A stretch of DNA of 64,000 nt from an uncultured Holophagales bacterium (GTDB lineage: Bacteria > Acidobacteriota > Thermoanaerobaculia > Multivoradales > UBA5704), in contig CAWJGT010000004.1 of NCBI GenBank assembly GCA_963842525.1, positions 96,001-160,000 on the forward strand, given 5' to 3'. This document shows, one piece after another, positions 1 to 64,000 of this stretch. Below the pieces are notes generated by a model. The model made no database searches. It was not told where the DNA came from and saw nothing but the letters and a program-made list of their open reading frames with translations. Each line of letters starts with the position of its first letter. The first letter of the stretch is position 1. The translations under genes were made by a program, and so were the position numbers.

Positions 1-507
1 CACGGGGACCGGGCTCGGGGACGACAGGGCTTCCTCCGGCCAGTCCTTCTTGTTGCGGAGCTCTTCGATCCGGTAGAGGTGCAGCCCATCGTGGAGCGCC
101 ATCTGGCGGCTCATGGCCAGCACGGAGTAGCCAGGGACCTCCGGATGATCCGCTGTGCAGTGCCAGTCTGCGTCGGAGAGAGAGAGCAGGAGGGCGATCA
201 GCTCGGACCGGTCGTGGGCGAAACGCTCCAGAGCCTCCCCGAGGTCGACTTCGAGATAGGCCCCGGCCTCCTCCGCCGGCGAGGGAGATGCCGGCTCGAT
301 TCGCGGGTGCTCCTCGGCGAGCATCCGCTCCAGCCGCGAGAAGACGAGAGGGTGTTCCACGGACAGATGGACGGCATGCTCGTGCGCCGACCACCTGGCC
401 GGGGACGGCCGCCGCTTGCGCAACGGCTCGGGGATCTCCTGCATCAGCGAACCGAGGAGCGCCGGAGCGCTCCCCAGGGTCGCCAGGACGGCTTGGATGT
501 CGTTCAC
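1..507 (-). CDS. DinB/YfiT-like metal-binding protein, runs off the window start
   Basis: Manual translation from GTG at 507 (absent from the ORF track): MNDIQAVLATL...RRPSPARWSAHEHAVHL...ALHDGLHLYRIEEL, with the DinB WS-x-x-E-H-x-x-H and H-D-x-x-H motifs. No stop before position 1. Confidence 0.7.
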   Translation of the reverse strand, partial: MNDIQAVLATLGSAPALLGSLMQEIPEPLRKRRPSPARWSAHEHAVHLSVEHPLVFSRLERMLAEEHPRIEPASPSPAEEAGAYLEVDLGEALERFAHDRSELIALLLSLSDADWHCTADHPEVPGYSVLAMSRQMALHDGLHLYRIEELRNKKDWPEEALSSPSPVPV

Positions 508-738
508 GTTCGCTCGTCTCCCAGACACGTCGCGGTAGAGTAGGGCTGCAGCGCCGCCCTCAGAAACCGGGAGTCTTGCATGAGGTTGCCTTGTTGAGCC
601 ATCTCTTCTTCATCGCCTCGTCGCGGGGCACGCGTGCTATTCTCGGATGAAGGCGTCGGTCGAGCTGATCAGGATCTTAGCCGGCTATGTGTCGAAAAAG
701 GCGCCGAACGACGCGAGGCAACATCCAGGGGAAGACAG

Positions 739-975
739 ATGGAGACGAAAACGATCGAGCTCTCCGAAGCTCAAAGCCAACTGGCAGACTTGGTGACGCA
801 GGCTGCCGCTGGCACGGAAATCGTCTTGACGGAAGGCAACACTCCACTGGCCCGATTGGTTGCGGTGACAGGGCTTGGCGGGCGGCGAGTGCCGGGCCTG
901 CACCCCGGCAGCATGGAAGCCTCCGACGACTTCGATGCGCCGCTGCCGGATGAGCTCTGGATCGGGACCACGTGA
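739..975 (+). CDS. Phd/YefM-family antitoxin
   Basis: METKTIELSEAQSQLADLV...EIVLT...PLARLV...RRVPG...DDFDAPLPDE. Its stop overlaps the start of a PIN remnant (GTGA). Confidence 0.85.
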   Translation: METKTIELSEAQSQLADLVTQAAAGTEIVLTEGNTPLARLVAVTGLGGRRVPGLHPGSMEASDDFDAPLPDELWIGTT

Positions 976-1129
976 AGCTCCTCCTCGACACTCGGCGCTG
1001 GAGGAGCTTCCCCGCCACCATCGGGACCCCTTCGACCGCATGCTCGTGGCACAGGCTGTTGTGGAAGGAGCAACGCTCCTCAGCGTGGACTCCTTCCTGA
1101 GGTCCTATCCCGTCGAAGTTCGGTGGTGA
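972..1129 (+). pseudogene. vapC: VapC/PIN toxin remnant with internal deletion and frameshift
   Basis: Starts MKLLLDT at GTG 972, then jumps in another frame to the PIN C-terminus LPRHHRDPFDRMLVAQAVVEGATLLSVD...VRW. Only about 52 codons remain. Confidence 0.8.
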
Positions 1130-1142
1130 CGAAGGATTTTCC

Positions 1143-2840
1143 TTGCTGCTTCGGTCCCGATGGCTGGGTTACGGCGTGCTTGCCCTGGCGCTGGCCGGGA
1201 TGCATATCGCGCTCATGCCTTACGCGTTCGACGACGCGTACATCCACCTGCGCATCGCCCGCCATCTGGTTGAGGACGGAGTGCCGTATTTCCACCTCGG
1301 CGAGCCGCTGCGCGCCAGCTCCTCGTCCGGCTGGACCCTCGTCCTGGCCGGGCTGATTGCCCTCTTCGGCCCTTCCCTGACCGCGGTCGCGGCCTTCGAG
1401 GCGCTGGCGACCACGACGGCCGCGGCGATCTATGCGCGGCTCGCCCGCGGTGCCGTGGGACCGGACGCCCGGGGCGTCGAGCCGGCGGTGGCGGCGGTTA
1501 CAGTCACTGTGCTCCTGGCGCCGAGCCTCGGGCTCATGGAGACGTCCACGACGCTGGCGCTCGTCGGGGGCGGGTTTCTGCTGCTCCAGAGGGGGCGCGC
1601 TTCCGGGTTCGCCCTGCTCGCTGCTGCTAGCTTTTTCCGCATCGAGGCGGTCGTGTTCCTGCTCGCAGCTTTGGCCCTGAACCTGGTGCGGCGCGAGGTC
1701 CCCTGGGGACGTTCCCTCGGCGCGGCGCTCCTCGGCGGCGCTCCGCTGCTGGCCTACGACCTCTGGTTCTTCGGCACCCTCCTGCCGCACGCGGCCCGGG
1801 CGAAGCGCCTGGCCTATGACCTGCCGTTCACCGAATCGATCGCCACGGCGGGGCCGACCCTGCACACCGGCCATGCCATGGAGAAGGCTGCCTACCTGTC
1901 GATGCTGCTGGCCGCGCTGGCGATCCTCGCCCTGTCGGCACGGCTGAGCGAGCGGCTGCGTCCGGGACCGCCGCGGGACCCCGGGCTGTGGGCCCTCACC
2001 TTCATCGGCGCGGGAGTGGCGATCCTGGGGACCTATCTCGTCGCGCGCACCTTCGTCTTTACGTGGTACATGCCGCTCTACCTGCTGCCGGGCGCCCTCG
2101 GCGCGCTCTGGCTCGGCTGGCAGCGGCGCGGGCTCGCCACGGGGCTGATGACGGCGATCCTGCTCTTCCCGTTCGCGCGGGACGCCGTGGGGCAGGCTGC
2201 CGGAGCCGTGGCCGATCCCGAAAAGTCGCCGCTCTTCCTGGAGCAGGCGCGCGTCGGTCAATATCTCGACATCGGAGCCACTCTCGACCGGGTCTGCCCC
2301 GGGTGTGACCTGCTGACCAGCGAGATCGGGGGGCTGGGCTGGTCCTTCCACGGCCGCATTCGCGACGGTTTAGGCCTTGCCAGCCCGGAGGCGCTGCGCT
2401 GGCATCCGATGAAGATCCCCGAGGAGCGCGGGGCTCCGGTGGTCGGCGCGGTCCCGGTGGGCTTCGTCCGCGAGGCCCATCCGGGGCTCATCGTCAGCGC
2501 CGACATCTTCGCCGTGGCGTTGCTGCGGTCGGACGCGCTGGCCGGCTACGAGCAGTGGGCCTGTCCGATCTACAACGAGCGGGACCGGCGGCTCACCGAC
2601 CTCCCCGGCCCCTGGGGGGCGGTCGTGCTGCACGTCTTCGCGCGTCGCGACGTGGCCGCCGCCCACTCCGATCTCGGGAAGCTCCTGGTCCATCACCACC
2701 GCTGCCGGCGGCTGGTGGGCGAGCCCGACCAGCTCCAGATGCCTGTCCGGACCTGGATCCAGGACAGCCCGGCGCGGCGGATTCAGAGCAATCCGGCCTT
2801 GCGGGCGCGGCGGAGGACCTCGCCGCCCAAAAGCCCATAG
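1143..2840 (+). CDS. Polytopic membrane protein, probable GT-C-fold glycosyltransferase
   Basis: Many hydrophobic segments; DDAYIHLRIARHL after TM1, plus GLMET and RIEA motifs typical of this family. Start uncertain. Confidence 0.6.
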   Translation: MLLRSRWLGYGVLALALAGMHIALMPYAFDDAYIHLRIARHLVEDGVPYFHLGEPLRASSSSGWTLVLAGLIALFGPSLTAVAAFEALATTTAAAIYARLARGAVGPDARGVEPAVAAVTVTVLLAPSLGLMETSTTLALVGGGFLLLQRGRASGFALLAAASFFRIEAVVFLLAALALNLVRREVPWGRSLGAALLGGAPLLAYDLWFFGTLLPHAARAKRLAYDLPFTESIATAGPTLHTGHAMEKAAYLSMLLAALAILALSARLSERLRPGPPRDPGLWALTFIGAGVAILGTYLVARTFVFTWYMPLYLLPGALGALWLGWQRRGLATGLMTAILLFPFARDAVGQAAGAVADPEKSPLFLEQARVGQYLDIGATLDRVCPGCDLLTSEIGGLGWSFHGRIRDGLGLASPEALRWHPMKIPEERGAPVVGAVPVGFVREAHPGLIVSADIFAVALLRSDALAGYEQWACPIYNERDRRLTDLPGPWGAVVLHVFARRDVAAAHSDLGKLLVHHHRCRRLVGEPDQLQMPVRTWIQDSPARRIQSNPALRARRRTSPPKSP

Positions 2841-3556
2841 GCGACGGCGCCCGAGGACCAGCTCTCGTAGTCGAAGATGGTCTGGCCGTGCCCCGGAGCC
2901 TCGGCGAGGCGGACGTTGATCGGGATCTCGGCGCGGAAGACCTTCGACCCATAGGACTTGCGGAGCGCCGCCACCATCTCGTCGGTCACCAGGGTGCGGT
3001 GGTCGACCATGGTCAGGAGGATGCCCAGCGGCTCGGGCAGCTTGCCGATGCGCTCGCGGACGATCTCCAGCGCTTCGAAGAAACGGCCGAGGGCGTCCAT
3101 GTCCAGGTGGTGGGGGGTGACCGGGACGAGGAAGGCGTCCGCGGCAGCCAGGCCGTTGAGGGTCAGGATCGACAGCCCGGGCGGGCAGTCCAGGACCACG
3201 ACGTCGTAGCGCCGGCGGACCGGGGTGAGGGCCTTCCTGAGGAGCTTCTCCGGCTCCTGCTTGCGCGACAGCGCCAGGTCGGCGCCGGCAAGCTGGAGCG
3301 AGGAGGGGAGGAGGTCGACCCCCTCGACCCCCGAGGCGCGGATCGCCTCGGCCGCGCCGGCCTTGCCGAGCAGCACCGCGGCCAGGGTCGGGGCTTCCTC
3401 GTCCCCGCCGGCTCCGAACGAATAGGTGGCCGACCCTTGCGGATCGAGGTCGACGAGCAGCACCTTGAGGCCGCTGCGCGCGAACGCCGCCGCCAGGTTG
3501 ACCGCCGTCGTCGTCTTGCCTACGCCTCCCTTGACATTGACCAGGGCCAGTCTCAT
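2783..3556 (-). CDS. parA: ParA/Soj family ATPase (no adjacent parB)
   Basis: KGGVGKTT deviant Walker A, LVDLDPQG, DCPP, IPINVRLAEAP. Confidence 0.9.
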   Translation of the reverse strand: MRLALVNVKGGVGKTTTAVNLAAAFARSGLKVLLVDLDPQGSATYSFGAGGDEEAPTLAAVLLGKAGAAEAIRASGVEGVDLLPSSLQLAGADLALSRKQEPEKLLRKALTPVRRRYDVVVLDCPPGLSILTLNGLAAADAFLVPVTPHHLDMDALGRFFEALEIVRERIGKLPEPLGILLTMVDHRTLVTDEMVAALRKSYGSKVFRAEIPINVRLAEAPGHGQTIFDYESWSSGAVAYGLLGGEVLRRARKAGLL

Positions 3557-3725
3557 GGCACCTCCCGAGCCGGGAAAGAATCGTTTCGTGACAACACGAG
3601 GGCTGATTCTAGGTCACGCAGGGGAGGACCGGAAACCTTTCGCCCTTCACGGGCATTTATAAGAGGAGAAAAAGAAGGGAGGCCGCGCCATGGGCGGTGG
3701 GGCGGGAGCTGCCGCGGACGGCGTG

Positions 3726-3827
3726 AGCCCGGCGATGAATCGCCGGGCTAGAAACGGCGCCCCATGAATGGGGCTTGAAGCCGGGTTCACCCGGCGCTGC
3801 TTCTAGCCCGGGCATTCATGCCCGGGC
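3726..3827. repeat. REP-like cluster of four short palindromes
   Basis: AGCCCGGCGATGAATCGCCGGGCT, GCCCCATGAATGGGGC, GCCGGGTTCACCCGGC, GCCCGGGCATTCATGCCCGGGC. Loops are GAA in the first two and TTC in the last two. Confidence 0.7.
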
Positions 3828-3840
3828 GATGGGGCTGCCC

Positions 3841-4199
3841 CTATCGCCCCGTGATCTCATCCTTGGCGATCCGGCCCATTTTCATCACGAACCGCCCGTT
3901 CTCCAAGGCGGTGATGTCATCGAGCGGGTTGCCGGGGACGGCGATCTCAGCCCGGGCAGCACCGTGGCCTGGCCGAGGTCCACGACCCGCGCCTCGGCGG
4001 GGATCGCCACATCGGCGCCAACGGCCCGGATGCGCGTCCCTTCGACGAGCACGACGGCATTGGGGATGGCGCTGCCCTTCTCGACGTCGATCAGGTGCCC
4101 GCACTTGATCGCGGTGACCTGCGGCTCGGCGGCCCGGGCCGTTCCTGCAGACAGCAGCATAGCGAGGACAATCGGAGCCGTGGATTTCGCTCGAAGCAT
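3841..4199 (-). pseudogene. Secreted amidohydrolase remnant, catalytic core deleted
   Basis: Signal peptide plus N-terminal beta region (...ARVVDLGQATVLPGL) joined out of frame to the C-terminus (IAVPGNPLDDITALENGRFVMKMG). The DxHxH TIM barrel is missing. Confidence 0.75.
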
Positions 4200-4275
4200 G
4201 GATCCTCCCTTGGGATGAACAGGCACAGGGAGGATAGACGGGAGAGGGGCCGGTGGGGAAGAAGCCGGAAGCACC

Positions 4276-5244
4276 TCAACTCGGCTCGTCGATCACCTCG
4301 CCGACCGAAGCGGCAACGGCAGCCTTCTCCAGCCAGCGCTCCAGCCGCTCCAGATCCTTCTGGTCCAGGATGCGCTCGCGGATGGCGTCCGGCACCGCAA
4401 TGCCGCGGACCCGAAGCACGGCCAGCAGGTTGCGCGCCGCCTCCTCGGTGCGCCCCTCGGTACGCCCCTCGGTACGCCCCTCGGTACGCCCCTCGGTGCG
4501 CCCCTCGGTGCGCCCCTCGGTGCGCCCCTCGGTGCGTCCGGCGGTGAGTCCCTCGGCGCGCCCCTGCGCGACGTACTTCCTCGCAAACTCGCTCTGGTAT
4601 TCGTAACCTTTCATCATTTCCTCCAACCTCCGGCGAGCCGCCTCATTCCCGGAATTGTACAAGAGATCGTAGTACAACCTGGCCCTGTCGTCGTCGAGTC
4701 CCAGGATCGCGGGCAGCACCGCGGCGGCGATCGTCTCTCCCTGCTCGGACTGGCCGTGCGCCAGCGCGGAAAGCACCCCAAGCTCGGGCCGGCGGGCCGC
4801 CTCCCGAGGGTCGGTCACAACCGGAACGGCAGTATGGCTCAAGACAAACGGGCGCAGGACGAAGCCGGGCATGCCGGTCTCGATCGACTCCGCGCACCAA
4901 CCGGCAACGACCGGATCGGGTGCGACGATGAGCAGACCCGCCGGGCAGCCGTGGATCGCACGCGAGACCGTCACATAGGCGGGCCAACTGAAGCGCTTTC
5001 TGGGGTCGGGCGCCAGTTGGACCTCGATGATGATCACCCGGACGGGGACGTCCTTATCGAAAAGGACGGCCACGGCATCGGCGCGGTATTCGGCAGGCTG
5101 GATCTCGGTCAGGTCGATGGAAGCGAGGCGAGCGTCGGTGTAGGCCGGAATCGACGCGCCGAGCACCTCGGCCAGGATCTCGGCGCCGAGCGACGGGCGG
5201 TTCTTGAACAGATCCGCAAGGATCTCGTGGGCCATGGAGGGCAT
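4276..5244 (-). CDS. Rpn-like PD-(D/E)XK protein with variable C-terminal tail
   Basis: EYRADAV...IIIEVQ (D...ExQ motif); tail YQSEFARKY-EGR repeats-RGIAVP...LERWL. Confidence 0.7.
   Translation of the reverse strand: MPSMAHEILADLFKNRPSLGAEILAEVLGASIPAYTDARLASIDLTEIQPAEYRADAVAVLFDKDVPVRVIIIEVQLAPDPRKRFSWPAYVTVSRAIHGCPAGLLIVAPDPVVAGWCAESIETGMPGFVLRPFVLSHTAVPVVTDPREAARRPELGVLSALAHGQSEQGETIAAAVLPAILGLDDDRARLYYDLLYNSGNEAARRRLEEMMKGYEYQSEFARKYVAQGRAEGLTAGRTEGRTEGRTEGRTEGRTEGRTEGRTEGRTEEAARNLLAVLRVRGIAVPDAIRERILDQKDLERLERWLEKAAVAASVGEVIDEPS
4443..4538. repeat. 12-bp coding tandem repeat, about 8 copies (GRTE)
   Basis: Unit CCTCGGTRCGCC inside the Rpn-like gene. Confidence 0.95.
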
Positions 5245-5429
5245 GGGCGCGGATGTTTACATGCGGGCGGGCAGAGGTCAACTCCCCAGGTATTGACTCC
5301 CGCTCTTTTTTCTTTCTCAGGGGGTGTCTGGAACGTGCTGGTGGCTGGGCCTCTCCGGGCTCGCGAATCCGAAAATCAGCCCCGGTAGGGGCGGCCGGGA
5401 TTAGCCCGCAGGCATAGGTGCCAGGCGAT

Positions 5430-5631
5430 TCATGTACGTCCCTCGGTGCGTCCGGCGGTGAGTCCCTCGGCGCGCCCCTGCGCGACGTACTTCCTCGCGA
5501 ACTCGCTCTGGTATTCGTAACCTTTCATCATTTCCTCCAACCTCCGGCGAGCCTCTGCCTGGAGGACTTCGGGGCACGGGACCAGATGCCGGATGCTCTC
5601 TGCCGCGAGAAGGTCGCCGAGTGCGGAGTGC
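5430..5631. repeat. Chimeric duplication of fragments from both flanking genes
   Basis: 5440-5553 matches 4526-4639 (1 mismatch seen); 5560-5631 matches 6252-6323 (4 mismatches seen). Confidence 0.9.
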
Positions 5632-5669
5632 GGCGACCTGGAGCTGGGCGGTGGCCTGGGAGTGCGCCG

Positions 5670-6006
5670 TGAACGGAGACGAGATCGCCGCGAACGCGGC
5701 CGATTCATGACGAACGAGGGCCGATTCACGGGAAACGGCTTCGCGGTCATGGCGAATCGGGCCGAGATCATGACGAACGCGGCCGGATCGCCGCGATGAG
5801 GGCCGGTTCACCGTGAATCGGCCCGCGTTCACGGCAAACCAGGGCCAGTTCACCATGAATCGGCCCGCGTTCACGGCAAACCAGGGCCAGTTCACCATGA
5901 ATCGGCCCGCGTTCACGGCAAACCAGGGCCAGTTCACCATGAATCGGCCCGCGTTCACGGCAAACCAGAGCCAGTTCACCATGAATCGGCCCGCGTTCAC
6001 GGCAAA
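5670..6006. repeat. Intergenic 42-bp (2x21) tandem array with degenerate left part
   Basis: Unit GTTCACCATGAATCGGCCCGCGTTCACGGCAAACCAGGGCCA, 4-5 near-perfect copies at about 5806-6006, no spacers. Confidence 0.9.
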
Positions 6007-6142
6007 GGACGGCGATCTTCATCTTGGGCCTCGCCTGCCGAGGTGGCTGGGGCGAGGGCGATAGTCTATCGCGCTTCTTCGCCCGGTGGAGCCAGCAGGC
6101 AAACCTGTGTCCGCTCCCTCTTGCTAAGATCACCGGCAGCCC

Positions 6143-9106
6143 ATGGCCACCCTCAAGGTCTTCCTCAGCTCCACGGCCCGCGACCTCGGTCCCTACCGCG
6201 ATGCGGTGTACCGCGCGATCCAGCGTTGCGACGACTGCACGTGTGTCCGGATGGAGGACTTCGGGGCACGGGACCAGGTGCCGGACGCTCTCTGCCGCGA
6301 GAAGGTCGCCGGGTGCGGCGTGCTCGTGGGGCTCATCGGGGGCCTCTACGGCAGCTCGCCGCCTGGCTTGCTGACCTCCTTCACGGAGCGCGAATACGAG
6401 GCCGCCGTGGCCGCGGGAATCCCCCGCCTCATGTTTCTCTCCTCCGAGGACTTCCCGCTGCCGCGGAGCCTGCGCGAGCCGGACGAGCTCAACGAACGGC
6501 TGGAGCGTTTCCGCCAGCGGGTCCAGGAGGAAGAGACCGTCGATTTCTTCGACGGCAACCCCGATGCTCTGGCGACCCGAGTGGTGGCGGCCCTGCGGAA
6601 CCTCGAAAAGAGGAAAACCCGCAAGCCGAAGAGCACCCGTCGCCCCCCCGCCGCCGACCTCGGGCAGGTCCGGGAGCGGTACCTCGCCCACCTCGTCGAA
6701 CGCTACCGCTACCTCGACTTCAAGGGCTTCGGCGTCTCGGACCGTATACCGATCCGGCTCCCCCTGCTGGAGATGTACGTTCCTCTGAAGGCACGCCTGG
6801 AGACCCCAGAAGGCGAGACCTGGGAGCGCCTCGTCCTGGCCGGCAGGAAGCCCACCGAGGACGAAGCGGACGCCATGGGCCGGAAGCTCAGCGAGCCGCG
6901 GCCGGTCCTGGACCTCCTGCAGAGCCACGACGGCCTCATCCTCCTGGGAGATCCGGGATCGGGAAAGACCACCTTCCTCAAGTACCTGGCCCTCACCCAG
7001 GCACAGGGCGAGGCGCTGGGCCTGGGAGATCGCCTGCCGGTTCTTCTCCCGCTCTCCGCCTATGCCAACGCTCTTGCGGAAAAGGATGTCCCCCTCGGCC
7101 GCTTTCTTCCCAGCTACCATCAGGAGCACCGGGGCCTCGACCTGCCTCTCGACGCTCTCCTCGGGCGCGAGCTCCCGCGGGGCGGCGTACTCTTTCTCCT
7201 GGACGGCCTGGACGAGGTCCGGGACCAGGGCCTGCGCAATACCGTGGTGGAGCGGGTCCGGGACTTCTACGGCCTCCACCGCAAGCAGGGCAACAAGTTC
7301 GTCCTCACCAGCCGCATCGTGGGGTACCGGGAGGTCCGGCCCGCCGCCGAGGGGCTGGCCGAAGGCACGCTGGTGGACTTCGATGACGAGGAGATCCGGG
7401 CCTTCGTGGCGAAGTGGACGTCCGCATTGGAGCGCGCGGCGGTGGGGGACACGAAGAAGGCCGCCCTGGACGCGCAACACGAGCAGGAGGAGCTGCTCGC
7501 CGCCGTGCGCAACCCCGGGGTGCGGTCGCTCGCCGCGAACCCGCTGCTGCTGACCATCCTGGCCTTGATGAAGCGGCAGGGGGTGACCCTACCGGACCGG
7601 CGCGTCGAGCTGTACCAGACCTATGTGGAGACGCTGCTGCGGAGCTGGAATCTGGTCCGGAGCCTGGAGGGCCGGGCCGCCCGCGACCTGGACCTGGTGG
7701 AGACCCTGAAGATCCTGGCCCCGCTGGCGCTCTGGATGCACCGGACGTCGCCGGGCGTGGGCCTGGTCAAGGAGTGGGACCTCCACCAGGAGCTGGAACG
7801 GATCTACCGGGAGCGGGGCGAGCAGGACCCGGAGCGGGCGACCCGGCATTTCCTGGAGGACGTGCGGGGCCATGCCGCCCTGCTCCTCGACCGCGGCGGC
7901 CGCCAGTACGGCTTCATCCACCTGACCTTCCAGGAGTACCTGGCGGCGGTGGCCCTGGCGCAGCTTGGGCAGCAGAGGGTCGGGCCGGTGGTGGAGGCAC
8001 TGGCCGGGCATGTGGACGAGGCGCCCTGGCACGAGGTGATCCTTCTGACCATCGGATACCTGGGGATCGGCCAGCGGCGGGACGAGGCGGCGAGCGCGGT
8101 GGTGCAATCGCTGCTGGACCAGGCACCCGGCACGCCGGGGCAGGCGGCCGTTCTGGCGGGCCGTGCGGTCGCGGATGCCGGGCCGGGAGGTGTGACGCCG
8201 GCCTGCCGGCAGGGGGTGGTCGACGCGCTGCTGCACACGATGCGTAGTAATAAGGATGTGGCGCCGGTCCGGCGGGCGCAGGCCGGCGAGGCCCTGAGCC
8301 GGCTCGGGGACCCGCGGTTCGCCCCGGAGGCGTGGTACCTGCCGAAGGAGCCGCTCCTGGGCTTCGTCTACGTCCCGGCCGGGTCGTTCCGGATGGGGGA
8401 TGAAGACAAGGAGCATGAGGTCGAGCTGCCTGACTACTACCTGGCGCGGTTTCCGGTGACGGTGCAGCAGTTCCGCATGTTCGTCGAGCAGAGTTCGTAT
8501 GCGGCCGATCCCTACAGCTTGGACGGTCCCTCGGCCTGCCCGGTCACTTCCGTGAGCTGGCACCACGCCCTGGCGTATTGCGGCTGGCTGGAAGAGCGTC
8601 TGCGGGAAGCTGCGGCGGCGCGAAAGAAGAGTCCGGCGGAGGATCGCGGCTTCTGGGAGGGGCTGGCGAGCGGGCGGCTGCGGGTGACGCTGCCTTCGGA
8701 GGCGGAGTGGGAGAAGGCGGCCCGCGGTGCCGATGGGAGGATCTACCCGTGGGGAGAGGAACCCGACACGGACCGGGCGAATTTCGCCGAGACCGGCATC
8801 GGAACGCCGAGCCCGGTGGGATGCTTTCTGACAGGAGCGAGCCCATACGGCTGCGAGGAGATGAGCGGGAATGTCTTCGAATGGACGCGGAGCCTGGAGG
8901 GACCGTATCCCTACCCGGTACGGCCGAAGGAGCGGGCTCGGCGCGAGGCTCTCTCGGAAGACGGCCTCCGGGTTGTGCGCGGTGGCTCTTGCTTCTGCGA
9001 CCCCTGGCTCGCCCGTTGTGCGTTCCGCTACTGGTTCGAGCCGGGCTACCGCCTCGGCGACATCGGATTCCGTGTCGTCGTGCTCCCATTCCGCTCTGGA
9101 CTCTGA
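6143..9106 (+). CDS. DUF4062 - NACHT NTPase - FGE-sulfatase (CLec-fold) protein
   Basis: KVFLSST..DL...SFTEREY (DUF4062); GDPGSGKTT, LLDGLDE, NPLLL, FIHLTFQEY (NACHT); LPSEAEWEKAARG, MSGNVFEW, RGGS...IGFR (FGE-sulfatase). Confidence 0.9.
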   Translation: MATLKVFLSSTARDLGPYRDAVYRAIQRCDDCTCVRMEDFGARDQVPDALCREKVAGCGVLVGLIGGLYGSSPPGLLTSFTEREYEAAVAAGIPRLMFLSSEDFPLPRSLREPDELNERLERFRQRVQEEETVDFFDGNPDALATRVVAALRNLEKRKTRKPKSTRRPPAADLGQVRERYLAHLVERYRYLDFKGFGVSDRIPIRLPLLEMYVPLKARLETPEGETWERLVLAGRKPTEDEADAMGRKLSEPRPVLDLLQSHDGLILLGDPGSGKTTFLKYLALTQAQGEALGLGDRLPVLLPLSAYANALAEKDVPLGRFLPSYHQEHRGLDLPLDALLGRELPRGGVLFLLDGLDEVRDQGLRNTVVERVRDFYGLHRKQGNKFVLTSRIVGYREVRPAAEGLAEGTLVDFDDEEIRAFVAKWTSALERAAVGDTKKAALDAQHEQEELLAAVRNPGVRSLAANPLLLTILALMKRQGVTLPDRRVELYQTYVETLLRSWNLVRSLEGRAARDLDLVETLKILAPLALWMHRTSPGVGLVKEWDLHQELERIYRERGEQDPERATRHFLEDVRGHAALLLDRGGRQYGFIHLTFQEYLAAVALAQLGQQRVGPVVEALAGHVDEAPWHEVILLTIGYLGIGQRRDEAASAVVQSLLDQAPGTPGQAAVLAGRAVADAGPGGVTPACRQGVVDALLHTMRSNKDVAPVRRAQAGEALSRLGDPRFAPEAWYLPKEPLLGFVYVPAGSFRMGDEDKEHEVELPDYYLARFPVTVQQFRMFVEQSSYAADPYSLDGPSACPVTSVSWHHALAYCGWLEERLREAAAARKKSPAEDRGFWEGLASGRLRVTLPSEAEWEKAARGADGRIYPWGEEPDTDRANFAETGIGTPSPVGCFLTGASPYGCEEMSGNVFEWTRSLEGPYPYPVRPKERARREALSEDGLRVVRGGSCFCDPWLARCAFRYWFEPGYRLGDIGFRVVVLPFRSGL

Positions 9107-9174
9107 ACCTCTGACCTCTGAATCTCTGGGCCATGAGTGCGGGGGAGCCCCGAGGGGGGCTTGCCCCCCTCGGG
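9094..9174 (+). other. CTCTG repeats and GC hairpin (putative DGR IMH and stem-loop)
   Basis: Five CTCTG units span the stop codon; perfect 12-bp stem CCCGAGGGGGGC-TT-GCCCCCCTCGGG at 9149-9174 with no U tract. Confidence 0.55.
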
Positions 9175-9379
9175 ACGGTTGGCGGCTCAGGGGGGTGTCT
9201 CGAAAGTCATAGGCGCGAACCGTCCGTTTGCCGGAGCCGTACGGTCCTGGGGTCTTGATGGCGGCGGCGGCCGGAGGGCAGGTTCTGGGGCGCTCCGGCG
9301 GTGTGCGGCAGCGCCGGCCGGCCGATGCCCCGGGCTCTGCCGGGATATGCTCTCCCCACTTTCGGCGGAGACCCTGCGG

Positions 9380-10732
9380 ATGGAGACCGACGCCCGACCG
9401 ACGAGCCCGACGTTTGCGCGGACCCTGACCCTGTTCGACGCCACGATGATCGCCATCAGCGGCGTCATCGGGTCGGGGATCTTCATCAACCCCTATGTGG
9501 TGGCGCGGACGGTCGAGACGCCGTTCCTGATCCTGGCGGTCTGGGTGGCCGGCGGTGTCCTCGCGCTCTTCGGAGCGTTCATATTCGCGGAGCTGAGCAC
9601 GGTGATGCCCAAGGTCGGCGGGCAGTACGCCTTTTTCCGCGAGGCGTTCCATCCCATGGTGGCCTTCCTCCACGGCTGGACGCTCCTGCTGATCGTCCAG
9701 TCCGGGGCCACGGCGGCGGTGGCGGTGGCCTTCTCCCAGTACCTGGGCCGGCTGCTGAATCTGCCCGAGGGAGAAACGACCTGGCTCGCGGTGGCGATCC
9801 TGCTCGGTCTTGCCGGATTCCATGCGCTGGGGATCAAGCCGGGTGCGATCCTCCTCAATGTCGTCACCTTCACCAAGACGCTTGCCCTGGCTCTGTTGAT
9901 CCTCGGCGCGTTCCTGCTGACCCGCAAGTCCGGGATCACCTTCGAGCCGCTGACGCCTCCCGGGCTCGGCGGGCTGCCGCTGGTGTCGGCCTTCTTCGCC
10001 GGGCTGGTGCCGGCCATGTTTGCCTATGGCGGCTGGCAGAACCTCAACTATGTGTCCGAGGAGGTGCGCGACCCGGTGCGCAACCTGCCGCGGGCAATCC
10101 GCTTCGGGGTCTTTTGCGTGATCGCCGTCTACGTGAGCGCGAATGTGGCCTATCTCCATGTCCTGTCGGCCCCGGCCCTGGCCGCGACGACGACGCCGGC
10201 AGCGGATGTGGCGGCGCGGCTGATGGGGGAGACCGGGGCGAAGGTGGTCAGCCTCCTCATCGTGGTCTCGACGTTCGGGTTCCTGAACCTGTCACTCCTC
10301 GCCGCGCCGCGCGTCTATTACGCCATGGCCGCGGACGGCCTGTTTTTCCGGTCGCTCGCGCGCCTGAGCCCCCGCTTTCGGGTGCCGACCGCGGCGATCC
10401 TCCTCCAGGGAGCCGTGGCCGCGGTTCTCGCCCTTTCCCGGACCTATGACCGTCTGTTGAGCTACGCGGTCTTCGCCGACTGGATTTTCTTCGTCCTTTC
10501 GGGAGTGGCTCTCCTGGTCTTCCGCCGCACGCTTCCGGATGCGCCACGGCCATACCCCACGCCGGCCTACCCCTGGGTGCCGATCCTGTTCGCCCTGGCC
10601 GGTGCGGGGATCGTGATCAACGTCTTCTTCACGGACCTCCACAACGCCCTCATCGGGACGGCGATCATCGCGCTGGGCGTCCCGGTCTACTTTGTCTGGC
10701 GGACTGGGGGGCGGAGAGGCCGGCAGCCGTAG
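9380..10732 (+). CDS. APC family amino acid permease
   Basis: IGSGIF in TM1, AELSTVMPKVGGQY, FAYGGWQ...EEVRDP; about 12 TM segments. Start uncertain. Confidence 0.9.
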   Translation: METDARPTSPTFARTLTLFDATMIAISGVIGSGIFINPYVVARTVETPFLILAVWVAGGVLALFGAFIFAELSTVMPKVGGQYAFFREAFHPMVAFLHGWTLLLIVQSGATAAVAVAFSQYLGRLLNLPEGETTWLAVAILLGLAGFHALGIKPGAILLNVVTFTKTLALALLILGAFLLTRKSGITFEPLTPPGLGGLPLVSAFFAGLVPAMFAYGGWQNLNYVSEEVRDPVRNLPRAIRFGVFCVIAVYVSANVAYLHVLSAPALAATTTPAADVAARLMGETGAKVVSLLIVVSTFGFLNLSLLAAPRVYYAMAADGLFFRSLARLSPRFRVPTAAILLQGAVAAVLALSRTYDRLLSYAVFADWIFFVLSGVALLVFRRTLPDAPRPYPTPAYPWVPILFALAGAGIVINVFFTDLHNALIGTAIIALGVPVYFVWRTGGRRGRQP

Positions 10733-10767
10733 TAAGCTGAACGAGGCCAAGCCATGGAGGTGGGATC

Positions 10768-11019
10768 GTGAGTGCCATTCAAGTCGAAGTTCCCGAAGAG
10801 ACGCTGATCAGCTTGAAGACGGACCGTGAGTCGTTCGCCCGCGATGTCATCGTCCTCGCGGCCGTCAAGCTGTTCGAGCTTGGAAAGCTCTCGTCTGGGA
10901 GGGCTGCGCAGCTTGCTGGCATGGCACGGGCCGAGTTCCTGCTGGCTCTTCGCCGTTATCAGGTTTCCCCTTTTCAGATGACCGCTGAAGAGCTGCGGCA
11001 AGACATCCGCAATGCCTGA
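10768..11019 (+). CDS. UPF0175 family antitoxin
   Basis: LFELGKLSSGRAAQLAGMARAEFL; overlaps the downstream PIN gene. Confidence 0.85.
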   Translation: MSAIQVEVPEETLISLKTDRESFARDVIVLAAVKLFELGKLSSGRAAQLAGMARAEFLLALRRYQVSPFQMTAEELRQDIRNA

Positions 11020-11512
11020 CCGACAGGTCATCTGCAATACCTCGCCGCTGCTGTATCTTCATCAAGTCGGGCAACTCGACCTGCTCAGGGGGCTTTATGG
11101 CGTGGTGCAGGCTCCTACGGCTGTCCAGGAGGAGTTGCATGCCGGAGCCGGGCTAGGGATCTCGACTCCGAATTTGGACGAGATCGAGTGGATCCACGTC
11201 CGTCCGGTTCCTGACCGATCCCTCCTGCCTGCGATTGTGGATCTGGGACCGGGAGAGGCCGAGGCAATCGCCCTGGCACTTTCAACTCCCGGGAGTCTGC
11301 TCATCCTCGACGACTCCCTTGGCCGCAGGATCGCACGCCTGAGCAGAATCATGTGTACAGGCACGCTTGGAGTCCTGGTCAAGGCGAAGCAGGCGGGGAT
11401 CCTCTCGCAGGTTACTCCCGTCATCGAAGCTCTCCGGGAGACGACCATGTATCTGTCCTTGGACCTGATCGCCGTAGTGTTGGCGGAAGCCGGAGAGGCT
11501 GGGCTTCAGTGA
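11012..11512 (+). CDS. DUF3368-type PIN domain protein (putative toxin)
   Basis: ICNTSPL, DLGPGEAEAI, LILDD..GR, GTLGVL. Confidence 0.85.
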   Translation: MPDRQVICNTSPLLYLHQVGQLDLLRGLYGVVQAPTAVQEELHAGAGLGISTPNLDEIEWIHVRPVPDRSLLPAIVDLGPGEAEAIALALSTPGSLLILDDSLGRRIARLSRIMCTGTLGVLVKAKQAGILSQVTPVIEALRETTMYLSLDLIAVVLAEAGEAGLQ

Positions 11513-12588
11513 CCAAAGGCAGCATCTACATGCGCTGGGCCAAGGAGCATGCCGCGGCCCGGTACAACCTCGCCAACAGCGGGATGCTGCGGTGCGAGGC
11601 GAGCGAGCTCGAGTTGGAGCCGGGCGACGTTCTGGTCAACGCTGTGAATCCGGACGGATACCCTCCGCTCCTCGAGGCACTTGCGGGGCGCTATGGCGTG
11701 GCCCCGGAGCAGGTGGTGCCTGCAGCTGGAGCGTCAGGGGCGAACTTCCTTGCCCTTGCCGCCCTGGTCGATCCTGGGGACGTGGTGCTTGTCGAGCAGC
11801 CCACGTATGAGCCGCTCCTGGCGGCTTTGCGATTCCTAGGAGCGGAGATCCGGCGCTTGCCCCGCCGGTTCGAGGACGGCTGGCAGATCGATCCGGATGC
11901 CTTGCGGGCGGCCCTCTCGGACCGGGTCCGCCTGGTGGTGCTCACCAATCCGCACAACCCCAGCGGTGTGCTCCTGGAGCCCGCCGCGGTCGCGGCGGTG
12001 GCGCAGCTCGCCGAGGCGGTGGGTGCGCGGGTGCTGGTGGATGAGGTCTACCGGGATCTCTGGTTCGAGGAGGCGCCGCCGAGCCATGTGCACCTCGGGC
12101 CGCACGTGCTTGCCACGAGCAGCTTGACGAAGACGCATGGCCTTTCGGGCCTGCGCTGCGGCTGGGTGCTCTGTGCGCCGGATCTGGCCGACAGGATGCG
12201 GCGGGTGCGCGATTTCATGGAGGCGGGGGGCTCGGTGCCGAGCGACGGCCTCGCCGTGGCGGCCCTCCGGCAGATCGACCGGCTGGAGGCTCGCAGCCGG
12301 GCGATCCTCGACCCGAACCTCCGGCAGGTGCGTGCATTCCTCGACGAGCACGCCGACCTGCTCGACTGCGTGGTGCCCCGGCGCGCCATGAAGGTCTTCC
12401 CGCGTCTGCGGAACGAGGCCGACAGCGAGCCGCTCCACGACTGGCTGCGGGGACGGGACACTTCGATCGTGCCGGGGAAGTTCTTCGAGGAGCCGCGGCA
12501 CTTCCGTCTGGGGTTCGCGGTCCGGCCGGAGGACGTGGCCGCGGGCCTGCGGCATCTATCCGAGGGGTTGCGGCGCCTCACCGGGTGA
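11509..12588 (+). CDS. PLP-dependent aminotransferase class I/II
   Basis: TNPHNPSG, VDEVY, SLTKTHGLSGLRCGW; GTG start overlaps the previous stop. Confidence 0.9.
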   Translation: MTKGSIYMRWAKEHAAARYNLANSGMLRCEASELELEPGDVLVNAVNPDGYPPLLEALAGRYGVAPEQVVPAAGASGANFLALAALVDPGDVVLVEQPTYEPLLAALRFLGAEIRRLPRRFEDGWQIDPDALRAALSDRVRLVVLTNPHNPSGVLLEPAAVAAVAQLAEAVGARVLVDEVYRDLWFEEAPPSHVHLGPHVLATSSLTKTHGLSGLRCGWVLCAPDLADRMRRVRDFMEAGGSVPSDGLAVAALRQIDRLEARSRAILDPNLRQVRAFLDEHADLLDCVVPRRAMKVFPRLRNEADSEPLHDWLRGRDTSIVPGKFFEEPRHFRLGFAVRPEDVAAGLRHLSEGLRRLTG

Positions 12589-13363
12589 GGAGCCGTTCCA
12601 GCAACTCCCGAACCTCCTTCGGGTTGCGCAGTGAATAGGCCGCCGCGGTGGTCCGCGGCTTCTCGGCGACGAGGATGCCGATGCCGCGGTCCGCGATGGC
12701 TCGGAAGGCGTCCTCGTCGGTGACGTCGTCTCCTACATAGAGGGGGACCACCTCGGGATGGTCGTGGCCGAGATGCTGGGTATGGAGCAGCCAGAGCAGG
12801 GCCTTGCCCTTGTCCCAGTTGAGGTTCGGACGGAGCTCGAAGACTTTCTTGCCGAAGGCCTTCTTGAGCTCGGGGTGATGCGCAAGGACGGCGTCCACCG
12901 AGTCTTCGATGAGCGGCAGATCCTCCTCGCAGGCGAGGCGGTAGTGGACCGCGACCGAGGACCCCTTGGGCTCGACCAGGACGCCCTCGATCCCGGCCAG
13001 CGCCTCGCACAGGCGCTCCGTGGCTTGGTCGATGCTCTCCGGAATCCCATCGCCCACCTCGTGCCGGACATCCGGCCCGGCGATGTCGAAGCCGTGGCTC
13101 CCGGCGTAGGTCAGATCGTCGAGGCCGACCAGGGCGGCGACGTCCTCGCGGCTGCGGCCCGAGAGGATGGCGACGGGGAAGCGCTCGGCGAGCCGGCGCA
13201 GGACCTCCCGCGTCGCCTCGGGGAGCGTGGCGAGGTCCGGGCGGAGTGCGATGGGGGAGAGGGTGCCGTCGTAGTCGAGGAAGATCGCGGGTCGGCGGCC
13301 CGCGAGGCGGCGCTCGATTTCGTCCCAGTGCTCCAGGGCCGGGGGTCGGCAGCCGTTCCTCAC
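12578..13363 (-). CDS. otsB: Trehalose-6-phosphate phosphatase
   Basis: HAD motifs FLDYDGTL, GSHG, WDKG, GDDVTDEDAF. GTG at 13363 has a GGAGGAGG SD and overlaps the otsA stop. Confidence 0.9.
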   Translation of the reverse strand: MRNGCRPPALEHWDEIERRLAGRRPAIFLDYDGTLSPIALRPDLATLPEATREVLRRLAERFPVAILSGRSREDVAALVGLDDLTYAGSHGFDIAGPDVRHEVGDGIPESIDQATERLCEALAGIEGVLVEPKGSSVAVHYRLACEEDLPLIEDSVDAVLAHHPELKKAFGKKVFELRPNLNWDKGKALLWLLHTQHLGHDHPEVVPLYVGDDVTDEDAFRAIADRGIGILVAEKPRTTAAAYSLRNPKEVRELLERLLTR

Positions 13364-14865
13364 CCCTCCTCCATCAGGAGGGCGTCCATCGGGATCGGCG
13401 GCAGGTACTCCGCCGGGGTCCGGAAATCGTCCGGCACGGAGCCCAGGGCGGCGCGCAGGTAGTAGTCGACCCACCAGAAGATGTCCTGCTCGTGGACGAT
13501 CTTCTGCATCGCCTCCATCCGCCGCCGCCGCTCGGCGTCCGGCATGTCGAAGGCGGCCTTGAGCGCGTCGGCCATCCCCTCGATGTCGTGCGGGTTGACC
13601 AGCAGGGCCCCCTCCTGGAGCTGCGAGGCCGCCCCCGCGAGCTCGGAGAGGACGAGGACGCCGGTGCGGTCGATCTGGCAGGCGCAGAATTCCTTGGCCA
13701 CGAGGTTCATGCCGTCCTTGATCGAGGTGACGAAGCCGACCCGCGCCATGCGGTAGAGGGACAGCAGGTCGCGGCGGGTCAGGCTCTTGTAATGATATTG
13801 GATCGGCACCCAGCCTGCCATGGAGAACTCGCCGTTGATCTCCCCGACCAGCCGCTCGATGTGGGCCTTGAGGGCCTGGTACTCGGGCACCCCTTCGCGG
13901 CTGGGCACCACGACCTGCATCAGGATCGCGCGCTCGCGCAGCTCCGGGAAACGCCGCAGGGCGTCGCGAAAGGCCTCCAGGCGCTCGGGCAGCCCTTTGG
14001 TGTAGTCCAGGCGGTCGACCCCGACGATCAGGTGCGCCGGGCCCATCCTGCGCCGCAGGTCCTCGATCCGCCGCTCCACCTCGTCGGAGCGCGCGCCGGC
14101 CTCGAACGACTTGGCGTCGATGCCGATGGGGAAGGCGCCGACGCGCACCATCCGGGGGCCGATCCGCACTTCGACGATCGGACCGTCGCTGTCGAGGATC
14201 CCGGCCTGCGGCACAAGCTGCTCCAGGCAGGTCAGGAAGTTGCGGCTGTCGCGCGGGGTCTGGAAGCCGATGAGGTCGTAGGCGAGCAGGGCGCTCAGGA
14301 TCTGGGCCCGCCAGGGGAGCCTCAGGAGCATGTCGAGCGGTGGGAACGGGATGTGGAGGAAGAAGCCGATCCGCCGCGACTCCGTCTGCTCGCGGACGAA
14401 GTGGGCGACATGGATGAGCTGGTAGTCCTGGACCCAGATGAAATCGTCCTCGTCGCTGTTCGCGAGGACTCCATCGGCGAACTTGCGGTTCACCTTCTGA
14501 TAGGCGTACCAGAACGACGGGTCGAAGTTGCACTGGCCGAGCAGATCGTGGAAGAGCGGCCAGACGATGGCGTTGGAGAACCCTTCGTAGAAGCCCTTGA
14601 CCTCCTCTTCGCTCAGCAGGACCGGGACGAGCTCGTAGCCGTGCTCTCCATGGCCTTCCGCAAGGACGGCTTCCCAGGAGCCTTCCTTTTCGAGAGGCAG
14701 GCCCGGCCAACCGATCCACCGGCCGCCGCGATGGGAGAGCACGGGTGCGAGGGCGCTCACCAGCCCTCCCGAGCCCGGCTTGAGGCTCCATCCCGAATCC
14801 TTCCTCTCGAGTACGATCGGCAGGCGGTTGGAGACGACGAGGAGACGACGGCCAGGCGAGCTCAA
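13360..14865 (-). CDS. otsA: Trehalose-6-phosphate synthase
   Basis: VSNRLP, GGLVSAL, FFLHIPFP, VDRLDYTKG, DGMNLVAKE. Probable TTG start at 14865, since the ORF further upstream runs into a repeat. Confidence 0.92.
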   Translation of the reverse strand: MSSPGRRLLVVSNRLPIVLERKDSGWSLKPGSGGLVSALAPVLSHRGGRWIGWPGLPLEKEGSWEAVLAEGHGEHGYELVPVLLSEEEVKGFYEGFSNAIVWPLFHDLLGQCNFDPSFWYAYQKVNRKFADGVLANSDEDDFIWVQDYQLIHVAHFVREQTESRRIGFFLHIPFPPLDMLLRLPWRAQILSALLAYDLIGFQTPRDSRNFLTCLEQLVPQAGILDSDGPIVEVRIGPRMVRVGAFPIGIDAKSFEAGARSDEVERRIEDLRRRMGPAHLIVGVDRLDYTKGLPERLEAFRDALRRFPELRERAILMQVVVPSREGVPEYQALKAHIERLVGEINGEFSMAGWVPIQYHYKSLTRRDLLSLYRMARVGFVTSIKDGMNLVAKEFCACQIDRTGVLVLSELAGAASQLQEGALLVNPHDIEGMADALKAAFDMPDAERRRRMEAMQKIVHEQDIFWWVDYYLRAALGSVPDDFRTPAEYLPPIPMDALLMEEG

Positions 14866-14898
14866 AACATCCAGGATCTTGTGCAATCCGTGAGCCAG

Positions 14899-15051
14899 AA
14901 GCCCCCTCCCCCGACCCCTCCCCCGCGCGGCCACCACCACCCGCCCCGAGCGGGAGAGGGGAGCCCCCTCTCAGTTTCTGGTTTTCTCCCCTCTCCCGTT
15001 CGGGGTGGAAGGGCGGTGGACGCACGGGGGAGGGGTCGGGGGAGGGGGCTT
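14899..15051. repeat. CCCTC(T/C)CCC/GGGAGAGGG-family long palindrome
   Basis: 27-bp perfect terminal IR AAGCCCCCTCCCCCGACCCCTCCCCCG with internal hairpins. Confidence 0.85.
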
Positions 15052-15085
15052 CAACTTTTCGCCGGCTATTGCGTAGAGTGAAGCC

Positions 15086-17359
15086 ATGCCCTTCGTGTGC
15101 TCCAAGTGGATCCGGATCCATGCTCCTCTGCTCGCCGTTCTAGCTTTCGCTGCCGCGGTCCCCCTCCAGGCCCAGAGCCCGGAGCCTTTGCCGCCCCTGC
15201 CGGACATCCGCGTGGAACGGGCAGCCGGCGAGATCACGATCGACGGCCAGCTCGGCGATCCGGGGTGGCAGGGGGCGGCCCGGGTCGACACCTTCTTCGA
15301 GACCAATCCGGGGGACAACGTGCCGCCGAAGGTGCCTACCGTCGCCTGGCTCACCTACGACGACCATTTCTTCTATGCCGCCTTCGACTTCGAGGACGAT
15401 CCCAAGACCCTCCGCGCGCCGCTCGGCGACCGCGACAACGTCCCCAGCTCCACCGATTACGGCGGGCTGATCCTCGACACCCGCAACGACGGCCGGACGG
15501 CGGTGATGATGCTGGTCAATCCCAGCAATATCCAGTATGACGCCCTGACCAGCGACGCCAGCGGCGAGGACTCCTCCTACGACCTCTTCTGGGATTCGGC
15601 GACCCGCGTCACCGAGCGCGGATGGACGCTGGAGATCCGCGTCCCCTTCTCGTCGCTGCGGTACGACAAGGCCGACCCCCAGACCTGGGGCATCCTCATC
15701 TATCGCAACCGTCCTCGCGACTTCCGGTACCAGATGTTCAGCAACCGGCTGCCGCGCGCCTCCAACTGCTTCATCTGTCACGAGAGGAAGCTCGTCGGTC
15801 TTACGGGCCTGCCCGCCGGCAACCATCTGGTGCTGGCGCCCTATGCCACGTCCCGGCAGCCCTGGCGTCCCGCCGGCGCGCTGGGATCGTCTCTGGAGGA
15901 GGAGACGCTGGAGTGGGACGGCGGCCTCGACGCCAAGTGGACGCCCAACGCCGACACGGCGCTCGATGCGACGATCAATCCCGACTTCTCGCAGATCGAG
16001 TCGGACGTGGCGCAGATCGCCACCAACGAGCGCTTCGCCCTGTTCTTCCCGGAGAGGCGCCCCTTCTTCCTCGAAGGCCTCGACCTGTTCGCGACGCCGA
16101 TCCAGGCGGTCTACACCCGCACCATCACCTCGCCGCGCTGGGGTTTGCGCTCGACCGGCGAGCTCGCCAATACGGCCTATACCCTGCTGGTCACCCAGGA
16201 CCGGGGCGGCGGCAGCGTCATCATCCCCGGCGCCGAGTCGTCGAGCCTCGCCCTCCAGGACTTCGCCTCGACGGTCGTCGTCGGCCGGGCGCGCCGCGAC
16301 CTGGGCCGGTCGTTCGTCAGCTTCCTGCTCACCAGCCGCGAGGTCGAGGGCGGCGGCCACAACCGGGTCGGCGGGCCGGACTTCCAGTGGCGCCCCTCGG
16401 AGGCGGATACGGTCACGGGGCAGCTCCTGGCGAGCGACAGCCGCACGCCCGAGCGGCCGGAGCTGGCCGCGGAATGGGACGGCCGCAGCCTCACCTCGCA
16501 CGCGGTTTTCTTCTCCTGGGAACACTCCAAGCGCACCCACGCCTGGGTTCTGCAGCTCAAGGACATCGGCGACGACTTCCGGGCCGATGCCGGTTTCCTG
16601 CCTCAGGTCGGCTTCCGCGAAGCCGACGGCCAGGCCAGCCGCCGCTTCTATCCCACCAAAGGGCCCTTCCACCGGATCCGCCCGTTCGCCCGGGTGCGCT
16701 ATACCGCTGACAGGGAGGGAGACCTCATCTTCCAGCGGGCGTTTCCAGGGATCGGGATGGAGGGGAAGTGGAACAGCTACGCCGAGGTCGACTACTTCTT
16801 CGACCGGGTGCGTGCGGGGGAGCGCCTCTTCGACCGCCAGCAACTTTCCTGGTACGTCGAGATGAGCCCTTCGGGGTCGGTCACCGACGTCTCCTTCGAG
16901 GGCTGGGCCGGCGAGGAGGTCGACTTCGACAACGTTCGGGCCGGTGAGGGGGCGTCGATCGGGGTGAGCGCCACGCTGCGGCCGACGAACCACCTGGAGC
17001 TGCGCCTGAACGGCAGCCGACGCTGGCTCGACCTGGCCGAAGGGCCTCACACCGGAGAGCGCCTGTTCACGGCCGAGGTGGCGCGCCTGCGGGCGACCTA
17101 TACGTTCACCTCGCGGGCCTTCCTGCGGCTGATCGGCCAGCAGGTGCGGGCCGAATTCGATCCGGCGCTCTACACTTTCGAGGTCGCGCCGGAGGACGAG
17201 TCCTTCTCCGGCTCGGCGCTCTTCGCCTACAAGCTCAACTGGCAGACCGTGCTTTTCCTGGGCTATGGCGACGAGCGGGCCCTTGCCGAGACCACCGGCC
17301 GGCTGGAGCGCTCCGGCCGTGAGCTGTTCCTGAAGATCTCGTACGCGTTCCAGAGATAG
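15086..17359 (+). CDS. CBM9-like/DUF5916 outer-membrane protein
   Basis: Signal peptide, ITIDGQLGDPGW, EIRVPFSSLRY, TINPDFSQIESD, FFPERRPFFLEG; beta-barrel-like C-terminus FLKISYAF. Confidence 0.85.
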   Translation: MPFVCSKWIRIHAPLLAVLAFAAAVPLQAQSPEPLPPLPDIRVERAAGEITIDGQLGDPGWQGAARVDTFFETNPGDNVPPKVPTVAWLTYDDHFFYAAFDFEDDPKTLRAPLGDRDNVPSSTDYGGLILDTRNDGRTAVMMLVNPSNIQYDALTSDASGEDSSYDLFWDSATRVTERGWTLEIRVPFSSLRYDKADPQTWGILIYRNRPRDFRYQMFSNRLPRASNCFICHERKLVGLTGLPAGNHLVLAPYATSRQPWRPAGALGSSLEEETLEWDGGLDAKWTPNADTALDATINPDFSQIESDVAQIATNERFALFFPERRPFFLEGLDLFATPIQAVYTRTITSPRWGLRSTGELANTAYTLLVTQDRGGGSVIIPGAESSSLALQDFASTVVVGRARRDLGRSFVSFLLTSREVEGGGHNRVGGPDFQWRPSEADTVTGQLLASDSRTPERPELAAEWDGRSLTSHAVFFSWEHSKRTHAWVLQLKDIGDDFRADAGFLPQVGFREADGQASRRFYPTKGPFHRIRPFARVRYTADREGDLIFQRAFPGIGMEGKWNSYAEVDYFFDRVRAGERLFDRQQLSWYVEMSPSGSVTDVSFEGWAGEEVDFDNVRAGEGASIGVSATLRPTNHLELRLNGSRRWLDLAEGPHTGERLFTAEVARLRATYTFTSRAFLRLIGQQVRAEFDPALYTFEVAPEDESFSGSALFAYKLNWQTVLFLGYGDERALAETTGRLERSGRELFLKISYAFQR

Positions 17360-17390
17360 AATCCCCTCTCATCATTCCGGGAGGAGAGCC

Positions 17391-17996
17391 ATGGGTGTCG
17401 ACGAGCAGCTTCAGCAGGGCGAGGAGATCGTCTACCGGGCGCACGTGACCCGGATTTCGCTGGTCCCCTGGGTTGTGGCCCTCGTCGTGGTCCTGGCCGC
17501 CGGGGTGTTCGCGTGGAGCGTCCTGGCCCACGACGTCCTGTTCTTCGTGAGCCTGGCGATCTGCCTGGTGCTCCTGGGCGTGATCGTGGTCAAGCTCGTG
17601 GTGCTCCGCTTCCAGGAGCACGTCCTGACGGACCGGCGGGTGATCCAGCATCTCGGAGTGTTCAACCGGCGGTCGGTGGATGCCCGCCTCGACAAGATCA
17701 ACAACGTCGAGCACCGGCAGACGATCTGGGGGAGGATCCTGGGCTACGGCGACCTGGAGATCGATACCGCGAGCGAGACCGGCACGACCCGCTTCCACAA
17801 GATCCGCCACCCGCTCGATTTCAAACTCGCCATCATGGGCGCCGCCGAGACCTACCGCGCCCGCGGCATCGCCGCCCCGGTCGCCGTCGTCTCGCCCGCC
17901 GAGAAGATCCGCCAGCTCAAGGCCCTCCTGGACGACGGCCTGATCTCCGCCCAGGAGTTCGAAGCCAAGCGGCGGCAGTTGCTGGAAGAGATGTAG
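17391..17996 (+). CDS. Membrane protein with bacterial PH domain and C-terminal SHOCT
   Basis: Two TM segments, LTDRRVI...GRILGYGDLEI, KIRQLKALLDDGLISAQEFEAKR. Confidence 0.85.
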   Translation: MGVDEQLQQGEEIVYRAHVTRISLVPWVVALVVVLAAGVFAWSVLAHDVLFFVSLAICLVLLGVIVVKLVVLRFQEHVLTDRRVIQHLGVFNRRSVDARLDKINNVEHRQTIWGRILGYGDLEIDTASETGTTRFHKIRHPLDFKLAIMGAAETYRARGIAAPVAVVSPAEKIRQLKALLDDGLISAQEFEAKRRQLLEEM

Positions 17997-18008
17997 AATC
18001 CGGCGGTA

Positions 18009-21000
18009 ATGCCCCGTAATCTGCCGTTTGCCGCACCCCTTTCCCTGACCGACCTGATCGACGAGCTGGGCCGGGATGCGAAGCTGGGGCCGCAGATCGT
18101 GCATGCGGCCTATCTGCCGGGGAGCGAGCCGCAATATGGAGAGCTGGACCCGCCGCTGCCGGAGCCGCTGGCGCGGGCAGTGGCCGCGGGCGGGGTGCCA
18201 CGCCTGTGGAGCCATCAGGCGGAGGGGATCGCGGCGGTGCGGCGGGGGGAGAGCGTCCTCATCACGACGCCGACCGCGTCGGGCAAGTCGCTCGTCTTTC
18301 AGCTCCCGGTGCTCGAAGAGGCCGCGCGCGGCGGCCCGGGGCACGGGCTGTTCCTCTTCCCCCTGAAGGCCCTGGGACAGGACCAGCGGGGCAAGCTCGT
18401 CCGCCTCGCCGAGGCGGCCGGCCTGTCGCCCGAGGTGGCGGGCTGCGAGATCTACGACGGCGACACGCCCACGGCCAAGCGGGCGGAGATCCGCAAGCAG
18501 TTCCCGCGGGTGGTGATCTCCAACCCGGACATGCTCCATCTGGGCGTGCTCGGCTCGTGGACCAACTGGGGGCCGTTCCTGGCCGACCTGCGCTGGATCG
18601 TGCTCGACGAGCTGCACACCTACCGCGGTATCTTCGGCAGCCATTTCCATCACGTCCTGCAGCGGCTGCTGCGCCTCTGCCGCTCGGTCGGCGGCGACCC
18701 GGTGCTGATCGCCTCGTCGGCCACGGCGGCCAACGCCGCGGAATTCGCCGAAACGCTGGCGGGCCGGCCGTTCCGTTGGATCACCGAATCGGGGGCGCCG
18801 CGCGAAGGACGGCACTTCCTCCTCTTCCGGCCGGAGGCGAGCCCATACACGCTGACGCTGCAGCTCTTTACGCGGCTCCTGCGGGCCGGCCTCAAGACGA
18901 TCGTGTTCACCAAGGCGCGGCGGATCACCGAGCTGCTCTATTCCTGGCTGCGCCGGGAGGACCCGGACCTCGCCGCCAGGGTGGCGAGCTACCGCGCGGG
19001 CTTCCTTCCCGAGGAGCGGCGGCGCATCGAGAAGTCGCTGTTCGAGGGCCGCCTCGCCGGGGTGATCTCCACGTCCGCCCTCGAGATGGGGATCGACGTG
19101 GGCGGGCTCGACGCCTGCATCCTGGTCGGCTATCCCGGCAGCATGATGGCGACCTGGCAGCGCTCGGGCCGGGTGGGACGTTCGGGGAAGGAGTCGGTCA
19201 CCGCCCTGGTGGCCCTGCCGGACGCGCTCGATCAGTTCTTCCTGGACCACCCCGACCAGTTCCTGGAACGCCCCTGCGAGCGGCTGGTGGTCGATCCGGA
19301 CAACGACCCGGTCTCCCGCGCTCATCTGGTGTGCGCCGCGTCCGAGCTGCCGCTCTGCCGGACGGAGGATCAGACCTATCTGGAGAGGCATGCGCCGCGG
19401 GTCGCGTCGCTCCTCTCCGAGGGGCATCTGCGCGAGTCGGCCGACGGCGCGGACCTTTATTCCGTGCGCCGGCGCCCGCAGAGGAGCATCAACCTGCGGG
19501 GGACCGGGGCTCAGTTCGCCATCCTGGACCAGAGCCGGAGCGGAGTGACGATCGGCACGATCGACGGGGTGCGGGTGCTGCACGAGTGCCACCCCGGGGC
19601 GGTCTACCTCCATGCCGGCCGGCAGTTCCTGATCCAGGATCTGGACCGCGAGAAGCGCCGTGTGCTGGCGACCGGCGCCGACCTCGACTATTTCACCAGC
19701 CCGCTCACCGAGAAGGAGACGGAGATCCTGGAGACCCTGCGGGAGCGGACGGACGGCCCGCTGCGCGCCGGGCTGGGGCGGCTCAAGGTGACCGAGCGGG
19801 TGGTGGGCTACGAGCGCAAGCGCATTCACGGCCAGGAGACGATCGACCAGCACCCGCTGGACCTGCCGCCTGTGGAATTCGAGACGGTCGGCCTCTGGTG
19901 GGAGGCCCCCCGCGAGGTGGAGGAGACGCTGCGGCGCCAGGGGGAGCACTTCATGGGCTCGCTCCACGCCTCGGAGCATGCGGCCATCTCGCTCTTCCCC
20001 TTGCTCGCCCTCTGTGACCGGATGGACATCGGAGGGATCTCCTACTCGTTCCACCCGCAGATCGGCAGCGGTGCGGTGTTCGTGTACGACGGCCATCCCG
20101 GGGGCGTAGGAATCGCGGCGCGCGGCTTCGCGGATCTGCCCGAGCTGCTGCGGCAGGTGCAGGTGCTGATCGAAGGGTGCGACTGCGAGGAGGGCTGCCC
20201 CTCCTGCATCCAGTCGCCCAAGTGCGGCAACGGCAACCGGCCGCTGCACAAGGCCGGGGCCGCGCGGGCGCTGCGGCTGCTGTTGGGGATGGAGGAGCCG
20301 GTGATCCCGTGGGGAGAGTTTCCGGAGGTGGGCCCTCACCCCCCGGCCCCCTCTCCCATCCTCACTCCCACCCTACCGGGAGAGGGGGAGATGGCCATCG
20401 GAGAGGGTGGTGTGAGGGAAGAGCCCCAAAGGGGCGTCGGCATAAAGCCTGGGGTTTCAACCCCAGGACAGCGGCCCGTTTTCATCTCAAGCCCCGAAGG
20501 GGCGTCGGAAACCATTCCCCCCTCTCCCGGGGGGGTGGGAGGGCGGATGGGAGAGGGGGGCCAGGGGGGTGAGGGGTCCGACCTCGACGTCGACCCGCGC
20601 GACGTGGAGGTCTGGCTCGTGCCGGGGCCGGAGCCGCGCCGGTTCGAGCGTGCTCCCGCGGTGGCGACCGGTCTGCCGCGCACGATCCTCTTCGACCTGG
20701 AGACCCTGCGCTCGGCTGCGGATGTGGGCGGGTGGCGCAAGGTCCACCGCATGGGGGTGGCCGTCGGCGTCGCTTGTCATCTGGAGGAGGGGCGCTTCGA
20801 AATCTTTTCCGAGACCCGGGTGCGCGATCTCTGCGAGCTGCTGCGCAGCGCCACGCTGGTGATCGGCTTCAACATCAAGCGGTTCGACTACCGCGTCCTC
20901 TCCGGCTACACGGGCGAGGACTATGCGCGGCTGGTCCCCACGCTCGACCTCCTGGAGGACGTCTACGCGCGGGCGGGCTTCCGGATCGGGATGGGGCACC

Positions 21001-21212
21001 TGGCCCAGGAGACCCTGGGGGCGGGCAAGTCGGCCGACGGGCTGCAGAGCCTCGAATGGGTCCGGCAGGGGAGGCTCGATCTGGTCGAGGCCTATTGCCG
21101 CCGCGACGTCGAGGTCCTCCGCGACCTTTATCTCCATGGCCGCCGCGAGGGGTGCCTCTTCTACCGCGACCGCAAGCGCGACCTCCGCCGCAAGCTCAGC
21201 GTCGACTGGTGA
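18009..21212 (+). CDS. MrfA/Hrq1-like SF2 helicase (DUF1998) fused to a DEDD RNase H-like exonuclease
   Basis: TPTASGKS, DELHTYRG, SAT, QRSGRVGR, CDCEEGCPSC...C; C-terminal FDLET, GFN..RFD, YCRRDV. Confidence 0.9.
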   Translation: MPRNLPFAAPLSLTDLIDELGRDAKLGPQIVHAAYLPGSEPQYGELDPPLPEPLARAVAAGGVPRLWSHQAEGIAAVRRGESVLITTPTASGKSLVFQLPVLEEAARGGPGHGLFLFPLKALGQDQRGKLVRLAEAAGLSPEVAGCEIYDGDTPTAKRAEIRKQFPRVVISNPDMLHLGVLGSWTNWGPFLADLRWIVLDELHTYRGIFGSHFHHVLQRLLRLCRSVGGDPVLIASSATAANAAEFAETLAGRPFRWITESGAPREGRHFLLFRPEASPYTLTLQLFTRLLRAGLKTIVFTKARRITELLYSWLRREDPDLAARVASYRAGFLPEERRRIEKSLFEGRLAGVISTSALEMGIDVGGLDACILVGYPGSMMATWQRSGRVGRSGKESVTALVALPDALDQFFLDHPDQFLERPCERLVVDPDNDPVSRAHLVCAASELPLCRTEDQTYLERHAPRVASLLSEGHLRESADGADLYSVRRRPQRSINLRGTGAQFAILDQSRSGVTIGTIDGVRVLHECHPGAVYLHAGRQFLIQDLDREKRRVLATGADLDYFTSPLTEKETEILETLRERTDGPLRAGLGRLKVTERVVGYERKRIHGQETIDQHPLDLPPVEFETVGLWWEAPREVEETLRRQGEHFMGSLHASEHAAISLFPLLALCDRMDIGGISYSFHPQIGSGAVFVYDGHPGGVGIAARGFADLPELLRQVQVLIEGCDCEEGCPSCIQSPKCGNGNRPLHKAGAARALRLLLGMEEPVIPWGEFPEVGPHPPAPSPILTPTLPGEGEMAIGEGGVREEPQRGVGIKPGVSTPGQRPVFISSPEGASETIPPSPGGVGGRMGEGGQGGEGSDLDVDPRDVEVWLVPGPEPRRFERAPAVATGLPRTILFDLETLRSAADVGGWRKVHRMGVAVGVACHLEEGRFEIFSETRVRDLCELLRSATLVIGFNIKRFDYRVLSGYTGEDYARLVPTLDLLEDVYARAGFRIGMGHLAQETLGAGKSADGLQSLEWVRQGRLDLVEAYCRRDVEVLRDLYLHGRREGCLFYRDRKRDLRRKLSVDW
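20333..20576. repeat. Palindromic element with a nested REP, in frame inside the helicase gene
   Basis: CCCTCACCCCCCGGCCCCCTCTCCC...GGGAGAGGGGGGCCAGGGGGGTGAGGG encloses AGCCCCAAAGGGGCG, CCTGGGGTTTCAACCCCAGG and AGCCCCGAAGGGGCG (about 20421-20508). Confidence 0.85.
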
Positions 21213-24127
21213 GGCTGGCGGCCCGCCTGACGATCTGCCCGAAACCCTTCGCGGCGGCCTGCCTCTGCAAGGCCTGCAGCGTCCGTTGGCCGGCGTCGGC
21301 GTCGCCGTGCCGCAGCTCGACCTCTCCCAGGGCGAGCTCCGCTTCCAGGTGCTGGATCCAAAGGCCGCGGGACACCGCCTCGTCGCGGGCCGTTTCCAGC
21401 GTCTGGCGAGCCTCGGCGAGCCGGCCGGCCGCGGCGGCGACCCGGCTGGACGCGATCAGCACCTGCAGTCGGGACCGCCGGTTCTGGCTCCAGTCCGTGA
21501 GCTGCAGCGCATCGCGGGCGGCCTTCTCGGCCGGCGCGATCTTCCCCTGGGCCAGCAGGGCCCGCGCCAGCAGCTCGCGGGCCAATCCCTCCCAATCCCG
21601 CGCGCCAAGGGTGCGGAGCTGTTCCGCGACCGATTGCGCCTCGCGTTCCGCAGCCTGCGGATCTCCCGCGTCGAGCGCAATCTGGGCCAGGGCGAGCCGG
21701 CTGAGGACGAGCGAGAACCTCTCCTGGGACTTTTCCCGGCTGTCCAGTGCCGCGCGCTCGTTCTTCCGGGCCGCCGCCAGGTCCCCCTCCAGCCGGTTGA
21801 CGGAGGCCAGGCCGGATTCGGCCTCGGCGAGGAGGGAGCTGTGCGTCGCCGACATGTCTTTCACCCTCTGATAGGTCGTGGCGGCCTCCTTCAGGCTGCC
21901 CTCGTCGGTGAGCAGGGAGCCGATGCGGATGAGAGAGAAGGCGACTCCGCGTGTGTACGAGGCCGCCTCGAAGAGGCGGAGGGCGGTCTCCGCCTGGCGC
22001 CGGGCCTCCTGGAGGTCTCCCTGGTCCTGCAGGATGCCGGCGAGGTTGGCGCGGGCGGTGGCCTCTCCGGTCGGAGAGCCCACCTCCTGGAAGAGGGACA
22101 GGCACTCCTCGAAGCCTTTTTGAGCACCGGCCAGGTCCCCTTCCGTGCGGAGGACATAGCCGAGGTTGACGAGGACCCCGGCCTGTCCCGTCCGGTCGCG
22201 GATCTCGCGCGCGATCGCGTCGGCCTCGATCAGGAGCTGCTTTGCCCGGGCGAACCTCCCCATCTCCGACTCGATGCCTCCCAGATTGCGGAGCGCGATC
22301 ATGCTGCCGCGCTGATTGCCGGTCTCGCGGTGGATGGCCAGGGCCCGCTCGTACTCTCGTAAGGAGCCTTCGAAGTCCCCCTGATCCATGAGCAGATTGG
22401 CGGAGTGGTTCGCCGTGGCGGCCACTCCTGCCCGGTCTCCGGCCTTGGCGTAGAGCCCGGCCGCCTCGCGGCTGCGGATCAGGGCCTCGGCGTTCCGGCC
22501 CAGGCTTCGGAGGGCGTGGGCCTGGCGATGCCGTGCCCGCGCGACGAGCAGACGGGCTCCCTGCGCATTGCCCGCGGCGGCGGCCCGGGCCGTCAGCTCC
22601 TCCTGCCGGGAGTAATTCCCCAGAGCGCCGCTCGCCTCGGCCTCGGCGAGATCGAGCCGCGGGTCGCCCGCGACCGGGGCCGGGAGCCGCCGCAGCACCG
22701 CCACGGTGGTCAGTGCCTCTTTGGCCTGGCCGGCATCGGTCTGCGCCCAGGCAAGCCGCAGGCCGTGCTCGAGGTCGTCCGGAAAGAACGTCCAGAGCGT
22801 CTTGTAGATGTCGACGGCCTGCATCCAGTCCTGGGTGGTCTCGGCGCGCAGGGCGTCGATCAGGAGGCGCTCCTCGCGGGGCAGGGCGGCGGAGAGCTCG
22901 AAGGCCTCCGTGGCCTGGCGCGCGGCGTTGGCGTCGTATCCCAGGTTGAGCCAGGCGCGGGCGAGCGCGGCGTGCGCCAGGGGGAAGCCGGGCTCCTCCT
23001 GGACCGCGCGGCTCAGGAGGTCGCGCGCCTTCAGGTAGTCCAGCGTGCGGAGCGAGTGCAGCCCCTCGGAGTAGAGGCGGCGGGCCTTGCGGTCGGAAGG
23101 GAACGAGGCGCGGGTGGCCGGGCTGGCGGCCGGAGCCTCCAGCGCCCAGGCTGCGGCGCAAGGCCGCTCCCAGCTCCTCGACCATGGTGAAGAGCTCCGT
23201 CTCAGGTCCGATTTTGCTGGCTGACAGGCGCAGCTCGCCGGTCGCCGTATCGACGAGGCGCAGGTCGACCCGCACCCTGCGCCCGCCCTTCACGGGCAGG
23301 TCGAGGTAGGAGCCGAGGAGCACTGCGTCGCAGCCCAGGCTGTTGCGCACCCGCGCCAGGCTCTCGGGCGAGAGGTCGCCGGCGTCCTCGAGCCCCAGGT
23401 CCAGCCGGGCGCGGGCGACCGCCTCGCCGGAGAGGATGTGGAGCGTCTCGCCCACCGCGAGCTCGACGGTGAACATCTCCGCGAGGGCGGTGGAGAGCCA
23501 GGCGCTGTTCTTGTCGCCGGACATGTTGTGAAAGCCCCAGACCGCCACCGACCGGCGGAGGGACGAGCTCTTCGGCGTCTCCTGGACCGCTTTCCGACCG
23601 GCAAACCGGGAGACGAGGAAGAAACCCGAAGCGAGGAGGAGCAGGGCGAGACCGGCCGCGAGCAGCGCCCGGCGGCGGAAGCCGCGTGAGCTGGGAGGAG
23701 GCTCGACCGGAGGCTCCGGCGGTGGGACGGCGATCGGCATCTGCGGACGGGATGGAGCCTCGGTGCGGGCCGGCTCCCCGGCCGGGGCCTCCTCGATCGC
23801 CTTCCACGCCGCCTTGGCCACGAAGCTGTACCCCCGCCCGGGGACTGTCACGATGAAGCGGTGCTCGCCTGCCCCTTCGCCGAGCGCCTTCCGCAACCGG
23901 AAGATGTTCTGGGTCAAGGTGGCCTCGGAGATGAAGGTGTCGGGCCAGACCATCTGCAGGAGCTCGTCCTTGGCCACGACCTCGCCCTGCCGCTCGAGCA
24001 GCGCCACCAGGGTGGCGAGCGCCTTCGGAGGGAGTGGAATGGGCTCGTCCTCCCGCAGCAGGAGCCGCCGGGACGGGTCGAGCCGGAACCGTTCGAACTG
24101 GTAGAAACCTTTTTCTTCCTGGGACAT
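21196..24127 (-). CDS. CadC-like wHTH - TM - TolB-like - TPR protein, copy 2 (frameshift about 23132)
   Basis: MSQEEKGFYQFERFRLDP...VWPDTFISEATLTQNIFRLRKAL...TVPGRGY, a TM helix, then TPRs. The frame break was located by comparison with the paralogue. Confidence 0.8.
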
Positions 24128-24132
24128 AGAAG

Positions 24133-27087
24133 TCAAAGCAGGCGTGGGCTGATGACGGGCTGGCGCAGAAGGACGCCAGCCTTGTTGGCGATCAGCCGGA
24201 ATCCTTTTGCGGAGGCATCCTTCTGAAGATCTCCGAGCATCCGGCGGCCGGCGGCGGCATCGCCGTGCCGCAGCTCGAGCTTCTCCCAGGGCGAAGGTGG
24301 CCTCGAAGCGATGGACCCAGAGGCCCAGGGATGCCGCCTCGTCCCGCGCTTGCCCCAGGGTCCGGCGGGCCTCGGCGAGCCGGCCGCCCGCGCCGGCGAC
24401 CCGGCCGGCGGCGATGCGCACCAGGAGCCGGGTCCGCCGGTTCTGGAGCCGCTCGATGAGCCGGCTCGCCTCCTGAACGGTGCGCTCAGCCGGGCCGATC
24501 CGTCCCTGGGCCAGCAGCGCTCGGATCAGGACCTCGTAAGCCCGTCCCTCCAGATCCAGGAACTGCAGGCGGCGGAGCTCCTCCACGAGGGCCCGCGCAC
24601 TGCGCTCCGCGGCCGCCGGGTCCAGGTCCACAGAGAGCCCGGCCAAAGAGATGCGGCTGAGGGCGATCATCATCTTCTCCTGGGCCTTGGTGCGGAGCGC
24701 CAGCGCTTCCGTCTCCCTCTCCCGGGCTGCCGCCAGATCCCCTTGGAGCCGGGCCAGAGAGGCCAGGCCGGACTCGGCTTCAGCCAGGAGGAAGCCGTGC
24801 CCGGTCTCCCGGCCCAGATCGCGCATCTCCCGATAGGCGCCGCCGGCCTCTCGCAGGCGGCCCATGTCGGTGAGCAGCGACCCCCTGCGGCCCAGCGCGA
24901 AAGCCATCCCCCGCTTGTGCCCGCCGCCCCGGTAGAGGTGGAGGGCCTTTTCCGCCTGTTCCCCGGCAGCCTCCAGGTTGCCCTGCTCCTGGAGGACGAT
25001 CGCGAAGTAGCTCCGGGTGGTCGCCTCTCCGACAGGAGAGCCGGCGGATTGGTAGAGGGGCAAGGCCTCCTGGAAGCTCCTGCCGGCAGCCTCCAGGTTC
25101 CCCTCGTGATGGAAGAGGCTGCCGACAGCGATGAGGGCGCCAGCCTGTCCTGCCGGATCCCGGATCTCGCGGGAGACCTCGACGGCCTCCCCCAGAAGCT
25201 GCCTGGCCTGGGCGATTCTCCCCAACCCCGTTGCGATGCCGCCGAGGTACTTCAGGGAATTCAGGCGGCCGCGCTGGTTGCCGATCTCGAGGTGGATGGC
25301 GTGCGCCTGTTCGTACTGCCGCACGGCGCCGTCGACGTCGCTTTGGTCCATGAGCAGGCTTGCCGAGTCGTTCAGGGCCGCGGCGACTCCCGCTTTGTCT
25401 CCGGCCGCGGTGAACAGCCGGGACGCCTCTGTGATGCGGTCCAGGGCCTCCTGGTTCCTGCTCAGGTTGCGCAGAGCACGGGCCTGGAGGGACCTTGCCT
25501 GGGCGACCACCAATCGGGCTCCGCGCGCTTCGCCCTTGGCGGCCGCCCGTGCAGCCAGCTCCGCCTGCCGGGGGTAGTCCGCGAGGACGGAGCTCGCCTC
25601 GGCCTCGGCGAGGTCGAGCCGCGGATCCTCCGCGAGGAGGCGCGGCAGCTTCCGCAGCCCCGCCAGGGTGTCCAGTGCCTCCTTGGCATGCCCGGCCCTG
25701 ATCTGCACCTGGGCGAGCTGCAGCCCGTGCTCGAGATCGTCCGGAAAGAACGCCCCGAGCGTCCTGTAAATATCGATGACCCGGACCCACTCCTTGGCGG
25801 TCTCGGCGCGCAGGGCCTCGACCAGAAGGCGCTCCTCGCGCGGCAGGGCCGCAGAGCGCTCGAAGGCCTCCGCGGCCTCGCGCTCGGCGTTGGCGTCGTA
25901 TCCAAGATTGAGCCAGGCGCGGGCGAGCGCGGCATGCGCCAGTGGGAAGCCGGGCTCCTCCTGGACCGCGCGGCTCAGGAGGTCGCGTGCCTTCAAGCTG
26001 TCCAACCTGCGCAGCGCTTCCAGCCCCTCGGAGTAGAGGCGGCCGGCCTCGCGGCCGGATGGGAAGGAGGCGCGGGTGGTCCGCCTGTCGGCCGAGCCTC
26101 CGGCACCGAGCTTGCGGCGCAGGTCAGCTCCCAGGCTCTCGATCAGCTCGAAGAGCCTGGGCTCGGGGCTGGACCGGGTGATCGCAAACATCTCGCCGGT
26201 GGCCGTGTCGACGAGACGCAGGTCGATCCGCACCCTGCGCCCGGTCTTCTGCTGCAGGTTGAGATAAGAGCCGAGGAGCACGGCGTCACAGCTCAGGAGA
26301 TTGCGGACCTGCGCCAGGCTCTCGCGAGAGAGGTCGTCGACGTCTTCGAGTCCCAGGTCCAGCCGCGCGCGGGCGACCGTCTCGCCGGAGAGGACGTGGA
26401 GCGTCTCGCCCACGGCGAGATCGGCGGAGAACAACTCCGCGAGGGCTGTCGAGAGCCAAGCGGTGTCCTCATGGCCGGACAGGTTGTGAAAACCCCAGAC
26501 TGCCACCGAGCGGCGAAGGGATGAGCCTTCGGCGCGGTCTCATGGACCGTTTTCCGGCCGGCGAACCGGGAGACGAGGAAGGCCCCGGGGACAAGAAGGA
26601 GCAGGGCGAGCCCCGCCGCGAGCAGTGCCCGGCGGCGGGAATGGGGTGAGCCGGGAATGGGCTCGGCCGCAGGGTCCGGCGGAGGCAAGGCGACCGGCCT
26701 CTGGGGAGTGGCCGCGACCTCGGATCGGGCCGGCTCCCCGGCCGTAGCTTCCTCGCTCGCCTTCCACGCCGCGGCGGCCACGAAGCTGTACCCGCGGCCG
26801 GGGACCGTCAGGATGAAGCGGTGCTCGTCGGCCCCTTCGCCGAGTGCCTTCCGCAAACGGAAGATGTTCTGGGTCAGGGTCGCCTCGGAGACGAAGGTGT
26901 CGGGCCACACCATCTGCAGGAGCTCGTCCTTGGTCACGACCTCGCCTTGCCGCTCGACGAGCGCCGCCAGGGTGGTGAGCGCCTTCGGGGGGAGCGGAAT
27001 GGGCTCGCCCTCCCGCAGCAGGAGCCGCCGGAATGGATCGAGCCGGAACCGTTCGAACTGGTAAACGCCCTTTTCTTCCTGCGGCAT
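24133..27087 (-). CDS. CadC-like wHTH - TM - TolB-like - TPR protein, copy 1 (frameshifts about 26527 and 24280)
   Basis: MPQEEKGVYQFERFRLDP...; collinear with copy 2; the corrected frame ends ...KGFRLIANKAGVLLRQPVISPRLL at 24133. Confidence 0.8.
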
Positions 27088-27326
27088 AGGTCAAGTAACA
27101 AAATTTGAGGACGCCTGAGAGGTCTTTTGAGGACAAGCATACCTCTGCTTGGCTAACCTCCGCTCAACTCGCGAGGGTTGATCCGAAGCGCCGGACGCAT
27201 GGGCAACAGGTATCTCAGCCGGCGGGCGCCCCCGGAGCACGGTTCACTTGATTGCTTGTTCATTGTAGCTCATAGGCTGTTCTGATTTCTTTTTGTGGTA
27301 TCCCGGAGGGAGTGAGGAGGGCGAGG

Positions 27327-27371
27327 GGCCCAGGAGGGGTTGACATCCCCCTCCTGGGCCTTTCGTTTTTT
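27327..27371 (+). terminator. Rho-independent terminator with no upstream + strand gene
   Basis: 13-bp stem GGCCCAGGAGGGG/CCCCTCCTGGGCC followed by TTTCGTTTTTT. Confidence 0.75.
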
Positions 27372-27462
27372 GCGGCGGCCCTCAACCTTTATCTATCTAT
27401 GGGACGGCACACTCCTTGAATGGGAGAAGGGCGGACGGGGGACACGGAAAGGAGACTCTCCC

Positions 27463-27993
27463 ATGGTCAGATCTCGGTATTCCCGCTTTCTTCTCGCCCG
27501 CTTTCTTCTCGCCCGCTTCGTTCTCGCCGCCGCGCTCTCCGGGGTGCTGGCGCTCTCGGCCTGCGCCGGCCTGGGTGGGCTGGGCAGGGTCGTCCGGCCG
27601 GAGGTACGCATCCTCGGGGTGGACGTCGACAGCGTCGGCCTCGATTCGGTCAAGCTGGCCTTCGACGTCGAGGTCGACAATCCCAACACGGTCAACCTCG
27701 TGCTGGACACCATCGACTACCGGCTGCACCTGAACGGCCAGCGGCTCCTCGACGGGCAGCGCGACGAGCGGATGGAGATCGCCGCCCGCACCGAGAGCCG
27801 GGTCCAGCTCCCCGTCACCATCCGTTACACCGACCTGGTGCGGGCGCTGGGGACGCTGAACGACCGCGACCGCCCCTCCTACGAGCTGCAGGCCGACTTC
27901 GGCTTCGACGTCCCTGTCCTCGGCAGGGTCACCGTGCCCCTGCGCGAAAGGGGGGAGATCCCCCTCGACCGCCTGCGCCGCCTCGGCCGCTGA
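27463..27993 (+). CDS. LEA type 2 / WHy domain lipoprotein
   Basis: AAAGGAG SD, lipobox LSAC, VEVDNPN motif; a 15-bp duplication (RFLLA) in the signal peptide. Confidence 0.85.
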   Translation: MVRSRYSRFLLARFLLARFVLAAALSGVLALSACAGLGGLGRVVRPEVRILGVDVDSVGLDSVKLAFDVEVDNPNTVNLVLDTIDYRLHLNGQRLLDGQRDERMEIAARTESRVQLPVTIRYTDLVRALGTLNDRDRPSYELQADFGFDVPVLGRVTVPLRERGEIPLDRLRRLGR

Positions 27994-28117
27994 CAACGCC
28001 GCCGGGAGGGGGCGATCCGAGGTGCTAACATGCCGCCTCGGCCATGAGAGTCCCCAGAGCCCTTCGGATCGCCCTCTGTTTTCTGGTGCCTGCCGCGGCG
28101 CTGGCCGAGCCGGCCGT

Positions 28118-29092
28118 GTGAGCACGTCGGCGCGCTCCGCTTTCCGGGCCGACCGCGGCGATGTGTCGCAGCGGCTCGACCAGGTTCTCGCTCGGCGGCT
28201 CTCGGATGTCCCCGGCCTCTCCCGCACCCGCATCCAGCGCTGGATCGCCGAGGGCCTCGTCCGCGTCAATGGCGCTGCCGTGACCCGGGTGTCGAGCCGG
28301 CTGGGCTGCGGCGACCAGGTCGAGATCCTCCTCCCCGGGGCTTCCCGCGTCCGCCGCCCGCCCGCCGCGCAGCCGATCTCCCTCTCGATCCTCTGGGAGG
28401 ACGAGCACCTGCTGGCCGTGGACAAGCCGCCGGGGATCGTGGTCCACCCCACGTATGGACACCCGGAAGGGACGCTCCTCAACGCAGTCCTCTGGCATCT
28501 CGCGGAGAAGGGGGACGGGGGGAGCGTGCCGGGCCCGGTCGGCCGGCTCGACAAAGACACCTCGGGCATCGTGCTCTTCGCCCGCAGCCCGCTCGTGCAC
28601 GGCCGGCTGGCCCGCTCCATGCGGAAGGAGGGGGTCGAGAAAGACTATCTCGCCGTCGGCTACGGGCCTGCCCGGTTCCCCAAGGGGCGGATCGACCGCC
28701 GGATCCTGCGCGACCCCGAGGACCGCCGGCGGATGATCACCTCCCGCACCGAGGGCCGGGAAAGCTCGACACTCTACGAGGTTCTCTCCGAGTCGGCCGG
28801 GCTGGCGCTGCTGCGCTGCCGTCTGCTGACCGGGCGCATGCACCAGATCCGCGTGCACCTCCAGTCCGAGGGGTTGCCGCTCGTCGGCGATCCGGTCTAC
28901 GGCGAGCCGCGCTGGAAGGGTCTGAGAGATCCGGACCTGGCAGCGCTCTGCGAGTCCTTCCCGCGGCAGGCCCTCCATGCCTGGCGGCTGGCCTTCGTCC
29001 ACCCGGTCACACGAGAGCCCCTGGAGATCGTCGCCCCGCTGCCCGCGGACATGGCCGGCCTTCTCGCGTCGGCTGGGATGGAGAAGCCATGA
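28118..29092 (+). CDS. RluA/RluD family pseudouridine synthase with S4 domain
   Basis: RLDQVL (S4), VDKPPGIVVHP, RLDKDTSG, TGRMHQIRVH, GDPVYG, QALHAW. Start uncertain. Confidence 0.9.
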   Translation: MSTSARSAFRADRGDVSQRLDQVLARRLSDVPGLSRTRIQRWIAEGLVRVNGAAVTRVSSRLGCGDQVEILLPGASRVRRPPAAQPISLSILWEDEHLLAVDKPPGIVVHPTYGHPEGTLLNAVLWHLAEKGDGGSVPGPVGRLDKDTSGIVLFARSPLVHGRLARSMRKEGVEKDYLAVGYGPARFPKGRIDRRILRDPEDRRRMITSRTEGRESSTLYEVLSESAGLALLRCRLLTGRMHQIRVHLQSEGLPLVGDPVYGEPRWKGLRDPDLAALCESFPRQALHAWRLAFVHPVTREPLEIVAPLPADMAGLLASAGMEKP

Positions 29093-30132
29093 AAATCGGC
29101 GTGATCCCCGAGAACCTCCTGGAGCGCGCGGCCCTGATGCTGGGGCTCGTCCCCACGCCCATGGGCGAAACCCTGCCGGCGCTCCTGCTCGCGCGCACGC
29201 TGATGACCGCCGCCCGGCATGGCCTGTTCGCAGCCCTGGCCCCGGAGCCGCGGACGGCCGCGGAGGTCGCGGAGCGCTGCGGCACGCACCCCGACGTCAC
29301 GCGGGTGCTGCTGGACACTCTGGTGAGCAGCGACCATCTGACCGTCGCGGGAGACCGCTATGCCCTCGCGCCCGTGGCCCGCAAATGGCTGCTCCCCGAT
29401 AGCCCGACCTCCCTGCACGACAGCCTCCTCTACCGCTATCTGGAATGGGACTGGATCGCCCGCCTCGACGACTTCTTGGAGACCGGGAACCCCCTGCGCA
29501 TCCACGAGGAGATGACCCGGGAACAATGGGACCTCTACCAGCGGGGGATGCTTGATTTCGCCCGCCTCTCCGCACCCGAGCTGGTGCAACGGACCCCGGT
29601 TCCGAAGGGTGCGCGCGACCTGCTCGACATCGGCGGCTCGCACGGCTACTACTCAGCGGCCCTCTGCCGCCGGCACCCCGGCCTGCGCGCGGTCGTGCTC
29701 GACTTGAACGAAGCGGTCGAGCACGCGGCGGCCCTGCTTGCCAGGGAGGGGCTGGGCGACCGGGTCGTCCACCGCGCCGGCGACGCTCTGGCCGAAGACC
29801 TCGGAACGGAAGACTGGGACGTGGTGCTCCTCTCGCAGCTCGTCCACCATTTCGACGAGCCGACGAACCGCGAGCTGATCCGCAAGATCGCCGGCGCCCT
29901 GCGTCCCGGCGGAGCCCTGGTGATCCTGGAGCTGATCCGTCTTCAATCTCCCAAGAAGAGAGGGCAGCTTGGAGGCCTCCTTGGCCTCTACTTCGCCCTG
30001 ACCAGCAAGTCGGGAAGCTGGTCCTTCCAGGAGATGGCGGGCTGGCAGCGCGACGCGGGACTCGTGCCGAAGAAGCCCATCCGCTTCCGCCTCTCACCCG
30101 GGGTCGGGATGCAGGTCGGGGTGAAGCAGTAG
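29089..30132 (+). CDS. SAM-dependent O-methyltransferase with dimerisation domain
   Basis: LLDIGGSHG, VVLDL, AGDAL, LVHHF, LRPGG. Confidence 0.88.
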   Translation: MKIGVIPENLLERAALMLGLVPTPMGETLPALLLARTLMTAARHGLFAALAPEPRTAAEVAERCGTHPDVTRVLLDTLVSSDHLTVAGDRYALAPVARKWLLPDSPTSLHDSLLYRYLEWDWIARLDDFLETGNPLRIHEEMTREQWDLYQRGMLDFARLSAPELVQRTPVPKGARDLLDIGGSHGYYSAALCRRHPGLRAVVLDLNEAVEHAAALLAREGLGDRVVHRAGDALAEDLGTEDWDVVLLSQLVHHFDEPTNRELIRKIAGALRPGGALVILELIRLQSPKKRGQLGGLLGLYFALTSKSGSWSFQEMAGWQRDAGLVPKKPIRFRLSPGVGMQVGVKQ

Positions 30133-30219
30133 CTCCAGCGACCGGACCGTGAGCCGTGTCGAATCCAGCGCTGTCGGGGCCTGTGGGCTCGCGAGGCCCC
30201 GGCGCTGACGCGAGATCCC

Positions 30220-30495
30220 CGTTGCGCGGACCGCGGTCCCCATCAGCAGTTTCGGAAAGCGCTGCCCTGGCCTTCCGGTCCGTGTGACCGGGACCACGGT
30301 CCTCCTGTGCGGACCGGGGCTCCCTGTCACACGGACCGCGGTCCGCAACGCAGGGCACCGGGTCACCTGGCAGGACCCGCGGTCCGCGTGACGCGTCTGG
30401 CGGTCCCAGTGACAGGGAGCGCAGGTCCATAGTGCGGTTTCGCGGTCCGGGTCGCGCGGACCGCGGGTCCTCTGACAGGGAGCGCGCGTCCACGA
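30220..30495. repeat. Degenerate tandem array with about 21-bp period
   Basis: GGTCC / GGACCGCGGTCC cores recur roughly every 21 bp between convergent genes. Confidence 0.65.
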
Positions 30496-30528
30496 AGCCA
30501 TCTCCTCCCAGGCCAGGACGGCGCGGCC

Positions 30529-32106
30529 CTATCCTCGGAAGACTGTCACCTGCCAGCCCTTCTGCCGCGTCCGGGCCTCCTCGAATCGGGTCCGCTCTCC
30601 GATCGGGGGAACCTCAGGCCGGCGGTCGAAGATCGCCAGAACGCCGTTATCGAGGCCGAGTTGGTCCAGATACGCCTCGAGTTGCTCCAGGCCCCGCTCC
30701 AGAGGATCCGGCTTCCCGGGGGCCCAGACCTTGAGCTCGATCGCTTCCCGCTGGACCCGGCGGCCGTCCGGGGTCTGATAGGGCCAGCGCACGCACAGGT
30801 CGATGCGCCCGCGGCCGACTCCATACTCGCGCTCGATCTGCCCGCCGCCGTTGACGATGCGCTGGAGATAGGCCATGAGGACGAGCTGCGGGGCGACTTC
30901 GTGGTAGGGCATCCCGGCGGCGAGCACCTCGCCGTGCTCGCGCCAGAAGGCGGCGAATTCGGTGAGGATGCGCCGCAGGTCGAGCCGGCCATCCGGGCTC
31001 ACGAAGCTCCGCGGATCGGCCTGGACGTTCCCCTCGACGGCCGATGCGAGCACACGCACAATGACCTCGCGGTAGATCGGATTGGCGATCCGCACCGGAT
31101 TGTCGGGCGCAATGAGGCCCAGGTCACGGACGTAGCTCACGTCGTCGTCATAGGTGTCCGAGACGAGGATCTCACCGGCGAGCACCGGCTCGAGAACCCG
31201 CCGGACCCGCGGCTCCCGCAGGCGCGCGACCAGCGAGTCGAGGTGCGTGGCGCGGGCCAGGATCAATCGTTCCCGGGCCTCCTCGACGTGCTCGCGCGTG
31301 ATCGGCTCGGGCGGCGACACCCTCATCTCTTCGATGATCTCCCGGGCGAGGGCATTGGTGAGCCACGGCTGGCCCCCGCTGAGGTCGAAGAGCCGGGCGA
31401 GCGCGTCTTCCGTAAACGGCTGCCCCGTCTCGGCCGTGTGCTGCGCGTAGAGGGCGCGGACCTCGCCTTCGCTGAAATCGGGGAGCCGCGGAGACGAGAC
31501 CTTGATGTTGAACGGGCTCGACGTCCCCAGCCGGTCGGGATCGCTGCCGCTCGCAGCTCGATAGTCGCGGACATCGCGAAGGCCACACAGCGCCACCGCG
31601 GCAGGAAAGGCGTGCGGGCGCTCTGGAAATCCGGCGCGGAGCTGGCGCAGCACGGCCCGCAGGCTCTCGCCGCGCAAGGCGTCGATCTCGTCGAAAAACA
31701 GGACCAGGAGACGTGGGCAGGTCCGGGCCCATTGACTGAGTGCCGTCTGAAGGAGCGTGATGGCCGGCGCCTCGGGCCAGGGATTCGGTGGCCGCAGAGC
31801 CTCCGGGAGATGAATCGATGCCTGCCCGCGCAGGCTCGACAGGATCGCTTGCTGGGCGCTTTCGTAATCGTCCCCTGCGGGCTCGCCCGTTTCACAACTG
31901 AAGTGCAGGGCGGCGTGCTTTCCTTCCGCCGTCAGCGCTCGGGCCAGCGCGCGCAGGGTTGTGGTCTTGCCGGTCTGGCGCGGTGCATGGAGGACGAAAT
32001 AGTCGCCTCGCTCGACCGCCGTACGCGCTTCCGGGAGACGCGCGAGCGGCGGGACCATGTAATGCAACGCCGGGTCGCAGGGACCGGCGGTGTTGAAGCG
32101 GCGCAT
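30529..32106 (-). CDS. AAA-like ATPase with C-terminal PD-(D/E)XK-like domain
   Basis: FNTAGPC N-terminus, APRQTGKTT, FFDEID; C-terminal REY...GRIDL...IELK. Confidence 0.8.
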   Translation of the reverse strand: MRRFNTAGPCDPALHYMVPPLARLPEARTAVERGDYFVLHAPRQTGKTTTLRALARALTAEGKHAALHFSCETGEPAGDDYESAQQAILSSLRGQASIHLPEALRPPNPWPEAPAITLLQTALSQWARTCPRLLVLFFDEIDALRGESLRAVLRQLRAGFPERPHAFPAAVALCGLRDVRDYRAASGSDPDRLGTSSPFNIKVSSPRLPDFSEGEVRALYAQHTAETGQPFTEDALARLFDLSGGQPWLTNALAREIIEEMRVSPPEPITREHVEEARERLILARATHLDSLVARLREPRVRRVLEPVLAGEILVSDTYDDDVSYVRDLGLIAPDNPVRIANPIYREVIVRVLASAVEGNVQADPRSFVSPDGRLDLRRILTEFAAFWREHGEVLAAGMPYHEVAPQLVLMAYLQRIVNGGGQIEREYGVGRGRIDLCVRWPYQTPDGRRVQREAIELKVWAPGKPDPLERGLEQLEAYLDQLGLDNGVLAIFDRRPEVPPIGERTRFEEARTRQKGWQVTVFRG

Positions 32107-32136
32107 GGCGAGAGCATAGCGTGGTCCGGCACCCTC

Positions 32137-33013
32137 TCACCCCTGCGGCCGGTAGACCGAGCCCTCGGGCGGCTTCGGCCGGGCCGGCGGCTTCGCGGGG
32201 TGGGGGAGGATCTGGCGCAGGTAGGGCTCGATGCCGCGGTTGGGGTCGTAGTTCTGCGGATAGCCGAGCGAGACCTCTTCGAAACGCACGCCGTCCCGCC
32301 AGTGGGTGCCGCGGATGTGGAGATGGCCGTAGATGACCACCTCGGCATGGAAGCGGATGTGCCAGTCCTCCGTGCGCCGGGTGCCGCACCAGATCGAAAA
32401 GCGCGGGATGCGCGGCAGCACGGCCAGATCCTGCCGCAAGGGGAAGTGGTTGATCAGCACCATCGGCCCCCGCGTGGCAGCCTCCGCGAGGCGCCGCTCG
32501 GTCAGGTCGCAGCGGGCCGCGCACCAGGCCTCCTTGGTGGGGTATGGATCGGAGTGGAGGAGGACCTCGTCGGAGCAGAGGAGGTTGTCCTCCGCCGCCC
32601 ATTCGATCGCCCGCTCGGGCGGCACGTCGTCCGGCCGGAAGGTGTAGTCGTAGAGAAGGAAGAGCGGCGCCAGGGTGCAGTGCGGCCCCTCGCCCGGCCA
32701 GACGACGTAGGGGTCCTCGGGAGTCAGCACGCCGTACTCGCGGCAGATCGCCACCTGCCGCAGATACTTCGCCTCCCCGCGCAGATCGCCAGGCCGCGAC
32801 GGGATCGTCCACAGGTCGTGGTTGCCCGGCACCCAGAGAAGGCGGCCGAAACGCCGGGCGAGGATCGACAGGGCATAGCGCAGGTGCTCCTCGGTCTCGC
32901 CGACGTCGCCCGCCAGGATCAGCCAGTCGTACGGGTGCGGCCGGAGGCTCTTCCAGAGCCTTGCGCGTCACCTCGTACCGAAGGTGGAAGTCTGCGATCG
33001 CGTAGAGCTTCAT
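32137..33013 (-). CDS. Calcineurin-like metallophosphoesterase (frameshift about 32947)
   Basis: AIADFH, then in the shifted frame DWLILAGDVGE, PGNHDLW, NHFP, YGHLH. Confidence 0.85.
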
Positions 33014-33025
33014 GAAGGAGGGACG

Positions 33026-33775
33026 TCAGTTCTCGAGCAGCGACTGGACCTCGGGGGAGAAGGTGTCGCGCTCCTGGGCGTCCGCCTCGGCGCTCTCGCC
33101 CGGGAAGACCAGCGCCTGCCGCACCTGTCCCTCCTCGTTCACGCTCACCTCGACCATCGGGTGCCGCACCGGCTCCATCGAATAGTCGGGGTGGTAGATG
33201 GCGCCGCCGCCCGATGGGAGTCCGAAGCCGCGGATGTGCTCCCCGGCCCGCGGCACGATGCTGCTCAGCCGCGTCCACTGCGGCTCCTCGTGGGCGTCGA
33301 TCACGAACGGCACCACGCGGAAGGTGTCGAACAGGGTGCCGTCGTCGTCCCATCCCTTGAGGCCGAGCTGCACCGCGCCGGCCGAAACCCCCACCAGCAC
33401 CGCTCCGGCGTAGTAGCGCTCGACGAGCTTCTCCTTGAGCCCGTTCTTCTCGAAGGCCTGCCAGCCGCGGCGGACCTCGCCCCCGGCGAGCAGGATCAGA
33501 TCGGCCTCCGCCAGGAAGGCGCGGTCCTCCGATTCGAGGTGCGCAGGGATCTGCCGGGTCGTCTTGATGCCGGCCTCGTGCATGGCGGCGACGAACAGCT
33601 CGTAGAACTCGGGGGCGTCGTCGTTCGAGGCGCCGATATAGGCCGCCCGGATCTCCTCGGTGGACCCCTCGTCCTCGATCAGCTTGCGGACGCGTTCCAG
33701 GAAGGGGCTTCCTTCCTCGCGGAAGAACAGGAGCTGGCTGTCCGCCAGCAGGAAGATTGGTTTGATCGTTGACAT
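33026..33775 (-). CDS. Peptidase S51/PepE-like (class I glutamine amidotransferase fold)
   Basis: AYIGASN, LLAGG, GVSAGA nucleophile elbow, DAH. Confidence 0.8.
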   Translation of the reverse strand: MSTIKPIFLLADSQLLFFREEGSPFLERVRKLIEDEGSTEEIRAAYIGASNDDAPEFYELFVAAMHEAGIKTTRQIPAHLESEDRAFLAEADLILLAGGEVRRGWQAFEKNGLKEKLVERYYAGAVLVGVSAGAVQLGLKGWDDDGTLFDTFRVVPFVIDAHEEPQWTRLSSIVPRAGEHIRGFGLPSGGGAIYHPDYSMEPVRHPMVEVSVNEEGQVRQALVFPGESAEADAQERDTFSPEVQSLLEN

Positions 33776-33844
33776 GGTCAGGTCGTCTCCACGGGGCTTC
33801 CGCCCAAGCGCCCCATTCTATAGGCAAGACTGCGGCGTTCCGGA

Positions 33845-33991
33845 GCCCTCACCCCCTGGCCCCCTCTCCCGTGCGTCCCCCGACCGTCCTCCCCGAACGG
33901 GAGAGGGGGAAGGATACATGGGCGGGGGTGCCCCTCTCCCGCTCGGGGTGGGGGAGAGGGGGCCGCGCGGGGGAGGGGTCAGGGGAGGGGC
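33845..33991. repeat. CCCTCACCCC/CCCTCTCCC-family palindrome
   Basis: GCCCTCACCCCCTGGCCCCCTCTCCC...GGGAGAGGGGG...GGGGAGGGGTCAGGGGAGGGGC. Confidence 0.8.
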
Positions 33992-35382
33992 TATTCGGCA
34001 TACCCCAGCGACCGCAGCTTCTCGATGCTCTCCGCGTCCAGCTCGACCCGGGCGAGGCGGTCGGAGGCGGCCAGCCCCTTGCGCAGCGAGGCGAGCCAGC
34101 CCTGGAGCGGCCCGGACGGGGTGGCCGGCCCCGCCCCCGCCAAGAGATTGCGCAGCTCGCGCGGGTCGGCAGCCAGGTCGAAGAGCCAGCGTCTCCCCTC
34201 CTGGAGACGGAAGATCTCCTTGCGGTTGCCCGGGCTGGTCAACACGGCGACCTCGAGCAGGCCCTTGCGGCGGGCGCTCTCGGCCTCCTTCGCCGACAGC
34301 ACCGCGCCCTTGTGGGCCTGGAACCAGGCGATGCGCTCGCGCGGGGCCTGCTGCGTCCCCCGCAGCACGGGCGACCAGTCGAAGCCGCGGAACGGGGCAG
34401 GGACCGGCAGGCCCGCGAGGCCCAGCACCGTGGGCGCCACGTCGATGTTGAGCGCCGAGGCCGAGATCACCGCGGGCCGGATGCGGCCGGGCCAGACCAC
34501 CGCCATCGGGATGTGCAGGGTCGGCTCGTAGAGGTTGCGGCCGTGCCCCCAGTAGGAGTGCTCGCCCAGGCTCTCGCCGTGGTCCGCCGCGAAGACGGTC
34601 AGCGTATTGGCCGCCAGCCAGGGGTCACGCTCGACGGCGTCGAGGAGGCGTCCCAGGTGGTGGTCGGCGAAGGCGATCTCGGTGTCGTAGCGGTCGCTCC
34701 GCGACACCTCACCCTCGGTGGCGATGCCGAGCCTCTTGGCGAACTGCTCCTGCAGCCGGTAGGGCGCGTGCGGCTCGACGTAGTGGACCCAGAGCAGGAA
34801 CGGCCGCCGGCTGTCCTCCTGCTCCGCGAGCCAGGAGAGCGCGGAGTCGGTCAGGTCCTCGGCCGTCGCCTCCCCCTTGAAGAGGCCGAACCACCGCTTG
34901 CGGCTGAATACCTCGTCATATTTCTGGAAATGGTCGCCGAGCCCGGAGATGCCGTTGCGCAGGGTCCAATTGCCCACGAAGGCGGCGGTCCGGTAGCCGC
35001 GCCGGTCGAGCACGCGGGCCATCGACGAGGCGTCCGGCCGCAGCCGTAGCCCGTTGCGGGTGGCGCCGTGCTCGTGCGGATGGAGCGAGGTGAACATCGA
35101 GCAGAGCGCCGGATTGGTCAGCGGCTCGACCGTGCGCGCCTGCGTGAAGCGGACCCCCTGGGCGAGCAGGCGGTCCAGGTTCGGCGTGGTCTGCCGGGAG
35201 TAGCCGTAGGCCGAGATCCGGTCGACCCGGAGCGTGTCGATCGTGACGACCAGGACGCTGGGGAACCGCTGCGGCGCGCGTTGCACCTGACGTTCGGCGC
35301 CGAGCTGCGAGGTGCCGGCCAGGGCCAGCAGGACCAGCCCGCAGAGGCCGAAGGTCCAGAACCTGCGAGAGGCATGCGTCAC
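33991..35382 (-). CDS. Sulfatase-like hydrolase
   Basis: VTIDTLRVD, TTPNLD, LWVHYVEPH, ADHGESLGEH..WGHG; signal/TM at the N-terminus. The canonical C/SxPxR motif is altered (TNPAL). Confidence 0.85.
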   Translation of the reverse strand: MTHASRRFWTFGLCGLVLLALAGTSQLGAERQVQRAPQRFPSVLVVTIDTLRVDRISAYGYSRQTTPNLDRLLAQGVRFTQARTVEPLTNPALCSMFTSLHPHEHGATRNGLRLRPDASSMARVLDRRGYRTAAFVGNWTLRNGISGLGDHFQKYDEVFSRKRWFGLFKGEATAEDLTDSALSWLAEQEDSRRPFLLWVHYVEPHAPYRLQEQFAKRLGIATEGEVSRSDRYDTEIAFADHHLGRLLDAVERDPWLAANTLTVFAADHGESLGEHSYWGHGRNLYEPTLHIPMAVVWPGRIRPAVISASALNIDVAPTVLGLAGLPVPAPFRGFDWSPVLRGTQQAPRERIAWFQAHKGAVLSAKEAESARRKGLLEVAVLTSPGNRKEIFRLQEGRRWLFDLAADPRELRNLLAGAGPATPSGPLQGWLASLRKGLAASDRLARVELDAESIEKLRSLGYAE

Positions 35383-35411
35383 CGCGAAATCCTCCTGGTA
35401 AGCTCTGGATC

Positions 35412-36311
35412 ATGGACGAGCGGCCGCCGAAAGAGGAGATCCGCCCCGAGAAGAGCCCCGGACCAGCGCCGCAGGTCGAGAAGGAGGCGGCCGCGCAGGC
35501 CGGCGAGCCGCCGCGCTGGGGCAAGGGGACGGAGTTCGCGGACGACGGCCGGTTCCTGGAAGGGCCGCAGACCCGTACCTCCGAGGTCGCCCGGCTCTTC
35601 CGGGTCGGCGCCGACTTCATCCGTGGCTTCCGCGCTCTCCATTTCGTCGGCCCCTGCGTGACGGTCTTCGGCTCCGCCCGCTTCCCCGAGACCCACCGCT
35701 ACTATGCCATGGCCCGGGAGGTGGGGCAGCGCCTCGGCCGCGCCGGATTCACCGTCATGACCGGCGGCGGGCCGGGCATCATGGAGGCCGCCAACCGCGG
35801 CGCGCGCGACGTCGGCGCGAAGTCGCTCGGCCTCAATATCATCCTGCCCCATGAGCAGAAGCCCAACCCCTACGTCGACCGCTGGGTGGAGTTCCGCTAC
35901 TTCTTCGTCCGCAAGGTGATGCTGGTCAAATATTCCTACGCCTTCGTGGTGCTGCCCGGAGGCTTCGGCACCATGGACGAGATCTTCGAGTGCGCCACCC
36001 TGATCCAGACCGGGAAGATCCGCAACTTCCCGCTGGTCCTGATGGGCACGGACTACTGGCAGCCGCTGCGTGAGTTCATCTGTCAACGGATGGTCTCCGA
36101 AAAGACGATCCTGCCCGCAGACTGTGACCGGCTCCAGCTCACCGACTCCGTGGACGAGGCCATGGACCTTATCTTGAGCACCGTGACCCGGGAGTTTGGA
36201 CTGATCTGGGAGCCGTCGCCCCGCTGGTACCTCGGCGAGGGTCATCTGCAAAAAGCAACTGCAAAAACCGAGCCCGCACCCGAGACCGAGAAGGTCACCC
36301 CCAAATTGTAG
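35412..36311 (+). CDS. LOG family (TIGR00730-like) nucleotide phosphoribohydrolase
   Basis: VFGSAR, TGGGPGIMEAANRGA, PGGFGTMDE. Confidence 0.9.
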   Translation: MDERPPKEEIRPEKSPGPAPQVEKEAAAQAGEPPRWGKGTEFADDGRFLEGPQTRTSEVARLFRVGADFIRGFRALHFVGPCVTVFGSARFPETHRYYAMAREVGQRLGRAGFTVMTGGGPGIMEAANRGARDVGAKSLGLNIILPHEQKPNPYVDRWVEFRYFFVRKVMLVKYSYAFVVLPGGFGTMDEIFECATLIQTGKIRNFPLVLMGTDYWQPLREFICQRMVSEKTILPADCDRLQLTDSVDEAMDLILSTVTREFGLIWEPSPRWYLGEGHLQKATAKTEPAPETEKVTPKL

Positions 36312-36499
36312 CGGACCGCGCTCCATCTCACTCCCTGAGCGGCGCCGTCCCGTTTTGTCAGCCCTTCCGCACTGTACAAATGGCCTTCGTGTGCTCACCG
36401 GAAGGCGTATCCATACTTTCTGAAATGGCCGTGCCCGAAATCGTTCGGGCAGGTCTGTGTCGAGGCTCAATTCGTCCGTTTTGCGCAGGAGGAAAACCC

Positions 36500-36913
36500 A
36501 TGAGTCAGGAGAAGACGAAGGCCGTGGGCGTACGAATCTTCGTCGCCCTGGTCGCAATGGCCCTGCTCTGTTCTGGAGCCGCTCTGGCCCAGACACAGCA
36601 CGGCATGGCCGGCGCCCAGGTGCAAGGTGTCCAGATCGCGATCGATCCGGTGACCGGCAAGCTCCGGCCGCCCACCCCCGCCGAGGCCAAGGCCCTGGCG
36701 GATGCATTCCGTTCCGTGGTCGGCCGCTCGATGGCGAGCTCGACCGAGGTGACGCAGTCGGCCGACGGCACCCTGATCGCCACTGCTGGTCCTGAGTTCC
36801 TGAACATCTGGATGGCATCGCTGGCAGCCAATGGCTCCCTGAACGCAGTCTGTACCGAGGGCCAGGAAGCTCCGAGCCTCCTGCTGTCGAGCGACGTCTG
36901 GGAGGAGAGGTGA
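36500..36913 (+). CDS. Small secreted protein (IDPxTGxLRxPT motif)
   Basis: AGGAGG SD and signal peptide; ends 4 bp before the PA-domain protease. Confidence 0.7.
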   Translation: MSQEKTKAVGVRIFVALVAMALLCSGAALAQTQHGMAGAQVQGVQIAIDPVTGKLRPPTPAEAKALADAFRSVVGRSMASSTEVTQSADGTLIATAGPEFLNIWMASLAANGSLNAVCTEGQEAPSLLLSSDVWEER

Positions 36914-36917
36914 GGTC

Positions 36918-38618
36918 ATGATCAAGCTCATCCGGCCTCTCTTCGCCGTCCTCTCCCTCGCCGCGCTGCTGGCGGCCCCCGCAGCCCCTGCGTTCGGCTC
37001 CGCGACCATCGTCATCGTCAACCTTGACGGACCCAATGAAGGCTTCAACGACCCGACCCCGAAAGCGCCGGTCGGCGGCAACACGGGAACCACGGTCGGT
37101 CAGCAGCGGCTGATCGCCTTCCAGCATGCGGCCAACATCTGGGGCTCGATCCTCGACAGCCCGGTGCCGATCCGGATCCAGGCCGTCTTCGATCCGCTGA
37201 ACTGCACGCCGACCGCGGCCACGCTGGGCGCCGCCGCGGCGCTCCAGTGGGCCGCCAATTCCCCCGGCGTGGAGGTTCCGAACACCTGGTATCCCATGGC
37301 CCTGGCCAACAAGCTGGCCGGCGCCGACCTCTCACCGGCCGCGGACGACCTCATCTCCCTCTTCAACAGCAACCTGAACGGCAATCCGGCCTGCATCGGC
37401 GGACGCGGCTGGTACTACGGCCTGGATGCCAACCACGGGACGGACATCGACTTGATCGCCGTGCTGCTGCACGAGTTCGGCCATGGTCTGGGCTTTGCCA
37501 ATTTCGTCAACGAAGGGACCGGCGCCTCGTCGCTCGGGTTGCGGGACATCTTCTCCTTCTACACCCTCGACACGCGGACCGGGAAGTACTGGCCGCAGAT
37601 GACCAATGCGGAAATCGTGGCCTCGTCGATCAATCACAACCGGGTGGTGTGGGACGGCCTGCACGTGACCGACGGGGTGCCGAGCACCTGGGCCCTGGGC
37701 ACGCCGCTGGTCACCGTCAACGCGCCGGTCAACCCCTCCAACCTCGGGACGTTCCGCATCGGCATCGCCGCCTTCGGCCCGGCGATCACCTCGCCCGGCA
37801 TCACGTCCAACGTGGTGCAGGCGCTCGATCCCGCGGAGGGGGCCGGCTTCACCACCTTCGACGGCTGCTCGCCGCTGACCAATGCGGCGGCCGTGGCCGG
37901 CAAGATCGCCGTGGTCGATCGCGGGGGCTGCGCCTTCACCGCCAAGGTCAAGACCGCCCAGGACGCCGGCGCGGTCGCCGTGATCGTGGCCAACAACCTC
38001 ATCAACGCTCCGACGGGCAACATGGCCGGCGTCGATCCGACGATCACCGTCCCGTCGGTCCTCATCTCGCAGGTGGACGCCAACTTTCTCAAGGCGGCTC
38101 TCGCGAGCGGCACGGTCAACGCCACGGTCGGCATCAACCCGAACGTGCGCCTCGGCGCCAACCCGGCCGACCGGGCCCTGCTCTTTGCCCCGAACCCGCT
38201 GCAGCAGGGCTCGTCGATGTCCCACTTCGACACGATCGCCTTCCCGAACGCGCTGATGGAGCCGGCGATCAACGCCGACCTCACGCACGGGCTCGACCTG
38301 ACGCTGAACGAGATGGTCGACATCGGCTGGTTCTCCGACCAGGACGGCGTGCCGGACGGCATGGACTCGTGCATCGGGTCCGACCAGAGCGCCACGGTGG
38401 TGATCGACGGCTGCGACTCGGGCGTGGCGAACACCGTGTTCGCCGACGGCTGCCGCATCTCTGACGCGATCGAGGACTGCGCCGACGGCGCCACCAACCA
38501 CGGCAAGTTCGTGAGCTGCGTCTCGCACTACACGAACGGCCTGAAGAAGCAGGGGATCATCACCGGCGCGCAGAAGGGCGCGATCCAGAGCTGCGCCGGC
38601 CAAGCCGATATTCCATAA
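36918..38618 (+). CDS. Secreted zinc metalloprotease with PA domain
   Basis: Signal peptide, HEFGHGLG, PA domain (GKIAVVDRGGCAFTAKV), Cys-rich C-terminus NHGKFVSC. Confidence 0.8.
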   Translation: MIKLIRPLFAVLSLAALLAAPAAPAFGSATIVIVNLDGPNEGFNDPTPKAPVGGNTGTTVGQQRLIAFQHAANIWGSILDSPVPIRIQAVFDPLNCTPTAATLGAAAALQWAANSPGVEVPNTWYPMALANKLAGADLSPAADDLISLFNSNLNGNPACIGGRGWYYGLDANHGTDIDLIAVLLHEFGHGLGFANFVNEGTGASSLGLRDIFSFYTLDTRTGKYWPQMTNAEIVASSINHNRVVWDGLHVTDGVPSTWALGTPLVTVNAPVNPSNLGTFRIGIAAFGPAITSPGITSNVVQALDPAEGAGFTTFDGCSPLTNAAAVAGKIAVVDRGGCAFTAKVKTAQDAGAVAVIVANNLINAPTGNMAGVDPTITVPSVLISQVDANFLKAALASGTVNATVGINPNVRLGANPADRALLFAPNPLQQGSSMSHFDTIAFPNALMEPAINADLTHGLDLTLNEMVDIGWFSDQDGVPDGMDSCIGSDQSATVVIDGCDSGVANTVFADGCRISDAIEDCADGATNHGKFVSCVSHYTNGLKKQGIITGAQKGAIQSCAGQADIP

Positions 38619-38619
38619 A

Positions 38620-38665
38620 GCCCTCACCCCCTGGCCCCCTCTCCCGCAAGAGCGGGAGAGGGGGA
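38620..38665. repeat. Short member of the CCCTCACCCC palindrome family
   Basis: GCCCTCACCCCCTGGCCCCCTCTCCCGC-AAGA-GCGGGAGAGGGGG directly after the stop. Confidence 0.8.
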
Positions 38666-38698
38666 ACGGCTTCCGCTGGCGGTGCTAGGCTCGCCGCC

Positions 38699-39817
38699 AT
38701 GAAATTCGAGACCCTGGCCGTCCATGCCGGGCATGCCCTCGATCCCACGACCGGATCGGTGGCCCCGCCCCTCTACCTCTCCACCACGTTCGCCCGCGAC
38801 CCGGACGGGGTGCCGCTCGGCGGGCACACCTACATCCGCGAGTCCAACCCCAACCAGGCGCAGCTCGAAGAGGCGCTGGCTCCTCTCGAAGGGGGCGAGG
38901 CCGCGCTGGTTTTCGCCTCGGGCATGGCCGCCGGCGTCGCCCTGCTGCAGACGCTCGCGCCGGGCTCCCACATCCTCCTGCCCGACGACGCCTACTACGG
39001 CTACCGGGCTGCGGCGCTGGATTTCCTCCCGCACTGGGGGGTCCGCACGGACTTCGTGGACATGGCGGACCTGGACGCCCTGGCCGCGGCGCTCCGGCCG
39101 GAGACCCGCCTGGTCTGGATCGAAACTCCTTCGAACCCTCTCCTCAAGGTGGTGGATATCGCGGCGGCTGCCCGGCTCGCCCGCGAGGCCAGTGCGCTCT
39201 CGGTCCTCGACAACACCTTCGCCACGCCGGCCCTGCAGCGCCCGCTGGAGCTCGGCGTCGACGTCGTGCTGCACTCCACGACCAAGTACTTCGGCGGCCA
39301 TAGCGACGTGCAGGGGGGAGCCCTGGTCTTCGCCCGGCGCGGGACCCTCGTCGAAAGGGTGGACCACGTGCTGCACATCCTCGGTGCGGTGGCCTCGCCG
39401 TTCAACTGCTGGCTCGTGCTGCGGGGCCTGCGCACGCTGGCCTGCCGGATGGCGGTCCAGAGCGCGGGCGCGCTCGCCGTGGCCCAGGCGCTCGCCGCCA
39501 ACCCCGCGGTCGTCCGGGTCCACTATCCGGGGCTCGCGTCCCACCCGGGGCACGAGATCGCACGGCGCCAGATGTCGGGCTACGGCGGGATGATCTCGCT
39601 GCAGACCGCGGGCGGGCGCGAGGCCGCGTTGCGGGCCGTCTCCCGTGTCCGCCTTTTCACCCGGGCCACCTCCCTCGGCGGCGTCGAGAGCCTGATCGAG
39701 CACCGCGCCACGAGCGAAGGACCGCAGTCGCGGACGCCGCAGGACCTCCTGCGCCTCTCCATCGGCTTGGAGCATCCGGACGACCTGATCGCTGATTTGG
39801 AACATGCCCTTGCATGA
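38699..39817 (+). CDS. Cys/Met metabolism PLP enzyme (cystathionine gamma-synthase/lyase)
   Basis: [47 protein letters not shown]. Confidence 0.92.
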
Positions 39818-39885
39818 TTCTTGCTGTGAGAAGAGGCGGACGTACAGAATGTTGTAGATCCGACATCTAGAGAAAGGAGAGGTGC

Positions 39886-40194
39886 ATGGCAGCGGCAAAA
39901 AAGAGTGCCAGCAAGGCAGCCAAGAAGCCCGCTTCGAAGACGGCTGCGAAGCCTGCCACGAAGCCAGCGTCCAAGGCGGGTGGGAAAAAAGCGGGTGCCA
40001 GCAAGAAGGGAAAGATCGCGCTGGCTACGGCCGGCGTCGTCGCCGCGGCGGCGGCGGCCGGCGTTGCAGCGGTCGCTGTGAAGAAGGCGCGTAAGAAGAG
40101 CGCCGCTGCAGCGAAGAAGGCGGCGGGTCCGGAGACCGGCGGCTCGGGCAGTCCGGCCGGCGGCGGGAAGAAGAGCACTGCCAAAAAGGCCTGA
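39886..40194 (+). CDS. Lys/Ala-rich basic small protein with a central hydrophobic segment
   Basis: AAAGGAGAGG SD; AKKPA-like repeats flank IALATAGVVAAAAAAGVAAVAV. Confidence 0.7.
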   Translation: MAAAKKSASKAAKKPASKTAAKPATKPASKAGGKKAGASKKGKIALATAGVVAAAAAAGVAAVAVKKARKKSAAAAKKAAGPETGGSGSPAGGGKKSTAKKA

Positions 40195-40248
40195 GCGGGG
40201 GCGCAGCGGGCCGGGAGAGCCGGCCCGCGATCGCCTGCAACCCGCGAG

Positions 40249-41733
40249 CTATGGATTGATGATCGGCTGGACGAGCGAGTAGTAGAACGCGAACGCGCCA
40301 TCCACGGTCGCGTTGGCCTCCCCCGGTCCGCCGGCGCACACATCATTGACGTTGAATCCGCAGGCGCCGCTGAGCTGGCCGACGACCTGCGACGAGGCGT
40401 TCAGGACCGGCGAGCCGCTGCTGCCGCCATCGGTCGCACCGGTGATGTCGCGGCTGTAGATGCTCTGCCCGCGCGGCCAGCCGGAGCACGTCCCGACAGC
40501 CGTGTCCACGTTGTGCTGCGAGTAGACCTGCGGCCCGAAGTTCGGGTTGCTGATCCGGTACAGTTGCGCGCCGTTGGTATTGGCCACGGGCGCGCTGGTC
40601 CAGCCCAGGAAGACCGAGCCGGCCGGCGGGTTCGAATTCAGGCGGAGAAGAGTGAAGTCCCCCTTCCTGCCGGTCTTCGAGACCGTGGACCCCGTGGTCA
40701 CGAACGGCCAGCCGCCGTTGCTGGGGCAGGTTCCGTTGCAGGACGGCGTGGCGAACCGCCAATAGAAGCTGGTGTTCTGAGCCGCGCTGTTCTTGCTGAG
40801 ACAGTGGTTGGCGGTGAGGAAGAAGTTGTTCTGTGCCGGGTTGTTGTCGACGATGAGCCCGCCGGTGCAGGTGAAGATGAAGGCACCTTGCACCCACTCC
40901 ATCTTCGCGACAGCGAGCTTGGCGGGATTCGCGGCGGCCACGTTGCTGCACGTCGCGTCGACGATACAGCTCGCATTGCCGCAGACCGCGTCCGCCACCC
41001 CGTTGACCGGTTCGAGCGACAGATCCTCATACGTCAGCCGCAGGTTGTCGGCGAACTGCCTGGTGATGAGGCCGGCTTCGCCGATCCGGAGCGACACGGC
41101 GCGCAGATCGCTGCCGCGCACCGGCCCCGAGACCCGGACCTGGACGATCGCTTCGGCGCCGAAGACCGCCGTGGTCCAGAAATCTCCCGTGCCGTTGGGG
41201 CCGAAGCCGGTGTACGGCCCGTAGGCCTGGCCGCCGCGGCTGTAGACGTAGAGCTCGGCAGTGCGGGGAAGCGCCATGTCCTGGATATGCAGGCGGATCG
41301 CTCCGGCACCGGGCGCCCTCACCACGGCCGCCCATACCAGCCCGCCGTCCGCCGTCCGCCGGGCCACGCCGGCCAAATCCTGGCGCCGCTGCAAGCCGGC
41401 GACCGTCACTCCCGGCGTCATGGCCTTGACGAGGCCGATCTTGAGCGGAGTCTCCCAGCGCGGAGTCTGGTCGATACGGGTGATCTCCTCGCTCGTGAGC
41501 TCGATTCCGAGGGCCTTCTCCAGGGCGGCCGGCGGCAGCTCACGGCCCAACTGCCGGCTCAGCTCGACCTGCCGCAGAAGGTGCTCCTCGGCCGTCAGCC
41601 CCTCCGTCGCGACCTGCATCTGCGCTTCGGCGTAGCGGCTGGCCGCAGCGGCGGGCGAAGCCCAGACAAGGGCAACGATCGCCAATGCAAGCCAGGGAAC
41701 CAGGCCTCTCCGAACTATGGACGTGTTCGTCAT
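40249..41733 (-). CDS. Secreted trypsin-like serine protease (lysyl-endopeptidase-like)
   Basis: Signal peptide and pro-region; CTGGLI, FLTANHC, GDFTLL, GGSSGSP. Confidence 0.85.
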   Translation of the reverse strand: MTNTSIVRRGLVPWLALAIVALVWASPAAAASRYAEAQMQVATEGLTAEEHLLRQVELSRQLGRELPPAALEKALGIELTSEEITRIDQTPRWETPLKIGLVKAMTPGVTVAGLQRRQDLAGVARRTADGGLVWAAVVRAPGAGAIRLHIQDMALPRTAELYVYSRGGQAYGPYTGFGPNGTGDFWTTAVFGAEAIVQVRVSGPVRGSDLRAVSLRIGEAGLITRQFADNLRLTYEDLSLEPVNGVADAVCGNASCIVDATCSNVAAANPAKLAVAKMEWVQGAFIFTCTGGLIVDNNPAQNNFFLTANHCLSKNSAAQNTSFYWRFATPSCNGTCPSNGGWPFVTTGSTVSKTGRKGDFTLLRLNSNPPAGSVFLGWTSAPVANTNGAQLYRISNPNFGPQVYSQHNVDTAVGTCSGWPRGQSIYSRDITGATDGGSSGSPVLNASSQVVGQLSGACGFNVNDVCAGGPGEANATVDGAFAFYYSLVQPIINP

Positions 41734-41830
41734 CTCACGCTCCTTTTGAGTCGGGCCTGACGGCTGCGGAGCCGCAGCAGTCTCTGCCTCCGTAATACAA
41801 GGTGTCGAGAACGGTGAGGAAGGCGCCCGC

Positions 41831-44605
41831 TCAGGCCCCGGCGACCTGCCGGATGGCGTCGCGGAGGATCTGCAGGTTCACCGGCTTGGTCAGGTGGCGG
41901 TCGAACCCCGCTTCGCGGCTGCGCTTGACGTCCTCGTCCATGCCATAGCCGGAGAGGGCGATCCCGCGCAGGCTGAAGCGGCTCTTGAGCTGGGCCATCA
42001 GCTCCAGCCCGCTGACGTCCGGCAGGCCGACGTCGCTGATCACCAGGTCGATCTCTTCCCGCGCGGGCGGCCGCTGGGCCTTCTCGGCGGCGGTCATGGC
42101 CTCGGCGGCGTTGTTGGCCACCGTGACCCGGTGGCCGACGGCAGAGAGCAGCTCCGCCATGGCCTCGGCGGTATCGGGGTGATCTTCGACCAGGAGGATG
42201 TGCAGGGGGCGCTCCGCGCCGTGCGGCAGGGCGGTGCCGGGCTCCGGCCTTGGCAGGACGGTCGAAGTCTGCAGGCGGGCCGCGCCCACGGGCAGCCGGA
42301 CTGTAAAGGTCGTCCCCTGGCCCGGCCCTTGGCTGGCCGCCGCGATGCGTCCGCCGTGCAGCTCGACGATGGCCTTGCTGATCGCCAGGCCCAGGCCCAG
42401 GCCGCCGAACTGCCGGGTGATCTTGCGTTGCCCCTGCTCGAAGGCGTCGAAGACGCGCGGCAGGCGCTCCGGATCGATCCCGATCCCGCGGTCGGAGACC
42501 TCGACGACGAGCTGGCCGCTGTCCTCGTCCCGGCGGGCCCGGATGCTGATCGGGCCGCCGTCGGGCGAGAACTTGAGGGCGTTCTTGAGCAGGTTCCAGA
42601 AGACCTGGGTCAGGCGCGGCGCGTCGGCCCACAGGCGAAGGTCCTGCGCCGGGACCGCGAGCTGGAAGCGCGGCCGGTCGGGAGAGCCAGGAGGGCAGCA
42701 GGCGTCCATCGCATGCTCCAGGATCTGCCGCAGGTCGGCGACCTCGGGCTTGAGCTCCAGCTTGCCGCTGGCGATGCGCGTGAGGTCGAGCAGATCGTCG
42801 ATCAGGCGTGCCTCGAGCTCCACGTTGCGCCGGATCGTGGCCAGCCGCTCCCGGAGGCTCGCGGGCAGCTCCTCCAGCTCGAGGCCGTAGATCACGGCGA
42901 GCACCGGGGCGAGCGGCGTGCGCAGCTCATGGCTGAGCGTGGCCATGAAGCGGTCCTTCGCCTGGTTGGCAGTCTCCGCCTCGGCCCGTGCCCGCCGTTC
43001 CGCCTCGTACAGCCGCGCATTCTCGATGGCCACCGCCGCCTGCGCGGCGATGCCGCCCAGAGTGCGCTCGGCCCGCGCCGAAAAGGCCCCCGCCTCCGGA
43101 TGGCCGAAAAAGAACCCGCCGAGCAGCTCGCCGGAGCGGGAGACGACCGGCGTGGAGAGGTAGCTCCGGATCGGCCACCTGGACAACTGTCCTTCGGGGA
43201 GCGGCGAGAGACGCCCGAACAGCGAGTCGTCCAGCACGTCGTCGATGCGGCGCACCCCCTCGCCGCGGAACATCGGCCTCGGCATCGCGGGGTCGCTCGG
43301 GCGCAGGAGCTCGTCGATCCCCTCGGGGGGCGCGCCGGACAGGGCGTGCTCGCGGAAGACGTCGCCGCGCTCGTCGACCAGGTGGTAGAAGAACGCCCCG
43401 AACCGCGCGCCCGTGATGCGCGTCGCCGCATCGACGATGGTCTGCGCCAGGCTGCGCAGGTCGAGCTCCGCGGCCATGGCGAGGCCGATCGAGTGCAGCG
43501 TTTCGCTGATCTCGGCCTCCTCGCGCAGCCGCCGGTCGGTCTCCTCGCGGGCGGTAATGTCGTGGAGCAGAGCCTCTTCGGACCGCCGCAGGTCGGCCGC
43601 CGCCTGCTCGGCCCGGGCGACGGCGCGCACCTGGGTGCTCGTCAGCGCGAACAGGATCGTGCTGGTGATCAGGCCGAGCACCAGCACGAGCCAGGCCTGG
43701 CTCTGCCCGGAGCCGGCGGCGAAGCTGGGGAGCGTGGAGTAGGAGATGGTCCAGGGCGTGCCCGCGAGATTCAGCTTCCGGACGACGTTGAAGCGCGGCC
43801 GGTAGTTGGGATCGATCTCCTGCGACTGGAAGAGGCGGTCCGCGGTCCTTGGCTCGGGCGCGGCGAAGACCTGGAAGGCGATGTTCGGCCGCGTCTTGGG
43901 GGCCAGGATGTCCTGCAGGAGCTCGCCGCCGCGGAACGGGCTGAAGACGAATCCCTGCAGGGCAGCCCTGCGCTCCTCGACCGTCGCCAGAGGCAGGCCG
44001 CGGCGGTAGACCGGGACGTAGACGAGGAACGCCGCCTGCTTCACGGGCCCGGCGTCCTGCATCAGGGTGAGCTTGCCGGTGGCAGATGCCTGGCCCGTGT
44101 CGCGTGCGCGTTCCATGGCCGCCCGCCGGATCGGCTCGGTAGCCATGTCGAAGCCGAGGCCCGCAGGGTCGCGGAGCGGCTCGAAGTAGGTGACCGAGTT
44201 GACTTCGAGCCGCGGGGGGTCGGGCCAGATTCGGAAACCGGGGAAGACCTGGCGCAGGGCGGCCTCCACGCCGGCGCGCTCCGCCGGAGCGATCCGGCGG
44301 GAGAAGCCGATCCCACGAACGCCCGGATAGCGCTCGGTCAGCTCGAGCTTGTCGACGAACCGCCGGAACTCGCCGGCGGCGACCTGGTCGTCGGCCGCGA
44401 AGAGGCCGCTGCCCGCCCGCAGCAGCGCCAGGTAGGTGTCCATGCGGTGCTCGATGAGCGCCTGGACCCTCTGGACGGTGTTCTGGAAACGCAGCCGGTC
44501 CTTGAGGCTCGCCGTCGCGACGAGGTAGTAGGTGGCGAGGCAGGTCAGCAGGAGCGAAAGGGCCAGCACCCAATACGGGACCCATGACCGGACAGACGAC
44601 CGCAT
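41831..44605 (-). CDS. Hybrid histidine kinase CHASE-GAF-HisKA-HATPase-REC
   Basis: TM-CHASE (GFDM..EP.RR.AM..ARDTG)-TM, GAF, LSHELRTPL, NALKFS, GGLGLGL, LLVEDH...SDVGLPD. Confidence 0.93.
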   Translation of the reverse strand: MRSSVRSWVPYWVLALSLLLTCLATYYLVATASLKDRLRFQNTVQRVQALIEHRMDTYLALLRAGSGLFAADDQVAAGEFRRFVDKLELTERYPGVRGIGFSRRIAPAERAGVEAALRQVFPGFRIWPDPPRLEVNSVTYFEPLRDPAGLGFDMATEPIRRAAMERARDTGQASATGKLTLMQDAGPVKQAAFLVYVPVYRRGLPLATVEERRAALQGFVFSPFRGGELLQDILAPKTRPNIAFQVFAAPEPRTADRLFQSQEIDPNYRPRFNVVRKLNLAGTPWTISYSTLPSFAAGSGQSQAWLVLVLGLITSTILFALTSTQVRAVARAEQAAADLRRSEEALLHDITAREETDRRLREEAEISETLHSIGLAMAAELDLRSLAQTIVDAATRITGARFGAFFYHLVDERGDVFREHALSGAPPEGIDELLRPSDPAMPRPMFRGEGVRRIDDVLDDSLFGRLSPLPEGQLSRWPIRSYLSTPVVSRSGELLGGFFFGHPEAGAFSARAERTLGGIAAQAAVAIENARLYEAERRARAEAETANQAKDRFMATLSHELRTPLAPVLAVIYGLELEELPASLRERLATIRRNVELEARLIDDLLDLTRIASGKLELKPEVADLRQILEHAMDACCPPGSPDRPRFQLAVPAQDLRLWADAPRLTQVFWNLLKNALKFSPDGGPISIRARRDEDSGQLVVEVSDRGIGIDPERLPRVFDAFEQGQRKITRQFGGLGLGLAISKAIVELHGGRIAAASQGPGQGTTFTVRLPVGAARLQTSTVLPRPEPGTALPHGAERPLHILLVEDHPDTAEAMAELLSAVGHRVTVANNAAEAMTAAEKAQRPPAREEIDLVISDVGLPDVSGLELMAQLKSRFSLRGIALSGYGMDEDVKRSREAGFDRHLTKPVNLQILRDAIRQVAGA

Positions 44606-44621
44606 CGCTTCATCCTACCAG

Positions 44622-45209
44622 CTACCGCCGATAGTCCTCCGGAGTGTCCACGTCGCTCACCGCGCCCGGGTCGTCGACCGCGACCTCCAGCACCTCGCCG
44701 GCGTGCCGGTCGAGGAGCTCGCGCAGGCCCACCCCGGGGTCGAGGGTTTCAATCTCGGGGATCAGCGCCGCCGCAATGGCGAGAGGGTGGCCGCGTTTCC
44801 CCTGGTGGACCGGCACGGCGAGAGGAGCGCCCGCGGCGGCCTGGCGCCGCAACAGCTCGGTCACCGTCTCCGGCCGCAGCTCCGGCAGGTCGGCAGGGGA
44901 GACGAGGAGCGGCTCGCCCGTCCGAGCCAGCTCGTCCGCACCTCCCAGGGCCGCGAGACCGGCCTGGATCGTCGACAGCATGCCGCGCTCGGGCATTGGA
45001 TTGACCCCTACCACCAGACCCTCGGCCCGCGCCCAGGCCTGCAGCGCCTCGTCCCCGGGCGCCGCCACCAAGACGATGGGAGATACCCCGGCCGCGCGGA
45101 GAGCCGCCACGAGAGAGCCCACGATCGTGCTCGCCCCCCAGGGCAGGAGCAGCTTGGGGCGGCCCATCCGGCGGGAGGCGCCGGCGGCGGGGAGGAGGGC
45201 TGCGGGCAT
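44622..45209 (-). CDS. MocA/YgfJ-like nucleotidyltransferase
   Basis: AAGASRRMGRPKLLLP, GMLSTI, ADLP, RGHP, DVDTPEDY. Confidence 0.9.
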   Translation of the reverse strand: MPAALLPAAGASRRMGRPKLLLPWGASTIVGSLVAALRAAGVSPIVLVAAPGDEALQAWARAEGLVVGVNPMPERGMLSTIQAGLAALGGADELARTGEPLLVSPADLPELRPETVTELLRRQAAAGAPLAVPVHQGKRGHPLAIAAALIPEIETLDPGVGLRELLDRHAGEVLEVAVDDPGAVSDVDTPEDYRR

Positions 45210-45240
45210 CCTTATAAGATAAGGCCGATGATCGCCGGAG
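45160..45240. repeat. Direct repeat, left copy (partner at 47944-48013)
   Basis: Core GCGGGCATCCTTATAAGATAAGGCCGATGATCGCCGGAG matches 47975-48013 at 37/39, with weaker similarity further left. Confidence 0.9.
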
Positions 45241-45324
45241 CCATCACCGGGCCGGCGAGGTGCCAGCCGATCATCGGGGATGATCGGGGATCATCGGGGC
45301 GTCCTGGCGATGATCCCGGCCAGT

Positions 45325-45545
45325 TCCCTCGCTATGGCGCCTTGCCCCGTGCCGAGGGGGCTGGCTTCCCTCGCCAGGGGATTGTGCCCTGTGCCGACGG
45401 GTGCAGCTCCCCCCGCCAGGGGGCCCAGCCCCGTTCTGAGGGGAGCAGCTCCCCTCGCCAGGGAGCCTTGCCCTGCGCCGAGGGGGCCAGCTCCCCTCGT
45501 CATGGGGTGTTGCCCTGCGCCAAGGGGGTCGGTTCCCCTCGGCGG
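45325..45545. repeat. 42-bp (2x21) degenerate tandem array, about 5 units
   Basis: Unit close to AGCTCCCCTCGCCAGGGAGCCTTGCCCTGCGCCGAGGGGGCC. Confidence 0.8.
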
Positions 45546-45888
45546 CCCGGGTGGCCTCGGTGGCATGGCCCTGGCCCCACCAGCGCCGCGCGAGAATCCC
45601 GGCCAGCTCGAATCCCGGCCAGCCTTCCGGCTCGGAGAAGCCGACCATGCCAAGGAAGGCGCCGGTCTCTTTCTGCTCCAACGCCCACATGCCGGGCCTG
45701 CCGAGCTGCCAGTGGCCCAGGAGGAATGCCAGGTGCCTCCAGGAGCGGCCACGGTCCCAGGGCCCGCCCAGGTAGCGCATCACCTCGGGGTCCCCGTTCA
45801 TGGCGGCGTAGTCTTCGAAGTCGCTTTCCTGGATGGGCCGCAGCCAGAGGCGTTCTGTTGCCAGGGTCGGGATCACAAGACTGTCCAT
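45540..45888 (-). pseudogene. RimJ/RimL-type GNAT acetyltransferase, C-terminus lost
   Basis: IPTLATERLWLRP...DPEVMRYL...WWGQGHATEATRAA, after which the frame reads into the repeat array; no N-x-x-S...LG motif. Confidence 0.75.
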
Positions 45889-45909
45889 GGATGCTCCTCC
45901 TTTCTTGCG

Positions 45910-46066
45910 TTGTCCCGACTCTGGCAAAGGACAGACGGCCCTGGGGGTGACGTTTTCAGGTCATCTGGTCAGTGGCTGATCGGGCGCTTGTCCCGGCTCT
46001 GGCAAAGGGGCAGACTGCCCCGGGGGTGCTCTGTTTCTGACATCTGGTCAATGGCTGACCAGACGC
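45910..46066. promoter_or_regulatory. Tandem duplication of about 78 bp containing the palindrome TCTGGTCA-N5-TGACCAGA
   Basis: Two units TTGTCCCG.CTCTGGCAAAGG..CAGAC.GCCC.GGGGGTG...CATCTGGTCA.TGGCTGA; perfect IR at 46043-46063. The regulatory role is inferred. Confidence 0.55.
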
Positions 46067-46094
46067 CTCTCCGCCCCCGGAAAGGATCTGTCCC

Positions 46095-46280
46095 ATGATG
46101 CGTGTCGTGCTTCTGGCGCTCGCGCTGGCGTTGGGTGGAGGAGCGTTTCATTTCGGTAGCTTCCTGGACCTGGTGTCCGCCTTCTGGGCCGCTGATCAGG
46201 TGGATGCGGGCAACCATGTCGACCCCAACGGCGCAACAGCCACGGGCGACGCGGGTAACATTCTTGACCCGGACGGCTGA
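46095..46280 (+). CDS. Small secreted peptide precursor with two DAGNxxDPxG repeats
   Basis: AAAGGA SD; hydrophobic N-terminus; DAGNHVDPNG and C-terminal DAGNILDPDG. Confidence 0.7.
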   Translation: MMRVVLLALALALGGGAFHFGSFLDLVSAFWAADQVDAGNHVDPNGATATGDAGNILDPDG

Positions 46281-46380
46281 CGGCTCGCAGTACCGGGGTT
46301 CGAGCACTCTCTTCTCTTAGGGGGCCACTTTCGCCCCCTCTTTCCGATAAGCTGCAAAGACAGACTTGACGGAGGGCGGG

Positions 46381-47939
46381 ATGAGCCGGCATTTCAGCCG
46401 TGAAGCTCTGTTGCAGCTCCTCAGCGGGCAGGCCGGCGAGGTAGAGACGGCGCGCGCCATCCGCCACATGGTGCAGTGCCGCCGCTGCCGCGTGGTCGCG
46501 GCCGGGTGCCTGGCTCAAGAGAAGTTGGGCGCGAGGCCGCCAGTCGGCCCCACGGATACTCGCAACGCGTTCGTGACACTCCTTGAGGCGGAGGCAAGCG
46601 GCGGGTCGAAAACCTGAAGGCTCGAGGCTGGTGGGCCGAGATCCGCGATCTCAGCCCGGCAGAGCAGGCCACGAAGATCCGCTCCACCACGGCCCTGCAG
46701 AGCCTGGCAGTGTTCGAAACGATCCTGGCCGACGCGAAAGCTGCCGGGCGCTCGGACCCTTTCGCCGGAGAGAGTATGGTGCGCGCCGCCTGGATGGTGG
46801 CGGATCTCCTCCCTGAGTCCCGGTATCCACGGACGCTGAAAAACGACCTGCGTGGGCAGGCCTTGACGGTTGTCGCGAATTGTCGGCGGCTCGCTGCGAA
46901 TTTTCCGGGCTCGAAAGCGGCGATCGAGGAGGCGCGGCGGTCGCTTGCCCAGGGGACGGGAGATCCGGGATTGGAAGGAGGACTCCTCTCCATCCACTGC
47001 TCGTTGTGTACCGATCTCGGCGATTTCGAGAAGGCACTGGCCCATGTCCTTCGAGCCGTGGCGATTTTCCGAGAGCTGGAGGACTGGCAAGAGGTCGCGC
47101 ACAACATGGTCAAGGAGGCCGGCTGCCTGTTTGCTGCCGCCCGGCCGGCGGAAGCGCTCGAAACAGCCCAATTCGCCCTCGAGCGCATGCCTCCGCAGGA
47201 GCTCCGGCTCCGTGTCTTGGCGAAACTGATCCTTGTGGAGAGCCTGGTCGTTCTGGAGCGCCCCCTGGAGGCTCTTCCCTATTTCAGCGAAGCCAAAGCA
47301 CTTTGCGAGCAGGCCGATCCAAGGACGCGCTTGCTAGCTGATCCGATTGAGGCGCAGCTTCTGGACAGTCTCGGCTGCGCGCGAGAGTCCGAAAAGCTCT
47401 TCCGTCGTGCGATCAAAGCCTTCTTCGATCACGAGTTCTACAAGCAAGCCTTCCTCACTCTGCTGACCCTCTTCGAATGCCTGGTCCGGAGAGGTGCGCT
47501 CGGCAAGGCCGCGGCCCTCTGCGAGGAGGCGATCGCCGCGACATCCCAGGCCGGAGAAGCCTGCAACGAGCAGATCCGCCGCGCCTGGGAGGAGCTTCTG
47601 GCCGCCGTGCGCGTTCGCCAGCTCAGCGAGAGCGAGCTGATCCAGGCCCGCCAGTATCTCGTGCGCAACTGGAGCGTGGCGGGCGGTGTGTTCGTCCTTC
47701 CGTCGTTAGAGACCATCCTCTCCATCCCCAGCTCACCACCCGAGCTGCCGGCGCCGCCGCCCCTGCCTGCGGCCGATGAGGCGGCTCCCAACAGCTTTCA
47801 GGCAGCGCGCGAAGAATACGACCGGCGGCTCGTTGCAGCGGCCCTGGAGCGGTCCGGCGGCAACCTCAGCGAGGCCAGCCGCCTTCTCCGTATCTCCCGC
47901 AATACGCTCAAGGCGAGAATGCGCCTGTACGGGCTGTGA
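46381..47939 (+). CDS. zf-HC2-like zinc finger - TPR - Fis-type HTH protein (frameshift about 46598)
   Basis: MSRHFSREALL...RHMVQCRRC; continues in the shifted frame VENLKARGWWAEI into helical repeats; Pro linker; ALERSGGNLSEASRLLRISRNTL. Confidence 0.75.
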
Positions 47940-47943
47940 GCCC

Positions 47944-48013
47944 CGGCCCATCCGCCGGGAGGTGGGAGAGAGCGGCGGGCATGCCTATAAGATAAGGCCG
48001 ATGATCGCCGGAG
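47944..48013. repeat. Direct repeat, right copy (partner at 45160-45240)
   Basis: Contains a decayed 5' end of the nucleotidyltransferase gene and the true start of the oxygenase. Confidence 0.9.
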
Positions 48014-48624
48014 AGCGCATCGCGGGCACCTGCGAGCGGATTGCCGCAGAGCTGGAGGAGACGGGCTGGTCCGTCTGCCCGGGCTTTCTCCCGGACGCGG
48101 ACGTCCGCCGGCTGCGCGAAGAGGCCGAGGAGCTCTGGCGGGACGGCGCCTTCCGCCGCGCCGGCATCGGGACCGGGCCGGAGGCGCAGGTCCGCTCGGA
48201 GATCCGGAGCGACCGCATCCTCTGGCTGGAGGAGCCGTACACCCCGGCCCAGCAGCGCTACCTCGACGAGCTCGAGCGGCTGCGCCTCGCCATCAACCGC
48301 CAGCTCTACCTCGGGCTCTTCTCCTTTGAAGGCCATCTCGCAGTCTATCCGCCCGGCTCCTCCTACGGGAAGCACCTCGACCAGTTCCGCGCGGCGAAGC
48401 ACCGCGTGGTCTCCTGCATCCTCTACCTGAATGAAGACTGGAGCCCTGAGGACGGCGGCCAGCTCCTTCTCTACGACGGACCGGAGGGGGGGGCGGCCTG
48501 GCGCGACGTGCTGCCCGCGGGCGGCACTCTGGCTACCTTCCTCAGCGGCACCGTCTACCACGAAGTACTGCCGGCCCGACGCGAGCGGATCAGCCTGACC
48601 GGGTGGTTCCGGGTGCGGGCATGA
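48001..48624 (+). CDS. 2OG-Fe(II) oxygenase (prolyl-hydroxylase-like)
   Basis: IRSDRILW, YGKHLD, ILYLN..W..EDGG.L, HEVLP..RERISLTGW. Confidence 0.9.
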   Translation: MIAGERIAGTCERIAAELEETGWSVCPGFLPDADVRRLREEAEELWRDGAFRRAGIGTGPEAQVRSEIRSDRILWLEEPYTPAQQRYLDELERLRLAINRQLYLGLFSFEGHLAVYPPGSSYGKHLDQFRAAKHRVVSCILYLNEDWSPEDGGQLLLYDGPEGGAAWRDVLPAGGTLATFLSGTVYHEVLPARRERISLTGWFRVRA

Positions 48625-49785
48625 AGGCCCGTCTCGGCCGCAACGTCCTGGCTCTCGCCGTGGTGAGCCTGCTCACCGACGTGGCGACCGAGATGACCTA
48701 TCCGCTCCTGCCGCTCTTCCTCTCGACCGTCCTCGGAGCGGGCGCCATGGCCGTGGGAGCGATCGAGGGGGCTGCGGAGTCGACCGCGGCGCTCCTCCGG
48801 CTGGGGAGCGGCTGGCTGTCGGACCGCGTGCCGCGGCGCAAGCCCCTGGTCCTGGCCGGCTACGGGATCGCCTCCCTCGTCCGGCCGCTGATCGGCCTCG
48901 CGCAGTCCGCCTCCCAGGTGCTGGCGATCCGCGTGATGGACCGGGTGGGGAAGGGGATCCGGGGAGCGCCGCGGGACGCCCTGATCGCCGACTCGGTCGA
49001 TCCCGCGATCCGCGGCCGGGCGTTCGGCTTCCACCGCGCGGCGGACCATGCCGGAGCCGTGATCGGCCCGCTCCTCGCCTTCGCGCTCCTCACCTGGGCA
49101 GGCGTGTCGTCTGCGCACGCTCTTCCTCCTCACCGCAATTCCGGGCGCGCTGGCCGTGGCCGCGCTCATCTTCGGCGTGCGCGAGGTGCCGCGGGCGACC
49201 CCGGACACCGCGAAGAAGCTGGACCTGGGAAAGCCGCTGAGCAAACGCTTCTGGGCCTTCCTCGCCGTCCTCTTCGTCTTCACGCTGGGCAACTCGACCG
49301 ACGCCTTCCTCCTCCTGCGTGCTGCGGACCTGGGAGTGCCGCAGGCCCTGATCCCGATCCTCTGGGCGGCTCTGCACGTGGTCAAGTCGGCCTCCAGCAC
49401 CCCGGGCGGAGCACTCTCCGACCGCATCGGCCGCAAGCCGCTCCTGGTCGCCGGCTGGCTCCTCTACGCAGCGGTCTACTTCGGCCTCGCAAGGGCGCAG
49501 GCGGAGTGGCACGCCTGGGCCCTCTTCGCCGTCTACGGAATCTACTTCGGCCTGACCGAAGGAGTGGAGAAGGCCCTGGTCGCCGACCTGGTCCCGGCGG
49601 ACCGCCGCGGCACGGCCTTCGGCTGGTACAACCTCGCACTGGGCCTCGGAGCCCTGCCGGCCTCTCTGCTCTTCGGAGCCATCTGGGACCGGGCGGGGGC
49701 GCCGGCCGCCTTCGGCTTCGGGGCCGCGATGGCGCTTGTGGCTGCGATTGGGATCGCTGTCGTGGCGCCGCGTGCACGGGATTGA
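48621..49785 (+). CDS. MFS transporter (frameshift about 49110)
   Basis: GWLSDR..RRKP, DRVGKGIRGAPRDA, second half GALSDRIGRK; two overlapping ORFs join into one 12-TM protein. Confidence 0.88.
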
Positions 49786-49814
49786 GCGCGCGGGAAATGG
49801 CCCGTGCGATCGAG

Positions 49815-49844
49815 TTGACACGAATCTCAAAGTATGAGTAGAGT
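49815..49844 (+). promoter_or_regulatory. Putative sigma70 promoter
   Basis: TTGACA-N18-TAGAGT, about 30 bp upstream of the Cys-rich gene. Confidence 0.4.
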
Positions 49845-49874
49845 GTTAGATACTCTAAATGGGAGGCCGTGTCT

Positions 49875-50252
49875 ATGGCAAGACGGACGCGCTGGATTGG
49901 ACAGGCAGTCTTGGTCGCACTGGTTCTGGCAGCCACCGAAGGTGCCGCGTGGGCGTGGTGCGGCACTTGTCAAGTGTGCAGAGAGAAGACGATCATTACG
50001 ATTCCCGCTGACTTCTGCGGGGTAGCGAATGACGAGAATGGGTCGATGTGCTGCAGCGAGTTCGATTCCGGCATTGGGACGTACTGCTATGAGTCTGGTT
50101 CCGCGTGCTACGGCATCATTGTCGATGACGGCGGCGGAACCGGTGGCGGTGGTGGTGGTGGTGGCGGTAGCTGCACGTATCAGAACGGCTGGTGTCCTGC
50201 CGAATGCATGAACTGCAGCGGCGGCGGCGTCGGATGGCCGCCGCGGATCTAG
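49875..50252 (+). CDS. Small secreted 12-Cys protein with poly-Gly linker
   Basis: GGGAGG SD; signal peptide ending AWA; 8-Cys domain, Gly run, then C-x6-CPAECxxC. Confidence 0.75.
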   Translation: MARRTRWIGQAVLVALVLAATEGAAWAWCGTCQVCREKTIITIPADFCGVANDENGSMCCSEFDSGIGTYCYESGSACYGIIVDDGGGTGGGGGGGGGSCTYQNGWCPAECMNCSGGGVGWPPRI

Positions 50253-50349
50253 CCGGACTCGGGAGCCGCCTATCCTAGCCACCAGCCGGCGAGGCGACCG
50301 AATCGCTCGCCGGCCTTAATGTCGTTAGCTATAGGAGACAGGTGCATCC

Positions 50350-52644
50350 TTGAAGACGGTTGCTTCTTTCCTTGCGTTCTGGGCAAGTGTTGCAGCTATT
50401 GGCTGGTCTCCGGCTGCTGTTGGTGAGCCGCCCCCAGGCGCTCCTCCAAGTTCCGCCACTGCCAAGATCCACGTCACGCTGGTTTCAACGGCAGGGACGC
50501 CTTTAGCGGGGGAAGGATTTGTCGTTTTCAAGCCGCCCGCATCTGCTACTCCCGTCACCCCCGTGGTAGTGCCTACCAAGTTGCCTGGATACGTAACGGC
50601 CGAGTTGCCCGTCGGCTCTCAGTGGCTTCTGTTTGCGGATTTCCCGGGCTACTTCGCGGCGACGTCTGTTCTTCAAGTGCCACTGGCCGATCCTATGGAG
50701 GTGCACATAACGCTGCGGCCGGCCGGCACGCTGACCGGTAAGTTCACCCTCGAGGGCAAAGAGAAATTGCCCGAGAGCTTGGAAATTCGATTCGAGCCTA
50801 CCCGCGAGACTCTTCCCAAGAAGCAGGACATACCTGCAGGATCAGCCCCATGTGCCGTAGGCCCGTCGGGAGACTGGCGGTGCCGACTGCCTGCGGGGCG
50901 GCTCGACATCGCTCTGCATCCGAAGGGGTTCGTTCCCCACTACCTCTTGAATATCAACATCCCGGCCAGCGAGACGAGCTCGCTCGGGTCGCGGAAGCTC
51001 ATTCGGGGCGCTTCGGTGTCAGGATGGATCATGCGGGAGGACGGTACGCCGGCGGAGAAATGCCGGGTACGTCTGGAGCCGAAGACGGCACCAGGCCGCC
51101 CAAACGACCCCGTACTGGAGTTCCTTCGGGCAGTTGCCAGCGAGGTGCCGTGCCAGGGAAAGGGGTTTTTCCAGTTCTCGGCGGTGGGTGCTGGTTCGTA
51201 CGCGCTCGTTGCGCACGAGAACGATGCACGGGCCCAGATGTCACCCGTCGAAGTTTGGAATAACGCAGAATCGAGACTCACGGAGCCCATCGTGCTTCGG
51301 CGTCCCGTCGACTTTGAGGTGACGCTCTCTCCGCCGACAGACTGGCTCGGACAACCCTGGCGGGTCGAGGCGCTTCGGGCGAGCGAGTATCGAGCAGGAT
51401 GGGAGGAACCTTCGTACCGAGCCGAGGCTACCCGGGACGGACGCCTGCGGCTCCCCAAACAGTCGCCGGGCCGGTTCTGGATCACGGTCTACGACCGGCT
51501 CGGTAACGCAGTCTTCTCAGACCCGCATGTGGATCTCTCCGCCCCGTCGGTACCGTACCCGATCACCCTTGACTTGCTCTGGGTCGAAGGCAGGATACAC
51601 TTTGGCGACGAGCCCTTGACCGGACGTCTCTTTTTCGGTGGGCGAAGCGGTGCGACTACGATCGAGATGACATCCGACGAGAACGGCCGCTTCGAGGGGC
51701 CGCTCCCGAAGCCGGGCGCCTGGCGGGTGGACATTGAAGGTGCCGAGCCCCGCTTAAGGACATCTGTGAAAGTAGAGGTGAAGCCGAAGGGTGATCGCGC
51801 ATCGTTGGCGATCGAATTGCCCAACACCAACGTCTACGGGCGAGTGGTCGATCCTTCGGGAAAGCCAGCACCGGGCGCGGAGGTCACCCTCAGCTCGACG
51901 GTCAGCACCATCGCCACCAAGACCGATGGAAAAGGAGAGTTCAAGATTCGAGCCTTCCCGAAAGGGACCAATGAGTTGTCCTCGGCGCGAGCGGCTGCAG
52001 AAGGAGGCCGCGAGGTCAGCGACCTCTACAGGTTTGAGGCGGCCGACGATTCGCCCCATGGACCAGTTGTGCTCACACTACGGCAAACGCAAGCGATTCA
52101 CGGAAGAGTTCTTGCAGCAACAGGGCCCGTGATCGGTGCAACCGTAAGTGCGTGGTCCACATCGAGCGGAGACGGGGTTGTTTCGACGGTACGCTCCGGG
52201 CTCGACGGACGTTTTGAGCTGAAGCTGCCCGCGGGAACGCAGGTCGTGCAAGCTGTTGTGAGCCCCCCGGGAGGAGCGCTCAAAGCCTATGAGGTCAACG
52301 TTTCGAGTGACGCCGAGATCCTGTTTCAGGTGGAATCGTCAGGTGGCGAAGTGGTCATGGATCTCGGCAAGAGCGGGCCGCCTGACGGCGGGATTCTCGT
52401 GGTCTGGCAGGATGATATTGGGATTCCTCTCGGAACGCTCGTTCGTTGGACGGAAGGGCATGGGGTCCGTTTTCAGCAGGGAAGCCAAGTACACATTCCT
52501 CAATTGGCGCCGGGCTACTATGCGGTGTGCGTCGGCACTGCAGCGATCGTGGCTTCGAGTGACATCGATGCATGGAAAACCCGAGGAAGGTGTGCGTCCG
52601 GCTACCTCGCAGCAGCCTCTACGCTCGATTTACGTCTGCCTTGA
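50350..52644 (+). CDS. Secreted protein with carboxypeptidase-regulatory-like beta-sandwich repeats
   Basis: Signal peptide; repeated motifs such as GRVVDPSGKPAPGAEV, TDGKGEF, SDENGRF. Confidence 0.75.
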   Translation: MKTVASFLAFWASVAAIGWSPAAVGEPPPGAPPSSATAKIHVTLVSTAGTPLAGEGFVVFKPPASATPVTPVVVPTKLPGYVTAELPVGSQWLLFADFPGYFAATSVLQVPLADPMEVHITLRPAGTLTGKFTLEGKEKLPESLEIRFEPTRETLPKKQDIPAGSAPCAVGPSGDWRCRLPAGRLDIALHPKGFVPHYLLNINIPASETSSLGSRKLIRGASVSGWIMREDGTPAEKCRVRLEPKTAPGRPNDPVLEFLRAVASEVPCQGKGFFQFSAVGAGSYALVAHENDARAQMSPVEVWNNAESRLTEPIVLRRPVDFEVTLSPPTDWLGQPWRVEALRASEYRAGWEEPSYRAEATRDGRLRLPKQSPGRFWITVYDRLGNAVFSDPHVDLSAPSVPYPITLDLLWVEGRIHFGDEPLTGRLFFGGRSGATTIEMTSDENGRFEGPLPKPGAWRVDIEGAEPRLRTSVKVEVKPKGDRASLAIELPNTNVYGRVVDPSGKPAPGAEVTLSSTVSTIATKTDGKGEFKIRAFPKGTNELSSARAAAEGGREVSDLYRFEAADDSPHGPVVLTLRQTQAIHGRVLAATGPVIGATVSAWSTSSGDGVVSTVRSGLDGRFELKLPAGTQVVQAVVSPPGGALKAYEVNVSSDAEILFQVESSGGEVVMDLGKSGPPDGGILVVWQDDIGIPLGTLVRWTEGHGVRFQQGSQVHIPQLAPGYYAVCVGTAAIVASSDIDAWKTRGRCASGYLAAASTLDLRLP

Positions 52645-52678
52645 AGACGGGTTCTCTGCTTTTGGCGGTGCCAGCCAC

Positions 52679-54817
52679 TTATTTTGGCGTCCCCTGGGGC
52701 ACCGGGAATCCGCGCTTGCGCATCAGCGCCGCGGTACCGGGATCTTTGCCGCGGAAGGCCTGGTAAGCGTCGGCGGGCGCCATCGTGTTGCCGATCGAGA
52801 AGACGTGATCGGTCAGGCGCTTGGCCATCGCCTTGTCATACGCGCCGCCCGCTTCCTTGAACGCTTCCCAGGCGTCCGCGGAAAGGGTATCCGCCCAGAG
52901 GTAGCTGTAGTAACCCGCCGAGTAGCCGTCACCGGAGAAGACATGGCCGAACTGCGGTGTGCGGTGCCGCATGACGATCTCCTTCGGCATGCCCAGCGCG
53001 GCGAGGGTCTCGCGCTCGAACGCGTCAGGATCGATGTCCTTGTCGGGCGTCGCGGCGAAGTGCAGCTTCATGTCCATCAACGCCGCCGCGAGGTATTCGA
53101 CGGTCTGGAAGCCCTGGTTGAACTTCGAGGCACGCTCGATGCGGTCGACCAGCTCCTTCGGGATCGGTTTTCCGGTCTGGTAATGCAATGCAAAACGGCT
53201 GAGGACTTCGGGCGTTGACAGCCAGTTTTCCAGAAGCTGGGACGGAAACTCGACGTAGTCCCTCGCCACGTTGGCTCCCGAGAGCGACGGGTACTCGACC
53301 GACGACGCCAGGCCGTGAAGAGCATGGCCGAATTCGTGGAAGAGCGCCGAGGCGTCCTCCCAACTGATCAGGATCGGCTCGCCCGGCTTGGCTTTGACGA
53401 AGTTGGTGTTGTTGGAGACGATGGTCGTGATCGGACCGTCGAAACGCTCCTGTTCACGGTAGGCGTTCATCCAGGCGCCGGAATTCTTGCCGGGACGGGC
53501 ATAGGGATCGAAGTACCATAGGCCGACGTGCTGGCCCGTCCGGCCGGTCACTTCCCAGACCCGGATGTCGGGAGTCAACGTCGGGAGGCCCTGGACCGGC
53601 TTGAACTGGAAACCAAAGAGCTCGCCGGCCACCCAGAACATGCCCTCGCGCAGCTTTTCGAGCTGCAGATAGGGCATGACGGCGTTTTGATCGAGGTCGT
53701 ACTTCGCCTTGCGCACCTTTTCGGCGTAGTAGCGGTAGTCCCAGGGCTCGATCGTGATGTTCGCCCCTTCCTTGTCCGCCAGCGCCTGCATGTCGGCGAC
53801 CTCTTCATGGACGCGGGCGACCGCGGGCTTCCAGACCGCCTCCATGAGCTCCATGGCGCGCTCCGGCGTCTGGGCCATCGAGTCCTCCAGGCGCCAGTGG
53901 GCGTGGGTCGTGTAGCCGAGGAGCTTCGCCCTCTCGGACCGCAGCTTGAGGATCTCGGTGATGATCTTGTTGTTGTCCTTGGCGTCGCCGTTGTCGCCGC
54001 GGCTGAAGTAGGTGCGCCAGACCTTTTCGCGCAGGTCGCGGCGGTCGGAGTAGGTGAGGAAAGGCTCCATGCTGGAACGCGTGTTGAGGATCGCCCATTT
54101 CCCTTTCACGCCCCGCGATTCGGCGCCAGCGGCAGCACCCTGCCGCACCGGCTCGGGCAACCCTGCGAGGTCCGGTTCCTTCTCGAGCACCAGCATGTAG
54201 TTGGCCTCATCGGCGAGCAGGTTCTGGCTGAAGGTCGTGAAGAGGGTGGCAAGGCGCTGATTGATGGCCGAGAGGCGTTCCTTGGACGGCTTGTCGAGGC
54301 GGGCGCCGGCACGCACGAACGTCGTGTAGCGGTACCAGCCGAGCCGCTTCTGCTCGGGGGTGAGATTCAAGGATTCGCGCGCTTCGTAGACCGCGGCGAT
54401 GCGGGCGAAGAGCCGTTCATTCTGCGTGATCTGGTCGCCAAAAGCCGCGAGCTTGGGCGCCATTTCGCTCTCCACCGCCTGGAACTCCGGCGTGGACATG
54501 GTCGAGCTGAATACACCGAAAATGGCCCCGATCCGGCTCAGCGTCCGTCCCGACCGTTCCAGGGCGGCGAGGGTGTTCTCGAAGTCGGGCTTGGCAGGAT
54601 CTGCGGCGATGGCCTCGATCTCCGCCAGTTGCTCGGCCATCGCGGCTTCGAGGGCGGGTTTGAAGTGCTCGACCCGAACCGCGTCGTACGGCGGCACGCC
54701 GCCGTACGGTCCTGTCCACTTGCCGAGGAGCGGGCCCGGCGACGGAGCGGCGGCCATCAGCGGTGCGTACATGAGCAAACCGGCGAGGCCGAGTGCGGGA
54801 AGATGGGTCCTTGGCAT
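52679..54817 (-). CDS. dcp: M3 family peptidyl-dipeptidase, exported
   Basis: FHEFGHALH, DYVEFPSQ, HVFSGDGYSAGYYSY; signal peptide. Confidence 0.9.
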   Translation of the reverse strand: MPRTHLPALGLAGLLMYAPLMAAAPSPGPLLGKWTGPYGGVPPYDAVRVEHFKPALEAAMAEQLAEIEAIAADPAKPDFENTLAALERSGRTLSRIGAIFGVFSSTMSTPEFQAVESEMAPKLAAFGDQITQNERLFARIAAVYEARESLNLTPEQKRLGWYRYTTFVRAGARLDKPSKERLSAINQRLATLFTTFSQNLLADEANYMLVLEKEPDLAGLPEPVRQGAAAGAESRGVKGKWAILNTRSSMEPFLTYSDRRDLREKVWRTYFSRGDNGDAKDNNKIITEILKLRSERAKLLGYTTHAHWRLEDSMAQTPERAMELMEAVWKPAVARVHEEVADMQALADKEGANITIEPWDYRYYAEKVRKAKYDLDQNAVMPYLQLEKLREGMFWVAGELFGFQFKPVQGLPTLTPDIRVWEVTGRTGQHVGLWYFDPYARPGKNSGAWMNAYREQERFDGPITTIVSNNTNFVKAKPGEPILISWEDASALFHEFGHALHGLASSVEYPSLSGANVARDYVEFPSQLLENWLSTPEVLSRFALHYQTGKPIPKELVDRIERASKFNQGFQTVEYLAAALMDMKLHFAATPDKDIDPDAFERETLAALGMPKEIVMRHRTPQFGHVFSGDGYSAGYYSYLWADTLSADAWEAFKEAGGAYDKAMAKRLTDHVFSIGNTMAPADAYQAFRGKDPGTAALMRKRGFPVPQGTPK

Positions 54818-55133
54818 GACTGAGCTCTCCTTGGGATTCTGAACGGGCGTTGCATATCGGTCTCCTGGGCTTCACCCTGTCTGCGAGGCAACCCGCCCTT
54901 TCGGGCGGCTCGATTGTAGCTCGTCCCAAGGAAGAGCGTCGGTACGGGGCAGGCGACCGGCAAGGATGCCGGCGCTCCCAGCGAATCCTCGCGCGTAAGG
55001 GTAATTTGCCCTGGCTCCTGAGGGCTTTCCCTCATGGCTTGTGAAGCCCGGAAGGCACGAGAATGCGGTGCGCCGGCTCTTGGCGCAGGTTTTGCTCTCT
55101 CGTCACATCTGTGCACTTCACAAGGAGATGCTC

Positions 55134-56441
55134 ATGAAAACGCCCGGTTCCCTGCCAGTCGTTGTCCTCTTCGGCTTGTTGCTCGCTGTTCTCCCTCTGA
55201 CCCCGGCCGCTGGGGCCGGAGCGCCGACCTACGATCTCTACACGCCCCCGCCTTTCCTCGGCCAGAGCGCCGGCGAGCCGAGCCTGGGGATCAACTGGAA
55301 CACCGGCAACGTCATGTACATTGCCGGGCTCGAGACCCTGCGCGTGAGCTTCGACGACACGGTCATACCGGCGGCGGCAAGTTGGGTCGACGTCTCCTTC
55401 CCGTTGACGAGCATTCTCACTCTGGACCCGATCCTTTTCACCGATCCTCAGACCGGGCGGACCTTCGCTGCGCAGCTCGCCGGTCCGGCAAGCCTCATGG
55501 CCTTCAGCGATGACGACGGCGCGACCTGGCTGCCGTCCACGTCCGGCCTCGCCTCCGGAATCGATCATCAGTCGGTCGGCGGTGGCCCCCTGGCCCCAGG
55601 TCTGCCGGCCCTCGGTTATCCGCACACCGTCTACTACTGCTCGCAAGGAGTGGCGCTCGCCGCTTGCTCGCGGAGCCTCGACGGCGGCCTCGTCTTCGGC
55701 CCGCCGATCCCCCTCTATACGCTGCTCCAGTGCGGCGGTCTTCACGGCCATGTCAAGGTTGGGCCGGACGGCACCGCCTACGTCCCCAACAAGGGCTGCG
55801 GCACCCAGCAGGCGGTGGTGGTTTCGGCCAACAACGGCTTGACCTGGACGGTGCGCAAAGTGCCCGGCAGCTCACCGGGCGAAAACGATCCATCGGTGGG
55901 GATCGCGAGCGACGGCACGGTCTACTTCGGATTCGTCGGCGCCGACGGGCATGTGAGGGCGGCGGTCTCGCACAACAAGGGGGCCACTTGGTCGACGCCG
56001 AAGGACGTGGGAGCGCCGTTCGGCATTCAGAACGCCACCTTCCCGGCCGTGGTGGCGGGCGACGGCGACCGTGCAGCCGTCGCCTTCCTCGGGACGCCGA
56101 CGGGCGGCAATGGCACCGGGACCGATCCGAATTTCCCGGGCGTCTGGCATCTCTATGTCGCCACCACTTTTGATGGCGGAGCGACGTGGACGACGGTGGA
56201 TGCAACGCCCAATGACCCGGTCCAGCGTGGCTCGATCTGCCTCCAGGGGACGGGGTGCAGCAGCGCACGCAACCTGCTCGACTTCATGGACATCGGGGTC
56301 GACGCCGAGGGGCGGGTGCTGGTGGCGTTCGCGGATGGATGCGTCGGGCCGTGCGTCTCCGGCCCGCCGAACAGCGATACGGCGATTGCCGGCATCGCGC
56401 GCCAGAGTGGAGGCATGCGCCTCTTCGCGGCGTTCGACTGA
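55134..56441 (+). CDS. Secreted BNR/Asp-box (sialidase-like) beta-propeller protein
   Basis: AAGGAG SD, signal peptide; SDDDGATW, SLDGGLVF, SANNGLTW, SHNKGATW, TFDGGATW. Confidence 0.85.
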   Translation: MKTPGSLPVVVLFGLLLAVLPLTPAAGAGAPTYDLYTPPPFLGQSAGEPSLGINWNTGNVMYIAGLETLRVSFDDTVIPAAASWVDVSFPLTSILTLDPILFTDPQTGRTFAAQLAGPASLMAFSDDDGATWLPSTSGLASGIDHQSVGGGPLAPGLPALGYPHTVYYCSQGVALAACSRSLDGGLVFGPPIPLYTLLQCGGLHGHVKVGPDGTAYVPNKGCGTQQAVVVSANNGLTWTVRKVPGSSPGENDPSVGIASDGTVYFGFVGADGHVRAAVSHNKGATWSTPKDVGAPFGIQNATFPAVVAGDGDRAAVAFLGTPTGGNGTGTDPNFPGVWHLYVATTFDGGATWTTVDATPNDPVQRGSICLQGTGCSSARNLLDFMDIGVDAEGRVLVAFADGCVGPCVSGPPNSDTAIAGIARQSGGMRLFAAFD

Positions 56442-56538
56442 GAGCCAGACGCGGGAGGGAGGACGAAATCCTTTCCGCGTCCGTAACACTCCTCTTGGAA
56501 ACGGGTTATCCTCTAGATCCCGCTTCAAGGAGTGCTCC

Positions 56539-59538
56539 ATGAGCCGTCGTCCTCGCTTCATCGGTACCCTGCTTTGTCTCCTCGCCGGTCTCGGCGGGGC
56601 CGCGGTCCGCGCCCAGGAGCCCGATCCGGCGGCGCTGCGCAAGGCCGTCCAGGAGTCGCGCCTCGAGCCGGCGCGGGCCGTCGCCCTCAAGAATGTGAAG
56701 CTCGGCGCCGGCCTCGCCACGCTGCAGCTCGACGACGGGGTCCTGCTGCCGGCGTCGCCGGTCGGGGCGCGGACGGTCGAGGTGGTTTTCCTGGGCAAGG
56801 GCCGGATCGTGCTCGAGCCGCCGGACGAGATCGAGGCCGGGCAGCTCGACCTCTTCATCGGGTCGAACCGACTGGAGGAGGAGTTCACCGAGATGGTCCT
56901 CGTGCTCGGCATGGACGCGGCCGTGGATGCCATGCTGCGGAAGCCTGCGGCCACTCCAGAGGCGTCGCTCGTCCAGCGCGGCGAGGCGCTCTACCGGAAG
57001 TGGAAGGACGGGCCCGAGCGCAAGCTCCTGAACGTCGAGAGCGCCATCCTCCTGGACGCGGCCGGGGATCCGGCGTTCCAGGGGTACTTTGCGGCGTGGT
57101 TCCGCGGCAAGGAGCTCGGGGACTTCCTCTATCTGGTCAACCCGGAGGACCAGGAGCAGGTGGCCCTGGGGAGCTTCGTACCGCTGGAGGCGACGGAGAA
57201 GGAGAAGCGCAAGATCCTCAAGGAGATCGCCCGCCAGCAGCGCAAGGGCCGGCTGATCGGCCTCGAGTTGGAGGACCTCGGCCAGTGGGACACCTGGCTC
57301 TCGGCCTCGCTGCGCAACCGGGAGGGCACGCCGAGCCTGGGGGTCTCCTCGTTCGAGCCGGAGAAATACACCCTGGACGTCAGCATCGCCGAGCGCGACC
57401 TGCGGCTGACCGGACGCGCCCGGATCGACCTGCGGCCGGTGGTCCGCGGCGCCCGCGCGGCGGTCCTGCGGATCAACCCCAACCTCCAGGTCTCCAAGGT
57501 CTCAGACGGCTCCGGCCAGGGCCTTTTCTTCGTGCAGGCGGGAGACGATCTGACCGTCCTGCTGCCGCGCCCCGCCGCCGCGGGCGACAAGCTGGCCCTG
57601 GTCGTCGAGTACGCCGGGAGCGCGGTCGACAAGAGCCAGGGCTCCTATGCGCTGGCCGACACGCTCTTCTGGTATCCCCATGCCGGGACCGTCGACCGGG
57701 CCACCTATGACGTGACCCTGCGCTGGCCGAAGAAGCTGGAGCTCGCCGCCTGCGGACATCGGGTTGACGGTGGTGAGGCCTCCGACGGCACGCGCTGGGA
57801 GCGCCGCAGCCTGGACTTCCCGGCGAACGGCTTCTCCTTCGAGGTCGGCAAGTACCGGATCGAGGAGGCCCAGGCCGGCCATGTCCGGGTGAGGCTGGCT
57901 TTCGATCCCGACGTGTCGCGGATGGGCAAGGAGGCGCGGGAGGAGATCACCAAGGCGGTCACCGGATCGGTCTCCTACTTCGAGGAGCTGTTCGGCCCCT
58001 ATCCCCTGGACGAGCTGACGGTGGTCACGGTGCCGCGCTACTTCTCGCAGGCGGCCGGGCCGGGCCTGGTGACCCTGTCGAGCCTGATGATGCTCGACCT
58101 CGGCGCCTTCAACCTCCTGTTCGGCCTGGAGGACCGCCGCACCGTGGTTGCCCACGAGATCGCGCACCAGTGGTGGGGCCACAGCGTCGGCTGGTCCACC
58201 TATCGCGACCAGTGGATCAGCGAGGCCATGGCGAGCTACGCCGCCCTGCTCTTCGCCCGCAACCGCATCGACACCAAAGATCGCATCTGGCTGGGTCCCA
58301 CGTCCGGCTGGCAGAACGCCCTGCTGGACACCATTGAGGATGGCCGGGTCATCGAATCGATCGGTCCGGTGGTGCTGGGTGTACGCCTCATCTCCAGCCG
58401 GGCCGGCGACGCTTACCAGCCGATCGTCTATCAGAAGGGCGCGGTCATCCTCGACATGCTGGCGCGCAGCCTGGGCGAGCAAAATTTCCCCAAGATCCTG
58501 AAGCAGGTCGTCAAGGTGGCGGCCAACCGGCCGGTCTCGACCGAAGACTTCTTCGATCTGATCGAGCGGATCACCTCGACCGACCTCGATGCCTTCGCGC
58601 GGCAGTACGTCTACGGCACGGGGCTGCCGGAGGTCTATTACACCTACCGCTTCGAGCCGGCGGGGGAGGGCAAGTGGGTGGTCCGCGGAGAGGCGCGCCA
58701 GCAGGCGCCGTACCGCTACCAGTATCGCGTGGTGAAGACCGGTCGCGGGCTCGACGTGTCACGCGAGCGCCTCGACCAGATCAAGGTCGCGGACTCCACC
58801 CTCGTGGTGCCGGTCGAGATCGCCATCTACGATCCGTCGCGCGAGGACGGCAAGAAGAAGGGCCGGAAAGGCGAGAAGCCGGCCAATGCCATCGCCAAGG
58901 GGCACATCATGCTCAAGGGTGAGCAGACGTCGATCGAGATCCCTCTCGACCACGATCCGAAGGACTTCTGGCTCGACCGCCACGAGGTGGTCTTCGGCCG
59001 CTTCTTCAACGAGAGCCACAACCCGAAGCGGGTGCTCTTCTACCAGGCGGTGGACGCCGCCGCGGCCGGCAAGGCCGCGGATGCCGAGGCGCTCTTCGCC
59101 AAGGCGCTGGCGGCCGAAGTCGAAGTGTCGACCGATCCGGCCCATCCGCCGGACGAGAGGGAGGTCAAGAGGGAGGGGAAGTTCCTGGACGCCTGGATCG
59201 AGCTCCGGCGGGCGCGGCTGTACCTGGACCAGGACCGGGACGACGAAGCCCAGGCCTCCTTCGACCGCGCGCGCAAGGTCCTCGCCTCCTACAGCTTCTG
59301 GTTCGAAGAGGACTTGAAGGTGATCGAGTCGCGCCTCGACATCCGCCGCGGCGACCACGAAAAGGCCTTCAAGCGTCTGAACAAGGGGCTGCTCCGCAAG
59401 GGCACCCTGGACAGCACCGAGGGCTTCGTCCTCCTCGCCATCGCCGCTCAGGCCACCGGTCACACCGCGGAGCTCAAGGAGGCTATAGAGGCGGCCAAGG
59501 AGAACGGCGCGGACCTGGCGCTGCTGGGGAGCTCGTAG
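56539..59538 (+). CDS. Secreted M1 family aminopeptidase with C-terminal TPR
   Basis: AAGGAG SD, signal peptide, AHEIAHQWWG...WISEAMA, VYQKGA. Confidence 0.88.
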   Translation: MSRRPRFIGTLLCLLAGLGGAAVRAQEPDPAALRKAVQESRLEPARAVALKNVKLGAGLATLQLDDGVLLPASPVGARTVEVVFLGKGRIVLEPPDEIEAGQLDLFIGSNRLEEEFTEMVLVLGMDAAVDAMLRKPAATPEASLVQRGEALYRKWKDGPERKLLNVESAILLDAAGDPAFQGYFAAWFRGKELGDFLYLVNPEDQEQVALGSFVPLEATEKEKRKILKEIARQQRKGRLIGLELEDLGQWDTWLSASLRNREGTPSLGVSSFEPEKYTLDVSIAERDLRLTGRARIDLRPVVRGARAAVLRINPNLQVSKVSDGSGQGLFFVQAGDDLTVLLPRPAAAGDKLALVVEYAGSAVDKSQGSYALADTLFWYPHAGTVDRATYDVTLRWPKKLELAACGHRVDGGEASDGTRWERRSLDFPANGFSFEVGKYRIEEAQAGHVRVRLAFDPDVSRMGKEAREEITKAVTGSVSYFEELFGPYPLDELTVVTVPRYFSQAAGPGLVTLSSLMMLDLGAFNLLFGLEDRRTVVAHEIAHQWWGHSVGWSTYRDQWISEAMASYAALLFARNRIDTKDRIWLGPTSGWQNALLDTIEDGRVIESIGPVVLGVRLISSRAGDAYQPIVYQKGAVILDMLARSLGEQNFPKILKQVVKVAANRPVSTEDFFDLIERITSTDLDAFARQYVYGTGLPEVYYTYRFEPAGEGKWVVRGEARQQAPYRYQYRVVKTGRGLDVSRERLDQIKVADSTLVVPVEIAIYDPSREDGKKKGRKGEKPANAIAKGHIMLKGEQTSIEIPLDHDPKDFWLDRHEVVFGRFFNESHNPKRVLFYQAVDAAAAGKAADAEALFAKALAAEVEVSTDPAHPPDEREVKREGKFLDAWIELRRARLYLDQDRDDEAQASFDRARKVLASYSFWFEEDLKVIESRLDIRRGDHEKAFKRLNKGLLRKGTLDSTEGFVLLAIAAQATGHTAELKEAIEAAKENGADLALLGSS

Positions 59539-59544
59539 GACTCA

Positions 59545-59745
59545 GAGGGTGTCTCGAACGTCTTCGCGCAGCCGAGGGCCCTCACCCCCGTCCCCTCTCC
59601 CGCCACCCCGCCCACCCTCGCCGGGAGAGGGGCGCCACCACCCTTCGATTTTCCCCCTCTCCCGGGGTGGGCGGAAGGGGTGGCGGGAGAGGGGGCCAGG
59701 GGGTGAGGGCTTTCCCGGCGCGCCTCAACCTTTCGAGACACCCTC
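59545..59745. mobile_element. MITE-like element with 14-bp terminal inverted repeats
   Basis: GAGGGTGTCTCGAA...TTCGAGACACCCTC encloses a CCCTCACCCC-family palindrome (about 59578-59710); no transposase. Confidence 0.7.
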
Positions 59746-60070
59746 CTAGCGCCCCCCGCCCGCCTTCCGCGCGATCAGCCCATATCCCAGCGCTTGGGCC
59801 TCCTGCGCGAGGGCGGCGAGCTGCGGGGTGCCGGCTGTGCCTGCGAGCTGCGCCTGGGCGAGCCGCGCCTCGAGCTGCAGGTCGAGCAGGCCGGCCTGGG
59901 TGGCTTGAGCCTGGATGGCCTGGAGCGCCGCTGCGGGATTTTCCGTTCGGCGCAGGCGGGCGGCGGCGAGGTCCACGGTCAGGCGGGCGCGCAGGTTCTG
60001 GCTGTTGCCCACCAGGATGGCGGCGCGGTCGATCGCCGCCCGGTCGATCGCCGCCCGTGCACTGCTGCGG
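59746..60070 (-). pseudogene. 3' remnant of a TPR gene related to the wHTH-TPR C-terminus
   Basis: SQNLRARL...LEARLA...LAQEAQALGYGLIARKA parallels SQNRRSRL...LEAELA...QAAAKGFGQIVRRA in 21196-24127. Confidence 0.6.
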
Positions 60071-60090
60071 AGAGGTGCCCGCCGATTATC

Positions 60091-60220
60091 CGGGTGCTGA
60101 TGGCGTTCGCAGACGGATGTGTCGGGACCTGCGTTTCCGGGCCGCCGAACAGCGATACGCCATCGCGACGATCGCGCGCCAGAGCGGAGGGAAGGAGTTT
60201 CTTCGCGGCGTTCGACTGAG
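60091..60220 (+). repeat. Diverged copy of the 3' end of the BNR gene (56313-56443)
   Basis: Shared blocks CGGGTGCTG...GGCGTTCGC.GA.GGATG...CCGCCGAACAGCGATACG...CTTCGCGGCGTTCGACTGAG. Confidence 0.85.
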
Positions 60221-60542
60221 GACTGGCCTTTGAAGATGCCAGCCGAGTATCCGGCTTCATCTGGGACCGGGCCGGTGCCCTCGTAACCCTCTCCTTCGGG
60301 CGCCGCTATGGCCCTCCTCGCCGCGAGTGGGATTGCTGTGGTGGCGTGGGATAGGAACGCCCGGACCCGGGTAAAGCCGGATAAAGCCCAGAATGAAATT
60401 CGGCCAAGCCTGCGCGACAGACGATTTCCTCCGGCGTAGTGCTGCTCTGCGAGTGTGTGCAATGGCCTACTGCAGGAGGTAAACCGCCTTCGATCCTACC
60501 GCACGGCGGGCGAAAACTTGCCCCGCGTCCGTCTCTTGATTC

Positions 60543-63500
60543 ATGGGAAGGATGCGATGGTACACTATGTCTGCAAGTGTTATCCTGCCAACCGATGACG
60601 GGTGCTTACTACTTTCCTGTCCGATCGACGCATTCGATATGCGTGAGCGCAGGCAACTGTCGCTCTGTGATCCCTTGGCACATCTGAGCCCCCGGTTCGC
60701 GGTCGTGATAGTCGGCGCGAGCATTGTGGCGGTGGTCGCATCGACCCTTGCCCGCCACTCTACAGTGGACCCTAAACATAGAGGATCCGTACGGCAGCGA
60801 TTGCTGGCGGCCTTCGGCGACTCGCGCTTGGTCGGCGTCCGACTGACCGGTCTCGAGCTGCCAGCACCAACAGACCCGCCAGCCACTATCGCCGAGCAAC
60901 GGGCAATCGCTCGCGAGATCGAGGCCAGCGTCCGAGGAAATTCCACGCCACGGGCCCTTGGCGACTTCGGCTTGCTACAGCTCGCGATCGGCCGCTACGA
61001 CACTGCGGTCAGGGTCCTTGAGAGGGCGAGTCGCCGGGCACCCTCTGACGCCCCCCTACGCGCTGACCTTGACGCCGCTTACCTGGTTCGCGGACGAGCC
61101 CTCGAAAGGCCCCGGGATCTAGTGCGCGCCCTCGACCGGATCGGGCCCGAGCCCATCACGCTAGAGTCGGCCTTCAACCGTGCGCTTGCGCTCCAGTCGC
61201 TCTACCTCCATCGGCTCGCGAAGGCTAGCTGGGAGCAGTACCTTCAACGCGATCCCAACTCCCCCTGGAGCCGACTCGCCACGGAATACTTGCGCACGCT
61301 GGTGACCGGTGGGCGCTCGATTGACCATGGCACCGGCGGCCCTAGGGTCACCGGTCGTGAAGACACAGCCGATGCCCCGGTCCAGTCGTCTCGACCTGAG
61401 GATCTCCAAACGTGGATCGAAGAGAAGGGTCTCGGGGCATGGACCTCGGCGGCCCTCGGCGGAGATGAAGCAAGCCGTAGGGCGGCCGAGCAACACCTCC
61501 GTCAGGTAGCCGTGTGGCTGTTAGAACTCAGCGGCGACCGTCTGGCCGCTGACGAAGTCGAAATCCTTGCCACAGCTCCGATGGAGCAGATAGGGCCGCT
61601 GGCTGAGGGTCTACGAGACTACGCCAAGGCGAAGAGTTGGCTTGACCGCTACGACTTTGAGAAGGCACTCACGCTCTTTGGCCGCGCCGCCGAGCGCCTT
61701 CGCTCCACTTCGAGCCCGCGCCTCTGGTGGGCCGAGGCGGGAATCGCTCACAGCGAGTTCCAGATGAAACGCTATAGTGCTGCACGCAGAAGAGCCGAGC
61801 GGGTTCTAACGGTAGCTCGCCGTCAGAGCTATGTCGCCATCGAGGCCCGCTGCGCCTGGGTGCTCGCCGGAATCGGATTGGCTGTTCTCGACCTCGATTC
61901 GGCCCAACGCTACGCGATCGCCTACCACGAGATCAATCGCCGGGCAAGGAACCGCACCGGCACCGCGACGGCCAGCCTCCTGCTAGGGCGCGTCGATGAC
62001 GAACTCGGGGATTCGACGGCGGCTTGGTTTCATCGCCTCCGGGGATTCCGCAACCTAGCCGAGGATGGCAGCGAAGAGCGGCTGGCACTGGCAATCGGAA
62101 ATGCTTCCTTTGCTTTGGCGCGGGAGGGCGAGTTCCATGCAGCTGCCGATTTTGCCTCCGAAGCCCTGGCGTTCGATCGTCAGCAGGGCACGCCGCTCGG
62201 TCTCGCAGAGTCGCTCTGGATGCGGGCGATGCACCGGGCGGAAGGAGGCGATACGAAGGGAGCGCTCGCTGATGTGCGCGAGGCGGAGTCCTATCTACCG
62301 GGTGTCGACAGCGCCGCCAATCGCGCACGCCTGCTCGCCGGGCTGCGTGCGGTCGAAGGTGCGCTGCAGAGCGAGGCCCACCCGCTTGTGGCACTCGCAC
62401 GCCTCGATGGCGCGCTTGGCTTCCTCCGACAAAGCGGTTACGAGTACGGCCAAGTGGAAATCCTTATCGATCGCGCCCGAGCACTGCGCCAGCTCGGGCA
62501 GTTCGAGAATGCGCTGGCTGATCTCGACCGGGCTGCACGCATCATCGCCGCACAGCGAGGACGCATCCGACAACCCATATTGCGAGTGTCGTTCTTCGAT
62601 CTGCAGGCCAAACTGGCCGACGAGCGAGTAGCCGCAAGCCTGCGTTTCGACCCGCGGGGCGAGCGCGCTTTTTGGGCCGCCGACGAAGCACGAGGGCTCC
62701 TCTTCCGCGACAGCCTCGCCCTTGCACCAGCCCGGCAGGCCATCCCGGTTCAGACAACCTCCCGGCTTGCGAGCCAAATCGGCGAGGCCGACGCGATCCT
62801 TTCCTACTGGTCTCTTCCCGACTCACTGCTGATCTGGATCGTGCGCCGCGACGAGCCAGCCAGACTCGTTTGCCGTGCCATCACCAGAGCCCTGCTCAGC
62901 CAACAGATTTCGGACTTCGTTGCCGCGATCGAGGAGGATTCCGAGCCCTCGATGGTTTCGTCTCTCGCGGAACGGCTCGGCGAGGCTCTGATTGCCCCCG
63001 TCGCGACCGAACTCGCAGGCGTTCGGCGCCTGATTGTGGTCCCCGATCGTGTCGTTCGCGCCGTGCCCTGGCCCGCACTCGAGGATGGCTCCGGCGCAGG
63101 TCCACTCCTTCGCCGATTTATCATCCGCATTTGTCCGGCGGCCGGGACGATTGGAGCCGGGGAAAGCGTGCGACGGCACATGGGCGAACCAATTTTCACG
63201 CGCCTGTTGGCAATCGGCGACCCGGAGGTTACCGCACTTGCGAAGGCGACCTACGCCAAGCTGCCGCACGCCCGCCGCGAGGTAGAAGGAATCGCGCGAC
63301 TCTTCGCCGACCATGTGACGCTGACCGGCCGGGAGGCCACCCGTGATCGCCTGCTCGCCGAGCTCGGACAAGCCTCTCTCCTCCATGTCGCAAGCCATTT
63401 CTCCGTGGGTCGGAATCCCGGGTCGGCCCACATCGTGCTGGCTGGTGAAGCAGGAGATGGAGCCGGAAGCCTGGACGCCGAGGCAATCGCGCGCTTGTCG

Positions 63501-63851
63501 CTTTCTCACCTCCGGCTGGCGGTGCTGAGTGGCTGCGCCACCGATCGCGAAAGAGAACCCTCGCTGGAAGGGACCTTCGCCGTCGCAGGCTCCTTCCTCG
63601 CCGCTGGCGCTACTGAAACTGTGGCAACCCTGTGGCCAGTTGACGATCGCATGACTGGCGAGTTCATGACCCACTTCTATCGCGAGCTGCTCGACGGCCA
63701 CGAAACCGACGAGGCTCTCCGGCGCGTCCAACTCGCACTGCTCGAGGGCCGCGAGGGCGCCGCTCGCAAACCGGCCCATTGGGCGGCCTTTCAAGTCGTC
63801 TCACTTCGCTCCCATGGCCGCGGGCTGAGTCTCGAAAGGAAGAAGCAATGA
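60543..63851 (+). CDS. TM - TPR - CHAT (caspase-like protease) protein
   Basis: N-terminal TM, AFNRALAL, TPRs, IVVPD, LPHARREV, LHVASH, VLSGC, TLWPVDD, HWAAF. Start uncertain (ATG 60639 possible). Confidence 0.9.
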   Translation: MGRMRWYTMSASVILPTDDGCLLLSCPIDAFDMRERRQLSLCDPLAHLSPRFAVVIVGASIVAVVASTLARHSTVDPKHRGSVRQRLLAAFGDSRLVGVRLTGLELPAPTDPPATIAEQRAIAREIEASVRGNSTPRALGDFGLLQLAIGRYDTAVRVLERASRRAPSDAPLRADLDAAYLVRGRALERPRDLVRALDRIGPEPITLESAFNRALALQSLYLHRLAKASWEQYLQRDPNSPWSRLATEYLRTLVTGGRSIDHGTGGPRVTGREDTADAPVQSSRPEDLQTWIEEKGLGAWTSAALGGDEASRRAAEQHLRQVAVWLLELSGDRLAADEVEILATAPMEQIGPLAEGLRDYAKAKSWLDRYDFEKALTLFGRAAERLRSTSSPRLWWAEAGIAHSEFQMKRYSAARRRAERVLTVARRQSYVAIEARCAWVLAGIGLAVLDLDSAQRYAIAYHEINRRARNRTGTATASLLLGRVDDELGDSTAAWFHRLRGFRNLAEDGSEERLALAIGNASFALAREGEFHAAADFASEALAFDRQQGTPLGLAESLWMRAMHRAEGGDTKGALADVREAESYLPGVDSAANRARLLAGLRAVEGALQSEAHPLVALARLDGALGFLRQSGYEYGQVEILIDRARALRQLGQFENALADLDRAARIIAAQRGRIRQPILRVSFFDLQAKLADERVAASLRFDPRGERAFWAADEARGLLFRDSLALAPARQAIPVQTTSRLASQIGEADAILSYWSLPDSLLIWIVRRDEPARLVCRAITRALLSQQISDFVAAIEEDSEPSMVSSLAERLGEALIAPVATELAGVRRLIVVPDRVVRAVPWPALEDGSGAGPLLRRFIIRICPAAGTIGAGESVRRHMGEPIFTRLLAIGDPEVTALAKATYAKLPHARREVEGIARLFADHVTLTGREATRDRLLAELGQASLLHVASHFSVGRNPGSAHIVLAGEAGDGAGSLDAEAIARLSLSHLRLAVLSGCATDREREPSLEGTFAVAGSFLAAGATETVATLWPVDDRMTGEFMTHFYRELLDGHETDEALRRVQLALLEGREGAARKPAHWAAFQVVSLRSHGRGLSLERKKQ

Positions 63852-64000
63852 TCAAGGTACTGATCGTGGTTTCGGGCTTAGTGATCTTCGTTCCCGACGC
63901 TCCGCCGAATCCTCAGAGAATGACCGCCTTGCTCGTCGAGACGAAGGACGCACACGGCATGCCGCTTCACGGTATGACACTGCACGTTCCGGCTCTGCGC
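63848..64000 (+). CDS. Hypothetical protein coupled to the CHAT gene (partial)
   Basis: ATGA overlap with the CHAT stop; MIKVLIVVSGLVIFVPD..., open to the window end. Confidence 0.65.
   Translation, partial: MIKVLIVVSGLVIFVPDAPPNPQRMTALLVETKDAHGMPLHGMTLHVPALR

Follow-up and report, generated by a model that had tools for sequence, protein, structure and literature searches.

The window analysed here, a stretch of 64,000 nucleotides from an uncultured Holophagales bacterium of the Acidobacteriota, contains a short peptide gene and, beginning 100 bp downstream of that ORF, a regulator gene at 46381-47939 (Table 1). The peptide precursor consists of a leader (residues 1-17), a Trp-containing helix (FHFGSFLDLVSAFWAAD) and two C-terminal DAGNxxDPxG units. 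Its N-terminus was hydrophobic, with a Kyte-Doolittle maximum of 2.41 over 15 residues; the leader was judged solely by hydrophobicity and AxA-like sites. Everything that a sequence-only reading had claimed for this 61-aa ORF was present: the Shine-Dalgarno sequence, the hydrophobic leader and the two 10-aa repeats, the second of them C-terminal. The ORF is beyond chance, since it matched a profile built on its paralogs with an E value of 4e-10. Comparison of the window with its ortholog at locus L053 revealed 26 changes at third codon positions versus 17 and 8 at the other two, and about half of the altered codons were synonymous. The ORF is genuine and evolves under purifying selection. Its repeat unit does not appear to fit the consensus patterns of the EF-hand or thrombospondin-type calcium loops.

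Table 1. Features of the peptide-regulator locus (positions are those of the window; residues are those of the precursor).
Feature	Position	Strand	Basis or remark
~79-bp element, two tandem copies	45910..46072	+	repeat search; TRF period 79, 1.9 copies
Palindrome CTGGTCA-N5-TGACCAG	46044..46062		read from sequence; 33 nt 5' of peptide ATG
Shine-Dalgarno-like GGAAAGGA	46079..46086	+	read from sequence; 8 nt before peptide ATG
Peptide precursor ORF, 61 aa	46095..46280	+	ORF list, profile match, ortholog codon comparison, hydropathy
Unit 1, DAGNHVDPNG	residues 37-46, nt 46203..46232	+	translation
Unit 2, DAGNILDPDG; last residues of the protein	residues 52-61, nt 46248..46277	+	translation
Regulator N-terminal piece, 78 aa; helical, ZAS-like, candidate Zn ligands H4, H29, C33, C36	46381..46617	+
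Frame change, GGCGGG run	46600..46606	+	frames versus single-frame L049-L053, L055
Remainder of regulator: long helix, TPR solenoid, Pro-rich linker, HTH_8	46602..47939	+	ORFs, domain search, model

The tandem element of ~79 bp lies between the peptide gene and a divergently transcribed GNAT gene. A genome-wide motif scan found its motifs nowhere else, with just these two copies in the genome. The half-sites of the palindrome were conserved, with a variable spacer, in four orthologs (L049, L051, L052 and L053), and a pattern search did not find it in L050 and L055. We infer that the palindrome before the peptide gene is a candidate operator. A scan for sigma-70 promoters detected none, and the one terminator-like site within the upstream element was no more than chance. 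A reading of TGGCA in the element as part of a sigma-54 promoter was considered and dropped, as the GG-N10-GC spacing, judged by eye, did not fit.

The regulator begins with a domain that carries candidate zinc ligands (H4, H29-x3-C33-x2-C36), continues as a TPR solenoid and ends in a Fis-type HTH. In the window it is read in two frames: the 78-aa N-terminal piece stops at a TGA that arises from a frameshift, and the second frame is open from 46587, with the listed ORF at 46710-47939. The frame-change site has one base fewer than in the single-frame orthologs. All six orthologous loci (L049-L053 and L055) read the regulator in one frame and it is split only in the present assembly; the 1-nt frameshift may be either an assembly error or a real mutation. 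The frameshifted copy also has a long branch (2.08) in the TPR tree. HTH_8 matched with an E value of 6e-10 at nt 47808-47924, corresponding to residues 367-405 of the 409-aa piece; Pfam matches to TPR_12 and TPR_MalT were weak. Neither Pfam nor NCBIfam revealed an AAA+ (sigma-54 interaction) domain, and kinship with NtrC-type regulators is limited to HTH_8. The claim of a gene of about 520 aa with HxxxCxxC, helical repeats and a Fis HTH, lacking AAA+, held, with the correction that the gene is spread over two frames in the assembly. The Fis HTH was confined to the present ortholog group and was not general to the wider TPR family. The regulator showed no consistent hydrophobic (membrane) segment, with maxima of 1.53 in the window and 1.56 in L049.

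The locus belongs to an extensive, unnamed and lineage-specific group of cassettes, which number dozens per genome in a single family of soil Acidobacteria. The peptide profile matched 65 frames in the 9.95-Mb Thermoanaerobaculia genome, and 58 of these had a TPR-family gene no more than 1 kb away, compared to 167 of 5000 random positions; the remaining seven had no TPR gene inside 1 kb. TPR-family frames were those that matched the A2 profile with E <= 1e-10, an earlier iterated HMM having drifted to 266 frames. The pair was retained at 6/6 orthologous loci and at 11/11 loci in 11 other genomes, and in other genera a zinc-motif TPR gene followed 13 of 20 non-Cys peptide frames on the same strand. 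The linkage of DPxG ORFs to TPR genes, which had been put forward as a check, was therefore conserved within the genome, at orthologous loci and in other genera: the short, predicted exported repeat peptide and the TPR protein together form a two-gene unit that is conserved. Peptides were found in 18/18 genomes of the same family and in 0/150 further genomes drawn from across the phylum. Public databases held at least 603 relatives of the peptide, and the best 120 matches all carried the source name 'hypothetical protein'. No Pfam or NCBIfam model matched the precursor, and the ESM Atlas returned only unnamed Acidobacteriota clusters, at a score of 0.77, under the level that counts.

Two sub-types were distinguished. 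In the first, to which the window's pair belongs, a plain peptide precedes a zinc-motif TPR protein encoded on the same strand (17 pairs, and 4 more in another frame); in the second, a Cys-loop peptide is accompanied by an XRE-HTH-TPR protein on the opposite strand (16 pairs). The crossed combination occurred once. For these counts the zinc motif was taken as H-x3-4-C, as H-x3-C alone missed most paralogs. When the peptide label was placed on the TPR tree it required 4 changes, compared to 12.7 in shuffles, and none of 500 shuffles was as low. Peptide sub-type goes together with regulator sub-type.

Within precursors, the six residues before DP shared an identity of 0.61, compared to 0.32 between precursors, a difference reached by 0/1000 shuffles. 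The effect was seen at position -5 (0.58 within, 0.12 between) and at position -3 (0.69 within, 0.25 between). Eighteen of 43 precursors terminated exactly at DPxG. The units are homogenised inside precursors and diversified among them. Peptide and TPR protein also diverged together (Mantel r = 0.35; 0/2000 permutations). Co-duplication of neighbouring genes alone can yield both the Mantel and the tree signals.

The TPR part of the regulator was modelled by AF2 with a pLDDT of 88.3, with helix pairs across residues 93-429. The best structural match was LGN (Z 23.5, 293 residues aligned), tied with Rap and NprR: phage Rap with its pheromone, RapJ-PhrC, RapF-PhrF and NprR-NprX followed at Z 23.4-21.1. 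APC subunits scored similarly. Because LGN and APC subunits score alike, the fold match is one to generic TPR solenoids. The TPR domain of eukaryotic LGN/Pins is a superhelix that wraps an extended peptide in an unrelated organism and function, and the match indicates only that solenoids this large are able to accommodate a peptide. At the sequence level the regulator matched no model of a described RRNPP family; Pfam gave generic TPR and NCBIfam weak NsdA/AfsR/HaaT TPR matches. The earlier proposal of an RRNPP-analogous system in a diderm is partly supported: its core gains strength from the conserved pair, the XRE-TPR sister sub-type and the alignment of the TPR model with Rap and NprR (Z 21-23), but membership of an RRNPP sequence family was not found.

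The reading we favour, at a little under an even chance, is that peptide and TPR protein form an RRNPP-like peptide-receptor pair. The 61-aa precursor would be exported via its Sec-type leader, its pro-region (the Trp-rich helix, conserved across all paralogs) would be cut away, and the tandem units would be freed as short peptides matching [DE]-x-G-x-x-hydrophobic-D-P-x-G, whose positions -5 and -3 relative to DP (A and N in this precursor) may constitute a paralog-specific signature. Once back inside the cell, each freed peptide would bind to the concave side of its cognate TPR solenoid in the cytoplasm, and binding would switch the output domains of the regulator. The C-terminal Fis-type HTH probably acts on the palindrome upstream of the peptide gene, resulting in autoregulation, and the N-terminal zinc-ligand domain, similar to that of ZAS anti-sigma factors, may be a second output in the present ortholog group. 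Cleavage, import, binding and the targets of the output domains are steps that we infer for this pair. A diderm host needs an outer-membrane route for the peptide, and none was linked to the locus. Uptake genes in the genome were of the generic Opp and OPT types, with 3 SBP_bac_5 matches and 6 OPT matches in about three loci.

The RRNPP(A) systems of Bacillota and their phages (Rap-Phr, NprR-NprX, PlcR-PapR, Rgg-SHP, PrgX, AimR-AimP) likewise consist of two genes, one for an exported short propeptide and one for a TPR receptor, and share with the present family the many paralogs per genome. The likeness extends to the XRE-HTH and TPR of the sister Cys-loop sub-type and to a predicted cytoplasmic TPR-type solenoid of the peptide-binding kind beside a small gene for a predicted exported propeptide. 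Several candidate pheromones repeated in tandem within one propeptide are also documented for RRNPPA systems (PMC11343458). The present family differs in its diderm acidobacterial host, in the upstream position of the peptide gene in the window's sub-type, in units of roughly 10 residues that invariably close with DPxG, and in the zinc-ligand N-domain and C-terminal Fis HTH (present ortholog group), where RRNPP(A) receptors have the Rap 3-helix bundle or an XRE HTH at the N-terminus. A diderm precedent is that of cyanobacteria, where the gene-encoded RGSGR peptides of PatS and HetN act on the cytoplasmic transcription factor HetR; in contrast to the present pairs, that system is not known to have a TPR receptor, Sec leader, paralog expansion or adjacency rule. 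A full-text search of the literature combining RRNPP with Acidobacteriota gave no match, and the passages of PMC9765709 and PMC10075063 reached by searching for terms do not mention Acidobacteria.

A broader reading, which we advance more tentatively, is that one soil family of Thermoanaerobaculia may operate tens of private channels per cell, in which DxGxx-DPxG peptides, made in several copies and exported, re-enter the cytoplasm and gate their cognate TPR receptors, the output being either an HTH (XRE or Fis) or a ZAS-type, anti-sigma-like domain. Gene-encoded peptide signals read by cytoplasmic TPR proteins are regarded as characteristic of Bacillota and of the mobile elements they carry. 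In its introduction, PMC10075063 contrasts such peptide signals with the small molecules that serve Proteobacteria and Actinobacteria as signals. If the broader reading is true, RRNPP-like peptide quorum sensing would be new to diderm phyla, and the anti-sigma-like switch would be the first that is gated by a peptide. Such a cassette family would open peptide communication in a dominant, uncultured soil group, provide a natural library of orthogonal peptide-sensor pairs and make peptide import by a diderm a directly testable question.

An alternative that we consider rather unlikely is that the TPR protein regulates its neighbour gene while sensing something else, and that the peptide works in the periplasm or outside the cell, as an effector such as a bacteriocin-like, defensin-like, metal-binding or surface peptide, and never meets the TPR domain. 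The conserved palindrome before the peptide gene and the divergent transcription of XRE-type members from their peptides would suit such an arrangement, and bacteriocins too typically show diversifying paralogs. An oxidising compartment would suit the Cys-bounded loops; their disulfides would form outside the cell and be lost inside, so that an extracellular role would fit these peptides better. Two database relatives matched Pfam Defensin_5 at about the cut-off, but the match is short and local, spanning 11-13 residues. Immunity, export and lysis genes were not linked. A cargo peptide explains less easily the 1:1 pairing with a sensor domain of peptide-binding type across tens of paralogs, and it leaves the homogenised units within precursors unexplained. 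Even as a regulator with its cargo, the family would be large and unnamed.

The N-domain bears on a further alternative. Its ligand pattern, H-x24-H-x3(4)-C-x2-C, lies at the helix 2/helix 3 junction of a small helical domain; H4, C33 and C36 were invariant and H29 was present in 12/13 sequences, with x4 instead of x3 in many paralogs. This fits the ZAS (zf-HC2) ligand spacing H/C-x(23-26)-H-x3-C-x2-C, and the anti-sigma factors ChrR and RsrA use such H/C zinc ligands. The domain shares this pattern with them and differs in being fused to a TPR solenoid and HTH, without an adjacent sigma gene. The zinc finger claimed from sequence was borne out as a ligand motif but not as a Pfam match, zf-HC2 scoring 14.2 bits in the window's regulator, below the gathering threshold of 22.2. 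It passed the Pfam cut-off in one of 49 proteins (P0005, 29.6 bits; P0025 reached 21.4; scan at E <= 0.001). The N-domain model had a pLDDT of 82.7, and a fold search placed ChrR at ranks 2-4 (E 0.7, probability 0.8), which is not significant, with no match at E <= 0.001.

These features could suggest a secretion-coupled anti-sigma or regulator switch, comparable to the chaperone-regulators of type III secretion, in which the TPR protein holds the unexported precursor and export frees or blocks one of its output parts, either the HTH or the zinc-motif domain. Precursor and regulator are both synthesised in the cytoplasm, and 8 of 42 sigma-70-family genes were within 1.5 kb of a TPR-family frame. 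We consider this switch improbable, given the non-significant ChrR match and the single protein above the zf-HC2 cut-off. The window's pair has no sigma gene beside it, just 1/65 peptide frames has a Sigma70_r2 gene within 1.5 kb, and export of Sec substrates is fast.

Among 41 flanking ORFs at 20 loci, one encoded a LanC-like protein (at one locus) and the others were heterogeneous, with no recurring maturase, protease, ABC exporter, immunity or lysis genes. A 2OG-Fe(II) oxygenase gene follows the window's regulator; it is single-copy in the genome and was found at 0/6 orthologous loci, and was rejected as a peptide-modifying partner because it is not syntenic. The multi-core RiPP suggested earlier as an alternative is weakened, since, apart from the one LanC-like protein, the flanking ORFs encode no maturase family. 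In such a RiPP the conserved, leader-like helix would serve maturases encoded elsewhere, the 2-4 variable repeated units would be cores modified at residues such as Asp, Asn, Pro or Cys, and the TPR protein would be a regulator or scaffold; the LanC-like gene and the oxygenase would accord with this, but we find it very doubtful, as Pfam and NCBIfam have no matching precursor model and the peptides have Sec-type leaders, which are unusual among RiPP precursors.

Comparative analysis settled that the locus is a real, conserved and massively expanded two-gene unit (a cassette), in which an exported repeat peptide is paired with a cytoplasmic TPR regulator, and that its pairing is specific to the sub-type and its peptide signatures to the paralog. 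The 61-aa ORF with its Shine-Dalgarno sequence and two repeats, and the regulator starting 100 bp downstream, were present as the sequence-only reading had described. No Pfam model matched the peptide. The regulator gene is split over two frames in the window assembly; its second piece gave HTH_8 (E 6e-10), TPR_12 and TPR_MalT below threshold and no AAA+ domain in Pfam, which agrees with the Fis-type HTH lacking AAA+ that had been proposed. The claimed HxxxCxxC motif was upheld, with H4, G16, C33 and C36 invariant and H29 in 12 of 13 sequences; zf-HC2 in the first piece reached 14.2 bits, under the Pfam cut-off of 22.2.

Features of the window locus (nt) and of the ortholog regulator model (residues)
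Feature	Position	Strand	Source
GNAT (Acetyltransf_3), divergent from peptide gene	45271-45927	-	Pfam
Two 79-bp tandem copies, before peptide gene	45910-46072		Repeat search
CTGGTCAATGGCTGACCAG, end of second 79-bp copy	46044-46062		
Shine-Dalgarno-like GGAAAGGA	8 nt before peptide ATG	+	Sequence read
Peptide ORF encoding MMRVVLLALALALGGGAFHFGSFLDLVSAFWAADQVDAGNHVDPNGATATGDAGNILDPDG	46095-46280	+	ORF listing
Regulator, first piece, 78 aa	46381-46617	+	ORF listing
Regulator, second frame	open 46587 to 47939	+	ORF listing
2OG-Fe(II) oxygenase (PF13640), 53 bp after regulator	47992-48624	+	Pfam
Three short helices	residues 7-49		Ortholog regulator model
Long helix	residues 59-88		Ortholog regulator model
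Helix pairs	residues 93-429		Ortholog regulator model
Disordered linker	residues 432-455		Ortholog regulator model
HTH	residues 470-515		Ortholog regulator model

The surrounding genome (G000) comprises 9.95 Mb in 34 contigs with a G+C content of 67.8%. Proteins closely related to the regulator (60-81% identity) were found on MAG contigs whose titles name Thermoanaerobaculia, Acidobacteriota or Holophagales. In all six full-length orthologous loci the peptide gene lies upstream of the regulator, and zinc-motif domain, TPR part and HTH_8 share a single frame of 512-530 aa; the window is therefore one base short in a GGCGGG run at 46600-46606. Because one ortholog (L055, on a 3.5-Mb contig) carries a frameshift in the peptide gene instead (L055:1880-2090), and because the zinc-motif domain lies in a different frame from the TPR part in five cases in G000, an assembly indel error and real decay are equally likely for the window frameshift. 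Many TPR-family genes of G000 are broken into frames of 200-250 aa or have the N-domain out of frame (e.g. contig positions C25:175702-176412 and C22:17104-17766). The broken family frames in G000 and L055 look like indel error of long-read assemblies, and single frameshifts in G000, absent read support, should therefore not be taken as pseudogenes. Peptide orthologs keep D-A-G-[NG]-x-x-D-P-[ND]-G in two or three units per precursor, and most of their differences fall at third codon positions (26 vs 17 and 8); judged by this concentration, the peptide frame is translated and constrained.

The GNAT gene, syntenic in all six orthologous loci, shares with the peptide gene the intergenic region bearing the 79-bp repeats. 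Tested motifs of the 79-bp element occurred nowhere else in the genome. The half-sites of CTGGTCAATGGCTGACCAG are kept with differing spacers in the orthologous loci L049, L051, L052 and L053, and a pattern scan gave no match in L050 or L055. This sequence is a likely candidate operator at which a dimeric protein would bind DNA, perhaps through the HTH_8 of the adjacent regulator. A 15-nt arm at 45858-45872, within the GNAT 5' end, pairs with each of the two repeats. The 2OG-Fe(II) oxygenase was excluded from the cassette because it is absent from the six orthologous loci and single-copy in the genome.

Searches of G000 returned 22 peptide matches (E <= 10) and 42 regulator matches (E <= 0.01), several of them side by side. 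Two DP[NDH]G motifs 6-30 residues apart occurred in 35 of 146,848 stop-to-stop frames, and the last unit lay no more than 12 residues from the frame end in 33 of these 35. All peptide members share a basic N-terminus, a hydrophobic core, an AxA-like site and a Trp-rich helix (LWxxLxxxW), followed by 2-4 units of [DE]-x-G-x-x-[ILMV]-D-P-x-G; in each of 18 members assessed, the leader hydrophobic maximum was 2.02 or more. A peptide profile from 18 members (A1, E <= 1e-3) matched 65 frames, a count that includes the exact duplicate loci C9:3995/C18:2597 and C8:907/C10:32941. The proposed linkage of DPxG-type ORFs to TPR genes was borne out: 58 of the 65 lay within 1 kb of a frame recovered by the TPR profile (A2, E <= 1e-10; 150 frames), compared with 167 of 5000 random positions, where both profiles derive from the genome's own members and a peptide-TPR distance of 0 may reflect open upstream extension of stop-to-stop frames.

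At least two units were present in 44 of the 65 precursors (22 with two, 21 with three, one with four), and units were compared among the 43 non-identical ones. Identity over the six residues before DP was 0.61 within precursors (88 pairs) vs 0.32 between them (5690 pairs), a contrast reached by none of 1000 shuffles; it was 0.58 vs 0.12 at position -5 and 0.69 vs 0.25 at position -3. Precursors ended exactly at DPxG in 18 of 43 cases. On sequence grounds, this likeness is what would be expected of precursors from which a single paralog-specific short peptide is cut in several copies. One study describes tandem Phr propeptides, in which several peptide copies come from one precursor (PMC11343458).

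Two sub-types were distinguished, with a Cys loop (C-x-x-D-P-x-G-x-C) and without (plain). After identical loci in G000 were collapsed, Cys-loop peptides were partnered by an XRE-HTH-TPR gene on the opposite strand in 16 cases, by a zinc-motif domain in another frame in one and by a protein without visible N-domain in six. Plain peptides had a same-strand, downstream TPR protein with [HC]-x3-4-C-x2-C in 17 cases, a zinc motif in another frame in four, a partner without visible N-domain in 11 and no TPR gene within 1 kb in seven. Pfam confirmed HTH_3/HTH_31 in all six scanned XRE-type proteins and TPR models in 20 of 21 scanned paralogs, L036 giving HTH matches alone (E <= 0.01); HTH_8 is confined to the window's ortholog group within the TPR family. 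Small separate HTH_3 (XRE) ORFs adjoin zinc-motif-type cassettes in three loci (L018:3832-4143, L024:3530-3934, L027:620-1081); DNA binding may be provided in trans by these ORFs.

In a maximum-likelihood tree built from 40 TPR cores, one clade (100/99) united 12 of the 16 Cys-loop-paired regulators, and the peptide label changed 4 times vs 12.7 in shuffles (0/500 as low). The window regulator sat on a long branch (2.08) beside C9:601566. TPR and unit distances were correlated over all pairs (Mantel r 0.35, reached by 0/2000 permutations) and within Cys-loop (r 0.45; 1/2000) and plain pairs (r 0.28; 40/2000). This shows co-inheritance of the pair and is not evidence of binding.

Arrangement in other genomes was assessed at 28 loci with 30 peptide frames, two peptides being counted twice as L064 and L081 overlap. 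A same-strand zinc-motif TPR gene followed 13 of 20 plain frames; two faced the XRE type, one the zinc-motif type, and four had none within 700 bp. Nine of 10 Cys-loop frames faced an opposite-strand TPR gene, and the peptide abutted TPR genes in 11 of 11 further loci. A1 (E <= 0.001) matched 18/18 genomes of the same family, f1 (6-59 matches each), and 4/12 from other families of the order. At E <= 1e-5 it matched 5/121 genomes of the class (G000, f1 3/3, others 1/117), and at E <= 1e-8 G000 only among 151 of the phylum, in a sample without other f1 genomes. The plain-type profile A6 (E <= 1e-8) matched 20/25 f1 genomes. Of 8000 candidates scored in public protein data, 603 or more were peptide relatives. 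The best 120 all had at least two units (90 Cys-loop, 30 not); wherever a source named one of them, the name was 'hypothetical protein', and the organism-named entries among them were all Thermoanaerobaculia. The TPR profile matched 5253 cluster representatives at E <= 1e-30. Its top database matches (P0001-P0006, 723-1159 aa) carry two TPR-family modules each, some with internal HTH_31, and probably arose by fusion of adjacent paralogs or by read-through in gene calling.

The ortholog regulator model (127-row alignment) had a pLDDT of 88.3 and a pTM of 0.76, and its best Foldseek matches were LGN (E 4e-5) and Rap proteins (E about 1e-4). VIA-align Z was 23.5 for LGN, 23.4 for the peptide-bound Rap of phage phi105 (312 aligned at rmsd 4.6, model residues 32-436), 23.0 for RapJ-PhrC, 22.5 for RapF-PhrF, 21.9 for pLS20 Rap-Phr*, 21.6 for apo NprR (21.1 with NprX) and 19.6 for MalT domain III. 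For the predicted model these scores show ties among peptide-binding solenoids, indicating a suitable fold and not proof of kinship. A fold search with the isolated N-domain model (pLDDT 82.7) yielded nothing significant; SigE-bound ChrR took ranks 2-4 (E 0.7, probability 0.8, 20-21% identity). No consistent membrane segment was found in the regulators, with a median maximal hydropathy of 1.31 and 14 of 127 proteins reaching 1.6 at scattered places.

By analogy, signalling like that of RRNPP systems (Bacillota peptide quorum sensing with TPR receptors) would be the most economical mechanism for the cassette, a reading we favor tentatively and at slightly under even confidence. The layout works alike, but the sequence family and the output-domain order differ, and the cassette lies outside Bacillota, the range of the described systems. 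The suggested RRNPP analog in a diderm held for layout and not for sequence family; a differing domain order had been anticipated correctly. A full-text literature search found no RRNPP system in Acidobacteriota and no anti-sigma/TPR/zinc-binding system with a secreted peptide in Acidobacteria; the systems found were Gram-positive only.

The pair could alternatively be a regulator with a secreted cargo, which we consider rather unlikely. Among 41 flanking ORFs at 20 loci, no maturase, peptidase, ABC exporter or sigma gene recurred; one LanC-like and one Sigma70_r2 match were seen, and small separate HTH_3 ORFs occurred in 5 of the 20 loci. A RiPP precursor with unlinked enzymes appears improbable. 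Eight of 42 Sigma70_r2 genes had a TPR-family frame no more than 1.5 kb away, and 1 of 65 peptide frames lay within 1.5 kb of a sigma gene; a partner switch coupled to secretion is similarly improbable.

At C34:43598-47867 in G000, a sigma-70-family gene, a TPR paralog, a peptide-like frame, a second sigma gene and a TPR paralog follow in order, the sole site with sigma genes interleaved in a cassette. Five consecutive TPR-family paralogs occupy one strand at C9:424157-434063, with a weak peptide-profile frame at 427525-428082. In the window, a GC-rich tandem array of palindromic units (45318-45541; period 42, 5.2 copies, period 84 also scored) is bounded by a MobA-like gene on one side and the 3' part of the GNAT frame on the other. 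This array, which might be a REP-like element, gives rise to long spurious ORFs on either strand. A small exported protein of 127 aa, rich in Cys, containing a Gly run and unmatched in Pfam (49869-50252), is encoded immediately upstream of a 764-aa CarboxypepD_reg protein (50350-52644).
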